From Selaginella moellendorffii (Eukaryota; Plantae; Lycopodiophyta): 64,000 nucleotides of DNA. Of the stretch, positions 1 to 64,000 are shown one piece after another. Position 1 is the stretch's first letter; the number at the start of each line of letters is the position of its first letter. Below the pieces are notes generated by a model. The model saw only the letters and a program-made list of their open reading frames with translations, made no database searches and had not been told where the DNA came from. The position numbers and the translations under genes were made by a program. The stretch lies in assembly GCF_000143415.4 (NCBI RefSeq), contig NW_003314269.1, positions 1,433,544 to 1,497,543 on the forward strand, read 5' to 3'.

Positions 1-1322
1 CAGTCTCCTCTCGCGCTTCCAGCGCCGCCTCGCTCGCGCGGGCTACACCGCGCCGCCCTTCCCCGTCCAAGTGATTCAGGCCGTGGAGCGCAAGATCAGG
101 CAGGGGCTGGAAGTCTTGGCGGCGCCGCCCCGAAATGTGGCCGCGGCGGCGTCGTTCGCGTGCCTGTCGCGCGGCGCAGCGGCATTTGGGGCGGAGGCGC
201 CGGGGCGCCATCTCTACGACCTCGCGATGGCGCCCGACCAGGTCTCCAAGCGCCTCGACGGCGTCCCCGTCTACACGGTGAGCAACCACGACAACGAATT
301 TGTCCTCATCTCCGACTCCAATGGCCACAAATCTCTGGGCTTGTTTTGCTTCCGCCACGAGGACGCCGAGGCGCTGCTAGCACAGGTATGAGTCCATCCA
401 TCGCTCGATTCATCTCTTCCCCTTCTTCTTCCTCTTCTTCTTCTTCTAGGTTGACGTTCTCAAACTTTTGTAGCTTGGCAGATCCGAGATAGAGAGCCTG
501 GCCTGGGCCGTGGAGCGAAGATTGTAGCTGTCTCTCTCGACAAGGTGCGAGCTTTCTTTTCTTACTTTGTATGTACTGAGAGCTTCTTTGCTTTTGCCTT
601 TGCTTTCTTTGGCTCTGGATCATCATCAGGTCTACCAGCTCAAGACGGAAGGCATCGCTTTCAGGTTCTTGCCGGATCCTCTCCAAGTCAAGCATGCTCT
701 TGAGGTCAGAAAAATCCCCTCTTTTTTTTCTCACTTTTGTTTCCCAAGTGGTGGACTGGACTTTTCTGTTTGTGCGTGTCGCAGTCGAGAGCAAAGACTG
801 GCGATCCCGGGAAAGCTTTCGATGGCGTGCCAGTCTTTCAGGTGTGTGGAGAAACAGAGAAGAGGAGGTTTTGAATCTCGCTAAATGTTGCCATGGCAGT
901 CGGATAACCTCGTCCTCCGGAGCAAGAACCGACGCTTCTGTCCGATATTCTTCTCCAAGGTATAAAAATACTCCTCCTTTCGCTGTTGCTGGACCGACAA
1001 AAACTGTGTTTTGCTTTACCAGGAGGATCTGGAGAGAGCGCTCTTGGGAGCATTCAAGCAGCAGCAGAAGATCAATCCCGCGCTCAAGGTGAACACCGAC
1101 ATCCAAGTCGGCAGCTTCGAGGACGTTTTGCAGCGACTGGAGGTAAGCTCTTCTCTTCCAATTGCGAAGTTCTCCCTGTTCTTCCAGTTCTTCCAGCTCT
1201 TAAAAATCCCGTGTCTGTGACAGTCAAGCGACGATGGCTCCGGCTGGGGCGACGTCGTCTTCATCCCTCCCGGAATGGACGCGCTCAGCCATTTCTCGGA
1301 GAAGGTCTCGGCGGTCGGCTAA
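1..1322 (+). CDS. TIC22: Tic22-family chloroplast import protein; 5' end open beyond the window; multi-exon
   Basis: Spliced pieces KRLDGVPVYTVSNHDNEFVLIS..LGLFCFRHEDAEALLAQ | IRDREPGLGRGAKIVAVSLDK | VYQLKTEGIAFRFLPDPLQVKHALE ... EDLERALL..IQVGSFEDVL..WGDVVFIPPG. GT donors at 386 and 545; TAA at 1320-1322. Confidence 0.9.
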
Positions 1323-1957
1323 AAGGTCAAAAAGTTTTGGTGGATTTTTAGAGCAAAGGGGCAGTGACGTGTCTTTGTGGGGCCAGAATATTCCTTCCGC
1401 CGCTTGGAATATTCCGGCGCTACCTGGTTTAAGTGGTTCAAAGGGACCCGTCTCTCTCCCCCGGGCTTTGTGTGGTACCGTCCGCCATAGCCAAAAGCTT
1501 CGCCTAGACACCCCAGCCCTGTCACTTGGGTTTTGGAGTGGGGATCCATTTGGGTTGGGACTGGATTGGATTGGCATGGCCACGGCGCGGCTATAGGCTG
1601 TGGATCGCGCTCGCTCCTTGCAGCTAGGGTTTTTAGGGTAGCGAAGAATTTTGGGGCTTTTTTTTCTCGTGGCGAGAATTTTCGATTAGATTGATTTCTC
1701 TCCGGATCGATCTTGTTCCTGGAGGATTTCTTGGGGACTAGATCTGTGACAATCCTCGAGATCGAAAGGTGCGTTTGGGGTTTTTCCCTGTCGAGCCCTA
1801 ACCCTAGATAATTTATTTTTTTTTTCCTTAACTTTTTTTTTTCTTGCAAGTTGTTTTTCTTTGATAATTTTTGTATGAGGCAATTTAGCGAATTTTGATT
1901 GTACTCCTGGGAATGTTTGATGGAATCGATTATTTTGTTTCGACAGTCTCGTTCGCG

Positions 1958-3397
1958 ATGATAGGACAACACAAGCGATCGCTCGAGCACTGTGTTTCCT
2001 TCCCGCCCGCAAAGTGTTTGAAGCACCAAGACGAGGCTTTGACGCGCAAGAGCGAGGACGAGTTTGTTCTAGAGTCCGGGGGAGCCGAGGACGAGGTAGT
2101 GGACATTGATCCATCGGACAACTTCCAACATCACCACCACAAGGTACTCCAATCTTTCTTTCCATCTTCGATTCTCTTGTCTCAAACTTTGTCTTCCAAG
2201 TTCTTCCAGGTCCGCTTCGACGACTCGAGCACGGAAGCATGCCTCAAAGGCTACACGGACGTCTCCTCGGAGCCAACCCGGGACAACAGCTCGTCCCAGG
2301 AGATCTCGAGCCTGGAGCTGTGCTTCCCGGTCCAGGAATCCAGCATCAGCTCCCCGGCTCCCTCGCGCTTCTTCCAGGCCGCCTTGGAGGGCCTCCTGCC
2401 AAGGATCAAAGGAGTTCCAATCGGCCCCGACTACCAGGCCGAGGTTCCTCACTGGGATCCGGACAAGCACAAGGAGGTGGACGAGGAGGAGGAAGCCTGG
2501 ATCGGCGAGAGGGTCTGGCCGCCGAGTTCTCCGGAAGAAATTCAGAGCTCTTGCGACGACAGCGAGCGCGTAGGGAAGGGTAGAAGCCAGGAGTGTGGCT
2601 GCGAAGATCGGGGCTCGGTGGAGTGCGCGAGGCGGCACGTAGACGAGAGCCGGGAAAAAGTGGCGAGAGAGGTGGGAGCGCTGGTTTACGTCAAGCTCGG
2701 GCTGGAGGAGATGGGGGAGTGTGTGTCGCGGAGGTGGACGGAGCAGGAGGAGAAGATCTTCGGGGAGGTGGTGAGGCTCAATCCGGCGTCGCAGCGCAGG
2801 AACTTCTGGACGCCGCTGCGCTACGCGTTCCCATCGCGGCGGCGGCGCGAGCTGGTGAGCTACTACTTCAATGTGTTTGTGCTCCGGCGGCGCGCGCTCC
2901 AGAACCGGTTTGATCGAGAGAATGTGGACTCGGACGACGACGAGAGCGATCTCCCGCCGCCGCCCGAGGAGGAGGACTGGGAGTCGGAGTACACAGACGA
3001 GGAGGAGGTGGTGGAGGCGGTGGCTGGAGGAGTACGGGAGGAGGAGGAAGAAGAGGAGGAGGAGGAGCTGGAGGAGGAGGATGGCGAGGAAGAAGAAGAG
3101 AAAGAAGAGCAAGAACAACAAGGCGAAGTTTTGGGGACGACGACCGAGTTTTTGGAAGCGAGTAGCGGTGGTGGTGGTGGTGGCGGCGACGAGTTTGAGA
3201 AGTTTAGCTCCAAGGATGGCGGAGGATTCGCGAGGGAGGAGACGGAGAAGGAGATCTTGAGGCTGTCGAGGGCGCTGAGCCAGGGGGAGGAGGGATGGAT
3301 CGCCGGGGAGATGGAGCTGGCGTCCACGAATGGAGCAATGCAGGAGTTTTTTGGGCGAGAGGGCGATGGGATCGTGAGCTGGGAGAGGAGCTCTTGA
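1958..3397 (+). CDS. ELM2 + SANT-like domain protein (ARID1/ARID2-like C-terminal region) with acidic tail
   Basis: VPIGPDYQAEVPHW (ELM2), CGCEDRGSVECARRHV, LGLEEMGE..WTEQEEKIF, FPSRRRRELVSYYFNVFVLRRRA..DSDDDE. Probable 66-nt intron at 2144-2209. Confidence 0.85.
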   Translation: MIGQHKRSLEHCVSFPPAKCLKHQDEALTRKSEDEFVLESGGAEDEVVDIDPSDNFQHHHHKVLQSFFPSSILLSQTLSSKFFQVRFDDSSTEACLKGYTDVSSEPTRDNSSSQEISSLELCFPVQESSISSPAPSRFFQAALEGLLPRIKGVPIGPDYQAEVPHWDPDKHKEVDEEEEAWIGERVWPPSSPEEIQSSCDDSERVGKGRSQECGCEDRGSVECARRHVDESREKVAREVGALVYVKLGLEEMGECVSRRWTEQEEKIFGEVVRLNPASQRRNFWTPLRYAFPSRRRRELVSYYFNVFVLRRRALQNRFDRENVDSDDDESDLPPPPEEEDWESEYTDEEEVVEAVAGGVREEEEEEEEEELEEEDGEEEEEKEEQEQQGEVLGTTTEFLEASSGGGGGGGDEFEKFSSKDGGGFAREETEKEILRLSRALSQGEEGWIAGEMELASTNGAMQEFFGREGDGIVSWERSS

Positions 3398-3510
3398 AAC
3401 AAGAAGGATCGAATTGGAGCTCGCTATATAGCTAGGACAAAGAACTGTGTATATAAACCAAAGAAATTCTTTCAATAAACCCAAAGTTTGACACGCTGGC
3501 AGCTATTGTT

Positions 3511-3595
3511 AAAACACGTCAGCAAGCACAAACACGTCACTACGCGGGGATACACGTCAGCGACAGGCGACTCCGGGCTGGCCGACCACGTCAGC
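3511..3595. promoter_or_regulatory. Cluster of four CACGTCA (TGACGTG) bZIP-type boxes upstream of the PGM-like gene; TATA-like TATAAG near 3703
   Basis: ACACGTCA near 3514, 3532 and 3552; CCACGTCA near 3586. Confidence 0.55.
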
Positions 3596-3837
3596 GAGAT
3601 CGTGGCATCACGATCGCTTATTTGTTCGTGTCAAAGGTGGGCGATGGGCGACCACGGCGCGAATGTGGGTGGGAAGGATGTGAGGTTGGAGGCTGGAATC
3701 GCGTATAAGTAGCGGCGTCGCCGCCAATCCCACCGCGGCATTCCAGCGCTTGTTTCGCGATCGGCGGTGGCGGACATTGCGATCAGGGTTCTTGCAAGAA
3801 GAGGTTTAGGGTTTACGATCGATCGCGATTCGCGGGG

Positions 3838-4867
3838 ATGATGACCGAGGAGAGCAGGGCGCGGCGGCCGACGCGGATAATCCTGGTGCGCCACGGCCAG
3901 AGCGAGGGGAATGTGGACGAATCCAAGTACTCGTCCGTGGCGGACTACAAGATCCATCTCACCGAGGGCGGATTCCAGCAGGCGATCGCGTGCGGGCAAG
4001 AGGTACGCAGGATCATCGAGCGCGACGTGCGCGACGACTGGAAGGTGTATTTCTACGTGTCGCCGTACAAGCGGACGCGCTGCACGCTGCGCGGCATCGG
4101 GCGGGCGTTTGAGAAGGAGCGCATCTTGGGCGTGAGGGAGGAGCCCCGGATCCGCGAGCAGGACTTCGGGAACTTCCAGTGCATGGAGGTGATGAAAGTG
4201 GTGAAGGAGACTCGGGATAGATTTGGGCGATTTTTCTATCGATTTCCAGAGGGGGAATCGGCAGCTGATGTGTTTGATCGAGTCACAAGTACGTTTCCTC
4301 GCTTTTTTTTTTTTTTTTGTGTGTGTGCTTTGTCTTTCTTACGTAGTGTTCTTCGTCTTTGCGGCAGGCTTTCTCGAATCTCTATGGCGAGACATCGACA
4401 TGAACAGGCTAAACCGCTCAAAGTCATCCGACTTGAACCTCATCATCGTCTCGCACGGGCTGACGATGCGAGTGTTTCTCATGCGGTGGTTCAAGTGGAC
4501 GACGGAGCAATTCGAGCTGCTCAACAATCCACAGAACTGCGACATCAGGGTGATGCAGCTCGGGAGTGGAGGGGAGTACAGTTTAGCCGTGCACCACAGC
4601 AGGCAGGAGCTTGAGAACTGGGGGCTCACTCCAGAGATGATCGCTGACCAGGAGTGGCGAGCAACAGCCATGAGAGGGCAGTGGAACGACGATTGGCCTT
4701 GGTCTGGGAGGGCCTTCTTCGACCACTTTGAGGACGAGCCACTGGGGGGAGCTCACAGTGGTGTTTTCGGGGACGTAGATTCGGATTACAAGGGAGAGCA
4801 GAGTGAGTGGACTGGGGACACGACGTGCGAGAACGGAGACATACACTTACGGATGCCACCGATATGA
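3838..4867 (+). CDS. Phosphoglycerate mutase-like histidine phosphatase (AT74-like), 2 exons
   Basis: RIILVRHGQSEGN, YVSPYKRTR, EEPRIREQDFGNFQ, RFPEGESAADVFDRV, IVSHGLTMRVFLMRWFKW; one GT-AG intron at ~4289-4367. Confidence 0.92.
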
Positions 4868-4993
4868 GAGGGACATGAAGCTTTTTTTTCGACTGGTTTT
4901 CCTCCTGCGACGACACGTTTTCCTCGTGGTGGTGAGATTGTGGATATAAAGGACGGTTAACTGGAGTAGGCCCGGAAGAGCGGATAGGCAGAG

Positions 4994-6491
4994 ATGGCGA
5001 GCCTCCGATCGCTTGTTCTTTTCGTTTCACTGGTAGTGGCATTTGGTCTTGCGGCAGCGCACGGTGGTCATTTGGATTTCTCGCCGGCCGATCTTGAGTC
5101 GGAAGACCGCATCACTGCATTGTTTGATGCGTGGTGCGAAGAGCACGGGAAGAGGTATGGCACTGAAGATGAGAGGCTGCACAGGCGGGAAGTGTTCAAG
5201 GAGAAGCTGTTCCAGATCCAGGCTCACAACAGCCAGCAGCATTCTTACCAGCTCGGTCTCAATCAGTTCTCGGACCAGAGCCAGGAAGAAATGGAAGCTC
5301 GGCTCCCTCGTGTTGACGTCAAAGATCTGATGAAGAAGTGGGGCTCCGTCAAGAAGGAGGAGGCCTCCAGCGTGGCTGCACCAGCGTCCATTGACTGGAG
5401 GCGAAAGGGAGCTGTTGTTGCTCGCGTGAAGGACATTGGCAGCAGCTGCAGAGGCAAGAAAAAACATCCCTTGCTTCTCTCTTTTCTGACACGTCGGGTT
5501 TGAGCATTTTCAGGAGCTAGCTGGACGTATGCAGCAACTGGAGCCGTGGAGGGGAGGCTCGCAATCGACGGCAATAGGCTGCAGGACCTTTCCGCTCAGC
5601 AGCTCCTGGATTGTGTTGACGAGGCAAACAAATGCACCACTCTCGATCCCGTTTTCGCTCTGGATTACGTTGAGGAGAATGGCTTGACGACTGAAAAACT
5701 TTATCCATACACTGGGACAATTGGACAATGCAAACCACTCGTGAGTTCTTTCTTCTTGTTCTATACATTTGGTTTCTTTACTAAACTCTTGAATCTTTTA
5801 TTTTGGTAGCCATCTTCTTTGGTTACCATTTCTGGCGTGGAGAGGATCTACTCGTCAAGTGACGATACAGAACTGCTTAATGCTGTTGCAAAGCAGCCTG
5901 TCGCGGTGATAGTCGACGGAACAACGCCGCAGTTCATCAATTACCGCAGCGTAAGTGAATTGCAGCTATGCTTTATTTTCCTGACATCCTTCCCTCGCGA
6001 CAGGGAATCTACACTGGACCTTTCGCGGACGCGGTCACCACTACATCACTCCTCGTTGTTGGATATGATACTCTCAACGGTGTTCCCTACTGGATCGCGA
6101 AAAACTCGTGGGGCTATGGCTGGGGCGAAGGCGGATACATCCGTATCAAGAGACAGGGAGGAGAACCATATGGTATTCTCAACATCAATGCGTTCCCATC
6201 CTATCCGACTGGAGCAGCTCCAGGGAGCAAGCCACCTCCTTGCGGTGGCAGCCAGAGTTGTCCCTCGGGAATGACTTGCTGCTGCATAGAACCGGCTATC
6301 GGATCCAAGTGCTTGCAGTACATGTGTTGTCCGAGCAAGTACTCGGATTGCCAGGGCGGCTGCTGCAAACAGGTAGGAAAGAAGAATTTTTCTTCTCACT
6401 TTCTGATTTTGATCTTGTTTTTTTGCAGAAGAAAAGCTTCTCTGTTGATGAAATGGTGTTCACAACTAAGAACCAAACGAGCTCCTATTGA
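4994..6491 (+). CDS. Papain-family (C1A) RD21-like protein with signal peptide, I29 prodomain and short granulin domain; catalytic Cys and His replaced (probable pseudo-protease)
   Basis: Signal peptide; ERFNIN/GxNxFxD-type prodomain (GLNQFSD); PASIDWRRKGAV; GASWTYAATGAVEG; LSAQQLLDC; LLVVGY..YWIAKNSWGYGWGEGGYIRI; CPSGMTCCC granulin. GC-AG intron at 5454-5513; TATAAA at 4945-4950. Confidence 0.88.
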
Positions 6492-7476
6492 GTTTTCTCG
6501 CCACGGTGGTGGTTGTTGCTGGTACTTCGCTTTCATCCCGGTTCTGGGCTTTTTTTTTGACAATGTGATGGTCTTTCACGCCTCTAGTTCTTCCAGGATA
6601 GTTTTTCTAAAAGATCGCCATCGTTCTTGTCACTGGTAGTCACAGTGATAAGCTTGCAAGCGCTCTAGAACAAAGCAGGCTCCAACCCAGCCTAGAATCT
6701 CTTAAGCTTTTGCCAGAGCCAAACTCAACCAAGAAGCTCCACTCTCTCGTCCAGAAATCATCCCATCCCATGGTCTTCTCGATCAGCCAGATCGCGCGAC
6801 TCGTCAGCCGCCGAGGCCAAAGAGATCTTTGATCGAATGCCCTCTCGCAGTCTATCCCAGCAAATGCCCTGACGGGCCAAATGCGAGACTGTGGAGGGAT
6901 TCCATCCAGAAGCGAGCGCTTTTAGATCGCTGGCATTACGCGCGAGGACCCAGCAAGAGCGCATCACATCGCTCGCGATCGCTGGGAATCTCGCTACCAG
7001 TCGCCTTGCCCTCTTCCAGCGATCCCAAAGAACACGCCTCCTGATCTCGATCTCTCGCCCCCGATTCCACATCGAATTCCCGCTGGTCAGCACGTACTAG
7101 CGGTGCGACGCCTTCGATCTAGCTTGCGGGGCCTTCGATCGCGTCGATAACCGCGGCCGCGGACCGTGGATCGAGTTCTTCGCGGGGATGCTCCTTGATC
7201 AAACAATCCATAGGGATCTTCGATTCTTTTCACAAGCAAGCGCTGGGTTCTTAGTCACAGAGGAGTCCGGCCATTTAACAAGGACCTTCTTCTCGGAGCT
7301 CTCTAAGAACGTCCACACCCAAACTTGATCTAGCAAGCTTTTGGAAGTTCAACAAAAATGAGCTAAGATTTACCAGTTGTGACGAAGTTTCCGCTTCTTC
7401 CTGTGTGTGTTCTTTCCTCCAGAGAGCTCTTGCGATCTTTCTTCTTTCTCTCTTATCGGAAAAGCTCGATCCCCAC

Positions 7477-9969
7477 TCACAGCATCTTGTTGCGTTTCAT
7501 CACGTCCATCTTCATGAGCACGTCGTGCACGTCCGTCACCAGCTTGCTCTTCATCGAGTTGAAGTCCTGGAGCCCCTTCTCCAGCATCTGGTACTCCACA
7601 AAGCACCGCTTCCTCTTCTCCACCGCGTTGTTAACGTGGAGCTTGTACCCCTTGGCGACGTACTCCTCCTCCATCTTCTCGCTCTTGGCCAGCACGATCT
7701 TTCTCAGCCTCTCCGCCTCGAGCCGGGCCTCGTCGGCTCGCAGCTGGAACATCTTGGCTTCGGCCTGCTTTATGTGGATGGCGCTCTCCATCTCCTCGAT
7801 CTCGCTCCGCTTCCTCGCCCGGCTGTACTGCATCTCGGCAATCTCGTTCCTCTTGGCCTCGAGCTCCCGGTCGAGAATCTGCAAGTTACCGTTCCCAGAA
7901 CCACTCTTGCTCTTCGCCACCATTTCCTCCGCAGCATTCGCGTAGCTGCCGCTTCGAACTGCAACCGCACCCGCAGGAACTTCTCCACCTCCATGCTGCT
8001 GCTGCTGTTGCTGCTGCTGATGCTGCTGCTGATGCTGCACTTTGGCAGTCTCCAAATCGATCTTCCCCTCTGCAGCACAGCGTTTTCGTTAACGAAAATT
8101 AGGAAAAACAAGATTTTTACCTTGGAAGAACCGGACGATCGCCTCGCATAACTCGGAAGTGTCACCGCATCCCTCCACCTTGCCCAGCATTTTCTCGGCA
8201 ATCCAGCACAGCTGTTTCCCTCTAGAGTCCTGGCTGCGCCGAAATATCCTCTGGATACAGTCGAGCTCCTGCCGCAGAGTCTCGGCGCTCCAATCCTTGG
8301 CGTACGTCGTAAACACCTCCCGGACGAAGCCAAACAAGTCCGAGGCATGGCCGCAAGCCACGCACACGAACTGCATCTCCGACTGCTTTCCACCTTGAGC
8401 AGTCCCGGGCTTGATATACGACAGTCGGATCCCACAGTCGGTGTGGCACCAGTGGAGGCAAAAGTCGCAGCCAACCCAGCGGCAAGTGTTGGCCATGAAG
8501 TCGAACTTGGAGCAGGCGATGCACATACACCCGCTGCAAAATCCCTCCTTTTGTGAGCAAAACTGGCAGTCGCAGTCGTCGGTAGGGAGCTGGTTCTGGC
8601 ACGCGAAGTTGCGGCACCGCTTCTGGAGGAAAACCTCCACGAGAGCCGCGGTAGACATCCGGTTCTCGCAGAGAAGAAAAGCCTGGATGCCCGTTTTCAT
8701 CGCCACCAGGAGCTCCAGCTGCGTGCGGTGGGCAACGTAGAGGTTCTCGGCCGAGAGGTCGTTCCGCCGCTGGAGGATCCTTTGCAGCCGCAGGAACTCG
8801 TCCCGCTTCTCCACGCTGCCGAGCATCTCCGTGAGCGACTTCTTCAAGTCCTCGAGGAAGATATCCGGGAGCTCCTGGAGCTTGTTGGCCACCACCGCTA
8901 CGGGATCCGCCGCCACCTCGTACAGCCCCACACGGTTCTCTCCTTGGAGGGACCTCTCCTCGGCCGCCTTGTGCTTGCCCCGTCGCGTCCCAGCGTGCTT
9001 TCGAAAGCCCTCCTTGAGATCTGGGAACAAGGCGTGATACGGCTCCAAGTTGTAAGAGTTCCACTTGACGGGTGGTGGAACTTGGTGCTGGTGCTGGAAA
9101 CCGGCACTGTTGCTGCTCCTGGTGATGGTGGTGGTGGTGGTGGTGCCATTGTTGTTGTTGGTGGTGGTGGTGGCCACGTTGTTCTTGTGAGCAGCAGCAG
9201 CAGCAGCGAGAGCTCCACTGTCCGGAAAAGGATTCCTACTTCTCTGGATGATCCCCTGAGGACCGAAGAGACCACCGTGAGACACCGTCTCGTTCTCGTG
9301 CCCAGCAACGTACTGCGTCGCGCTGGAGTTGAGATCATCCAGCGAGTTGTGCGTGAGCGAGCAGCTGGGATTGTGGACGAAGGATCTAGTGTTGACGGTG
9401 GTGGTGTTCGAGATGGAGCGAACGCTCATCACCTTCCCACTCACCAGTGAAGCCGAGGGGGCGTTACACCCGGAAGATCCCAGTGACAGAGATATCTCTC
9501 CGCCACCACCACCACCACCACCGCCTCCTCCCAGCGAAGAAGACGGTTTCCTGGCCTTGATCGTCGTCTCCGGCGGGAAGAGCTTCTTACTTTCGCCAGC
9601 GCCCCAGCTCCCACCGAGCGTGAGCAGCAAATCATCCTTCGCTGGAGTAGCCATCGCCTTGTCCTTCGCTTCTAGCTTCTCGGGACTGCCGGAGCTCTTG
9701 GAGAGCACCACCACATCTTGGTCAGCTTCTTCTTTCTTCTCTTCCTCGCCCCTTTCCTCCTCCTCGCGATCGATCTCGTTCAAGTCGGGCTTGAGTGAAA
9801 CCGCGGGACTGCTCTCCTTCCGCGTGGACTTGTCAAATCCCCCCTCTTCTTTTTCCTCCTCGCGACTGTGCCTGTCCTCTTCAATGACTTCCCTCTTCTC
9901 CTCCTCCACTACGCCCTTTGCCTTCTCGGTGGCGACCCCACATTCTTCCTTGATCACGCTCTCCTCCAT
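7477..9969 (-). CDS. OBERON/TITANIA-like PHD-finger + coiled-coil protein (OBE3/4-type), 2 coding exons
   Basis: SFVHNPSCSLTHNS; CRNFACQNQLPTDDCDCQFC..FCSGCMCIACSKFD..CDFCLHWCHTDC; KQAEAKMFQLRADEAR..EAERL..EEEY; intron at 8070-8120. Confidence 0.92.
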
Positions 9970-10517
9970 ACCCAAGCCCTGATCGCTCGAAAACTAGCTC
10001 GCGCGGAGGAGAGCGAAAGGAGCGAGATCGATCCCTACCTCCTGGGGCGGCCTATGACATGAGATGATTGATCGCTGGAGCCGAGGCCGCGGAAATCGCG
10101 AGGTCGCTCGCTAGCTCATTGTCTCACATCCCAAAGCTCGTCGTCTGTCGCCAACGAATCATCTATGAGTGATCTTTGCCGGGCGCTCGACGAATCTCGA
10201 GAGCAGCCACGCCCCGCCGATCCCTTCGAGGCGAGCCAGCTACGCGCCACGCGGAGATCGCCGTCGTGCTCGTCACTTCCCCTGCTTTGCCCTAGATTCC
10301 TCCTCCCACGCTCTCCTGCTGACTCACTACTCAGCTGCCGATGTGGCAGTGCTTACTCAGCACTCACTGCGGTATGACATGGACAGTCTGGAAAGAATGT
10401 TCTCGGTCCTCTAAAATATTCTTTACTCTCGCGAAAAACTTACACACTCGCAAAGAACAAATTTTACAACATAGATCTCGTTTCGATCTCGCAAAGAATC
10501 TTTGGTCTTATCTTCTA

Positions 10518-13020
10518 TCAGTCGTCAGCAATTAGCCGGTTGGCCGATTTTGGGAGGAATGGCTCGAAAGATGTGAGAACCGTGAGCAGCGCAAACACGT
10601 TGAGAAAGAGGAACACCAAGTGATCGCCTGGAAACAATCAGAATAAAGTAAGAACAAGAAGAAGGGAAAAAAAAAAAAGGATTTTGGAACATTACCTGGG
10701 AAGAACCATGAGTGTTGTCTCTTTTGAGCACAAGAAAAGCTGAAAAGGAATCGAAGTCAGTGTTTCCTCGCGATTTCTTTTCCTCTCGAAGAACTTACAC
10801 TATTCCTCCAATCGCTGGGCCCAGTCCTTTGAACACGGATACAATGCTGAGCGAGAAACCATTCGCGGCTCCTCTCTGGCGTTGCTTCTGTTGGAGAACA
10901 GGATGAGAGTCAAGCAAAAAAAAAAGAGAGAGAGAGGCAGCTTTTTCTCTTCAGAGAGAAAAACTCTAACGTACCACGCAATTGTTGATGAGGATGAACG
11001 ATCCCGTCAATACTGCGGTCTGGAAGAGATTTACGAGTGTGAAAACTGGAAAGCAAAGAGAAAGACAAGGTTACCGTGAGAATGTATTTGAGAATCGCGG
11101 CAGCATAGACCGTTACTGAAAGCCAAGGTCCTTGAATCCTGCCAAAGTATGGATATGCTACCAGAAGAGGAATTGTGATGAGCTGCTCAAAACAAAACAA
11201 AAGGAATGTTACGCTTGAGAAGAAACAAAAATTTGTTGTAGCTTACGGCTCCAAACCGACAAGCCCGGATCGGTCCAACCATTCTACAAACTGTAGGAAA
11301 AACTCCAAGTTGAGCTCCAAGCATTGCACAGCCTGCAGCAGAAGTTCCAACATTTTTGTTTGAAGAATAAAGAGAACATTGGAACCTGCAACCGCTAAAA
11401 CTGATCCAACTTGAGAACTCGTGAAACCGAGACCCCCGTACGACTTTGGGCTCACGGACCACAACGAAAACAACTGCAAGAACAGAGATAGATTCACAGC
11501 TTTTCTTGCTTTTTCTTCTTACCTCGCTGTAAGCCATATCATGTAGCGACCAAAGACAGTATAGCGTCGTAGCAGCCATCAAAGGCCAGTTCCTGAAAAT
11601 GGACTCCACTTTGTCCTCTTTCGAATCGAGTGGATTCGACTTCTCCAAGTCTTCCACCTTTGGCACGGAGCTTTTCCTGTGCAGAGTTTCCTGAACAATA
11701 GAAACCACGATAATTAGTTTCTATTTCGTCCATACAGCCAGCCTTACTGGTAGGAGGCAGACGACGAATAGACCAAAAACAGCGATGGAGGAAATGCAAA
11801 GGGCCTGTAACAAGTATGGAAACCTTCCAGAGAGAAAGTTGAAAAGATAGAACAACGAAAGTGTCAGTGAGAACACCGCGAGATTTCAGTGCCTTACCGA
11901 TCAAATAGTGACCCGCTCGCAAAGACGCTTGGGAACTTGAGAGCTGGCTGAGCAGCACACCACCAAACGATGCGTTACATTCTTGAGCGAACTTTCTTGT
12001 TTGATCTTACTTGAGCCAAGTAGCCACCCACGGCAGGGCCGACGATGAGTCCCAATCCCCAGGCGGTCCCTACCTGACGAGCAACGAGACACCAATCGAA
12101 TTTTTCTTGTCGCGAGAATGATTTACCACAGAGAGTCCGAGCGGCTGCTGTTCTTCGTTGCAGAGCTCCGATGCGTAGGCCTGGACGACGCCCAGCATCC
12201 CATTGAAGCAGCCGAGGATGAAGCGCGTGGTGACTGCCATCCAGAAATTGGTGCTCAGCCCAAACAGCGTGTTCAACACAACCCTGCACACATTTGACAA
12301 TGAACTTCAGCCATGAACCAGCGAAGAACTCCTCAAGAACTAAAGTTTTTCGACGCAAAGAAGATCGAACGAAATGTGGAATGCATCAACCACTTACACC
12401 GAGGCGACGCCCGCGAACATGGTCGGCTTCCGACCGAATCTGTCGGCAATGCTGCCCCACAGCATCCCGGTTGACGCCCTCCCGATCATGAAAGAGGATC
12501 CTAAGAGTGGATCCCTTGATCAGCACAACATATCAAAGCTCCAGAGTTTCATCCTCACCAATCCATCCCGCGTAGAATCCAATGTCTGTGTCCACCCTCG
12601 CAATGTGGAAGTCTTTCACCTGGGAATCGAAATCAAAATTGCCAAGAAAACAAATCAATCGCTGCGATCCATGAGATCCCGCCCCGTACCATGAAATAGA
12701 CGAAGGGATAGACCACCGAGATTGGCAGAGCTGATAAAAAAGAATAGAATCAAACTTCTTATGACGAAAGCACTAGCTAGCGCGTAGTGATCTTGATCTC
12801 GGAGCTTACAGGTGCAAAGCAGGACAAAAGCGAGGCCGAGGAGCAGCCCCAGGGGAGCGCTGGCTTTGGGATGTTTGAGGTAGGCTACTCTGCATCCGGG
12901 GCAATCCGGATCGTGGTTGCAGCTCCGGATCTCGGCCTCCAGTTTCGCCGGATCCAGTAGCAGCGGCTGGTCCAGCGCATCTTGATCATTCGAGTGGAGC
13001 GCGTCGCGACCCACGGCCAT
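10518..13020 (-). CDS. ZIFL: ZIF1-like MFS transporter, tandem copy 1 (many short exons)
   Basis: CPGC N-terminal motif, DQPLL dileucine, WGSIADRFGRKP, TLFGLSTNFWMAVTTRFILG, GTAWGLGLIVGPAVGGYLAQ, IFRNWPLM..YCLWSLHDMAY, QRGAANG, GDHLVFLFLN..SFEPFL; stop TGA at 10518-10520. Confidence 0.9.
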
Positions 13021-13484
13021 GGCAAACAATGCGATCTTTCTATCACCCAATTCACTCGACTCGAGGTCGAGACCGACCAAACTTCCAATGCAATTAATGT
13101 CGCTCGAACCTCCAAATTGTGATCGACCAGAGTGCGAGATCTCTCGTGCAATGGGAGTGGAACATAGAGGGCCTCATATATACTTCTATACGAGTTTGCC
13201 AGGAGGACCTTACGTATGGTAGACTAACTCGAAAGTGGCGATGGGTTAGGCTCTACACATGGGCTGCTAAAGATCCGGCGTGTTGGTCCTTGGAGTAAGA
13301 CATGTTTGGCGCTTTGTATAGATCATGGTCGATCTCCCGCTGATGATCCAACCGGTATAGCCGCTGAGCTATTCATCGCTCCAGAGGCTCGCTCCAAGAC
13401 AATCGGAACATCTGTTGGGTGCTATTTATTGCGAGCTTCACCTCCCTAGGGCTGACGTGGCATAAATATTCGAGGAATGTCCAT

Positions 13485-13521
13485 GGAACGTTCTAGAACC
13501 TGCGAAGAATCTTCTGGAATT
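13485..13521 (+). promoter_or_regulatory. Two perfect heat-shock elements upstream of HSP20; TGACGTGG box at 13453-13460
   Basis: GAAcgTTCtaGAA (13486-13498) and GAAtcTTCtgGAA (13507-13519), followed by TTTAAA near 13535. Confidence 0.85.
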
Positions 13522-13627
13522 CGCGGCTCTGGGATTTAAATTCTACGAGCGATGGGCATATCGCATCATCGCAAGCAAGCAATCTACTCTTCTTCAATCC
13601 AACTTCGATCATCCATTCGATCAAGCA

Positions 13628-14116
13628 ATGGCACTGTCTCCATTCCTGGACAGGCAACTGGGCGTCTTCGATCCGTTCCTCTCGCCGGAGAAGCGGATGT
13701 GGGATGCGGCGCTCTCGTTCTGGGACCGCGACGCCGACGGTCACTCGCGCCAGTTCGCGCGGGACGTGAGCGCCGTGGCCAACACGCGCATCGATTGGTG
13801 CGAGACGCCCCACGCGCACGTCCTCAAGGCCGATCTCCCCGGGCTCGACAGGAGCGAGGTGAAGATCCAGCTCGAGGAGGACCGGGTGCTCCAGATTAGC
13901 GGCGAGCGCAAGAGGGAGGAGAGTCGGAAGACCGATAATTGGCACCGGGTGGAGCGAGCTCACGGGAGTTTCCTCCGGCGGTTCTGGCTCCCGGACGATT
14001 CTAACGTGGACGCCATCTCGGCCAAGGTCGACCATGGAGTTCTCACGGTCACGGTTCCAAAGCTGGCTTGCGCGGCCGAGAAGAACAACAACGTGAAGCC
14101 GATCGACGTCCAGTAA
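13628..14116 (+). CDS. Class I cytosolic small heat shock protein (HSP17/18)
   Basis: FDPF, ANTRIDWCETPHAHVLKADLPGL..EVKIQLEEDRVLQISGER..WHRVERAHGSFLRRFWLP..GVLTVTVPK..VKPIDV; intronless. Confidence 0.95.
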   Translation: MALSPFLDRQLGVFDPFLSPEKRMWDAALSFWDRDADGHSRQFARDVSAVANTRIDWCETPHAHVLKADLPGLDRSEVKIQLEEDRVLQISGERKREESRKTDNWHRVERAHGSFLRRFWLPDDSNVDAISAKVDHGVLTVTVPKLACAAEKNNNVKPIDVQ

Positions 14117-14287
14117 AGATCTAGCAAATGTAGTAGAAACTTCAAGATCTACCAAAGGAAGAACAATGTGACTTTCGAGCATAGCGAAAAATATCAAATG
14201 CTTACATTGTTTATGTATATATCCTCCTCGTGGGTGGTCAGGTTTGCTAGAAACAGTTAGAAAAAAGGAAAAAGACGATTTTTTCCG

Positions 14288-14802
14288 CTACACTTGTCAA
14301 TCATCGTTTCTCACAACGAAATCGTACTCCAGGAAATGATCTCTCCGCCAGTGCTCTTCTCGTCCTTAGGCATTTCTGCGTAGCATTGAAAAACTATATG
14401 TGAATGGAGGAAAACACTCACATTAAATCGCTTCCATCTGGCTGGAACAGCCGAAATCTGCTGCCAACGATCTTGCCCTTACTCTTTAGACTCGGGAGTT
14501 AAAATAACATTTTTTTTCCAAAAGAAATCGACCTCAATGCGTCTAGCAAATGTTCTAGGCTCGGAGAGCTATCGAGAAGACGCACAACGCATAAGAGGAT
14601 TTATCTTTATATGCTGCCAGCATGTTTTTGAGGCCTGGAGCATCACACATTAAATTCCAGAGAAAATGAAAACTATCGTAGCAAGCTAGAAATCGTAAAA
14701 AGCTAACCAAGCTTTTTCCTGCAAGCACACGAGAATCCATTTTCCGTGACCACTGAAGCTTTTTCCAATGCTTACACGCAAGGCCCTGAATGGAAAAATT
14801 CG
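14288..14802 (-). pseudogene. Truncated, internally deleted 3' fragment of the ITPase gene, left by the tandem duplication
   Basis: [21 protein letters not shown] and YAEMPKDEK align to 18085-18712; the KISHR segment is deleted and the 5' exons are absent. Confidence 0.85.
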
Positions 14803-14882
14803 AATTCCAAAGGACGCAAAACCCTAATCACGATTTATTATTTTCACCCTTCAGGGTTAAAAAATTAATAGAAGGCCTCCTA

Positions 14883-17380
14883 TCAGTCGTCAACGATTAG
14901 CCGGTTGGCCGATTTTGGGAGGAATGGCTCGAAAGATGTGAGAACCGTGAGCAGCGCAAACACGTTGAGAAAGAGGAACACCAAGTGATCGCCTGGAAAC
15001 AGTCAGAATAAAGTGAGAAGAAGAAAAAAATGATTTTGGAACATTACCCGGGAAGAACCATGAGTGTTGTCTCTTTTGAGCATAAGAAAAGCTGAAAACG
15101 AATCGAAGTCAGTGTTTTCTAGCGAAGTTTTTTCCTCTCCAAGAACTTACACTATTCCTCCAATCGCTGGGCCCAGTCCTTTGAACACGGATACAATGCT
15201 GAGCGAGAAACCATTCGCGGCTCCTCTCTGGCGTTGCTTCTGTTGGAGAACATGATGAGAGTCAAGCAAAAAAAACAAAAAAAGAGAGGCAGCTTTTCTC
15301 TTCAGAGAGAAAAACTCTAACGTACCACGCAATTGTTGATGAGTATGAACGATCCCGTCATTACTGCGGTCTGGAAGAGATTTACGGTGTGAAAACTGGA
15401 AAGCAAAGAGAATGACAAGAATACCGTGACAATGCATTTGACAACCGAGGCAGCATAGACCGTTACAGAAAGCCAAGATCCTTGAATCCTGCCAAAGTAT
15501 GGATATGCTACCAGAAGGGGAATTGTGATGAGCTGCTCAAAACAAACAAAGGAATGAGTGTTACGCTAAGGAAAAACGTCTTGAAACTACATGTTGGAAC
15601 TTACGGCTCCATACCGACAGGCCCGGATCGGCCCAAGAAGTCTACAAATTGTTGGAAAAATTCCAAGTTGAGATCCAAGTATTGCACAACCTACAACAAA
15701 AGTTCCACCAATTTAGTTTGGAGAAAGAAAGAGTAATTTCGAACCTGCAACTGCTAAAACTGATCCAACTTGAGAACTCGTGAAACCGAGACCCCCGTAA
15801 GACTTTGGGCTCACGGCCCACAGAGCGAACAACTGCAACAACCAAGATAGGCGCGCATAGTTTTCCTTTCATTCTTACCTCGTCGTAGGCCATATCATGG
15901 AGCGACCAGAGACAGTATAGCGTCATAGCAGCCATCAAAGGCCGGTTCCTGAAGATGGACTCCACTTTCTCGTCTTTCGAATCGCCTGGATTCAATTTCT
16001 CCAAGTCTTTAACCTTTGGCACGGAGCTCTTCCTGTGCAATGTTTCCTGAAACCACGATACTTGGTTTTATTTCTTCTTTCATCCACACTTACCGGTAAG
16101 AGGCAGACAACAAATAAACCAAGAACAGCGATGGAGGAAATGCAAAGGGCTTGCAATAAGTATGGAAACCTTGGAGAGAAAGAAAATTGATAGAATAACT
16201 AAAGTGTGAGAACAAACGCGAATTCATGAAAATACCTTACCGGTCAAACAGTGACCCGCTCGTGAACACGTCTGGGTACTTGAGAGCTGGCTGAAAACAT
16301 CACAACCAAAACGATGCGTTACAAGCGGCATTCTTGAGCAAAGTTTTCGGTTTGATATTACTTGAGCCAAGAATCCACCCAAAGCGGGGCCGACGATGAG
16401 TCCAAATCCCCAAGCGGTCCCTACCTGACGACCAACGACACATCGATCAAATTTTTCTTGTTGCAAAATGACTGAAGGGATGATTTCTTACCACAGAGAG
16501 TCCGAGCGGCTGCTGTTCTTCGTTGCAGAGCTCCGATGCGTAGGCCTGGACGACGCCCAGCATCCCATTGAAGCAGCCGAGCAGGAAGCGCGTGGTGACG
16601 GCCATCCAGAAATTGGTGCTCAGCCCAAACAGCGTGTTCCACACAACCCTGCACACATTTGTTTCCAAAAACTTTAGCCATCAACTAAAGAAATGCAGAA
16701 ATCTCAAGGAACCAAATTCAAAAATGTCGTGCTACGTACACAGAGGCGACACCCGCGAACATTGTCGGCTTCCTACCGTATCTGTCGGCAATGCTGCCCC
16801 ACAGGATCCCTGTTGACGCCCTCCCGATCATGAATGAGGATCCTACGAGTGGATGCATCTCTCAGCATGCATATAAACTTATCGAAACTTATCCAGAGTT
16901 TCATCCTCACCAATCCATCCCGCGTAGAATCCAATGTCTGCGTCCACCCTCGCAACGTGGAAGTCTTTCACCTGGATCATCATCCAAGTTGCCAAGAAAC
17001 AAATCAATCGCTGTGATCCATGGGATCCCGGCTTTCATACCATGAAATAGAGGAAGGGATACACCACCGAGATTGGCAGACCTGCGAATCAAGGAAGGAT
17101 GGAATCAAACTTCTCATAACCGAAGTACTAGCTAGTAGTGATCTTGATCTTCCAGCGGGGAGGGGAGCTTACAGGTGCAAAGCATGACGAAGCCGAGGCC
17201 GAGGAGCAGCCGGAGTGGAGCGCTGGCCTTGGGGTGTTTGAGGTAGGCAACTTTGCATCCGGGGCAATCCGGATCGTGGTTGCAGCTCCGCAGCTCCCCC
17301 TCCAGCTCCCCCTCCAGCTTTGCTGGATCGTCCTGCAGCAGCGGCTGCTCCAGCGCATCTTCGTCGCGAGACACGGCCAT
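14883..17380 (-). CDS. ZIFL: ZIF1-like MFS transporter, tandem copy 2
   Basis: Same exon series as copy 1; start MAVSRDEDALEQPLL; 12-nt duplication giving LEGELEGEL; stop TGA at 14883-14885. Confidence 0.85.
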
Positions 17381-17589
17381 GGCACAGAACTCGGGCGATC
17401 TCGACACCGAGAAAAACGTGAACCGATTTTACGTATGGTAGACTAAGTCAGATCAGCGACAGCCGCGGTGGATTACGACACATGGGCTGCTCCCGCGAGT
17501 GCCTCGCGCGCTTTGAACTTGCTAACGTGGAGACAACATTCACCGATCATTAGCTGGAATTTGGAGGGCCACTTTACTCTACTTTTACA

Positions 17590-17865
17590 CCTTCGATCCA
17601 TTGGAGAAGCGGATTGTGGTCAACACGCGTCGATTGATGACGCACACGTCCTCGAGGCCGATCCGACAGGAGCGACGTGAAGATCCAGCTCGGGTGCTCC
17701 AGATTAGTGGCGAGCGCTAGAGAGAGGAGAGTCGAAAGACCGGTAAGTGTCACCGAGCTCACTGGAGTTTTCCAGCTCGGCAAAGGTCGACAATGGGGTT
17801 ATCACGGTCACGGTTGCAAAGCTAGCTCAGTTGGCTGAGAAGAACAGCGTCAAGCCAATCGAAGA
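17590..17865 (+). pseudogene. Degenerate HSP20 copy
   Basis: Fragments cttcgatcc, aacacgcgtcgattga, gtgaagatccagctc, cagattagtggcgagcg, gtcacggttgcaaagct match 13628-14116 with multiple deletions; no ATG and no HSEs. Confidence 0.85.
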
Positions 17866-18084
17866 TCTAGCAAAAAGGGAAAAAACAAGGTAGCTTCGAG
17901 ATCTAGCAAAGGAAAAACAATGTAAGAGAAAACAATGTCGCTTCAGGATCTAGCAAAGGAAGAACAATGTAGCTTTCGAGCATAGAGATATATCAAAAGC
18001 TTACATTGTTTACGTAGATCTTTCTCGTGGCTGGCCAGTTCTGCTAGAAGCTCTTAGGAAAAGGAAAAGATGATTTTTTTGTCG

Positions 18085-19127
18085 CTACACTTGTGAATCA
18101 TCGTTCCTCACAACGAAATCGTACTCCCGGAAATGATCTCGGACTTTGTCCAGTGCGCGGCGCCTGTGAGAGATCTTATTCTTCTCGTCCTTGGGCATTT
18201 CTGCGTAGCTGTGGCTCAGAGAAACACTAGATGTAAGAAGGCGAATGATGGAGCAAAACACTCACGTAAAATCGCTTCCATCTGGCTGGAACACCGGATC
18301 CCAGCCGAAATCTGCCGGCCCTCTCGCTGGAACGATCTTTCCCTGTGAATCGCCCTTCTCTTAGAAACTTGGAAAGAAAAAAAAAACTCTTTTTCCAAGA
18401 AAATTCTACCTCAGTGCGTCCAACAAATGTTGTAGGCTCAAAGCCAGGCCCGAGAGCTAGTGAGAAGACGCACAATGCATAAGCGGATTTATCTTTGTAC
18501 GCTGCCAGCATGTTATTGAGGCCTGAAGCATCACACCACATTAGATACTAGAAAAAGAAAACGAATGAAAACTATCGTATCATAGAAAGCTAACCTTCGT
18601 GGCCAAGCTTTTGAAGAAACCACTTCCTGCAAGCACAAAAGCATCCATTTTCCGAAACCAATGAGGCGTTTTCCAATGCTTACACATAAGGCCCTGAATG
18701 GAAAAATTCGAAGAGAATTAGTTCCTGCAAGAGCTTCCAAGAACTCAAAACCTGGAAGGCCATGTAGAGCATTGAAACACAGGCATGTGTCCTCCACGAG
18801 CACAGCTCCATCAATCTTCGCAAGAACAAAAACCAAAACTTCTCTATCTACATTCTTCTTGGATTCGTGGTACCTGTTTGGCGGCAATGCGCGCCTTTTC
18901 TTTGGAGATCTCCTCGGGCTCTCCCTGAAGCTCCGGCACTGGAGGAAAGCCAAAATTTAGAACGAAACTACTCAATGCCGCTAGATGCGAAGCTTACAAT
19001 CAACGCGCAGCGTCGAGAAGGGGATAGAATTTCCCAGGATCATCTTCACTTCCTCCAGCTTCTTGGCATTGCCTGTGACGAATGTGACGGGCTTCTTGAG
19101 GACCACCTCCGCCCTCACTAGCGCCAT
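18085..19127 (-). CDS. ITPA: Inosine triphosphate pyrophosphatase (HAM1/ITPA)
   Basis: [64 protein letters not shown]; stop TAG at 18085-18087. Confidence 0.93.
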
Positions 19128-19377
19128 TGCCTCTTTCACCCAAAGCCCTAGAGTAACCCTAATCGGATTTAGCAGATAATTTTGAGAAATATCAAATTTA
19201 GGCAGTAAACTAATGGATGTCATCGTGGATGCCATTTTTAGCCAAACGTGCAAGCGTGCTCGCCATCTTCTTGTTACATTTTCTTTCTCTTTTTTTTTCA
19301 AGAGATTAAAGAAAAAAAGGCTCTTTTCTACTTAAAACCGCTTTTTTGTTTGTTGTTGATCAATCACTCTCGATCGA

Positions 19378-20600
19378 ATGGAAGAATTTGGATGGCCTCT
19401 TGGATTTGGATTGCCCAATTTCGGGAGCAACAAAATCCACTCAACTGGTAGGCACTTGCAAGTGATTTGGGTCTTAATTCGCTCTCCATAATTCATGAAA
19501 CACAGGCTGGTTGATGAACGAGTATTCCAACAGCAGTGCTACGACTTCCTCAATCAAACACAGGAGATCTGTGAGTGACACTGCTTTTATCGATAACGCC
19601 AGCCCTCCTCCAGCAATTGCACAAACAGATGAGAGAGATGAGAAAGAGGAGCAGCTTGTCAAGAATCCAGAACAGCTCTCAGATGTTCTTCTTGAGGGTT
19701 CTATGAACAAAATTGATATCTCCCCGAAGAATACATCGCCAACAATCTCCGATGGCCAGGATGGTGATTGTGTTGTTGTCGCCAATCAAGTTCTAGACGA
19801 TGATATATCTCTCGATCCCAGCTTGGATCCGAAAAGAGCTAGAAGGTATGCTTTCCTCTCCCTCTCTCGCTCTCTCTCTGTTTCATAGGCTTTGTTTTCT
19901 CTCTTTTGTGAAGATCTTATGTTTCATAACTTTGTGAACAAATATAGGATCATTGCAAACAGGCAATCTGCTCAGAGGTCACGGATAAGAAAGCTACAAT
20001 ACATAGCAGAATTGGAGAAGAACGTAAGTTCCTTACAGGTAAGATTGCCAATCAATTTATACAACACCCCTTGACCATCTATTTTCGTTTGAAAAAGATG
20101 GAAGTGTCAACACTCACACCTCAGGTCTCATTTTTGGACCACCAAAGAGTTCTTTTGAACGTCGACAACGGTGTCATGAAGCAGAGGATAGCTGCATTGG
20201 CGCAAAATGTGCGTCTCAAGGACGGTATGTTTACAAGAAAACACTTGTTTTTTTTTCGATAATCTCTACGATTGATCTTTTGGCAGCTCACAACGAAGCT
20301 CTTCGAAAAGAGGCCGAGAGTTTGAGGCAACTATACCAGCAGCAACAGCAACAATTTGAGATCCAGTACCACCAGTTCGATGGATTCATTGGCAGCAATC
20401 CGCAAGATCACGGCAGCGGTAGCAGCAGCAACAGTGGAGTTCTCATCACCCACAAGAACACCAGCGCTCTCTTGAGTGGATCCGGAGGAGCGACTGAAAA
20501 GCTCGACGATGCTTGTTACAGCCACACTACCATGCCCGACTTTGGAGGCGCGACGACTAGAGCAACCTGTGCGCCTCTCTCACTCTCTCTAAAGTTCTAG
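19378..20600 (+). CDS. Group E bZIP transcription factor (bZIP34/61-like)
   Basis: HRRSVSD, DPKRARR|IIANRQSAQRSRIRKLQYIAELE, TPQVSFLDHQRVLLNVDN..KQRIAALAQ..KDAHNEAL; Pro in the zipper. The start exon is inferred; the gene is divergent from ITPA by ~250 bp. Confidence 0.88.
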
Positions 20601-20765
20601 CCACCCAAAAGAACGACTATTTCCCCTCGAGGAATCCATGGTCCCTCTTGAATTATTCAGTTGTAACTCACAGAGCGATAGATTCATGTTTCCGATATAA
20701 AAGAATGAAAAAAAAAATCTCTTTTCTTCACCTCCAGAAGAAATCGAGAGCGTCGTTGGTTGTTT

Positions 20766-22841
20766 CTAGTTTAGACCCACGGCTTTGCCGCAGCGAAGAA
20801 CGTTGCTGGGAATTGGCGTCTCCGTGCTCCTAGCCTCCTCCGGGTTGTAAACTCGCATGTAGAGATCCTGGCCCAAGTATTGCCGCGCGGGGTTTTGCGA
20901 GCGAATCTCCCACATTCCGACGTTGTCCAGGGACATGAAGATTGCAGTCCAGGACATTGGATAGACCTGCAAAGTTTTCCTGATTTGAGCACGAAGAAAC
21001 GAACCTCTGAAGGATCCAAGCACACGTACCTGGGTCGTGGATCGAGCAACAGCATCGTAGAGATTGTAAGTTAGCCTGCTGGTATCGTTCCAAGCTCCGG
21101 GTCCGAATCTGGATGAAACATACCAAGTAAAAACACATTTTTTCTTCATGCTTTTCGTCATCTAAGTACGTACCCGACCACGAAAAACTGGTAGCCGTCA
21201 ATATGCCACGACTGGATCACCTCCTCATTGTTCTGAAAGATGATCTCGATGAAGCTGTGGTAGTCCACGTTGAGAACCGAGGTTCCCAGGAACGGGGTGC
21301 TGAAGTAGGGGGAATCCGGGATGGAGTTGAGAGAGAAAACGCCTGGAATCTTGTAGTAATCGGCGAGCTTGAGAGGCGTGTCCGGATTAAAGTAGGAGAT
21401 GTCGTTCACCGCAAACCGCTGCTTGCCGTTGATCATGGGAGCAGTGTTGAAGAGCTTGATAGTTCTTGACACGTTGATCACTCCATAGTGGAAGGAGCCT
21501 TGAGGATTTGGCCTGGCAGCTCCTGCTGTCAAGTTCCATCTGGAAAAGAGTCACAAGAACTTAGAACGACCCTCGAGAACAGAAGAAAAGAGCTCTTTTT
21601 TTTCCTACCTGATGGACCAAGCTTGATTGAACGAGAAACCAACATCGCCTGGATCGGGCCCCGGGGGGAGTGTTCCACCGAGAGTTGACGGAGAATTGCT
21701 GTAGTGGAGGGTTGCCAGTCCGGTTAAAACTGGAACTCCAAAGCGACTGCTCGCGACAATGTGGAAGTCTCCCGGTGCTTGATCGGTGGTGATGATCACC
21801 GAGTAAGACTGGCCGACGTGAACGTCCAGCGAGTCGTAGAAGTTCTGGACGGTGTAGGAGCCCTCGGTCTCCACCAGGAGCATCCGGTGGCCTTCGATTC
21901 TAAAGTTGAGCGTTGTGGAGATTCCAACGTTTGATATCCTCAATCGGTAAGTGTTTGCTGCAAGAAAAAATCGATTTTTCTTCTCACATCGCTATCACCA
22001 ACTTAGTTCTACATACCTGGCTCTACGACAAAGTATGATCCGTAGGGACCCCTGCCATTGATAAGCACACCGTCCGGAGCACCGATCATGAATCCAGCAT
22101 CTAAAGTTCCTCGCAAAGCCTGCGAGAAAAACGAAGAGCAACTCAAGTTAAAGAAGAGAGAAGCAAGAAACAACGAGAGACTTACAGTGTGGTTTTGCTT
22201 GTACCAATCTCCAATGAGCATTGTGATGTCTCCGGCTGGTGGAGCAAATGGAACCGCAATGACTGCCCTGTTGTAAATCCGGATTCCACCATAGCCTCCA
22301 GCAGCTCGTTGCATGAGCAGCGAAGGATAGTAGAAGCCACTCCCAATCTGGTCTTTCACTTGAAACTTGTAAGTCCAGTTTGCTCCCGGTGGGATTGGAC
22401 AATTTGTTCCAAGCACACCGTCTTGCCATGAACTTCTCCTCATCCACACCGCATTCCTGGAAGAAAAACACTTGAATGAAACCATGTCCAAACATCCCTT
22501 TGAGAAAATCTCTTACCAGGTGAAAAGAAGAGGCTCGTCCAGGCTGTTGAAAACATTGATCTCGAGGTTGTTGTTGGTGGTCACGGCGATCTCAGGCCCT
22601 GGAAGCTGGTTGTTGATAGCAATCACCTACAAAACCAAAAGAATAAAAAAGAAAGAAGAAAAAACCATGAGAAACTTGGCCACATAGCTAAAGCTTGAGC
22701 TCTTACTCTTTGAGGAGCTCCCAGAGGCGCCAGATCCACAAACGAGACATTCCACTCAAAGTAGAGGTATGGGTCTTCGCCCCTGGCGCAGCTCGCGAGG
22801 ACAAGCAGCACGAGAACCGCCAATGCAGGTCGGAGCTCCAT
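20766..22841 (-). CDS. SKU5-similar (SKS) monocopper oxidase-like protein; no obvious GPI tail
   Basis: Signal peptide + EDPYLYFEWNV; WQDGVLGTNCPIPPG..QVKDQIGS; LDVHVGQSYS; ARPNPQGSFHYG; WHIDGY; DNVGMWEIRS (no HCH motif). Confidence 0.93.
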
Positions 22842-24193
22842 GCTCCTAGGCTGCCGAATCGGTGTCCAAGCCAGCACGAGATGGAAAGCGAAGTAAAACT
22901 CCCTCTTTTCCTGCTGTGTTTCAAGCAGAAAAAGGAGCAAGGAGCGGGCTTAGCGAGAGGCCATCGCTGGAGCTGAGAAACCAATGCTATAGACGAATAA
23001 ACTTCCGGATCATGGAAGAAGAAAACTTTGGCTGCTCCGCTACAAATCTAGCAAGCCCATCTGGATCACCAGCGAGAAAGGATCGAGACAACCCACACCC
23101 GGCCGAGAGACGCAAGGAACAAAACACTCTTTCGTAGACAAGGCGTGAGAAGTGGGTTTATAAATGGAAGAGAAGAGCTAAAGAGAAGATTCGAAGTAGT
23201 GAAAGGAAAAAACGAAGAAGACCAAAGTATGAGTGTTCTTGCCTGGTAATGGAGGAAACGCGGATGACTCTGGTTTCAAGGTGGTGATTTTTCTCCACTT
23301 TTTCATTCTTTTTCTCTTGTTTTTTCGAATTTTTTTTTCTCTGTTGCTGCTGGCTCGCTGGCAGCCAGCCGTGTCCGATTTATAACTACGGCTGACCGCC
23401 CCCTGGAACACGGTTTGAATGTATGCGTATACGTAGATAGTGGTGACTGTCCGTCTTTCTCCTTGGATGCTCCCTCGTTTTCTCTTTCCTCGTTGTGATT
23501 GATGCCACCAAGTTTTGCCTTTCAAGTCGCGACTGTTCCTCGAGAAGAATTCATTGTTTTTCCTTTTGTTTGCCTGTGATTTGTATATCTTCCGGATCGC
23601 ACTAAGTTCTTACTTCTTAGCTACTTGATCCCGGATGATTGGAAGTTGACTTAGCAAAGAAAAGGATAAATCTCTGCTTGCTTGTGTCGGCGAGTTTTTA
23701 GTGATTTCTCCCCGGAGAGGAAACGCGGAGCGAGAATTTTCCAGGAGCGTCGACGTCTGTTTCTGCCAGTGAGAGATCGGTTCTAAAAACACCTCGTGCG
23801 CGCATGTGAAAAGGCCGGATTTTGAGCCATGCACAGAACACAAGTTCCAAGTTCTTCCTCATATCCCACTCTTTGTAGTCGAAAGAAAGAGAGAGTCAGA
23901 ACCAGAAGAACACCAACCACGAACCTTACAAAGCGTGAATTTAAGGGTGGCTTTGATGCGCTGCCACATGAGAGATCCAAGTTGTCGAGGAAAACGAACG
24001 AGATCCAGCTTGCTCTCCAGCATACGAACGACCTTCCACTGGAAACGGCGCAGGCTTTTTTTTTTCCCCTCTTTTTATTCGATCCTAGCAGTGGTGACTG
24101 TCGCTGCAGTCAAACACCGACGTGAGAAACATGTGAGCGCCCACAAAATCGCGTTTTTTCCTATCCGAAAGAATGACCAACCTCTAAATTTTG

Positions 24194-25530
24194 TCATTGT
24201 TGCTGCTCGAACGCTTCGTGATCTGTGAAAGTTATCAGTGTCTGTGAGACATGATCTTTGTAGTTTCTATCTGGAGAACCTGTATCACTTTTCGCTGAGA
24301 TGTGATTGTCTGTTGTTTGTTTGTCTGAGTGTGGATTTTGCTGCTTCTTCCTCTGGACGTGAACGATCGCTGGCGCCCAGCTCATTTTCATCTCTTGCCG
24401 TTGGACAAGTTCCCAGGAGCCACCAGAAAACCGCTTTGTAACGGAAATCACAACCGAGCCATTTCGCAGTGTCTGAGTAGCTCTTTGCTGGTGGAGAAAG
24501 TTAGGAGAGAATAATTCTCCTTTCCTTCTCCTCCTAAAGCAAAACATAAACATACCTCAAGCTGCTCGAATAATGGATCATCAAAACATGTTGCGTTCGC
24601 AAAAACAATGTCGGCGTCTGACCAGTCTTCCTGAAAATGGAAATGCCATTAATCCGCTTGAGAAAAAAACAATAAACATGAAACAGCACCTGGAGAAAGT
24701 CTCCTCGAACAAAACTGATGTCTTGATCGCGTCTGGAAGGATGCAAATAAGGGAGAACCTGCAAAACAGTCTCAAGTGAAGTATAAGTGTCCATACAAAC
24801 TTTTTTTTTTTTCTTCTTGAACCTCCAGTTTGTACAGCAGAAGCAGCTCCTGATTCATCTCGTGCATGCCTGACGAAACGAAACAACACATAAGAACTTT
24901 TGCATACAGCGAAAAAGCAGACAGACTTGGGATGATCTCGAGTCCACAAGATTTCACGCAGTCCGGCCGCAACATTGGAGCTAGAAACACAGGACGGCCA
25001 GCACCACATCCCAAGTCGTAGAACGCGAAGCCTTTCCTGGAGGAGTCCCCCATAGCCAGAGGCACACACAGCTCCAGCATCCTTGCAAAAGCTATAAAGC
25101 TTACCTGAGAGCGTCGAAGCAAAAAAGAAACAACACACCACTGTGGCGGAAGAACACAAAAAAGGAAGAAAAAACTGACTTCTCCATAGATGAGACACTT
25201 GGAAGTTTTAGGACTGTGCTGCTGTATCTCCATTGCTTTCCTACTCTCTACCTGGAAGATGATGATCCATCGCGTAGAACAAAACTAAGAGGAGACAGTG
25301 CGTACCCGCCAAACCGGCGCTGGATGATCCCGGTACAAGCTTTCAATCAGCTCAAACGCATCTTTCCTGCTCAGCTGCTCTTTGGCAACGCTGCTGCCAC
25401 AAGAAATGCTGCTGCTGCTGGCCGCTTTGGTGGGATCATCAGCGACACAAGTTTGGACATTTGCAGCGCAGCAAAGACGCGAGTGGATCGAAAGCCGGCG
25501 GCAGCAAGCGCGAATCTCCCCCTCACCCAT
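24194..25530 (-). CDS. DOT1-like class I SAM-dependent lysine methyltransferase (about 7 exons)
   Basis: Spliced product: LIYGE|VSF..FYDLGCGAGRPVF..CVKSCGLEIIP..FVRGDFLQ|EDWSDADIVFANATCFDDPLFEQLE|QRATQTLRNGSVVISVTKRF..MSW. The first intron was checked in phase (exon 1 25530-25306, exon 2 from 25251). Confidence 0.72.
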
Positions 25531-25806
25531 TGCCCTAGCCACCAAGTTGCCAAGAATTAAAAGCTGGTATCGTTCAAGAGTGTCAAACTATGAGAATAAA
25601 TTGAAAAAGGAAGATTACAAGCTTCATTCAACAAGTTTTTCAGCTGGACTGCGTTTCAGATGAACTTATCCCTGACCTGGAAAAGTTTTGCAAGAGTTAA
25701 CCAGATGCGCGCATGAATACAGTTGTTCCAAGGTATTCAAAATTGAATTGTTCTCATTGGCAAAGTGTGAGGCGTGCACAATATACAAATACATGATAGA
25801 GGACCT

Positions 25807-26183
25807 TTATTCAAGAGCTTGATACGTTGTGTAGAAGCAACATTCCTGGGACGCAACAGGTTTTCAGGCAGTAAAAAATGCATTGACCTGCATGGATGGA
25901 GCAACTGCCCGTTCCGACCATCGGTTCTCTTGGTCACTTTCCATTCCCATGACCACAACCTGCAAATTTTATCAATAGTGTATTTCCCAGATAACATACT
26001 CACTTACGTGGCGCTGCAAGATGAACGTGAGTCATCTTAATACTGTCAGATTTGCTGTTCTTGGAAAGTTGTTCTTGAATCAAAATCACCTGCCAGTCAA
26101 GGGATGTGTCAACTAAAAAGAAGAAGTGATCATACCTTCTCTGTTCCTTTCATAACAAAATACCATGCATGGAGAGTGCATTT
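25807..26183 (-). pseudogene. Degenerate internal fragment of RNA polymerase III second-largest subunit (NRPC2/RPC2) with introns
   Basis: KCTLHAWYFVMKGTEK|VILIQEQLSKN, VVVMGMESDQE, EC..YTTYQALE* resemble RPC2 (CPLDPGGYF.VKGTEKVILIQEQLSKN, MGMESDQE, QALEY); premature TAA. Confidence 0.7.
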
Positions 26184-26404
26184 GTGGAGACCCTGTGGTG
26201 CATTTTCTTTGAATGAGCAGCAAATCAAGATTTCCCTCAGGAATGGACTTTAAACTGTGTGGTTCCCATCTATAAATCTGAGATCCTATGGTCCCAGAAA
26301 ATTACCCGACCATTATAGTGAACTCTATCTTCTCCAAGTTATTTATAACTATTCTAGAGCATCACCTTGTCTCTTGGAGTGAGACCAACTCCAAATGAAT
26401 TGAA

Positions 26405-26548
26405 CCGAACACCCTAAATAATGCATGTATCAAATGTTGAATTTCTCTCTCTTTAACTTGATGTAAATAACACTTCATTTCAAACACCCTAAATAATGCA
26501 TGTACCAGATGTCAAATTCCCTCTCTCTCTCTCTCTCTAGAGAGAGAG
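26405..26548. repeat. ~74-bp tandem duplication ending in a (CT)n-(AG)n palindrome
   Basis: aacaccctaaataatgcatgta occurs twice (~26408 and ~26483); ctctctctct...ctagagagagag at 26521-26548. Confidence 0.7.
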
Positions 26549-27005
26549 TTATATTGGATATTCTTTTACTTAAGCAAACTTCTAATGTGATATCTAGAAT
26601 ATATTTAAATATAATAGAATATTCTACTATCCAATAGTTGTTATTCATTTAGATTAATTTCTTATTTATAATTTATAAACATGTTGTGAGTGCATGGAAT
26701 ATGGAAAGGGAATATAGAAATGTGCATATCAATTAGCCCAAAAACCCTAACTTATATACAGGAGCGAGTGGTCCGGATTGAAACCAATCCAACGACTACC
26801 AAAATCTCACTACGCTAATATTAGTATACAGCATCGTAGCCGTACACTTGGCCCTCACATCATCCCCTCCTCTCGGAATAATGGAAGGCCGTCAGGGTTC
26901 TCTTGTAGATGGGCCGGGATCTGGAGGAACGATAGGAGGAGGCATCGGCGGATCTGTAGACGGTATTAACTGCTCCTGATCCCTTTGTATGAAGCGTTTT
27001 AACCG

Positions 27006-30000
27006 CTACACATGCATAATCTCCGGAGGATCAGCCTGCTGAACGTCATGCCGAACCTCATAAACTTGTGGTCCAACTTGCCGTAACACCCGATACAGTC
27101 CTTTCCACTGCGCAAGGAGCCCCTTAGATAAACCATGTACCGTAAGATGGGGAAAACGGATTAACACCAAATCATCCACTTTGTACTCCGCAGGTGGACG
27201 ATGATGGGAATTGTAGCGCCGTTGTTGTCCCACTTGTACACGGCCTAAGTGTTCAGCAGACTCTGCTCGGACAAGTGGAAGAAAGCTTGTCAAATATTGA
27301 TCCCATGACCTAGCATCAGGAGCTCGTGGCAATCGTGAAGGTAAACCCAGCTCTGTTGGTAATATTGGATCATGATCATATAGAAGTTTATATGGTGAAG
27401 CACCAACAGAACTCTGCACCCCTGTGACATAGGCATACTGAAGAGATGGCAAATAACCATCCCAATCCGAATGTTGAAAGTTCACATACTTCGCAATCAT
27501 CCCTTTGAATGTCTGAACGAGCCGTTCCACCAGACCGTCTGATTGTGGATGATAAGCACTCGTAAAAGTGTGGCGTATCCCCAACCGAGATGTCAAAACA
27601 TGAAATACCTCAGCCATAAATGCAAGACCATTATCTGAAAGAATCCACTCTGGACAAGAATGCTGGAACACCACTCGATTGAGGAGGAAGTATCCATCAG
27701 CAGTTGCAGAGGCACTAGCAAGAGCACCAACTTCCACCCAACGAGTCAAGTAGTCAGAAGCAATAATAACATACTCATTGCCAGCAGTCGATCGTGGAAA
27801 AGGTCCCATAAGATCAAACGCCACTAACTCAAACGGACGGGAAACTGTAATTGACTCCAACCGTCCTTCCGCAGCACAAGGGGGAGTATTACGAGCTTGG
27901 CACCAAACGCAGCTACGCACATACCAGATAATATCACGTCGCATCTCTGGCCAATAGAAAGACCTGTGCAGCTTCTCGGTGACACGACGGTGTCCCATAT
28001 GCCCACCTAGAATAGGAGAATCATGGTAGGCATGGAGAAACCGCGGAATAAACACCGAAGGCACCACCAGCCGTAAATGATCATTAGGATCCGTCCCCAT
28101 AAAATAAAGAAGGCCATCTTTAAGGCGATATTGAGAATGTAAATGCCGGAAAGGCAAGTCATCAGTAAGTGATGCAGGATTCTCAAACCCATCTCGAAGC
28201 CTTCAAATCCACGGCTCAATCTTTTGAGCCTCGCGAACCTCATCAAGAGAAGGTAGATCTTGCTCTGCGCCCTGTGGACACTGAACGTCAAGGACAGCAA
28301 CCACTGACGGCATAGAATCCTCATCTAGAAAATCCACAGATGCTGGAACAACAGGTTCGTTAGAAACATGAGAAGTGAGTGGAGAAGGAAGAAGAGCTCG
28401 AGAAAGGGCATCAGTATCAGCCATAGAACTCCTTGGGCGATGAACAACATCGAAATCATATATCTGAAGCTTCAAAGCCCATCGAGCCGTACGACCAACC
28501 AGGTTCTTCCGTTTCAATAATGAAGTAACAGCAGCATGGTCACCTTCAAGTAACGTCCGAGAACCATGTAGATATGCATGAAGTTTCTCGAAACCCCAGA
28601 CTGCTGCTAAACACTCCTTCTCCGTCGTGGAGTAGTTCATCTCCGCTGGTTGTAATGTACGGCTTATGTATGCAATGGGATGGCGCTGACCAGGCACACT
28701 CGAGCTCTCTTGCATCAACACACCTCCAAGACCAATGTCAGAAGCATCCACGCGCAAAATAAAAAATCGAGTGTAGTCAGGATATGCCAAAACCAGAGGA
28801 GTTGTCAATAGCTCTTTGAGATCCACGAATGCCCGCTCACAATCCGGAGACCAGATGAAAGATGACGTTGATGACTTCAGCAACGCTCGCAATGGTGTAG
28901 TGCGATCGGAAAGATGATTCACAAAACGACCAAGATACTGCACCTTACCCAAAAAGCGCTGCACATCATTCACACACTTTGGAGTAGGGAACTTTAGAAC
29001 AGCCACAAGTTTGTCAGGATCAACTTGCAAACCCTCACGAGAAATACGGTACCCAAGATAAGTTGTGTCCTTGGACCCAAACACACACTTTGACCGCTTC
29101 ATCTTTAAACCAACATCGCGTAGCCAATCCAACACTTTACAAACATCACGAACGTGCTCCTCCCACGTCCCCTCCGAGTGGATCAAGACATCATCAATGA
29201 AGTCAGCCGTCACCTCCGGCATATCGCAAAGAACCTCGTCCATCATCCGTTGAAAAGTTGCTGGAGCATTGTTCAAACCAAACGGCATCACCAAGAACTC
29301 GTACAAACCAAATGGTGTACGAAAAGCAGTCTTAGGAATATCGTCTTCGGCCATCGGTACTTGCCAATACCCAGAAGCAAGATCTAGCTTGGTGAACCAA
29401 TGACTTCGCCCTAGACGATCTAAGAGATCAGCAGTGTGAGGAAGAGGGTACACATCCGGGATCGTCACTTCATTTAACGGACGATAGTCGATGCAAAAAC
29501 GAATACTCCCATCAGGCTTCGTCACAAGATGAGGTTCACATGCCCAAGGACTCCGCGACTTCCGAATAACACCCTTCTCCAACATCTCCTTGACGTTTGC
29601 ACGTAAAATCTTGATCTCCTTGGGTGACCGATGACGAACAAGAACCTTGATTGAACGAGCATCCCCGGTTGGAATGGGATGACGTGTGGCAATCTTGGCC
29701 CCAGACGATAGGTCAAATTCAAAGAGATCAGAATACTCCTTCATGAGCTGGTCAACAGTTGCAACACAAAGATCATCGGAGGGATCGGAAAAGGGAAGAG
29801 CAGAACAAGATGGAAACACAAGAGGAAATAGTGGGGGAACAAAAGTAATGGAAGTAGAGGTAGAAGTAGAGGGACGAAAAGGTACGGAAGTGAAAGGAAT
29901 GGATGAAACATAAGGAAGTATGAGACAAGAAGGAGAAGCCTCAAAGTCACACTTGGCATGATTGCGTTGCAACCAATCCATACCAAGAATGAAGTCAAAA

Positions 30001-30356
30001 GCTTGACTCAGCACCACCCGCAACGACTGCAACTCAAGCTCGAGATCGCCCACATGCACAACCAGGTCTGCCTCATCTCGTGCACATGCATGTGTATGGC
30101 CGTTGCCATAAAGAATGAAAACTGGATCCGCCGCATGACGCAAGTGTAGACGACAACGTGTGGCAACAGGTCGAGCAATAGAAGATAAACTCGAACCTGT
30201 ATCAACTAACACGGAGAGAAGAATAGAAGACCTCTTGTTATAAAAATGAGCTTGGAAAGTAAACACTGGATGAATCGGTGCCGAGTGAACCCCTTGATAA
30301 TACTCCCGAAAGAAAGATGGAGGGGTCACTAACTTATTCGCGCAAGGTCCCTCCAT
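27006..30356 (-). pseudogene. pol: Pol (protease, RT, RNase H, integrase) in the -1 frame relative to gag; in-frame TGA at 28203
   Basis: LVDTGS, RFCIDYRPLN, LDLASGYWQ, MPFGLNNAPATFQ, FIDD, VDASDIG, H..GH..C..C, SDNG..YHPQSDGLVER; the two ORFs share a frame across one stop codon. Confidence 0.92.
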
Positions 30357-31288
30357 TACTCGCGCGACTCCTCGTTTCCCGAATGCACCTCGGTATCCAA
30401 ACCTTCCACCGTAGCAACACCAATGGGACGTTGCTTACGCCAAGGTCTCCACCCAGGAAATGGAGGTCGCCAATCCGAAAAGCGCCGACAACGCCGATAA
30501 GTATGACCAACTTCATCACACGCCCAACAACGAACATCACGGCCACGACCACGTCCTCGCCCTTGTCCTTGGACTCGAGTAGCAGCAGCATCAACCTCCA
30601 TGGTAATAGGACCATCACTCATAGGAAGTAGAGCTGAAGGACGTGTAGCAAGAAGTGGAAGAGGCGACATCTCATAACGTTGTGCCAAGCGAAGAGCATC
30701 GTCAAGAGTGGCAGGAGCAAGTGCATGCACAAGTCCGACAAGATCTTGACGAAGTGCTGGCCACAACATTCCTAGCTTGATCCGCTCCAACATATTTGGC
30801 TCCGCACGAAGCAAAAGACTTCGGAAACAAACGCCAAATTGCATCACCGACTTAAATGGCCCTTGGCAAAAACGATGCAATTGTTGGAAGGCATCATCAC
30901 AATCGTCGGCGTGGCTGAAGGCGCGTTTGAAGACGTCCGGAAGAACACTCCAATCGCCACAAGTGGCTATGCTCAATCCATTGTACCACTGCAAAGCCGT
31001 CCCTTGGAGACATGTGGGGAACTCACGCAAACGTCGAGCATCATCCCAAGAATGATATGTGGCAATCACTGTGAAGTGATCGAACCAATGGTACACATCA
31101 TCCCCAGGATTCCCACGAAATAACTCCGGCCAAACACGAGGATTGGCACCAAAAGCAAGAGGAGTTGTACCATGTGCCGTGAATGCCGCCATCAACTGAG
31201 TTTGGTTGTTCAATTGCAAGCACATAGCATCAAGCAATTGAACTAGCTGCTGCTCTAGAGTCAAAGGAGGAGATTGCGGATCGGCCAT
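30356..31288 (-). CDS. gag: Gag with CCHC zinc knuckle
   Basis: PELFRG..WFDHF, LQGTALQWY, CWACDEVGHTYRRC. Confidence 0.9.
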   Translation of the reverse strand: MADPQSPPLTLEQQLVQLLDAMCLQLNNQTQLMAAFTAHGTTPLAFGANPRVWPELFRGNPGDDVYHWFDHFTVIATYHSWDDARRLREFPTCLQGTALQWYNGLSIATCGDWSVLPDVFKRAFSHADDCDDAFQQLHRFCQGPFKSVMQFGVCFRSLLLRAEPNMLERIKLGMLWPALRQDLVGLVHALAPATLDDALRLAQRYEMSPLPLLATRPSALLPMSDGPITMEVDAAATRVQGQGRGRGRGRDVRCWACDEVGHTYRRCRRFSDWRPPFPGWRPWRKQRPIGVATVEGLDTEVHSGNEESRE

Positions 31289-33699
31289 GAAGATGAATGA
31301 AAAAGAAAGAGCAAAAGAAGAGAAATGACAAAAAACTGGAAAGAAATGGTAGATCTAGACAATGCAAAAAGCTATATCTAAACCAAAATCCTGAAAGGAA
31401 AGAACAAAAGAAAGGAAATGGAAAAAGCTAGATTTAGACAATGCAAAAGCTAGATTTAAACCGAAATCCCAAATCCAAGCACTCCCCAGGGACAATCAAA
31501 GATGCCCCTCACCTTCACCAATGTGAGTGCATGGAATATGGAAAGGGAATACAGAAATGTGCATATCAATTAGCCCAAAAACCCTAGTTTATATACAAGA
31601 GCGAGTGGTCCGGATTGAAACTAATCCGACGGCTACCAAAATCCCACTACACTAATATTAATATATGGCATCGTAGCCGTACACTTGGCCCTCACAATGT
31701 TTATATTTTATAAACTTTCCTAAAAAATTTCTAGTATATTTTATTCTACCATATAATGTTTGGTATTCAATAAAATTAATCTTGTGTTTATAAATTATAA
31801 ACATATTTAAAATTATAAACTTCCATTTGATCAATTGAATTAAAAAATAAGAATAAAACTAATATTAAGAAAATCACATGCAATGCACAATAAAATTTTC
31901 TCTATTTAGAGAGTTTCTCAAAAAATTTATAAAAAGCCTTTAAATATATTTAGATAAAATAAATGCTCTATCACAGCTCATAATTATTCGTTTTATTTTG
32001 TTAAAGGAAGGCCAATTATGATTACTGAATATCAACCTTGTTTTGAGTATTTGTTTTTTGTATTATTTCAATTTAATGTTGAGCTGTTAAACACTTTAGA
32101 GGCTAGCCCAAGACCTTAGTCAGAAAGGATACACCTAGAACACCATGTCACAAAATCACTATTTGTATAATAAATTATGCAATTGAGTTAGGTGTATATT
32201 TAAATCCAACATGTGAGGTAATCATATGTAATGATGATGTACTGATTACTCTATAGTAGATTTTGGAAAAGGCTATATTAAATCATATATGACCAATTCA
32301 AACAGATGGGAAACTTAAACTAGTTTTAATGACCTAACAAGTTGGCAGAGCTAAAACTTTTTAAAGTTTTTATATGCTTAGAAACATCATGATGCATTTG
32401 AGGGCATGTTACACAACCCTTATGCTTAAGAATTGATATCACAATTGTATGATCTATCTCAATCAAGATATGTAATCCATGAAATAAGGCATGAAACTCT
32501 AAAAATACCTATACAATAGCTCTCCACATCAATGATAGAATGACTAGTATAACTAATAAGATATAGAATCATTAGCAGTTTTTTTCATTAAGTCAATAAA
32601 ACCCACATTAAAAGCATTTATGTGAAAGATAAGTCTACAACTAAAGTAAGAATCAAAAGCTTTTTAAGCTTTTCAAATTCTTTCTAAAATTTTTACAACC
32701 AAAAAAATTGCACATTTTGCTAAATCAAACTTCACAAAGAGAGGAAAAACATTGGCACAAATTTTTAAATAAATAGCCTTTCTCAAGACATTATACAACT
32801 TTGCAATATTATAAGGAACAATAACTTCATCAATAATCTACATCATGTAAAGATCTAACTGCACTCTATCTCATGAAATTAAAAACCCCAAGTCCTATAA
32901 AAATTTTATCCAAATTTACACTTTGAAAGTTTGAGTTTGAGAAAATGCTTCTCAAGGATCTAAAGTACTTGTTTGACATGTTATAAATGATCATGCATAT
33001 GAATTACCAAATCATCCAAATAAGTTTATACAAACTCCTCAAAACCTTTTAACATTTCATCTATCATTTGTTAAGGTGTTTCCATCATTTTAAATAATAT
33101 CACTATAAACTCATAAAAACTGTTGGAGTTGGAAAGGTTATTTTAGCTTCATCAGTTAGATCTATAGGTATTTTTACTCTAACCTACACCATGCATACAC
33201 TGGCCCAAGGTCAAAATCATCACACCTCTCATTGCATTCATAAATGGGATTACGATTTGCTTTGATTGCGCAAAGATTATTGTATTAAAGACCATTGCAC
33301 CTCTCTCTACAACTTGCTTTATACTTGCCCTGCAATTAAGATTGTTGGTCTCAATTATGATTAAGATCACCTTTGCATATGTGATTATTTGGTCTTGACT
33401 GAGTTTTAGGATTTTCTTGACTGCCACTAACCATGTTCTAGTTAAGCTTTTTGGGATTTTCTACATTCTGGTTTAGTGTTTCGAGATTTTCTTGAGTACC
33501 ACCAAGAATTTTTAATTAAAAAACCTTAATATAGCCCTAAAATATAATATGTAAGGAAATTTTTAGTAATTGAGGAGTTAGAAATTAAAAATATAACTAT
33601 TGTGGAAAATGTATAGTAGTCATAAAAAAATTAAGGCTCATCTTGCTAGAATTTCAAGGTATAACATTAAAGTAAGTAGTGCTTCAAATATTCCCTTTT

Positions 33700-35600
33700 A
33701 TATTCAAAAATAAGCTCGATGAATGTTTATGGAGAAAATCACAACTACTCCTTTACATTTATGGCAAATCTATGAAGCTAATATTTTAATGGAGCATTTG
33801 TTTTTAGATTTAAGACATATTGCTAATCACTCCCAATATGTGACTGCTTTTGTATACCATAAAGGATCATCTACTTGTCAAAAGTGAAGACAAGACAAGA
33901 TAACAATATTGAGAAAATATTTAATAAAGCAAGATATAACAATTTGAATAATTCAGTGGTGAAGTTCTTTTAAAACCATTTTATGTTGTCAAAAGCTTGT
34001 ATTTTTTACATGATTATCTCAACTATTGCTAATGGTGTGCCATTGAGGCTTCTTAGTTTCTTTCATGGGATATATAATAGTGACAAGTAGATAATCTAAC
34101 ATAAAGAATAGATAATTTCTAAATTTTTATATTATGGTAGGTTGCTAACACCAAAGGATAAAAGAAAATTGGTTTTTGACCTTATGAGTAATTTAGATTA
34201 ATCAATTTGGATATTGGCGTTAAAAATGTATTAAAGTTGTGACTAACAATGCTTTGAACTATGTATCAATGGAAAATAAGAGAGGAAATATTCCCCTTTT
34301 ATCTTACAACATTAACATTTATACCATATTTAGATTTGCTTATTGGAAGGTTTGATCATAAGTGACTATAAGAAAATTGTGAGATTCATAGCTAAAAAAC
34401 TAATATTTCTTGCTTATATAAGAGAGTTTTGCCCAAGAAAACTCATGAAGCTTGCAAAAATTTTAATTTTTGCATTGCCCTTATGGTCAATTAACTTTAA
34501 CATAACAATGTTTTAATGTGTCTTTAACAATTTATAGTGAATATAAAAATTTAATTGGGTATCATACAAAGAATGCTAAGGAAATTCATACAACAATTCT
34601 CAATTATCAAATTTGGAAGAAGATGCTTCTATTTTATTAATCATGATAGTTTTTATTTTGAAGGTGTTACTTTATATTAATCATAAGGTTACAATAATAG
34701 GAATAATTTATAAAACAATATATCATATAATTAAAATATTAAAGCTTACAACCCAAGATGTAATGTTGATGCATTTAAATCTTGGTCAAAGACTAATGTA
34801 AAAGGAAAATTAATTTTATACATAACATTACATAAATTTTAAATTATTTATACTTTGAATAAGACTTGAATGCTAAAGTAAGAAGTTATTGGATGGATTA
34901 TTTATGATTTTTAATACCATGGAGATATTTAATTAGAAAAAATGTTGGATGAGTAATTCAATATATTTCAATAAGGAATTGGCACAACTATCAATCCAAA
35001 CTTGCCAAAAAACAAGTAAAAAGAAAATTTCTACAAATATGAGACAACTTAGTTAAGGAGATTAACACTTTATGTGTTAAATCAAGAAGGGTGTTTTTCT
35101 TATATAAACAAAATTAGAGCAGTTGAAATATATAAATAACTCGGCCATCTATTTTTTGAAGACTTAAAAAAGTTAGTTTATATGCATAGCAACACAAAAG
35201 TGGTGGATCATGTTAAAAGTAAAGAAGTGAAGTTCTTGAAGATCAATTTCAATGAAATTAAGCTTAAGCCATAAAAATTGGGGATTATAGATATATAAAT
35301 TAGATTTAAATATTTTGATATAAAAAATTTAGAGATACAAATTAAGTAAGATCTTCCAAATGAAGATGTAAAAATTATTGAAGAAAATGTCAAAGATGTC
35401 ATAAATGATTAATTTATTTCTAGTGGTTTGGTTTTTCCTACTTGTAGTAGTTTAGTTTTACTACTAATAGTTTATTTTTTCTTCATTTAATTTCCTAAAA
35501 TGTCATTTTTTATTTTTATAATTAAAAATATTATGAAATAATTGGATCACTTAAGTAGTCAGTGGTTGACTAGTCAACTCCATTTATAATCAATCACTAT
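33700..35600 (+). mobile_element. Highly degenerate hAT-family transposase relic
   Basis: Broken motifs ANGVP (~34030), NVLKVVTNNA..YV (~34225-34270, cf. VTDNA), DLLLE (~34335), KLVYMHSN (~35170-35195); GTTGACTAGTCAAC palindrome near 35566. Confidence 0.55.
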
Positions 35601-36959
35601 ACCTCTTTGTACCCTTGTGAGTTGTGCCATAATCACCCCCATCCCTCATATAAGGCCACTATAAACTCCAATACTTTCTCAAAAACATCTCCACTTGCAC
35701 AACTGATACAAATCAACCACCATAACATATTTTAAAGGGAAATAGTTGATTGTAGCACTTAATCCTATCTGGTTTGAGAATAAAATGTGACTTAACTGCC
35801 CATAGAATATATGACTTCAAGTTAGACTTCTCATTCATATATTCAACTACTATTTATTGTAAGGAAATCACAAGAAAATTTCTATTCTAAAAAGACATAC
35901 ATCTCAAGCTATACCATGTCTACATAATGGACTTATTCTGATTAATGGGACCAATAAATTTGGAATTGAGCCAAAAGCTTCTCAGCATCACACTCTCATT
36001 TGCTCAAAGCAAAAGATTTTCAATCAAAACCATTAGACTTCATTGAACACAATCAATAGTAACAAAAAAAAGATGTTTTGGAATAGTACTTCTCAAGAGA
36101 TATATACTATATACATAAGAATTTGTAAAGGATAAGAATAAGAGACTTTTTTTGTACATTCCAAATTGAATGTTCTACTAATGAGATTGCATAACTAGAA
36201 ATCACCCTAGTGTCATTGCCAACACTTAAAAAGACAAACATTAAACATTTATCCTCTATCAACTCCATACCATAAGTTGTGAAAGAGAGTGCATATGATA
36301 TCTGAGGCTCTTTTAGCTTTTCAAGGCTGCTGTATGAGGCTAGAGGGATGAACTACAGGAATATTTTAAGAATATTCTATGGCCTTTGGGATTTAAGGCA
36401 GTAACGCAGGTTGGCCTAGGGTTTGCTCTCTTGTTCGTTTCACTATTCTTTTGCAGCTAACTCAATATGCTTCTTGCAACCCCTTCTCAGCATATGCAAG
36501 GCCCCATGTTATAACGTTTTTGCATTGCAGAAGAATTACTTCCACTTCATCCTACACTCTTGATTGGATGAACTCTATGCTCTTCAAATGCCAATGGAAT
36601 TTATTCTGCAATAGCAAGGTGTACTTTGTAACCCTCAAAACTTATCATCTGCATGTAGAGGTAGAGTTAAACAGTAAGGCCCTAAATCCTGCTGATGGAA
36701 TGAGGAGCGAGGACTAATGAGCTGCATCACAAATGTTCACTTCAAATCCACTCTCATTTGACAGCCCACTTGATTCTTGTGACAGTGCCACCAAAATGCA
36801 GACTTCTTTCATGAATTTCATTCCAGCCTGAGTGTAGAATGTAATAAATTGATGTAACCTAGCACTTTGATGCTCCCAATGTCATGCATATTAATTCATA
36901 CAATAAGTCTAATAATAATAGGTCGGCTTGTGTGTTCAAATAAATAACACAACCGAAAT

Positions 36960-38312
36960 ATTTTTAGAGTCAACACTGTAACAAAGACCTCACACAACTA
37001 AACAACTCAAATGAGCTCTCTGGGCTCTCCTTGCCAAATTTACCTCCAATCACAATTTGTTTTGGAATCCTTGGCATGTTCTCCGGCAGCTCTGCCACAT
37101 CATCTGTCCAATGAATGTGAATCACCTCTTTCCTCACTAAGCCCCCAATCAAGGAGAGTGCTCTTGCACCTGTACTTCCTTTCCATGTGCATGAAAATGA
37201 CTTTTGCCTCCACCTGAATATCCTCCTCTCAAGCTTCATGATGGTATCCGTGTACGAGTTCTTTTTCAGTCTATAGATTAAAGACCTGGATGACGAGCCA
37301 CAAGATCAAAAAACTCTTGCTTTGAACATGGTGCTTTTTCTGGTTGAACAATGTCCCACTGTATACTGTCTGCAGGATCACGAATTTGGTAAGCCAAGTA
37401 CAGGCCAACCCCAAAATCGAACTTACTCGGTGGTGAAGGCAACTGGAGCTGCATGTGATGGAGGTCATCACTCAACCATGTGTGGTGTGGTACGATATCA
37501 CCTAGCGTGAAAGGTGCACCTGCAAAATACAAGGATGAGGTGCGAAATGGGAAGTATGCTTACCGTTATTCAATAGCGTTTTCAGCCGAATCATAAACGC
37601 AAATTCAAGCACGTCCGCATCCTCCTTGTTGATGAAGTCAAGGGCGGCCATAGATCCCTTAATTCGCTGCCAGATAAGTGTGTCACGCAGTAAGCTACCA
37701 GGGGCAGGAACCTGACACGGAACTGCAGCAAATTTGGCGTCACAGCACCAGACACCTTGCGTGCTTTTCTTAGTGGACGATCTCGCTCTGCTTGAATCAA
37801 ACCGACTATGCCTTGTCCTTCAAGATCACCCCAAGTGTCATCACTGCCGTCCCACACTTTCTCCCCTCGTGTCACAGGAACTCCGAGTTGAGAAGTGTAG
37901 ATGGCCTGGAGTATCAAGCGCGTTTTGCCTTTGTTGTAGTCAGTTCTTAAGTACTGACTGCTAAACAGGGTCCATGCGTTGTCAAGCATGCTCCTTACTT
38001 TCCTTTTATCCAATCCCTCCTGCAGCTCCCTGTTCAGTTCATGTAGACTAATAGACCGTGGGAGCTCTGTCACCAGAGAGTTGATAAGGAATGAGAGCAT
38101 TCTCGGATTACTGCCCGCAATGCCGATCACCTTCTTCCACTCATCTGTAAGCATGACACGAGGCCCCTGGTTTTTCACCACCCTGCCAAAGAATATCTGG
38201 GCCACGTCATTCATGTCGTCAATTGTCAAAGGTGGCAGAGGAATATGTCAACAATTAGTTGTAGGACTCAATGAGGACACCCATAATACCACAGTGGTAC
38301 TATTTTTATTTT
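36960..38312 (-). pseudogene. Crinkler/RHS-like (NTPase C-terminal part + putative PD-(D/E)xK REase) gene relic, 5' part missing
   Basis: HIPLPPLT..AGSNPRML, AIY..PVTRG..TWGDLEGQGIVGL, FFDLV..IFMHMERKY; several in-frame stops and frameshifts; a splice acceptor near 38313 and an intron at ~37520-37563. Confidence 0.45.
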
Positions 38313-38450
38313 CTGCAAGAAAAGAATTTTAGTTAATGAAACTAACAAAAGGTATAAAAAAAATCAAACAATTGTTTTCAAATAAAAAGACAAAAAAGGT
38401 GGTAGGCAAGAGTTGGACCTCAAACAGTTTTAGGGTCTCGGGGCTTGAGG

Positions 38451-41308
38451 TTATTTGAATAACCTTGGCCAGTTAAAGTCCGAAGCATCCGTTTCTACCT
38501 CAAAGTCCTTACCAAAGTTTGGCAATGCCAACACGGGAGCCTTCCTCAACTTCCCTTTGAGGTGGACGAATGTCACCTCGCATTCTGCTGTCCATACCAT
38601 CTTCCCTTTTAGGGCTACTCTCGAATAGTGTCTGATAAACTTTCGGTAATAGTTGCATAGCCCCAAGAATGCCCTCAACTCATGTACATTTGATGGTCGC
38701 TCCCATTCCTGGATCGCTTGGACCTTCTCCGGGTCCACTTTGAGCCCGTCCTGGCCCACCATATGCCCAAGAAACTTTACCTCTTGTTGAGCAAAGTCAC
38801 ATTTGCTTTCTTTAGCATACAATTTGTGTTCCCTTAGTTTCTCAAACACCTTCGCCAAGTGTTCAGCATGCTCCTCTAGTGTTTCGCTATAGATCAGGAT
38901 GTCGTCAATATTGACGACCACGAAGTGATCCAAATAGGGTACAAAGATGTGGTTCATCAGTGGCGAAAACGTTGCCGGTGCATTGCATAGCCCGAAGGGC
39001 ATCACCAGAAACTCAAAGCTCCCATACCTCGTCCGACAGGTTGTCTTCTCGACATCTTCCTCGGCTACCCTGATCTGGTAGTATCCTGACCTTAGGTCAA
39101 TCCTCAAGAAGTATTTTGCCTTTCCCAACCTATTGAACAGGTCCTCAATCCTTGGCAAAAGGTACTTGTTCTTCTTTGTATACTTGTTGAGCAATCGGTA
39201 GTCTATGCACATGTGCATAGATCCATCTTTCTTTTTCACAAATAACACTGGCGCCCCATACGGCGACTTGCCCAACCTAACATACCCTTTGTCCACCAAC
39301 TCCTCTAGTTGGCACTTGAGCTCCTTGAGTTTTTTTTCGTTCAAACGATAGGGGGGACGAACCACCGCCTCAGCACCCTCGACCAGCTCAATCTTATGTT
39401 CTATCGGTCGTGCGGGGGGCAACCCCGCCGGTAGCTCCTCCGGCATGGTATCCTGGAATTGGTCTAACACCCGCTGGATCACTAAAGGTACTTCTTCTGT
39501 TCCTATCTTTTTGTCACTCTTCACCAAGAGTAAGCACAAAAAGGCTGTCTTAGTTCCTTTAGTGAGTTGTCATCTCGTGGACACCAGGTTTAAGCAGGAA
39601 TCTTTGGCCTTGCTTTGCCCTATCTTTAGATCTTGGGCCTCCACCCTAGATCTTCTTCCTTGGGCATTCGCTAGTACCACAAGGTTCATACCTTGTCCAT
39701 GCAGAGCTACCACGAACCGATTGAACCAATCCATTCCGAAGATCACGTCAAATCCCACCATGTCCAACACGGTGAAATGCATGTCTACTTTCCATGTCCC
39801 TACTTCGACTCTCGCTTGTCGAAGTACCTCATTGGTGTTTTGGCTACCTTGAACAAACTCTATAGTCCTTGGTTCTCCTAGCCGCTGCACTGTTAGTCCG
39901 GCTTGCCGGACTATGTCTGCAGCCACAAAATTATCCGAAGCACCCGTGTTAATAAAGATCTTAACAAAGCTACCTCCGAGCTTCCCTCGAAGGGCCAGTA
40001 TATGTCGCGAACGACTCTTTACCAAAGTTGCTCGTGTAATGAGTAACTTTGAGTTAGGGACTGGATCACATACCTCAGTTTGGACTTCACCCGACTTGAC
40101 GGCCATATTGGCTCTGGCCTTCTTCGGGTAGGGACATTCCTTTAAAAAGTGTCCCGCTTCACCACAGTTGTAGCATACATTGTTTCCCACGCTGCTACAT
40201 GACTTGACCTTCTTATCCATGGGTTTATCTCTTTTCGCTTGACTCCCCCACATACTCGCTCGCTGGCCACCGGATTTGCCTTTCCGGAGCCCCGAGGGCT
40301 CATTCTTAGAGAAACTCTTCTTGAATTTCCCTCTGTTATACGTTCCTCTTGGTTTGGCCCCTTTGCTAAACATGGATCCCGACCCCGTCGTGTTCCCCTT
40401 TCGCAGGTTATCGTTGAAATGCACCTTGATGGCCGCATCCAACGCTTCCTTGTAATTGGTCGGGTTCCACCGCATCACCTCACCACGAGCCTAGGTTTGC
40501 AAACCTGATATGAAGGCATGGAACGCATCCATATCCCCCATGTCCGTGACTAGTATCCTCTTTGCCATAAACCCATTCACATACTCCTGAATGGTTCCGG
40601 TTTGCTTCAGCCTACTCAGCTCGTCCCTTAGATGCAGGGTAGCATTCGGAGGAACGTATGTTGCGCGGATCCTCGCCTTCATCATGTCCCAAGTGGCCAC
40701 CGGTCCTTCGTTGGCCTCTGTTGTTCTCCACCAAGACTTGGCATTATCTGTGCCAATTGTCCTTCTAAAACGTCCAATCGAGCCTTGGACGACCGAACCT
40801 CACCACCGGACTCCTGTTTGGAAGTTTCCTCATTGGAGTCCTCCTCATGCAAGGATTCTTCATCCATAGCCTCTTGTTCGACCGGAGGCTCCAGCTCTAG
40901 AGGAGGTTCCGTCCCTGCCTTGGTTCACTTTCGCCCTGCCTTTGCCATCTCCTAGCAATCTGCCTCTATCCTTCGCTAGAACTGAGGAAAAGGCTCCAAT
41001 ACCAAATTGTAAGCCACAAATTTTTCCTTTCCAATTTGCCAGCTTACCTCGTCTATCCGACCATGGCTTGTGCTAAGTTCCCTCGCCAAGGTTCCCGCCT
41101 ATTGTACCAGCTCCTACTTGGTCCTACTTGGTTTTAGCTACTCACTGCACGAGCAACAGAGTGTTAGCCATCCATCTACGGATTCCTAAATCTCTCATAA
41201 TCCCCCTCCCCCGGGTTAGACTGGACTTAAGGTTTGGCTACACTCCCCACAGGCACAAGCAGCCAAACACACCAAGCCTCCAGGTTCCTAACACCCCTTG
41301 GTACAACA
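38451..41308 (-). mobile_element. Second Ty3/gypsy element (Tf2/chromovirus-like RT), truncated inside RNase H, with mutated catalytic motifs
   Basis: CYNCGEAGHFLKEC; INTGA (protease D>N); [16 protein letters not shown]; IDLRSGYYQ; NIDD (Y>N); ETDASD followed by the break. PBS TGGTATTGGAGC at 40993-41004; LTR from 41008, far end approximate. Confidence 0.85.
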
Positions 41309-41575
41309 AGACTTGATCATGGGACCCTCTAAATCCCAAGCCTTGGGTGCAACACTTGCTTCGGGACGTCGGGGCGAAACACCGTGGCCTAACGGCCCGG
41401 TATGGGTACCTCTACCCCCCCACTTCCATCCCGAAGGGAAGGCCCAAGCCCCTAGGAAGGGCGAGGACCAATGAGCCATAAGGTACTCAAGTGGGGCACC
41501 ACTCCACATGAGCTGGGAGCACTGCAGTCGGTTTCCCTTTCGGGAGTGGGAGCTGCTCTTGAGCACTTCCTTGGA

Positions 41576-41675
41576 NNNNNNNNNNNNNNNNNNNNNNNNN
41601 NNNNNNNNNNNNNNNNNNNNNNNNNNNNNNNNNNNNNNNNNNNNNNNNNNNNNNNNNNNNNNNNNNNNNNNNNNN
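41576..41675. other. Assembly gap (100 N)
   Basis: Run of N. Confidence 1.
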
Positions 41676-41857
41676 CAACCTCAAGTCAGTTTGATAGCAC
41701 CACTAGAGAGTTCCGTCAAGACTGGTTCCTGGACCTCACTATCCCTACTATACTTTTGGAACCCCCTGCAGACCCCCCCCCCCCCCCCCTGGGAGATGCA
41801 CGCTTTGGGCTTTCACCCCTTGACCTGTAATAGTATTTGGACTTAGTTTCATATTCA

Positions 41858-42085
41858 ATCTTGGACTCGACTTCGGACTCGGTCTCGGACTTGATCTCGG
41901 ACGCGATCTCGGACCCGATCTCGGACTTGACTTCGGACTCAACCTCAGACTCAGTCTCGGACCCGATTCGGATCTCGGACTCTGTCTCGAACTCGGTCTC
42001 CGATTTGGCCTCGGGCTCAATCCCGGACTCTATCTCGAACTCGGTCTCAGAGTCGGTCTTGGACTCGATCTTCGACTCGGTCCCA
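41858..42085. repeat. Degenerate 6/12-bp periodic repeat (TCGGAC / TCTCGGACTC)
   Basis: The minus strand reads as ESE/KSE/GSE-type peptide repeats. Confidence 0.85.
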
Positions 42086-42379
42086 TCCGATAAACTCTTT
42101 GTCATTTCGGTCATGCTTTCGGGGATCCTTTAGCCTACGACATCTCGGGGAGTCAGTTCCTTACAGTTACCCCGCTTGTCAATCCATATTCGCTCTAACC
42201 TTGGACTTCCCAGTGGTTAACTCATCACCCAACACTTGGGTACAGCCTTCCTGGGCCAAACTAGCCTTTCCTGGCCAAATTGGCTCCACTGGGGTCCAAC
42301 CCCCACACTCTCCCTACTATACTTTTGGACCCCTCTAGGGGACGATCGCTTTGGGCTTTAACCCAACAGCCTGTATTAG

Positions 42380-42800
42380 TATTCGGACTCGAACTCAGAC
42401 TTGGTCTCGGACTCGGACTCAGTCTCGGTCTTGGACTCGACTTGGTCTTGGTCTCAGACTTGGTCTCAGTCTCGGACTTGGTCTCGGTCTCAGTCTCGAT
42501 CTCAGTTCCATCTCAGACTCCATCTTGGGTCCATCTTGGACTCCATCTCGGACTCCATCTCAGGTCCATCTCGGACTCCATCTTGTGCTCCATCTTAGAC
42601 TTCATCTTACGCTCCATCTTAGACTCCATCTCGGGTCTATTTTGGACTCTATCTCGGGCTCCATCTGGGACTCCATCTCGGGTCCATTTCAGGTCCATCT
42701 CAGACTCCATCTGGGGTTCATCTCAGACTCCATCTCGAGTCCATCTCGTACTCCATCTTAGGCTCCATCTTGGCTCCATTTCGGCTCCATCTCGGACTCT
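42380..42800. repeat. Periodic repeat switching from 6-bp (GTCTCG/GACTTG) to 12-bp (CTCCATCTCGGA) units
   Basis: About 20 imperfect CCATCT units at 12-bp spacing from ~42507. Confidence 0.85.
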
Positions 42801-42839
42801 ATATGTTGAATTGAGTTGGCATTTGATGCTCACATAAAC

Positions 42840-45500
42840 CTTTGTAGTAGGGATATGGGCATTGCTCGTGGTGTTGCTCAATTAATGATTACATACAATA
42901 GAAAGTAATGTATTTATGAAGTTGTTTGGTTAAACGATGATCAACCCCAAAGTGGTTAATGGACAAGCTAGTCTACTTGCAAAAAGTAGCATTGAAGTAA
43001 CTTTGACTAAATTCTCAAAGTGATCCATTATGCCAAATTTAAATTGGTACTTTATTTCCTTGAGGGTTTGCCCATTGAGGTGTTAGAAAAGGTTATAACA
43101 TTCATTTGTTATAGCTTGTTGGTTGATTTGTTAACACTTAGAGTATATTGTTGGATGGAGAAAATGTGAAGTTAAGGCATTAACATTACTAACACTTATG
43201 CTAGTGAATGTGGCATTCTTATATTGAGTGATGAAGAATTTACCTTAAAGCTTGATTTTCCATGTCATTTTTTTTGTTAGTGTTTTGGTTTCATACTAGA
43301 TCTTGACAGTGATTGAAGAAAAGTGTTGGTGCAATGTGGATATCCAAATATATAGTCTTCGTGATTGAGTTTTGGGTATTTATTTTGTATTTTTATGGAT
43401 ATTGATGTTAGATATAAAAAATATGGGCATGATGTTCGATACTTTAGCATGTTATTGGGTCATGAGATGTGTTGAGATGAACTTATGTGAAGTTGTTAGT
43501 AAGAGGAAGTTGGTTGAGTTTTGGGAATTGTATTCCTAGACTAAATGTCATTCTTTCTTTAGAATAGAAATTTTCCACAAATTTTCTTAGAAATTTCTAA
43601 TGGTTGATTTATTGATTATTTTGTTCGAAAACCATTCTATTTTTGAAGGCCATTACAAACTAATGAAAGGGTTGGAGTTGACTTCGGTTATCTTAAACCT
43701 TAATATGTAGTTTGTATGATGCGACACGAAAAGGATGCTGATATTTAGGGCTAAGGCAATTGAGTTGGATAGAGTCTAGAGTTGGTATAAAAGAGTGACC
43801 ATTATGCTTTTTTAGAAAGGTGACCCTTGTATTTTTCTTTTGTAGTGTTATACTTAGTGGTAGGTTGCTCCTTGCATTTTGTTAAACTCTATAAAAGTAG
43901 TGAGCTCTCACTGATCTTAATTTGGTTTTGGTGGCCCTGTGCCTTGGTTGAGGATGGTGATGTCTAACTTAATTGTTTTGTGGTTGAGGTGTTAGTACCT
44001 ATAGTATAACTTTGTTTATGAGGAGGTTATGTACCATATAAGTCCATCTCATGGTCTTCACTTTAGTTTCTACTGAGTGTTAATCATGCATAGCTAGCCT
44101 CTTCAAAACATGCTTAGAGCTATTAACTACACATATTAGTAAGCTTATTGCGGTTGAGTTAAATTCAAGTGGTCATTTAGTCCATACTTGTCTATATACC
44201 TAGGGTGCTACCTTCTTGTTGGACAAATATATGACATGATGATATGGGTTTAATATTTAGGTCTTATGAAGGCAAGTTAAAGAGTGATTGTTGGTTACTC
44301 TGCAACTAATAATTGCTTGTAGACTTTGTTGAGGACTTTTGACACTTGCTTCACTCAATAAAGATTTATTAGTGATGGGTTTGCTTTATTGAATGGTGTT
44401 GCAAAGGATCGTATTTAGTCTGTGATATTGAATTATATTGAGTATTGGATGTAGTATCTTCAACTTTCATTAGCTTAGTTGCTAAAGAGTTTTGAATGAG
44501 GCATTGATATTGAGTTTCATTAGTCTTAATATAGATAATGTTAATGATTTGGCTGTAACTTTATGTTCTTTGGTATTTATGCATTTGCTAATTAGTAATT
44601 ATGTTGGCGTTTAAATGAGCTGAGTAGTAAATTGAGTTAGTTATGTTCTAGACAAAATTATTTAATAGAGGTTGAGTTTTGGCTTTGATTTGTTTTTGCA
44701 TTCTTTAGCTTTGCTTTGATGTTGATGGCATTGAAGTGATGCTTTGTCGTTGACATTGTTAATGTTGAGATTTGAGTGAAATGAAATGTCTCTCTATTTC
44801 CTTGAAACATAATTTAGTCGTGGATTATGCTATCTTTACGAGAAAAAGAGTTAATGATCAATATTAAAGTGATTAAATCCTTGTTGGATTAATCACTTCA
44901 ATATTGATCATTAACTCTTCTTTTCGTAAAAGTTAAGGATATATCGTTTGTTAATGATTCTTTTTGTGTTTGTTATGAAGTGAGTTACGTTGTGATATAG
45001 ATGGATTCATAGAGGATAGGTTTAATGATCATTTGTTGAGCATAACTTCATTATGCTTAATTTTTGGATTGATGCAGACATGCTCTTCATTAGCTTTGGC
45101 ATTATGAGATATGTTGAGGAGAATATTATGGGTTGTACCATGATTTTTTCTTTGACATTGAAGTTAGTGTATATAAGATTTGTGATCATTATTATACAAG
45201 ACTTGGCTATAGACTTCTTCAAGCTTTTGGTTCTTTGAGTTTTATGCTTATTAGTCCATTTATTAAGAGTTGTTGGGGAATGCGAAGTCATAGCACCTAA
45301 ATGTATACTCACTCGGATCATTGTTTTCATCTCTACGTATGCAATGAGACTACTTGCCCAAATCTCATTAGATAGTACTTGCTAAAACTCATCCTTTGAT
45401 ACCAAATATAGCATATATGGTTTTCACCCTTTATTCTATAGTGATTTACTATAAGATAACCATGAAGTGGAATTTAAACCTTCTATATACCACATGTCTT
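42840..45500 (-). mobile_element. Old degraded LTR-retroelement internal region
   Basis: tRNA-iMet-type PBS TGGTATCAAAG on the minus strand at 45394-45404; no intact ORF. Confidence 0.35.
44835..44930. repeat. Near-perfect ~45-bp inverted repeat (hairpin) with 5-nt loop
   Basis: tttacgagaaaaagagttaatgatcaatattaaagtgattaaatcc-ttgtt-ggattaatcacttcaatattgatcattaactcttcttttcgtaaa. Confidence 0.9.
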
Positions 45501-48500
45501 AAGGACAGAAGAGTGGAACCCAAGTTTTAAAACTTTGAGCCACTAAATGAAAGAACGGAGCCAAACTCCCAAGTATAAAGCTGAGGAACAAAAGAACTAG
45601 AGTATGGAGTGACTTTTGAGCATTCAACCCAAGGAGCAAAGAGACAGAAGGGACATAAGAATAGTCGTAGACCATCCAACATCCCAGGACTAGCATGCAA
45701 AATAAAGTTATATAGAGTCTGACACTATTTCAACATACTGATGGCCTAATACAAGGATATGAGTACTCCACCAGCTAACATGGAATGGTAGAGCCAAGTT
45801 GAACGTAGAACCAAGACAAGCACGTAAACAAGAGCTAAACTATACCTCAGATTGGTCAACCATGCCTAATTTACCCATTATCCCTACTATACATTTGGAA
45901 CCCCTGCACCCTTAGTACCAAAAGTTAATCTCTGGGACAAGTTTAAAATTTACTAAATATAGAATATTCCTAGATTGCAAATTTAAACACGAAACGACAG
46001 AACAATCTCTACATTCCGTAGATATGCCAAATGAGTATATTTAGGCACTTTCCATAAATAGCAATTAAGACTGGAACAAGACCAACACAAGGGGCACAAG
46101 GCTGTTTAACAGACATAGTAAACTATCATTTAACGAATATTAAATGACCAATTTTAATATTACGAGAGTTCCCAACACTAACAAGTGCAAGCTAATGATA
46201 GGAGTTTCTCAAACTAGGCTGAATATGCTCAATAAGAAACACATAGGAGTTCCTACCTTATATTTATCCAATTTAAGTATATGGTCATTGATTAGTTTCT
46301 CAACTAACTTTAGTGGAGACTGATAAAGGGTTTAACAATACCAACTTCCTGTCATCGTGGCAGTAAGGAAAGAATATTTGAAAGGACTAACCAACAAGTA
46401 ACTTTTGATACCCGAAGTCACATTTGCAATAGTAGTGCTCACTAACACTACCATTAGGCTAGATCCTGAAGGCCCAACCATTATATACTATTGACTTTTA
46501 GGACTTCCTCACCACGTAACTATACCCTTGGTCACTATGCAAAAGATATGCTCCTCTTCCTTTTCACAGTTTGGACTTTTGGGATGACATTTTGAAATAT
46601 TATGGCTTTACATGAGTCTCGTGGGTACCGTGCCCCCCCCCCCCCCCTTTTTGTCTCTAGAGTGAGGTTCAAATGAGCCACTCTAGGTATCTAAGTAAGT
46701 AGATTAAATTGAGAGTATTGACCATTTGATCTCTTAGGGAAGTTAGAGTTGGCTCTTGAACACTTCACTAAGTTACCCCACTTGTCTGTCCATGTTCACT
46801 TTAATATTAGATTCCTTAATGGTTATATCATCACCCACCAAGTGGATATAACCTTCCTAGATCACATTAGCTTAATCCGGCCAAATTAGTTCCACTAAAG
46901 TCCAACTCTTACACTTTCTTTACTATACGTTTGGAACCCCTTGCAACCACAAGCTGATGGAGCAGGACTTTGAGGGGCTATGGAAAGGCACAATGGAATT
47001 GTGGCCAAAGCTTGTAGCTGAGGAGATGAGCATTTCATCATGTATGACAAGGAGTTATAAGGGTGCACAGCCGAGTCAAGTGCAAGCAGTCCAATTTTTG
47101 CAATTGCTGACATTGCAATGGAATCTCTGCCTTTCAATGGGGTGGCTCCCATGGAATGTTTCTTGAGCCTTGACATCAATGTAAGCTCTATGGGATGTTG
47201 GTAGATCCTTTGTGCATGGAGCAGGCAGTGCCATCCAACAAGGGTCTTCAGGCCGTGCTTGACAGTGAGGTAGAAGCAAAAGATGACAAGCCTGGAAGTC
47301 GTGGCTTGAGAGGCCTCAGGAGAATCAGATTATCGTGGGCCTGGGAGCATTCTGGGATCTTGTGGACCAGGACTTGGTTGATATTATGTTGGCGGACACT
47401 TCAGCGTTGGATCCATGCAAGCCGTGTGAAAGGTTGCAGAAGGAGAGTGTCCAAAGTATGTTCCCTTTCAAAAATCTGGGTTGACGCTAGATGATAGGGG
47501 AGTCCAAATTCCCAGTTGTCCAAATTTCAACCTTCGAACACACCTCGAAAGTGTTTTTGTCAGTATGATTTTTCTAAATAAAATTGTCTTGTCTTTGTCG
47601 AGGCCATTTCTAAACTCACAACCAACCAGAATATTTTATATCAGGAAAGGGAGCTACTACAGCTAACAGATGATCCCTGTATCAAGGTGGTGTTCTATGG
47701 GATGAGCTGCACCAAGTGCAAACACATAAACCATTCTGCTGAACGAAGCATGCATTGGCTGAAATACTGAAGTCGCAAATATCAACAAAGCTAGCTCCCT
47801 CAATAAGAAAAACTGACAGGAAATTTAGCCAGAAGCTGACACTCATGGAGTGGTTCGTTTAATTTTTATGGTTTGGTTCTTGGTGCCATTTAATTACTAG
47901 AAAAAAGAAATACATTCTGTTGAGAACACTATTCCAAGGTTCTATGTGTCCTTTCGTCATCTTAAGCTTAAGAATTTCTCACAACAGAGAAACTTTGCAA
48001 GGGGCCAGAACGACCGATGCTATGGGTGCCTCTGAGCATTGCAGGAGGCAGCAGTTTCTAATCGACCAGGGTTAGACGATCCACCTCTTCAAAAGCAAAA
48101 TGGTGATGTAGCTGCCTTTGGAAGTCTCTTCTGTGGACGTCATAATGTTGCCATCTTCTTCCTTCAATAGGATAAAAGTGGAGTCAGCCCAGAAGACCAA
48201 GTGTCTCCCTAGTCTCACCTGTGTTCGCTCCCTGCAATAAGAAAATCGTAGCCCCAGCAAGCTGAAATCGTTTTGTCCTGCTGAATTTCTATGTGATTTT
48301 CTAATAAAAAACTTATTGTCTATCTGGCCCTGGGAATTCCATTTTAATATCACTTCTGGTTTCGCCACGATTCGAACCGGAAAAGAAAGGAACCTTAAGA
48401 GAATGCAATAACCAGAAAGACAGATAGCGAAACCATTGACTGAAATGGCAAAGCCAAGCATATGTATAACATGTCGCTGTGCCCGATATATTGGCTAGGG

Positions 48501-48549
48501 TTAGGGATGGTTCCGCTGTAGGTTTCTCGCCATAGCTTTTTCTCTCTCG

Positions 48550-48812
48550 GCCGCTTAGCCGATGCTTCTCCAACGACGGGCGCGTTGCAAGTCAAGGTAA
48601 GAAAAAAGCTAGGCTCAGGTGAAAAAAAAGACGAAAGAAGAGAGGCTCAGGTGAAAAAAAAGAGTGGCTCAGAATTATCTATCAGATTATCTGCCGCTTA
48701 GCTGGCTTCTCCAACTGCATTGAGCGCGACGGAAGAAAAAGCTAAGGTAGGAAAGAAGAGAGGCTCAGGTGAAAAAAAAGAGTGGCTCAGAATTATCTAC
48801 CAGGTTATCTGT
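48550..48812. repeat. Local tandem duplication of ~120-140 bp
   Basis: gccgcttagc..cttctccaac twice; aggctcaggtgaaaaaaaaga three times; gtggctcagaattatcta twice. Confidence 0.8.
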
Positions 48813-51032
48813 CATTTAATTCCTTCAGAGAGGAATTCCCAGATAGCATTTTTCATCATTGCCATCTGCCAAGAGAGTTGAACCTCGTACTACCTCCTCA
48901 GAAGCAGAACGAGCTAACGGCAGCTCAACGTTGGTGTTAACAAAATTTTGGTAAGTTAAAAAGAAGGAAAAATCCAACTCACCATCTATTTATTTTTTTT
49001 TGTAGAAAACTCGAGACGAGAGATTTTTCAAAAGGCTAAAATGCGAGCTCACGGGACTGGAGGTCAAAGGCAGTCCTCTTTTTCCTTCCCTAGAAGCCTG
49101 ACGTTGCAATCGTTTACTGGCAGGGGGATCATGTACACGTTTTCCGCGGAGCGATCCTTGTATATGTTCTATGCGGGTGCGTACTTTGTTCTTCGAATCA
49201 TCACTGGAGGTGCTGCTGCTCAAGCGGACCTCTGTTGGTATCTTCTTTTGAACAAGGGATGAGACTGCTCCATACCATATGATAGGTGCAGGGGGATTTG
49301 CAGCCATATGGTCCAAAGTGAGTTGTCGAGAATGGATCCTCAAAGACCTGAGAAAGGCCAAGGACCTCGTGAACTTGGTCAAACGTTCGAAAGACCAAGG
49401 ATCCTCGCGATCAGTAGCACGAAAGAGTGGATCCACCGCGACCTTGTTTCCGCGTATGGTGAGCACTGGCGAGAAGAGCTGAAGGTGGCAGGACCTTCTT
49501 TCTGCTGGCACTCAGCTGCGATCCAAGAAATACCCCGACTCCCGCTGTATCCAGATGGCCAGGATTAGCAGCGAGCAAACCCGAAGATGTAATATATTAT
49601 ATTATTTTTCCAAAACTAATTAAGAATGCTGCGCTTGCAGTGAAGAGCTAATCTGAATCTCTTGAGACGCTGCTGCCACTCTCGCCACCGCCGCGGCTCC
49701 TCTGCTTGAGCTTCGCACACCCTGGACCGCGCTCGCACTCACAGCTCGTAGTCCCGAGATGGTAAACTCCGGTGATTGAAATTTTTTTCACAAACGTGGG
49801 CAAGTGACGTGGCAATCTTGGCTATGTGGCAAGTATTGATGTGCCACATCACTTGCCACATACACGCTCTCCCCTCGCGACGGAGCTGAGGTAGGCGGTC
49901 TCTTCTCGCGCTCATCTTACAAGGCTCCCGTCTTCAAGCCGGGATCTCAAGAAGCTCTTCGCGCTGCTGATATTACGGCTCAAATATTCCAGCGAGCTGG
50001 ATCCCGTCGCTTCCGAGATCACGCTTGTGCCACGGAGCTAGAATCGTCAGAACTGGTAAGCTTTTCTTCTCGAAAAAAGATTATACGAAAGAGAGAAAGA
50101 ACTCAGTTTTCTTCACAGGTCTTTGACGAATTGATTGGAGCCTTTAGTCTTTAGCCGGGAAATGGTGATGCGCCGAGAATTCATGGTCCCATACATGCTA
50201 CTGTTTCCAAGGTTCTTCGGTGTCTCAACTTGTTTCGCTTTTTCTTCGGGCTTTTTATTCCAGGCTACCAGAGCGTTTGATAGTGAGGATGAAAGAGACA
50301 TTCATCCCAAAGGTATTTTTCTGCTAGATTGTTTGGCTGGCGGGGCTTAATCTTTTTTTACTCAAGGTTTTGAAGCACCTCACCGAGTCGGATGGAGTTC
50401 TTCTCCTATACTGAAGCATTGGCTTCTATAGTTCAAATGGAGTTTGTCCCTCTCGTTGGGACTTCTGACCGAGCTAGATCTAACTGTATGTAGCTAACAC
50501 TTTATGCTTTCTCGGTTTCCAGGAGCTGTTCAATCCATCGTTCAATTTCTTCGCAAGCAAGAGGCCCGAAGTGCAGCGGTAACAATGTTGGGGAGGACTG
50601 TGGAGCTTTGCCTACAACAGGTAGAATTAACATATGATAAATCCAGGTTTTTACATTTCTTTCCTTTTCTTCTAGCTTGTGACCTTACGACACTCACAGA
50701 CTTGTGGGCTGCTGTTCACAACATCACCGAGGGGCATTTTGTGTAAGGAATGGGGGGAACATAAAAACTTTTCTGACTTTGTGACAGATTAAGCATGGGA
50801 TGGAATCTCAGTCCTACTTCAGTTGTGTCTGCACCAAGGCCAGTCTATGAAACTCTAATGACACAGTCAGGCAAGAGCACTTAAAGTTCTTGTTGTAATC
50901 TCTTATCTCTTGAACAGGACTTTATGCCATGGACTCCTTTCATGGGGGATGATATTATATTATAATCAAAAAACTTATTTATATTTTATATATTTTTACA
51001 AAACAAATTGAGGTAATAAAATCTTTTTTTTT

Positions 51033-53150
51033 TGTGAGTGCTTCAGATATATAAATATGAATGGATGGACCAGATTCAATCCTAAATAGACAGTCCATAT
51101 GCTTTAACACTACTATAATTAGTGTATTACTTAGGTAAGATAATATATGTATATACATGTATGTATTTACAAACTTTACACTATCTTCTCCTTCGGAAGA
51201 TGAAAAGGTGATGATAATAAGTCAGGTGAAACATCAGGTAATTATAAATTACCACAAAAATTTGAAGCCCTCACAAAACTACCAATAAAATTGATGATAA
51301 CTATGATTGAAATAAAACCCAAAGCCATGGCTTAAGCATCAACTGATTATGGAATCTCGGTAAACCAGTTGTAACTCCAAATACAACTTTCAAATACTCA
51401 AACCAACCATACAACCATAACTTTGAAATGAAATAAAGGACTTTAAAAGTTACTATAGATTATAAAGCACTATTGTAGTAAATAATACATCTCGTCTTTA
51501 AATTTGCATGTCTACAATCTTCCAAGACCACCATTAACTTAGACTTAAAACCATAAGTAAAACCATCATCTTTGTTTAACACCATATATGGAAGGTTGGA
51601 CTCACTTTATTAATCCTTCACATCTTTTTTATCCCCTTCTTGAAAAAAAAAAGTTTTGAAGCACTAATTTTATTCAAACTCATTGCATTCATCCCCACTC
51701 CACCATCTATGTTTAGCCTCACTCCATTATTGTATTTATTCAGCCTCACTACATTGGGGCCGAATGTTCCATTTGTATTAACTATGCTCGTCCTCACTTT
51801 ATAATTTATGTCATTTGTCCTCGCTTCATTACTATATTCACTCATCCTCACTCCATCGTCATGGCCAGACTCCCATTTGTCCCCTCTACCCCCTCCTCTA
51901 AAGAAATTTCTTTTTTAAGTGTTGAGGCAAAAAGGAGAATATGAGAAAAATTGAGGATATGGAAGGAAAAAAAGTGGATAAAGAAGTATCAGAAGAGGAA
52001 TTTGCAGCAACTAGCAATGCAAAAATGGGGAAATTAAAAGGACATATGCTCAAAGCTTGGAAAAATACTTTAGATACCACAATATAAGGAAAAGATTCAC
52101 ACTGCTTAACCTTTTCAATATACAACTCAACACTTGAGATGAGAAAATTAATAATAACGTCCACACTCTCAAAGAAGTACATAAACTTCTCGTCACAAGA
52201 GAAACTAAATAACAAACTTCACTTAATTGCTTTCCGTAAGAACTGAATTATCCTTTTTTGGCACACCTCTTTTAACATAGTGTTCATAGCAAATGTAAGT
52301 GATCTTGAAAGTATACAATTGTCAGCAACAATAAAGGAAAAGCTTTTAGCGGCACTCACAACAAGGAACATGCATTCAATGTGAAACTTTAGCCAAAGTA
52401 ATTCAACTTTTGGAACAAGGGAATACTCAACACTAGAATTGATCAAAAACTTTGTTAATGAAAGAAAGGCAAGATTCTCAACTTTATGGATACATTCAGA
52501 CAGAAAACATTTGACTCAACATTAGACTCAAAATGAGAATCATGAGAGTCACAAATGATTGACATGCCAGGAGAAGAAAACATTGCAAATGAGGAAGAAA
52601 TACTAGGAACATGAGAAGGTGGTTCAAGCCAAGAAATAAAAAAAGTTGGGAAAAAGCAAAAGGGAAAGAAAAAGGATCAAATGGCAAATTGAAAAATTGA
52701 TACTTACCCCATGAAATCTCCATTTCATCTATCTCTATAATAATTAAGGTCATCATCACACTTTGGAATCCACTCAAGCTCGTACACATTGTCTTCCCAT
52801 AATCTTGATCTTCGAACATTCTCCAAAAATTAAATTTAAGCATAACAATAGCTAAAATTCTAGATCTTACTTTAAGCTAATACAAATCTAGATCTAAAAG
52901 ATAATGAAGAAATACAAATTAAAAAGCACAATCCCAAACACTAAAGTAAAGCACTGCCAAAAAGCTTTGCCCTTTAAGGACAAATTATCATGCCCCTCAT
53001 TTTCACAAATATGAGTGCTCAGGATATAAGAATAGGTATATTAATTAAGGTTTAAACCCCTATTTATATACAATAATGGATAGACTAAATTCAATCCTAA
53101 ATAGACAGTCCATATGCTTTAGTACTATAATTAGCATATTACCTAGCTTA
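51033..53150 (-). mobile_element. Internally deleted, degenerate relative of the 26.7-kb gypsy element
   Basis: Direct repeats attcaatcctaaatagacagtccatatgcttta at ~51074 and ~53088; LTR start tgtgagtgc at 51033 and tatgagtgc at ~53010; catgcccctcattttcacaaa matches the PBS junction at 31501-31521. Confidence 0.65.
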
Positions 53151-56100
53151 TATTTTTTAATTTATACCTATTAAGAATAAAAAAATTATATAATAAATTT
53201 AAGTTACTTAAACTAGCTACATATTTTAATAGGTTTAACTTTAACTAAATCTATAGAAAACATTACATGAATATCAATTATGAAACAAGATATAAATTGC
53301 TGTGCATTTCATGCAGTAACACCTGGTTTTCTTAATCCTATTTATTAATCCAATTAATCAAATGGAAGTTTATAATTATAAACATGTCCATAAATTATAA
53401 ACACAATTGAATATCCACTATTAGATGGTAGAATAAACTGAATATACTAGAAAGTGTTTAGTAAAATTTATAAATTATAATCATTTTTATAAATATTAAA
53501 TACAAGATTAATCTAAATGAATAATAGGTAGAATATTCTAGAATATTTAAGCATATTCTAGGTATATCCATTACCATCCCACTCCTTAACTTAAGCAAAC
53601 CACCAATATTCTGACTATATTTTAAAAGTCTTAACTTATTGATAAATATGATAATTCAATTTAGAAGATGATCTTATTTGAACAAGATTTGGGTAAGTTA
53701 TTTATAAAAGGCTAAAAAGGCAACTGTTCATGACAAATTGACTTTTTTATGCTTTAAATATAAAATGAGCTTAAGTTGTCAAATTTTGTATATTTGAGTT
53801 GAAAAAACACATCTATCATCTTTCTTTATCTTAATTATCATAAATCATTTATATTAGGCCAATAGCTGAAATTCAAAATATGAAAAGTGCTGTCAAGGAT
53901 CATGACGTGGAAAGTTTTAGCCAAGACTTCTACATTCTGAGTTGCTCAAATGGCAAAAGCCATATGGTATATTCTTAATGTGCATGTCCATCTCAAAAGT
54001 TCATTTCTGATCATGATCCATCCAGGGAAGAGATTTGTTTTCTGGTGGGGAACTGGGCCAAAGATCAGTCTTTGAGCCCGAGATAGTAAGGGAGGTTTTG
54101 TCTAAGAAGTTTTCTCAATTTCATAAATTAGAGGTGGTGATGTGGTTGGCAAAGTTGTTCCTTGGTAATGGATTGGTTTCTGTGGGGATGGTCTAAAGCT
54201 GAGTTGAGGTTAACTCAACATAAGTCAATGTAAATCAATATAGTCAACCATAACTCTTACAAAGAAAATCTATGTTAGAAAAATTAAGGTTTTGACAAAC
54301 TTTAAAATATTAAAATATGTAAACACCTAGGTCAAAAGTTTCTGAGTTATTTAAAAAAGACAAAGTTCATGAAAACCTATTTATTTTCTTATTACAGTTT
54401 GATTTTCTTGCAATTCATTAAAAAACCTAAATATGAATCAAAATAAATTTGTTTGAAGGGTAGCCATTAATAGTGTATATTGGTCAAGGCAATATACTAT
54501 TCATTCATTCTAGGGTTCTTAAGTAAAATAAAAATTCTGTAAGTAAGAGTTATAGGGCGAAAATGTTAATTTTGTTTCATTGCCACAATCTTTTAGTCTT
54601 TATTACCCATTTGGGAATGTAAAAAACATTGTCGTTATTGATAAAAATACTCAAGTTACTTTCAAAACAATAGTCTAGAACAAAATAAATGAAAAAATAA
54701 ACATAGCAAGAAAAAACTAACAAATCTACTCTATAGAGCTTTCTATAGCATTTATATTTTATATATTAATTCATATTAAAAAACTCCACTTGCTTGCCTA
54801 TAGTGCAATCCTCCTATATGAAAAGACCAAGGTATATTTTTGGGCACTAAGATTTTTCAAGAGTCGTTTATAATAATAGAAATCAAAATCTTTTGAAAGA
54901 TTCAAAAGTAATATCACATCAAAAAGTCAAGTTTATCTATATTTCGAAGATTGAAATGTAATCTCACATGAGAGAATGCATGTGGGCTTACATGCTTGTG
55001 TGCTCTACTATTATTATATGGTCTATATTTCTATGTAGTCTATTTTTCTAGAAAGTTGGCATAATTGTAAAATAGAATATATATATATAGTGGAACAGAT
55101 GGTTATTAGAATGATAAATATTCTAGTATGTGTATCTAGAATTCTAGAAGCTCTTCTTTTCACAAGTAGACTATGATTATGAAATCTCATTTATGAGATT
55201 GACATTTCAAGAATTTGAGTATTATTATTGTCATAATAAATAAACCTCATTCCCAAGACTAAAAATTAATATATAAATTGCCAAGAAAAGTTAGTCATTA
55301 TAGTATGTTTATTATTCTTATTCTCCTTGGAAAGCTAAAAAGCTTAATATAGGAATAGCTCAAAGGAAAGTCACTATTACTCGTACTTGGGTCCTTAGCA
55401 TCTCATATCACTTTCCACCTCCATCCCCAAGTAATATTAATATTCCACCTTCATCTCTACTGTAACCACATTACAATCCTCTTTTTATGAGGGCTCTTGT
55501 GAAGTCAAACTAATGCAAAATTTTGAATATTATTATTAGAGAGGGATTACCTCAAATGCTTCAAGAGCAGTGCTACATGTTTTTGCAAGATCTTGCTCTG
55601 GGTATGGCAAGACTACTTGACAGTACAAAATATTATTATATTCAATATTTAATATGCTAGTCTTTTTTGGACAAGACAAATGTCTTTATAGGTTTACAAA
55701 CTTTTCTTGAGCACTATAGCAATTACCCAACAATGGGTCTAAAAAGTGTGGATGTACAACAGATTCAAGAAAAATTTATGAATCTATACCCAGAATATAG
55801 GCTTTTTAAGGTATCTTATAGTGGAATGTAAGATCTAGAATTTCTTTACTATACTATCGTATTGTACTTTTAAAAGAATATATATATAAGGAAATGATAT
55901 TAGTTGTAGGGAGCATACTCACTAGAATATCTATATTATATTCCTACCTATACTATCTGCACTATAAAATGATCATAACAAATAAGGTATTAGAAGTGAA
56001 GAATTCAATTTAGGTATGGCTTGAAAGAAGAAAATGTGTAAACTCTCCTGCCAGCCTCCAATATTGCTCAACAATCATCCTTCATATCCCCATTCCTCCC

Positions 56101-56879
56101 TTGGCATTATTAATTTTGAATTATCCCTTCATTCTAACCTCTTCATAGAAATAGATTTCCAATATATCATTTTTTAGATGTGGATGACAAAGTCAATGAT
56201 AGGGAGTCTCCTCAACTTAAAGTCTACTACACCCAATCCATAGAAGAGTTCACTTTTGATTTAGTGGGAACTAATGAACACATTGAGAATTTGATTCTAA
56301 GATGCCTAATATGCTTTTTTTTCTTGGGTTTGGGCTTTTATAGTTTTCTTGAGCACTACCGCAACTACTACATAAATGGTATTATCACTTTATATATAAT
56401 TGTTGACAAGATAATGAAGGATGAGACAATAACACACAAGCATTACAAACTGATGGTTGCATGGGAAAATACCAATTTGCAATTATGATATATGATATTA
56501 ATATTGATAATTAACAATGACACTATTACTAAAATTTTATTATATGACAGGATTTTCTTTTCAAGTAAGGATTTATTCAACTTTTTTCTATCTCATCATC
56601 AACATTTATGCCTCCTTCTATATTGGGATTGTGCTCACTTTGCATTTGCTGAGCCATAGCTTTTGCATACTTTGGGAGACTTTTAAAACCTCTAACTTTA
56701 AAAATTCCAAGTGACTGTGATCTATAAAATAAAACTAAATATGTATTGAAATTTTAATAAACATAATTTACCTCCTTGAGGTTAGAGGCAGCTCTAACCC
56801 AGTTTTTGAAGAAATGATATTTTTCAATAACAAATACCGATCTACCAAAGTCATATACTACTTTTACTATAGAACCATT

Positions 56880-58100
56880 ACTTATGCAATCAATCACAAT
56901 ACTATCTAGTGGGTAGTAGAGTTCAAACAAGATTTGTATTGTTGATGGAGTTCAAAATCAATACCTAGGAAACATCTACTCAACCACAAGATTAGGTATG
57001 ATGCAGTGGCATTGTTGTACCCAAGCACAACATGTGCTACACACTTGCTATATAAAAACTTGCTATTGTGTTTTTGTAGAAGGTATGTTAGATCCACATT
57101 ATAACCTAGAAAATAAATATTTGCCTTGGACACTCTTAGTATCAACACCAATAAGATTCATAATGCATTTGGAAGAGAATGACTTAAAACAAACTTGCAC
57201 TACACACATCATAAGCTCATATACTCAATTGGGTTGTTCAGCAAGATGAAGATGACATAGCTAACTTTGAGCAGAAAGGCTTTCAACAAGGAGAACATAT
57301 CACACATGTTGAGAAAGTTCTAGTTTTTAAATTTCCCATCAATATTTAAAAGATTATCCAGAAAGTTGGAGGGAATGAAGTTTGCAACTAGGAGCAATGG
57401 CCTTTATATCTTTTAGCACCAACAGTCAAATTGACACCTTATATCCACGAGAGGAATAAATGATAGTATAACTCTTGATATTCACAACTAAAATAATAAA
57501 ACACCTCTTCATATGGTTGTCTTAACATGAATATTACACAATATGGTCAACCCCAAAACACTACTAAGACTCTCTAAATTGCATCAATGTCCACAAACAA
57601 AAGTTCCAAAAGGACTAATATATACATGATAGAATATACCTAACTTGAGTGGCTTAGAAATGTTGGGATTTACATGTGTCAGCAAGTTTCTGATGCAAAT
57701 ATTAAACCAACTAGCTGATTCCACTTGTAATCAATACATCTTCAACACCTCATTTAACATAGCAACCCCACCAACATATCCCCAAAAAGACCATTAAATG
57801 TTAGTTGAATAGTGGTTTGCATGCCTGTGATATGTAAAAAACATTAAGAGATGTGGGATCTATGAGTGAGCATATCGTGAGAATGGTGTTGGACAAATAA
57901 ATTGATGAAGCACTTTGAGCCACAATCCAATTCTACATCAAGTGCTACATGCCTGTGTGATCTTGAGCAAGCCTCTTGGTCAGCTCAGACTCAAATCTAC
58001 AAGAAAAACAATCACTCTTCCATGTCAATAGATCAACAAAAACTCATACTTACAAGAGAATCTATGGTAGAAGAGAGGTATCTTTGAGGCTTATACAATA
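56880..58100 (-). mobile_element. Probable Ty1/copia relic
   Basis: SKFLYSKCVAHVVLGY..ASY resembles the copia post-integrase KL..KS.KC.FLGY motif; CFGVDH knuckle-like remnant at ~57545-57560. Confidence 0.35.
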
Positions 58101-58248
58101 ATCAACCCAAGCTAATCTTATTTATATTCCACAGGAAACTTTATTTTGATTAAAAATAAAGAAGAAATAACACATTATGGTACAAGAGGAAGGAGGGAAA
58201 GTCAAAATTACTGCAACAAAGGAATCAGCAATATTCCCAAGGTGACCT

Positions 58249-58950
58249 CTATTGCAAACCATAACCTTTGTAATAACCCCCCGACTGACAGCCAGCCTCG
58301 ATCAAGTGCTTGTCTTCCAAGTCATATACTACTAACATTCTGCCCAACATACTGTCGTACTCATTACTTTGCCAAATGCATATGTATCGGCCACCTGAGT
58401 TTGCATAAAAGAAATCATAGCCCAAGCGTGTTGTTCCGTGACAATAACTGAGATGTGAATCCAGGCTTTGCCATTCGTCTTGTTCCCACCATAAAACCTC
58501 AAATGTTGACTTAACATGTACTTTCGAGTTCAAAACTATGGCAAAGGTTTTTCCCTTGTAGACATGGAAGCCCACCCAGTTCCGGTGGTACTGCCACGGT
58601 GTCAGAGAGAAAGGATCACTCATGGGAGATGCATTGGTGTGCTTGAATCTGGAAACGGCATCATCAGTTGTGGAATCAAGATGTTCCCATGAACCTGTGA
58701 CAGAAGAGAAGAGCCACTTTTGATTCTTCAAGATGAATGCTTCAACCCCTTGCTCTGCGTCCATCTGCACCTCAAACTCATCTTGTGGCCACCCCTTAGT
58801 CCCGGGAGCTAGGCGTTTTCACAAGCTCCAGCGGGATTCTCAGGCGCTGTCCATCACAGGGGCTCCATGCCAAGACGTCGGTCAACAAGCACCCACGTCT
58901 TGCTGCTTGACAACTCCTGTTCTATGCTTTGCACCAGTTTCATTCTATCC
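58249..58950 (-). pseudogene. F-box-associated beta-propeller-like fragment
   Basis: WLFSSVTGSW, WEQDEWQ, LVVYDLEDK are kelch/FBA-like ends; upstream in-frame stops. Confidence 0.3.
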
Positions 58951-59133
58951 ACCTCCTCCACGTCTTGTATCTCTTGTAACCCTAATTTTCTGAACAACCC
59001 CCCTTTTTCTCGATCATACAGTAAAAGGATGTCTTGAGAATATTCATTAATTTATTTTAACACAATAAAATCAATATAATTTAAAAACGAAACGAATAAG
59101 AGTTAAAATTCCTATTATTCGAAATTTTCATTT

Positions 59134-60600
59134 TCATGGCTTCCTGACCTCCCCAGACTTGGTCACGAACCTGGCTGCGCTCCTCATGGTCACAAACTCC
59201 TCCGCAGCGGTGGGATGAATCCCCACCGTGGAGTCGAACTGCGCCTTGGTGGCGCCGCCCTTGAGCGCCACACCAATCCCCTGCATGATCTCGGGGGCGT
59301 CCGGCCCACACATCGCAACCCCCAGCACTCGATCATCGCCCGTGTCCACCAGCAGCTTCATCACCGACTTCTCCTGCCTCCCGGATATGGTGTTCTTCAT
59401 GGGCGTGAAGCTGGAGCTATACACCGCCACCTCCCCCTTGGCGGCCTTCACCGCCTCCTCCTCGGACAGCCCCACCACCGCCAGCGGCGGCTGGCAAAAC
59501 ACCGCCCGCGCAACGTTCTCGTGGTCGGGCTTGGTCGCCTGCCCGCCAAACGCCGTCTTTGCGAAGCACGTCCCCTCCATGAGTGCCACCGGCGTGAGAT
59601 TGATCCTGTTGGTCACGTCCCCGATCGCCCAGATGCTGGGAACGCTGCTGCGCGAGTACTCGTCCACCTTGATCGCTCCCGACTTGTCCAGCTCCACGCC
59701 CAGCTCCTCCAGATTCAAGCCGCTCGTCTTGGGCTTCCTCCCCACCGCGAAGAGCACCGCGTCGGTTATGATCTCGCCACCGTTGTCAATCGAGACCTTG
59801 AGCTCGCCGCCAACTTTCTCGATCTTGGTCACGTTGGTATCCGGGCGGAGATGGACGCCCCGGTTCTCCAAGTTCCTGGCCACCACGGCGCGCATCTCGT
59901 CGTCGAATCCACGCAGCGGCGTCTTCTTCCTGAAGAGGAGCTCCACTTTGCTCCCCATCCCGGAGTAGATCCCCGCGAACTCCACCGCGATGTAGCCGCC
60001 GCCGACGATCACGCAGCGCCGCGGGAGCTCGTCCAGATTGAGCCCCTCGTCCGAGGTGATGGCCAGCTCCTTCCCCGGGACGTTCAAGCGGACCGCGCGG
60101 CTCCCAGTCGCGACGAGGATGTGCTTGGCGCGGTACCTCTTGCTGGAGCCATCGCTGTGAGAGACCTCCACAGTGTGATCATCCACCAAGCTCGCTCTTC
60201 CCTCGAGGATCGTCACCCCGGACCCGGTGAGCAGCCTCTTGTAGATCCCGTTGAGCCTCTCGATCTCTCTGTCCTTGTTGGCGATCAATCGCTTCCACTC
60301 GAAGGTGATGCCGTCGGGGACGTTCCAGCCAAAGTTCTTGGAGTCCTGGAACTCGGCGCTAAACATGGAGGCGTAGACGAGGATCTTCTTGGGGACGCAG
60401 CCGCGGATGACGCACGTCCCTCCCACGCCGCCGGCGCTCTCCGAGCTTACGTGCGCGAATGGGAGCTCAACCACGGCTACCTTGGCGCCGAAATTCGCCG
60501 CGGTGCGGGACGCGCGGACTCCGCCGCTACCAGCGCCGATGGTGAAGAGATCGAAATCAAACGCCTCCTCCGGCGCCGCGGTGGCGCCATTCTCTGCCAT
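59134..60600 (-). CDS. GR: Glutathione reductase, cytosolic type, intronless
   Basis: [69 protein letters not shown]; uninterrupted 488-aa ORF; no transit peptide. Confidence 0.97.
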
Positions 60601-60984
60601 GGCGATCGATCTTCCTGCAAGGCAACGGATTTTGCTTCCGGAGATTGGCGCAATCGATCACTCACCTGGTCAGATTTCGAGAATAGGAAGAATGTAGGGC
60701 GCCCTACACCCAAAAAGAAGGAAACCTAAACTAAATGTAAGAGGGATATTCGCCGAATCGCCATGCGTCAAATATTCGTGGCTGGACATTTTCGATTGGG
60801 GACAAATTATTGGAAATCACATGGATGTTTCTCCAGTAGAAACATGGCCGCTTCGTAGCGCTCCAAATGTACGATACTTTTTCCCCCGCGACGTCATTTT
60901 CACGTGTGTGATATTTTTTTAAAAACTTCCCGGGCGAAGAGAGTTTGACTCGATCGAAGATCGTGGCACGAGCTCTTCCTAGAG

Positions 60985-61000
60985 TTCGTGCGCGCAAGAT
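60985..61000 (-). promoter_or_regulatory. Root hair element (RHE)
   Basis: Minus strand ATCTTGCGCGCACGAA fits the consensus WHHDTGNNN(N)KCACGWH; 54 bp upstream of the expansin ATG. Confidence 0.7.
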
Positions 61001-61053
61001 CGAGAAGTGCTGCGATCGATTTCTATTAGGGTTCTACACGAAATCGATCGTTG

Positions 61054-61974
61054 ATGATGAGGAGTGTGATCGCGTGTCTTCTTCTCTGCGCCACTCTTCT
61101 CGTGTCTGTGGATCATGGGAGAGCGGCATCGCCCAAAAGCTTGAAGAAGCGGGCCACGAACGCCGCGAAGGATATCTACAACGCCGGCGGGTGGAAGCAG
61201 GCGTTCGCGACGTTCTATGGCGATGAAACAGCGAGGGAGACAATGGGTAAAGAAGAAACTTTCGAGATCATATTTAAATTTGCGCAGGTGGAGCTTGCGG
61301 CTATGGCAATTTGTACCAATCCGGCTATGGATTGATGACGGCGGCGCTGAGCAGTACGCTCTTCAACAGCGGCTATGGCTGCGGGCAGTGCTACGAGATC
61401 ACTTGCACGCTATCGAAGCACTGCTACTTCGGAAAATCCGTGGTGGTGACCGCCACAAATCTTTGCCCGCCCAATTGGAGCAAGCCCTCGAACAATGGCG
61501 GCTGGTGCAATCCACCGCGCGTCCATTTCGACATGTCCAAGCCGGCATTCATGAAAATCGCGTTTTGGCGGGCGGGAATCATCCCAGTCTCCTATCGAAG
61601 GTGAGAGAAGAAAAACGCGCGAGATTTTAGGGTTCTTCAGCTAAAAGTTTGAAAACTTTCCTGCCAGGGTGCCATGCGCGCGATCCGGCGGCATGAATTT
61701 CAAGCTGAGCGGCAATCGCTGGTGGCTCATGGTGTTCATCACAAATGTGGGCGGCTCCGGCGATATCAAGGCGGTGTCGGTGAAGGGATCGAGGACGGGA
61801 TGGATCGCCATGACGCGGAATTGGGGCGTAGGGTTCCAAGTTTTCAAGCAGCTCCAGGGCCAAAGTCTCTCGTTCATGGTCACTTGCTACAGTACCGGCA
61901 AGACCACCGTGCACAACAATGTGGCGCCCGCGAATTGGCAGCTCGGCAGCACCTATTCCGCCAAGCAATTGTGA
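61054..61974 (+). CDS. EXPA7: Alpha-expansin of the EXPA7/EXPA18 root-hair clade, 3 exons
   Basis: [13 protein letters not shown]|[55 protein letters not shown]; introns at 61247-61287 and ~61601-61668. Confidence 0.9.
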
Positions 61975-62129
61975 GAAGTTTTGAAAGAATAGGGGGCAAT
62001 TTCTCAAGAACCCTAAGTTTTCATTTTTCGCGATTTTAGGGTTTTTGGAAAGACAATGTGGATTTGCCCCTGGGAGCCATCCTACCACTACGGTCGCATT
62101 TGAGGCTCTAGGTTTGTGGGGAGTGGGAA

Positions 62130-64000
62130 ATGGAGACGCAGCAGCTCCTGGATGCCCTGACGGATCATATGGCCGTCTATCACTGCCGGAAGAGGCAGCT
62201 AGAGCGGCAGCAATCTTCGTCTTCCGGTAAGAGTGATAGGCACAGGGTCGTGGAATGGCTCGCTCGATTGAGCGTTAAAGAGCGGCAGATTGCTTGCACG
62301 ATCGTGGACGAAGCGTGGGTGGCCTTACTCCTCCAAATGCAGAAGGCTTTGGAGTCGGAGGGCCCCGGATTCTTCTTCGTGCTCCCGGATTTTCCTTCGG
62401 CCGCCAAAGATCGGCAGCAAAATGCGAACTTGTCCAAAAGTTCTCCTCCACTTCCGGGGCTGTGCTTCCGGAAAGCCAGGGGTCTTCTTAAGAGACAGAG
62501 CTCTAACGGGGAGCTTCTCGCTACGAGCTTGCGACTCTACAGCTCCCGCGTCGGGGAAGCTTGCAAGGATTTAGCTGAGAGTAGAAGGCTATCGTCGCTG
62601 GATAGCGTGACGGTGAGCTACGAGCTTCTCGAGAATGTGGAGCGGCTGGTGGGAGTTATGGACGAGATCTCTTACGGGGAGTTTCTAGCGACGCAGTGTT
62701 TGTCGGGTGGTTCTCCGTGGGAAGAAACTCCATGGCTCAAACGCGTGGGATACTACAGCCTGTCAGCCTTCGTCGCGAACAAGCTGGAGATCTCGCTATG
62801 GTCGGCCTGGATCACTGCTCTTGGGACCAAGCAGCCATCCAAGTCGCTTTCCCGGTCCCTTGCGCGTTGTGCGTTTGAGACGACCACCACTTCTTCGAAA
62901 GTTTGTACCAGGAGACAAGGATTTGAGCAGTGGTGGAGCACTCTTGACGCGAACGACAGGCGAAAAGCTTGCGATTTTGCGCTTGCCAAGCTCTCCACCG
63001 ACGAGGTAGGAATTTTCGTGTGGTTCTTATCATAACTTTGTAAGACGCCCAGGCGCTCATGGTCCAAGAGCAAAGAAGTTTGCGACTTCCGGATGGTGGT
63101 ACTGTATGCGACAAACAATTCGGAAGGCTCTGCTCAGGCATCCAGTTTTTAAACGACTTGAGATGGACTCTGAGCGAGCGAGTTGTTTACTCGTCTCTTC
63201 ACGAAGCTCACAGTCACTCGGAGTTGGCTCTTCAAGTTTTGAGAAACACACTGATGAAGGTGATGAAGGATTATATGGAGTACGATCTTCTTGACCATGG
63301 GAACAAAGGCGTTCCTAGGGAAAACTCAGTAGCCAAGAAGATTCAGGTCAAAGCTCGAAAGAGTAAAAGCAAGAAGCAGAAGAAAAACGTGACTGCTACT
63401 CACAGAAGCGATCCCGTTGAAGACGAGAGCGCACAGCCGGACAATATGGTACAGCACGATGGCTTTTCTGAAAGAAAATTTGATCGTGAAACTTCTACTG
63501 GCAGGATCGGATCGGAGAAACTGCAAAAGACATGGCCGCACTCCATGTCAGTGAACAGTGCCAAGACTCTGGCTGGGTTCCGGGAAAAAGGAAGAAGAGA
63601 AACAAGAAAGTCAAGCATGACGCTGCAGAAACATCAGGAAAACAGACGTGTATTCCTTCTGGAGCGAAGAACACGGAAAAAGCTCAAGGTGTGGAAAACT
63701 TCTTGAGCAAAGCTAGCAGTGAAGAGGAAAGCTCTACTATTGCTGCTACAGAAGGGGTGACGACAGTAGACATGGCAAAACAGGAGCTTGAGCCGACGAC
63801 GGAGCGTTCAAGCCAACACCAGAGTGTTCCTTTCCACCTGAAGAACAACCAGGCATATCATCCGCCACCGCCCGTCATGTCTTCCTCGCACGAGTGGCCT
63901 GGAGCACCACAAAGTCGCTTCTCAGATTCGTGCGGTCGACCACTAGCCACTGAGTGGCTACATTTGGACGTGAACAGAGACTGGCACCGCTCCAAGCCAC
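62130..64000 (+). CDS. N-terminal part of a MEE44-like nucleotidyltransferase-family protein; continues beyond the window
   Basis: TQQLLDALTDHMAVYH, LLLQM..GFFFVLPDFP, LPGLCFRKARGLL, GYYSLSAFVANKLE, SHEWP..LHLDV; intron 63449-63504 restores the frame. Confidence 0.75.

What the first reader, a model, noticed from the sequence alone, without database searches (positions are those of the whole stretch)
24194..25530. Intact-looking DOT1-like methyltransferase in a land plant
Seen: splicing at canonical sites gives a compact protein with DOT1 motifs in order: YGE, FYDLGCGAG, GLE, RGDFL, D..IVFAN..F, L..GS.VIS..K.F and a terminal SW (human DOT1L: YGE, FVDLGSGVG, GVE, RGDFL, VIFVNNFAF, EGGRIVSSKPF, VSW). 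Established: DOT1 enzymes are non-SET H3K79 methyltransferases, and DOT1/H3K79me is generally reported absent from flowering plants. Inference: this lineage may retain an H3K79 or non-histone lysine methylation system lost in angiosperms. The Cys/Ser-rich N-terminal extension could be an organelle transit peptide, which would point to a non-histone substrate.
Basis: partly seen in the sequence, partly recalled or inferred. Interest (0 to 1): 0.8.

Follow-up and report, generated by a model that had tools for sequence, protein, structure and literature searches.

The report
Short DOT1-like methyltransferase gene, Selaginella
This is a real, expressed and spliced gene of the lycophyte Selaginella moellendorffii for a small DOT1-fold lysine methyltransferase; it is already in the databases and literature as the "Dot1" that flowering plants lost, but its closest characterised relative is a Legionella enzyme that methylates non-histone nuclear proteins, not histone H3K79.

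Summary
Orthologue conservation supports the other two.

The organism is Selaginella moellendorffii. The gene is SELMODRAFT_408223, and its allele is SELMODRAFT_402649. Both public models are wrong: each has a false N-terminal extension and keeps the tail intron, and the 408223 model also keeps the 57-nt one.

Pfam DOT1 is the best family (44.5 bits against a cut-off of 23). All top fold matches are DOT1 enzymes.

Named orthologues occur in liverworts, a moss, lycophytes and a fern. None was found in seed plants. This presence in Selaginella and loss in angiosperms was already published in 2016 (PMC4822149).

What is added here: the protein belongs to a short, catalytic-domain-only subfamily. 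Its nearest solved relative is Legionella LpDot1 (PDB 9NE1; profile E 2.5e-42, Z 25). LpDot1 does not methylate histones and targets SFPQ.

Like LpDot1, the plant protein lacks DOT1L's nucleosome loop, ubiquitin helix, a conserved F131-type aromatic and any basic region. A non-histone substrate is therefore more likely than H3K79. The transit-peptide idea is not supported. The scan also noted the same kind of gene on another piece of this genome.

The parts
25306..25530 (-). Coding exon 1 (aa 1-75): start ATG 25530; conserved N-terminal helix motif RRLSIHSRL (aa 11-19); LYRDHP (aa 65-70)
   Evidence: The motif is conserved in orthologues. RNA contig 25197-25535.
25180..25251 (-). Coding exon 2 (aa 76-99), ends with the YGE motif
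   Evidence: GT-AG borders. Junctions supported by orthologue conservation, not by a listed RNA junction.
24927..25104 (-). Coding exon 3 (aa 100-158): SAM-binding motif I FYDLGCGAG and post-I GLE
   Evidence: The downstream junction 24927/24869 is seen in an RNA contig and a read.
24870..24926 (-).
   Evidence: Junction in the X1 contig and an X10 read. Its absence from allele model P0001 is shown.
24823..24869 (-). Coding exon 4 (aa 159-174)
24690..24758 (-). Coding exon 5 (aa 175-197) with RGDFL
24556..24630 (-). Coding exon 6 (aa 198-222) with DWSDAD and IVFANATCF. The Asn aligns with DOT1L N241.
24280..24487 (-). Coding exon 7 (aa 223-291): strand GSVVIS, C-terminal beta-hairpin with MSW, VHVQRKK, then an unconserved tail
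24223..24279 (-). 57-nt in-frame intron in the C-terminal tail
   Evidence: Junction in the X1 contig and an X11 read. The aligner displaced it because of a 1-nt A-run difference.
24194..24222 (-). Coding exon 8 (aa 292-300) and stop codon TGA 24196-24194
24104..24181 (-). 78-nt intron in the 3'UTR, 12 nt after the stop
   Evidence: Junction 24103/24182 with GT-AG ends in the X1 contig
23500..24103 (-). Probable long 3'UTR: minus-strand RNA coverage and no long ORF
   Evidence: X1 contigs overlap at 24056-24076. All X10 reads have the first mate on the + strand. ORF list.

Best explanation
The locus is the Selaginella moellendorffii gene SELMODRAFT_408223. It has eight coding exons and encodes a 300-aa SAM-dependent protein-lysine methyltransferase of the DOT1 fold.

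[quoted passage not shown] This subfamily is found in green-lineage organisms from algae to ferns, in many protists and giant viruses, and, by horizontal transfer, in Legionella as LpDot1.

The SAM-binding and catalytic motifs are intact, so the protein is most likely an active enzyme. It lacks the elements that DOT1L uses to dock on a ubiquitinated nucleosome, as LpDot1 does. Its substrate is therefore more likely one or more non-histone proteins than nucleosomal H3K79.

Shown here: the gene structure, its transcription, family and subfamily membership, the fold, and the phyletic pattern among the proteins found. Inferred: catalytic activity and the substrate class.
For: - Gene model: five introns are confirmed by RNA junctions, and the read strand fits a minus-strand RNA.
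- Identity: the window protein is identical to P0013 in the shared parts and 98% identical to allele P0001.
- Constraint: the alleles differ by 1.7% in exons against 3.4% in introns, with 7 synonymous and 7 non-synonymous changes. The non-synonymous ones lie in linkers or are conservative.
- Family: Pfam DOT1 is the best family at 44.5 bits, E 1.7e-11, against a cut-off of 23.
- Subfamily: the family profile scores 148 bits (E 2.5e-42) against 9NE1 over its whole length, 57 bits against DOT1L, 54 against yeast Dot1p and 37 against TbDOT1A.
- Fold: the AF2 model has pLDDT 80.5. Foldseek gives 9NE1 a target TM-score of 0.85, followed by Dot1p and DOT1L. VIA-align gives Z 25.1 for 9NE1, about 22 for DOT1L, about 19 for Dot1p and TbDOT1A, and about 15-16 for generic methyltransferases.
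- Conserved residues: Y97 G98 E99, D129, G131, G133, G135, E155, W200, D204 and F213 are invariant in the family. The Asn aligns with DOT1L N241.
- LpDot1 biochemistry: it shows no activity on histones, methylates SFPQ K518 and RNA-processing proteins, and lacks the DOT1L loop 273-286, the helix 319-331 and F131.
- Shared absences: the plant protein aligns without gaps to LpDot1 from strand IVISV to the end. Residues after 279 are disordered. The core pI is 6.3 and the tail is acidic.
- Vertical descent: land-plant sequences form a clade with 100/99 support, joined at 96/95 support by a sequence from a JGI sample of unknown organism and a cluster from marine eukaryote-like contigs.
Against: - No biochemical data exist for any plant or algal member.
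- Trypanosome DOT1A and DOT1B are also compact and lack the ubiquitin-dependent elements, yet they methylate nucleosomal H3K76 (cited). Compactness alone therefore does not exclude histone activity.
- W305 and N241 of DOT1L are conserved here.
- LpDot1 is a bacterial effector that may have been re-targeted after transfer, so its substrates need not reflect those of its eukaryotic relatives. SFPQ-type DBHS proteins are, to my knowledge, not found in plants.
- The equivalence to F131 lies in a loop of variable length and is uncertain.
- The tools could not take the window's own spliced protein. The allele P0001:74-392 stood in for it.
Confidence: 0.6

Rival explanations
1. It is a genuine histone H3K79 methyltransferase. 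On this view it is a minimal DOT1 that writes H3K79me on chromatin in free-sporing land plants, and the mark and its writer were lost in seed plants.
For: - Pfam DOT1 is above its threshold.
- DOT1L and Dot1p are the next-best folds after LpDot1, at Z about 19-22.
- The YGE, motif I, GDF, Asn (N241) and Trp (W305) equivalents are conserved.
- Compact trypanosome DOT1 enzymes work on nucleosomes without the ubiquitin elements.
- UniProt names the protein automatically as H3K79-specific.
- PMC4822149 counts it as Dot1/Dot1L.
Against: - The closest characterised relative has no histone activity.
- The acidic-patch loop, the ubiquitin helix and a conserved F131-type aromatic are all absent.
- The core is near neutral, the tail is acidic, and there is no Lys-rich region.
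- The profile score to DOT1L is 57 bits against 148 bits to LpDot1.
- The Pfam match covers only positions 21-167 of 205.
Confidence: 0.2
2. It is an organelle-targeted methyltransferase. The N-terminal Cys/Ser-rich extension would be a transit peptide, and the substrate a plastid or mitochondrial protein.
For: The first 50 residues are mildly basic (pI 8.3) and rich in Ser and Cys. There is no other support.
Against: - Residues 3-28 are predicted as a confident helix.
- They carry the motif RRLSIHSRL, which is conserved in the land-plant orthologues with a complete N-terminal model (Diphasiastrum, Adiantum, liverworts) and, in weaker form, in P0006; it is absent from the Ceratodon model.
- In Marchantia and Calypogeia the motif is internal, behind about 60-75 acidic residues.
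- Glu is present at positions 3 and 5.
- The minimal 218-aa algal-type relatives lack the extension altogether.
- No targeting predictor could be run.
Confidence: 0.05
3. It is a decaying or non-functional remnant, either a pseudogene or an annotation artefact.
For: - Expression is low, at about 1-2x depth in 12% of the RNA runs.
- One RNA contig retains intron 1, which would bring a stop codon.
- The two haplotypes differ by a frameshifting 1-nt indel in the tail.
Against: - The reading frame is open across eight exons in both haplotypes, and all catalytic motifs are intact.
- The indel affects only the unconserved tail after residue 287.
- Exons diverge half as fast as introns.
- Identity to liverwort, fern and lycophyte orthologues is about 50% after more than 400 million years (the time estimate is my own knowledge).
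Confidence: 0.03

Closest known systems
LpDot1 of Legionella pneumophila (lpp3025; PDB 9NE1; bioRxiv 10.64898/2026.01.11.698932)
   Same: Both have a catalytic-domain-only DOT1 fold. They are collinear over the whole length (profile positions 52-268 against chain residues 27-226, 148 bits; Z 25.1, rmsd 2.2 A, 198 of 203 residues aligned; 28-29% identity). Loop lengths after the last core strand are the same. Both lack the DOT1L nucleosome loop and ubiquitin helix, and both have a small residue where DOT1L has F131.
   Different: LpDot1 is a bacterial effector of 227 aa, acquired from a protist, that acts in the host nucleus on SFPQ K518. The plant protein is an endogenous nuclear-encoded gene. 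It has an extra conserved N-terminal helix (aa 3-28), a linker and an unconserved tail. Its substrates are unknown.
Human DOT1L and yeast Dot1p (H3K79 methyltransferases; e.g. PDB 1NW3, 6NJ9, 1U2Z, 7K6P)
   Same: Same fold and Pfam family. They share the YGE loop, D-x-G-x-G-x-G, the post-I Glu, GDF, the Asn of VNN (N241) and the Trp of the SW hairpin (W305).
   Different: Identity is only 17-22% and the profile score 54-57 bits. About 50 fewer residues span the aligned range. The protein has no loop 273-286, no helix 319-331, no conserved F131 aromatic, no Lys-rich nucleosome or DNA-binding region and no long regulatory C-terminus.
Trypanosoma brucei DOT1A/DOT1B (H3K76 methyltransferases; PDB 8FJM)
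   Same: These are also compact DOT1 enzymes of about 250-300 aa without the ubiquitin-dependent elements. Z is 18.8.
   Different: They are more distant in sequence (profile score 37 bits, 16% identity). Their histone activity has been demonstrated, whereas nothing has been tested for the plant protein.
Crenarchaeal aKMT / aKMT4 (PDB 5FA8, 5FAD, 5JWJ)
   Same: A DOT1-related minimal protein-lysine methyltransferase core. Z is 17.5-18.1 and the profile E-value is 1e-8.
   Different: It is about 160 aa long and lacks the N-terminal helical part with the YGE loop that the plant protein shares with the DOT1 enzymes.

Membership tests
DOT1 domain family (Pfam PF08123) | Score above Pfam's gathering threshold, and the best-scoring family | tested here: met
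   P0001:74-392, the allele 98% identical to the window's product, scores 44.5 bits (E 1.7e-11) against a cut-off of 23. The next family, Methyltransf_31, scores 26.5, below its cut-off of 27. All 9 other relatives scanned also pass. Single exons alone do not pass: 15.3 bits.
DOT1 domain family (Pfam PF08123) | DOT1-type fold: a class I methyltransferase core with an N-terminal helical part and a C-terminal beta-hairpin | tested here: met
   The AF2 model has pLDDT 80.5. The top 50 Foldseek hits are all DOT1 enzymes or aKMT. VIA-align Z is 25-19 for DOT1 enzymes against about 15-16 for other methyltransferases.
DOT1 domain family (Pfam PF08123) | SAM-binding and catalytic motifs: YGE, D-x-G-x-G-x-G, post-I Glu, GDF, Asn equivalent to DOT1L N241 | tested here: met
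   Positions 97-99, 129-135, 155, 193-195 and 209. Y97, G98, E99, D129, G131, G133, G135 and E155 are invariant in 36 family members.
Canonical nucleosomal H3K79 methyltransferase (Dot1p/DOT1L type) | Nucleosome acidic-patch loop (DOT1L 273-286) | tested here: not met
   Only 8 residues lie between strands 234-238 and 247-256. This region aligns without gaps to LpDot1, and the LpDot1 authors show that LpDot1 lacks the loop.
Canonical nucleosomal H3K79 methyltransferase (Dot1p/DOT1L type) | C-terminal helix that binds H2B-ubiquitin (DOT1L 319-331) | tested here: not met
   After the hairpin (aa 261-269) the chain is unconserved. From residue 280 it is predicted disordered, with pLDDT below 50. 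Marchantia orthologues end right after the hairpin.
Canonical nucleosomal H3K79 methyltransferase (Dot1p/DOT1L type) | Aromatic residue equivalent to DOT1L F131 before the YGE loop | tested here: inconclusive
   No conserved aromatic is present in the variable segment before LIYGE in the land-plant orthologues. By simple counting, Ser stands at position -5. The loop varies in length, so the equivalence is uncertain.
Canonical nucleosomal H3K79 methyltransferase (Dot1p/DOT1L type) | Basic, Lys-rich region for nucleosome or DNA binding | tested here: not met
   Whole protein pI 6.15, core pI 6.26, tail pI 4.8. There is no Lys/Arg cluster beyond RKK at 268-270. That DOT1L and Dot1p require such a region is my own knowledge (Min et al. 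2003; Sawada et al. 2004).
Canonical nucleosomal H3K79 methyltransferase (Dot1p/DOT1L type) | Methylation of H3K79 on nucleosomes | not testable with these tools
   This needs an enzyme assay or histone mass spectrometry.
Short, catalytic-domain-only DOT1-like proteins (LpDot1 type) | Collinear homology to LpDot1 over its whole length, scoring above the canonical DOT1 enzymes | tested here: met
   The profile scores 148.3 bits (E 2.5e-42), covering residues 27-226 of 227, against 57.8 bits for DOT1L. The single sequence gives E 1.1e-19 against 3e-4. Z is 25.1 against 22.4.
Short, catalytic-domain-only DOT1-like proteins (LpDot1 type) | No accessory domains | tested here: met
   Pfam finds only DOT1 and generic methyltransferase models. 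Outside residues 51-270 there is only an N-terminal helix, a linker and a disordered tail.
Short, catalytic-domain-only DOT1-like proteins (LpDot1 type) | Non-histone substrate | not testable with these tools
   This is known only for LpDot1. No eukaryotic member has been characterised, as far as the papers searched show.

The most novel reading that the evidence does not exclude
This minimal DOT1-fold enzyme could still be the writer of H3K79 methylation in free-sporing land plants (bryophytes, lycophytes, ferns). It would dock on nucleosomes in a way unlike DOT1L and independent of ubiquitin, as the trypanosome enzymes do. Seed plants would then have lost an entire histone mark together with its writer.
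Probability: 0.15. Interest if true: 0.7.

Novelty: already known. Interest (0 to 1): 0.3.

Why it matters
The gene itself is not a discovery. It has been in GenBank and UniProt since the Selaginella genome was released, and a 2016 paper already used it to argue that angiosperms lost Dot1.

Two things are useful here. First, the corrected gene model: 300 aa in eight exons, without the false N-terminus and retained introns of the public models. Second, the family assignment: the automatic name "H3 lysine-79 specific" is probably misleading.

The plant protein belongs with the short DOT1-like proteins. The only characterised member of that group, Legionella LpDot1, methylates RNA-processing proteins rather than histones. 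Marchantia has an orthologue and is easy to manipulate genetically. It would therefore be a good system for finding the native function of the eukaryotic family that Legionella borrowed, and for settling whether non-seed plants have H3K79 methylation at all.

Tried and rejected
1. RNA junctions show two more in-frame introns.
2. Pfam on single exons gave only a sub-threshold DOT1 hit. The word-index search with a 143-aa read-through piece found nothing because of the length window. The exhaustive representative search with the same piece then found the family.
3. The spliced window protein has no reference, so I did not type it into any tool. The allele P0001:74-392 and P0013 stood in for it. 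Comparisons with the window product were done in scripts.
4. The N-terminal extension of the public models was rejected. There is no RNA coverage at 25536-26024, and the reads at 26055-26162 run on into unlike sequence at both ends.
5. A link with flagellate sperm was considered, because the named plant hits are all free-sporing. It was dropped: it was not testable here, and the LpDot1 paper reports a short isoform in Acanthamoeba, which to my knowledge has no flagellate stage.
6. A paper search for 9NE1 and one for Mp4g21560 found nothing. One broad paper search was uninformative.
7. Cluster look-ups gave no names for the unnamed relatives. The organism of the marine contigs carrying the 218-aa relative was not determined.
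8. No tree including canonical DOT1 sequences could be built, because none were available as session proteins. Subfamily placement rests on profile scores and structure scores.

Full report
**Observation**

The finding lies on the minus strand. Reading 25530 down to 24194 gives an ATG at 25530 and a TGA at 24196-24194.

RNA data corrected it. I laid two raw stranded RNA-seq runs and two sets of run contigs on 23500-26500.

- The junctions confirm introns 24822-24759, 24689-24631 and 24555-24488.
- They reveal two more in-frame 57-nt introns, 24926-24870 and 24279-24223.
- They also show a 78-nt intron in the 3'UTR, 24181-24104.
- All reads of the stranded runs have the first mate on the + strand, which fits a minus-strand RNA.
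- Introns 1 (25305-25252) and 2 (25179-25105) are not shown by a listed junction. One contig, 25197-25535, retains intron 1.
- Both splices are nevertheless required to keep the motifs LYRDHPxxVWR-xxSRKAM and LIYGE-VSFIAF contiguous, as they are in every orthologue.

The final coding model has eight exons and gives 300 aa.

**Identity of the locus**

An exhaustive phmmer search with a read-through piece (exon 2 to exon 4) found 12 proteins, the best at 95% identity. The word-index search named them.

- The window's product is identical, in all shared parts, to SELMODRAFT_408223 of Selaginella moellendorffii (P0013). It is 98% identical to the allele SELMODRAFT_402649 (P0001) on scaffold GL377565.1.
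- Both public models carry a false N-terminal extension built from ORF pieces at about 25860-26230. RNA coverage stops at about 25535. The reads at 26055-26162 run on into unlike sequence at both ends, so they come from a similar gene elsewhere.
- Both public models also keep the 57-nt tail intron, and P0013 keeps the 57-nt intron at 24926-24870 as well.
- The rest of the window fits a plant genome: an Oberon-type PHD gene, Ty3/gypsy elements and a glutathione reductase.

**Evidence that the gene is under constraint**

The two haplotypes differ at 1.7% of exon positions against 3.4% of intron positions. There are 7 synonymous and 7 non-synonymous changes. The non-synonymous ones lie in the N-terminal linker or variable loops, or are conservative.

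A 1-nt A-run indel at 24289-24292 shifts the frame only in the unconserved tail after residue 287. The RNA contigs carry the other haplotype's variants.

Orthologues at 46-51% identity exist in Marchantia polymorpha and M. paleacea, Calypogeia, Ceratodon, Diphasiastrum and Adiantum. In a maximum-likelihood tree the land-plant sequences form a clade with 100/99 support. At 96/95 support they join a sequence from a JGI sample of unknown organism (P0006) and a 218-aa cluster from compact eukaryote-like marine contigs.

**Family**

- Pfam DOT1 (PF08123) is the best family for the allele: 44.5 bits, E 1.7e-11, cut-off 23. It covers profile positions 21-167 of 205. Generic methyltransferase models fall below their cut-offs.
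- An AlphaFold2 model built on a 36-sequence alignment has mean pLDDT 80.5.
- Foldseek against the PDB returns only DOT1 enzymes and the archaeal aKMT among the top 50.
- VIA-align gives Z 25.1 for 9NE1, about 22 for human DOT1L, about 19 for yeast Dot1p and TbDOT1A, 18 for aKMT, and 15-16 for unrelated class I methyltransferases.
- YGE, D-x-G-x-G-x-G, the post-I Glu and F213 are invariant in the family, and the Trp of the C-terminal SW is nearly so. The Asp-Phe of RGDFL is kept in most land-plant orthologues.
- The Asn in IVFANATCF aligns with DOT1L N241.

Membership of the DOT1 superfamily is therefore secure, and the enzyme looks catalytically competent.

**Subfamily and likely substrate class**

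The family profile matches PDB 9NE1 over that protein's whole length (residues 27-226 of 227) at 148 bits, E 2.5e-42. DOT1L scores 57 bits, Dot1p 54 and TbDOT1A 37, over the central core only.

9NE1 is LpDot1 of Legionella pneumophila. Its authors report the following.

- It has no activity on histones.
- It methylates nuclear non-histone proteins, notably SFPQ K518.
- It lacks DOT1L's loop 273-286 and helix 319-331, which contact H2A/H2B and ubiquitin.
- It has Ala where DOT1L has F131.
- It was acquired from a protist that carries a short, catalytic-domain-only DOT1-like protein. Close eukaryotic relatives include ciliates and a volvocine alga.

The Selaginella protein shares these absences.

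- It aligns without gaps to LpDot1 from the last core strand to the end of the hairpin.
- Only 8 residues lie where DOT1L has its long loop.
- It is unconserved after the hairpin and predicted disordered from residue 280.
- It has no conserved aromatic before the YGE loop.
- It is near neutral, with core pI 6.3, an acidic tail and no Lys-rich region.

By the defining features of a nucleosomal H3K79 methyltransferase, three are not met, one is inconclusive, and the activity itself cannot be tested here. I therefore place the protein in the short LpDot1-type subfamily and consider a non-histone protein substrate more likely than H3K79. The compact trypanosome DOT1 enzymes, which do act on nucleosomes, keep the histone reading open at about one in five.

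**Transit peptide**

Residues 3-28 are predicted as a confident helix with pLDDT 82-89. They carry the motif R-x-C-x-R-x-LSIHSRL, which is conserved in the land-plant orthologues whose models have a complete N-terminus (Diphasiastrum, Adiantum, the liverworts) and, more weakly, in P0006. The Ceratodon model lacks it. In Marchantia and Calypogeia it lies behind about 60-75 mostly acidic residues. The minimal algal-type relatives lack the extension. This is a conserved structural or regulatory element, not a cleavable presequence. I could not run a targeting predictor.

**Distribution and prior knowledge**

Neither the single-sequence nor the profile search of 5.8 billion proteins returned a seed-plant protein. 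Named hits are liverworts, a moss, lycophytes, a fern and a ciliate. The word index limits sensitivity, so this is good but not absolute evidence of absence.

The Atlas places the protein nearest to small DOT1-domain clusters of oomycetes, diatoms, haptophytes, euglenozoans and giant viruses.

The central claim of the finding is already published. Gu et al. 2016 (PMC4822149) found no Dot1/Dot1L gene in five angiosperms, found it in S. moellendorffii, and concluded that angiosperms lost it. UniProt already names both Selaginella proteins "Histone-lysine N-methyltransferase, H3 lysine-79 specific". The scan itself holds a similar first-stage note on another piece of this genome, probably the other haplotype.

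**Verdict**

- Supported, but already known: a real DOT1-family gene retained in a free-sporing plant and missing from flowering plants.
- Not supported: the H3K79 function.
- Favoured: the non-histone alternative.
- Rejected: the transit peptide.

Novelty is low for the gene and moderate for the re-classification. Interest is 0.3.

Noticed in passing
window 26055-26162: About 108 nt are covered deeply by RNA reads in three runs, but every read runs on into unlike sequence at both ends. This looks like a fragment similar to a highly expressed gene located elsewhere. Public gene models wrongly fuse ORF pieces from about 25860-26230 to the DOT1-like gene as an N-terminal extension.
   Followed up: partly
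window 27006-31288 (minus strand): An intact-looking Ty3/gypsy retrotransposon: gag ORF 30356-31288, protease-RT-RNaseH ORF 28203-30356 and integrase ORF 27006-28157. A second, more broken copy lies at about 37591-40478.
   Followed up: no
window 8089-9975 (minus strand): A single 628-aa ORF with an Oberon-type PHD finger (PF07227, E 5e-39). This plant-specific chromatin reader supports the plant origin of the window.
   Followed up: no
window 59134-60600 (minus strand): An uninterrupted 488-aa ORF for glutathione reductase (TIGR01424, 684 bits). An intron-less copy is unusual for a plant GR gene and may be a retrogene.
   Followed up: no
window 25474-25512 (aa 7-19 of the product); alignment A1 columns 76-100: The motif R-x-C-x-R-x-LSIHSRL is conserved in the land-plant orthologues with a complete N-terminal model and is predicted helical. 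The RRLS core resembles a basophilic-kinase phosphorylation site. Its function is unknown.
   Followed up: partly
window 24289-24292: The two Selaginella haplotypes differ by one A in this run. The difference shifts the reading frame only in the unconserved C-terminal tail after residue 287. The RNA contigs carry the shorter run.
   Followed up: yes
L001 3903-4559 and L002 1423-2079 (TARA ocean contigs): A minimal 218-aa member of the same family sits on compact, intron-poor, eukaryote-like marine contigs next to hexokinase and a C2H2 zinc-finger gene. The organism was not determined.
   Followed up: partly
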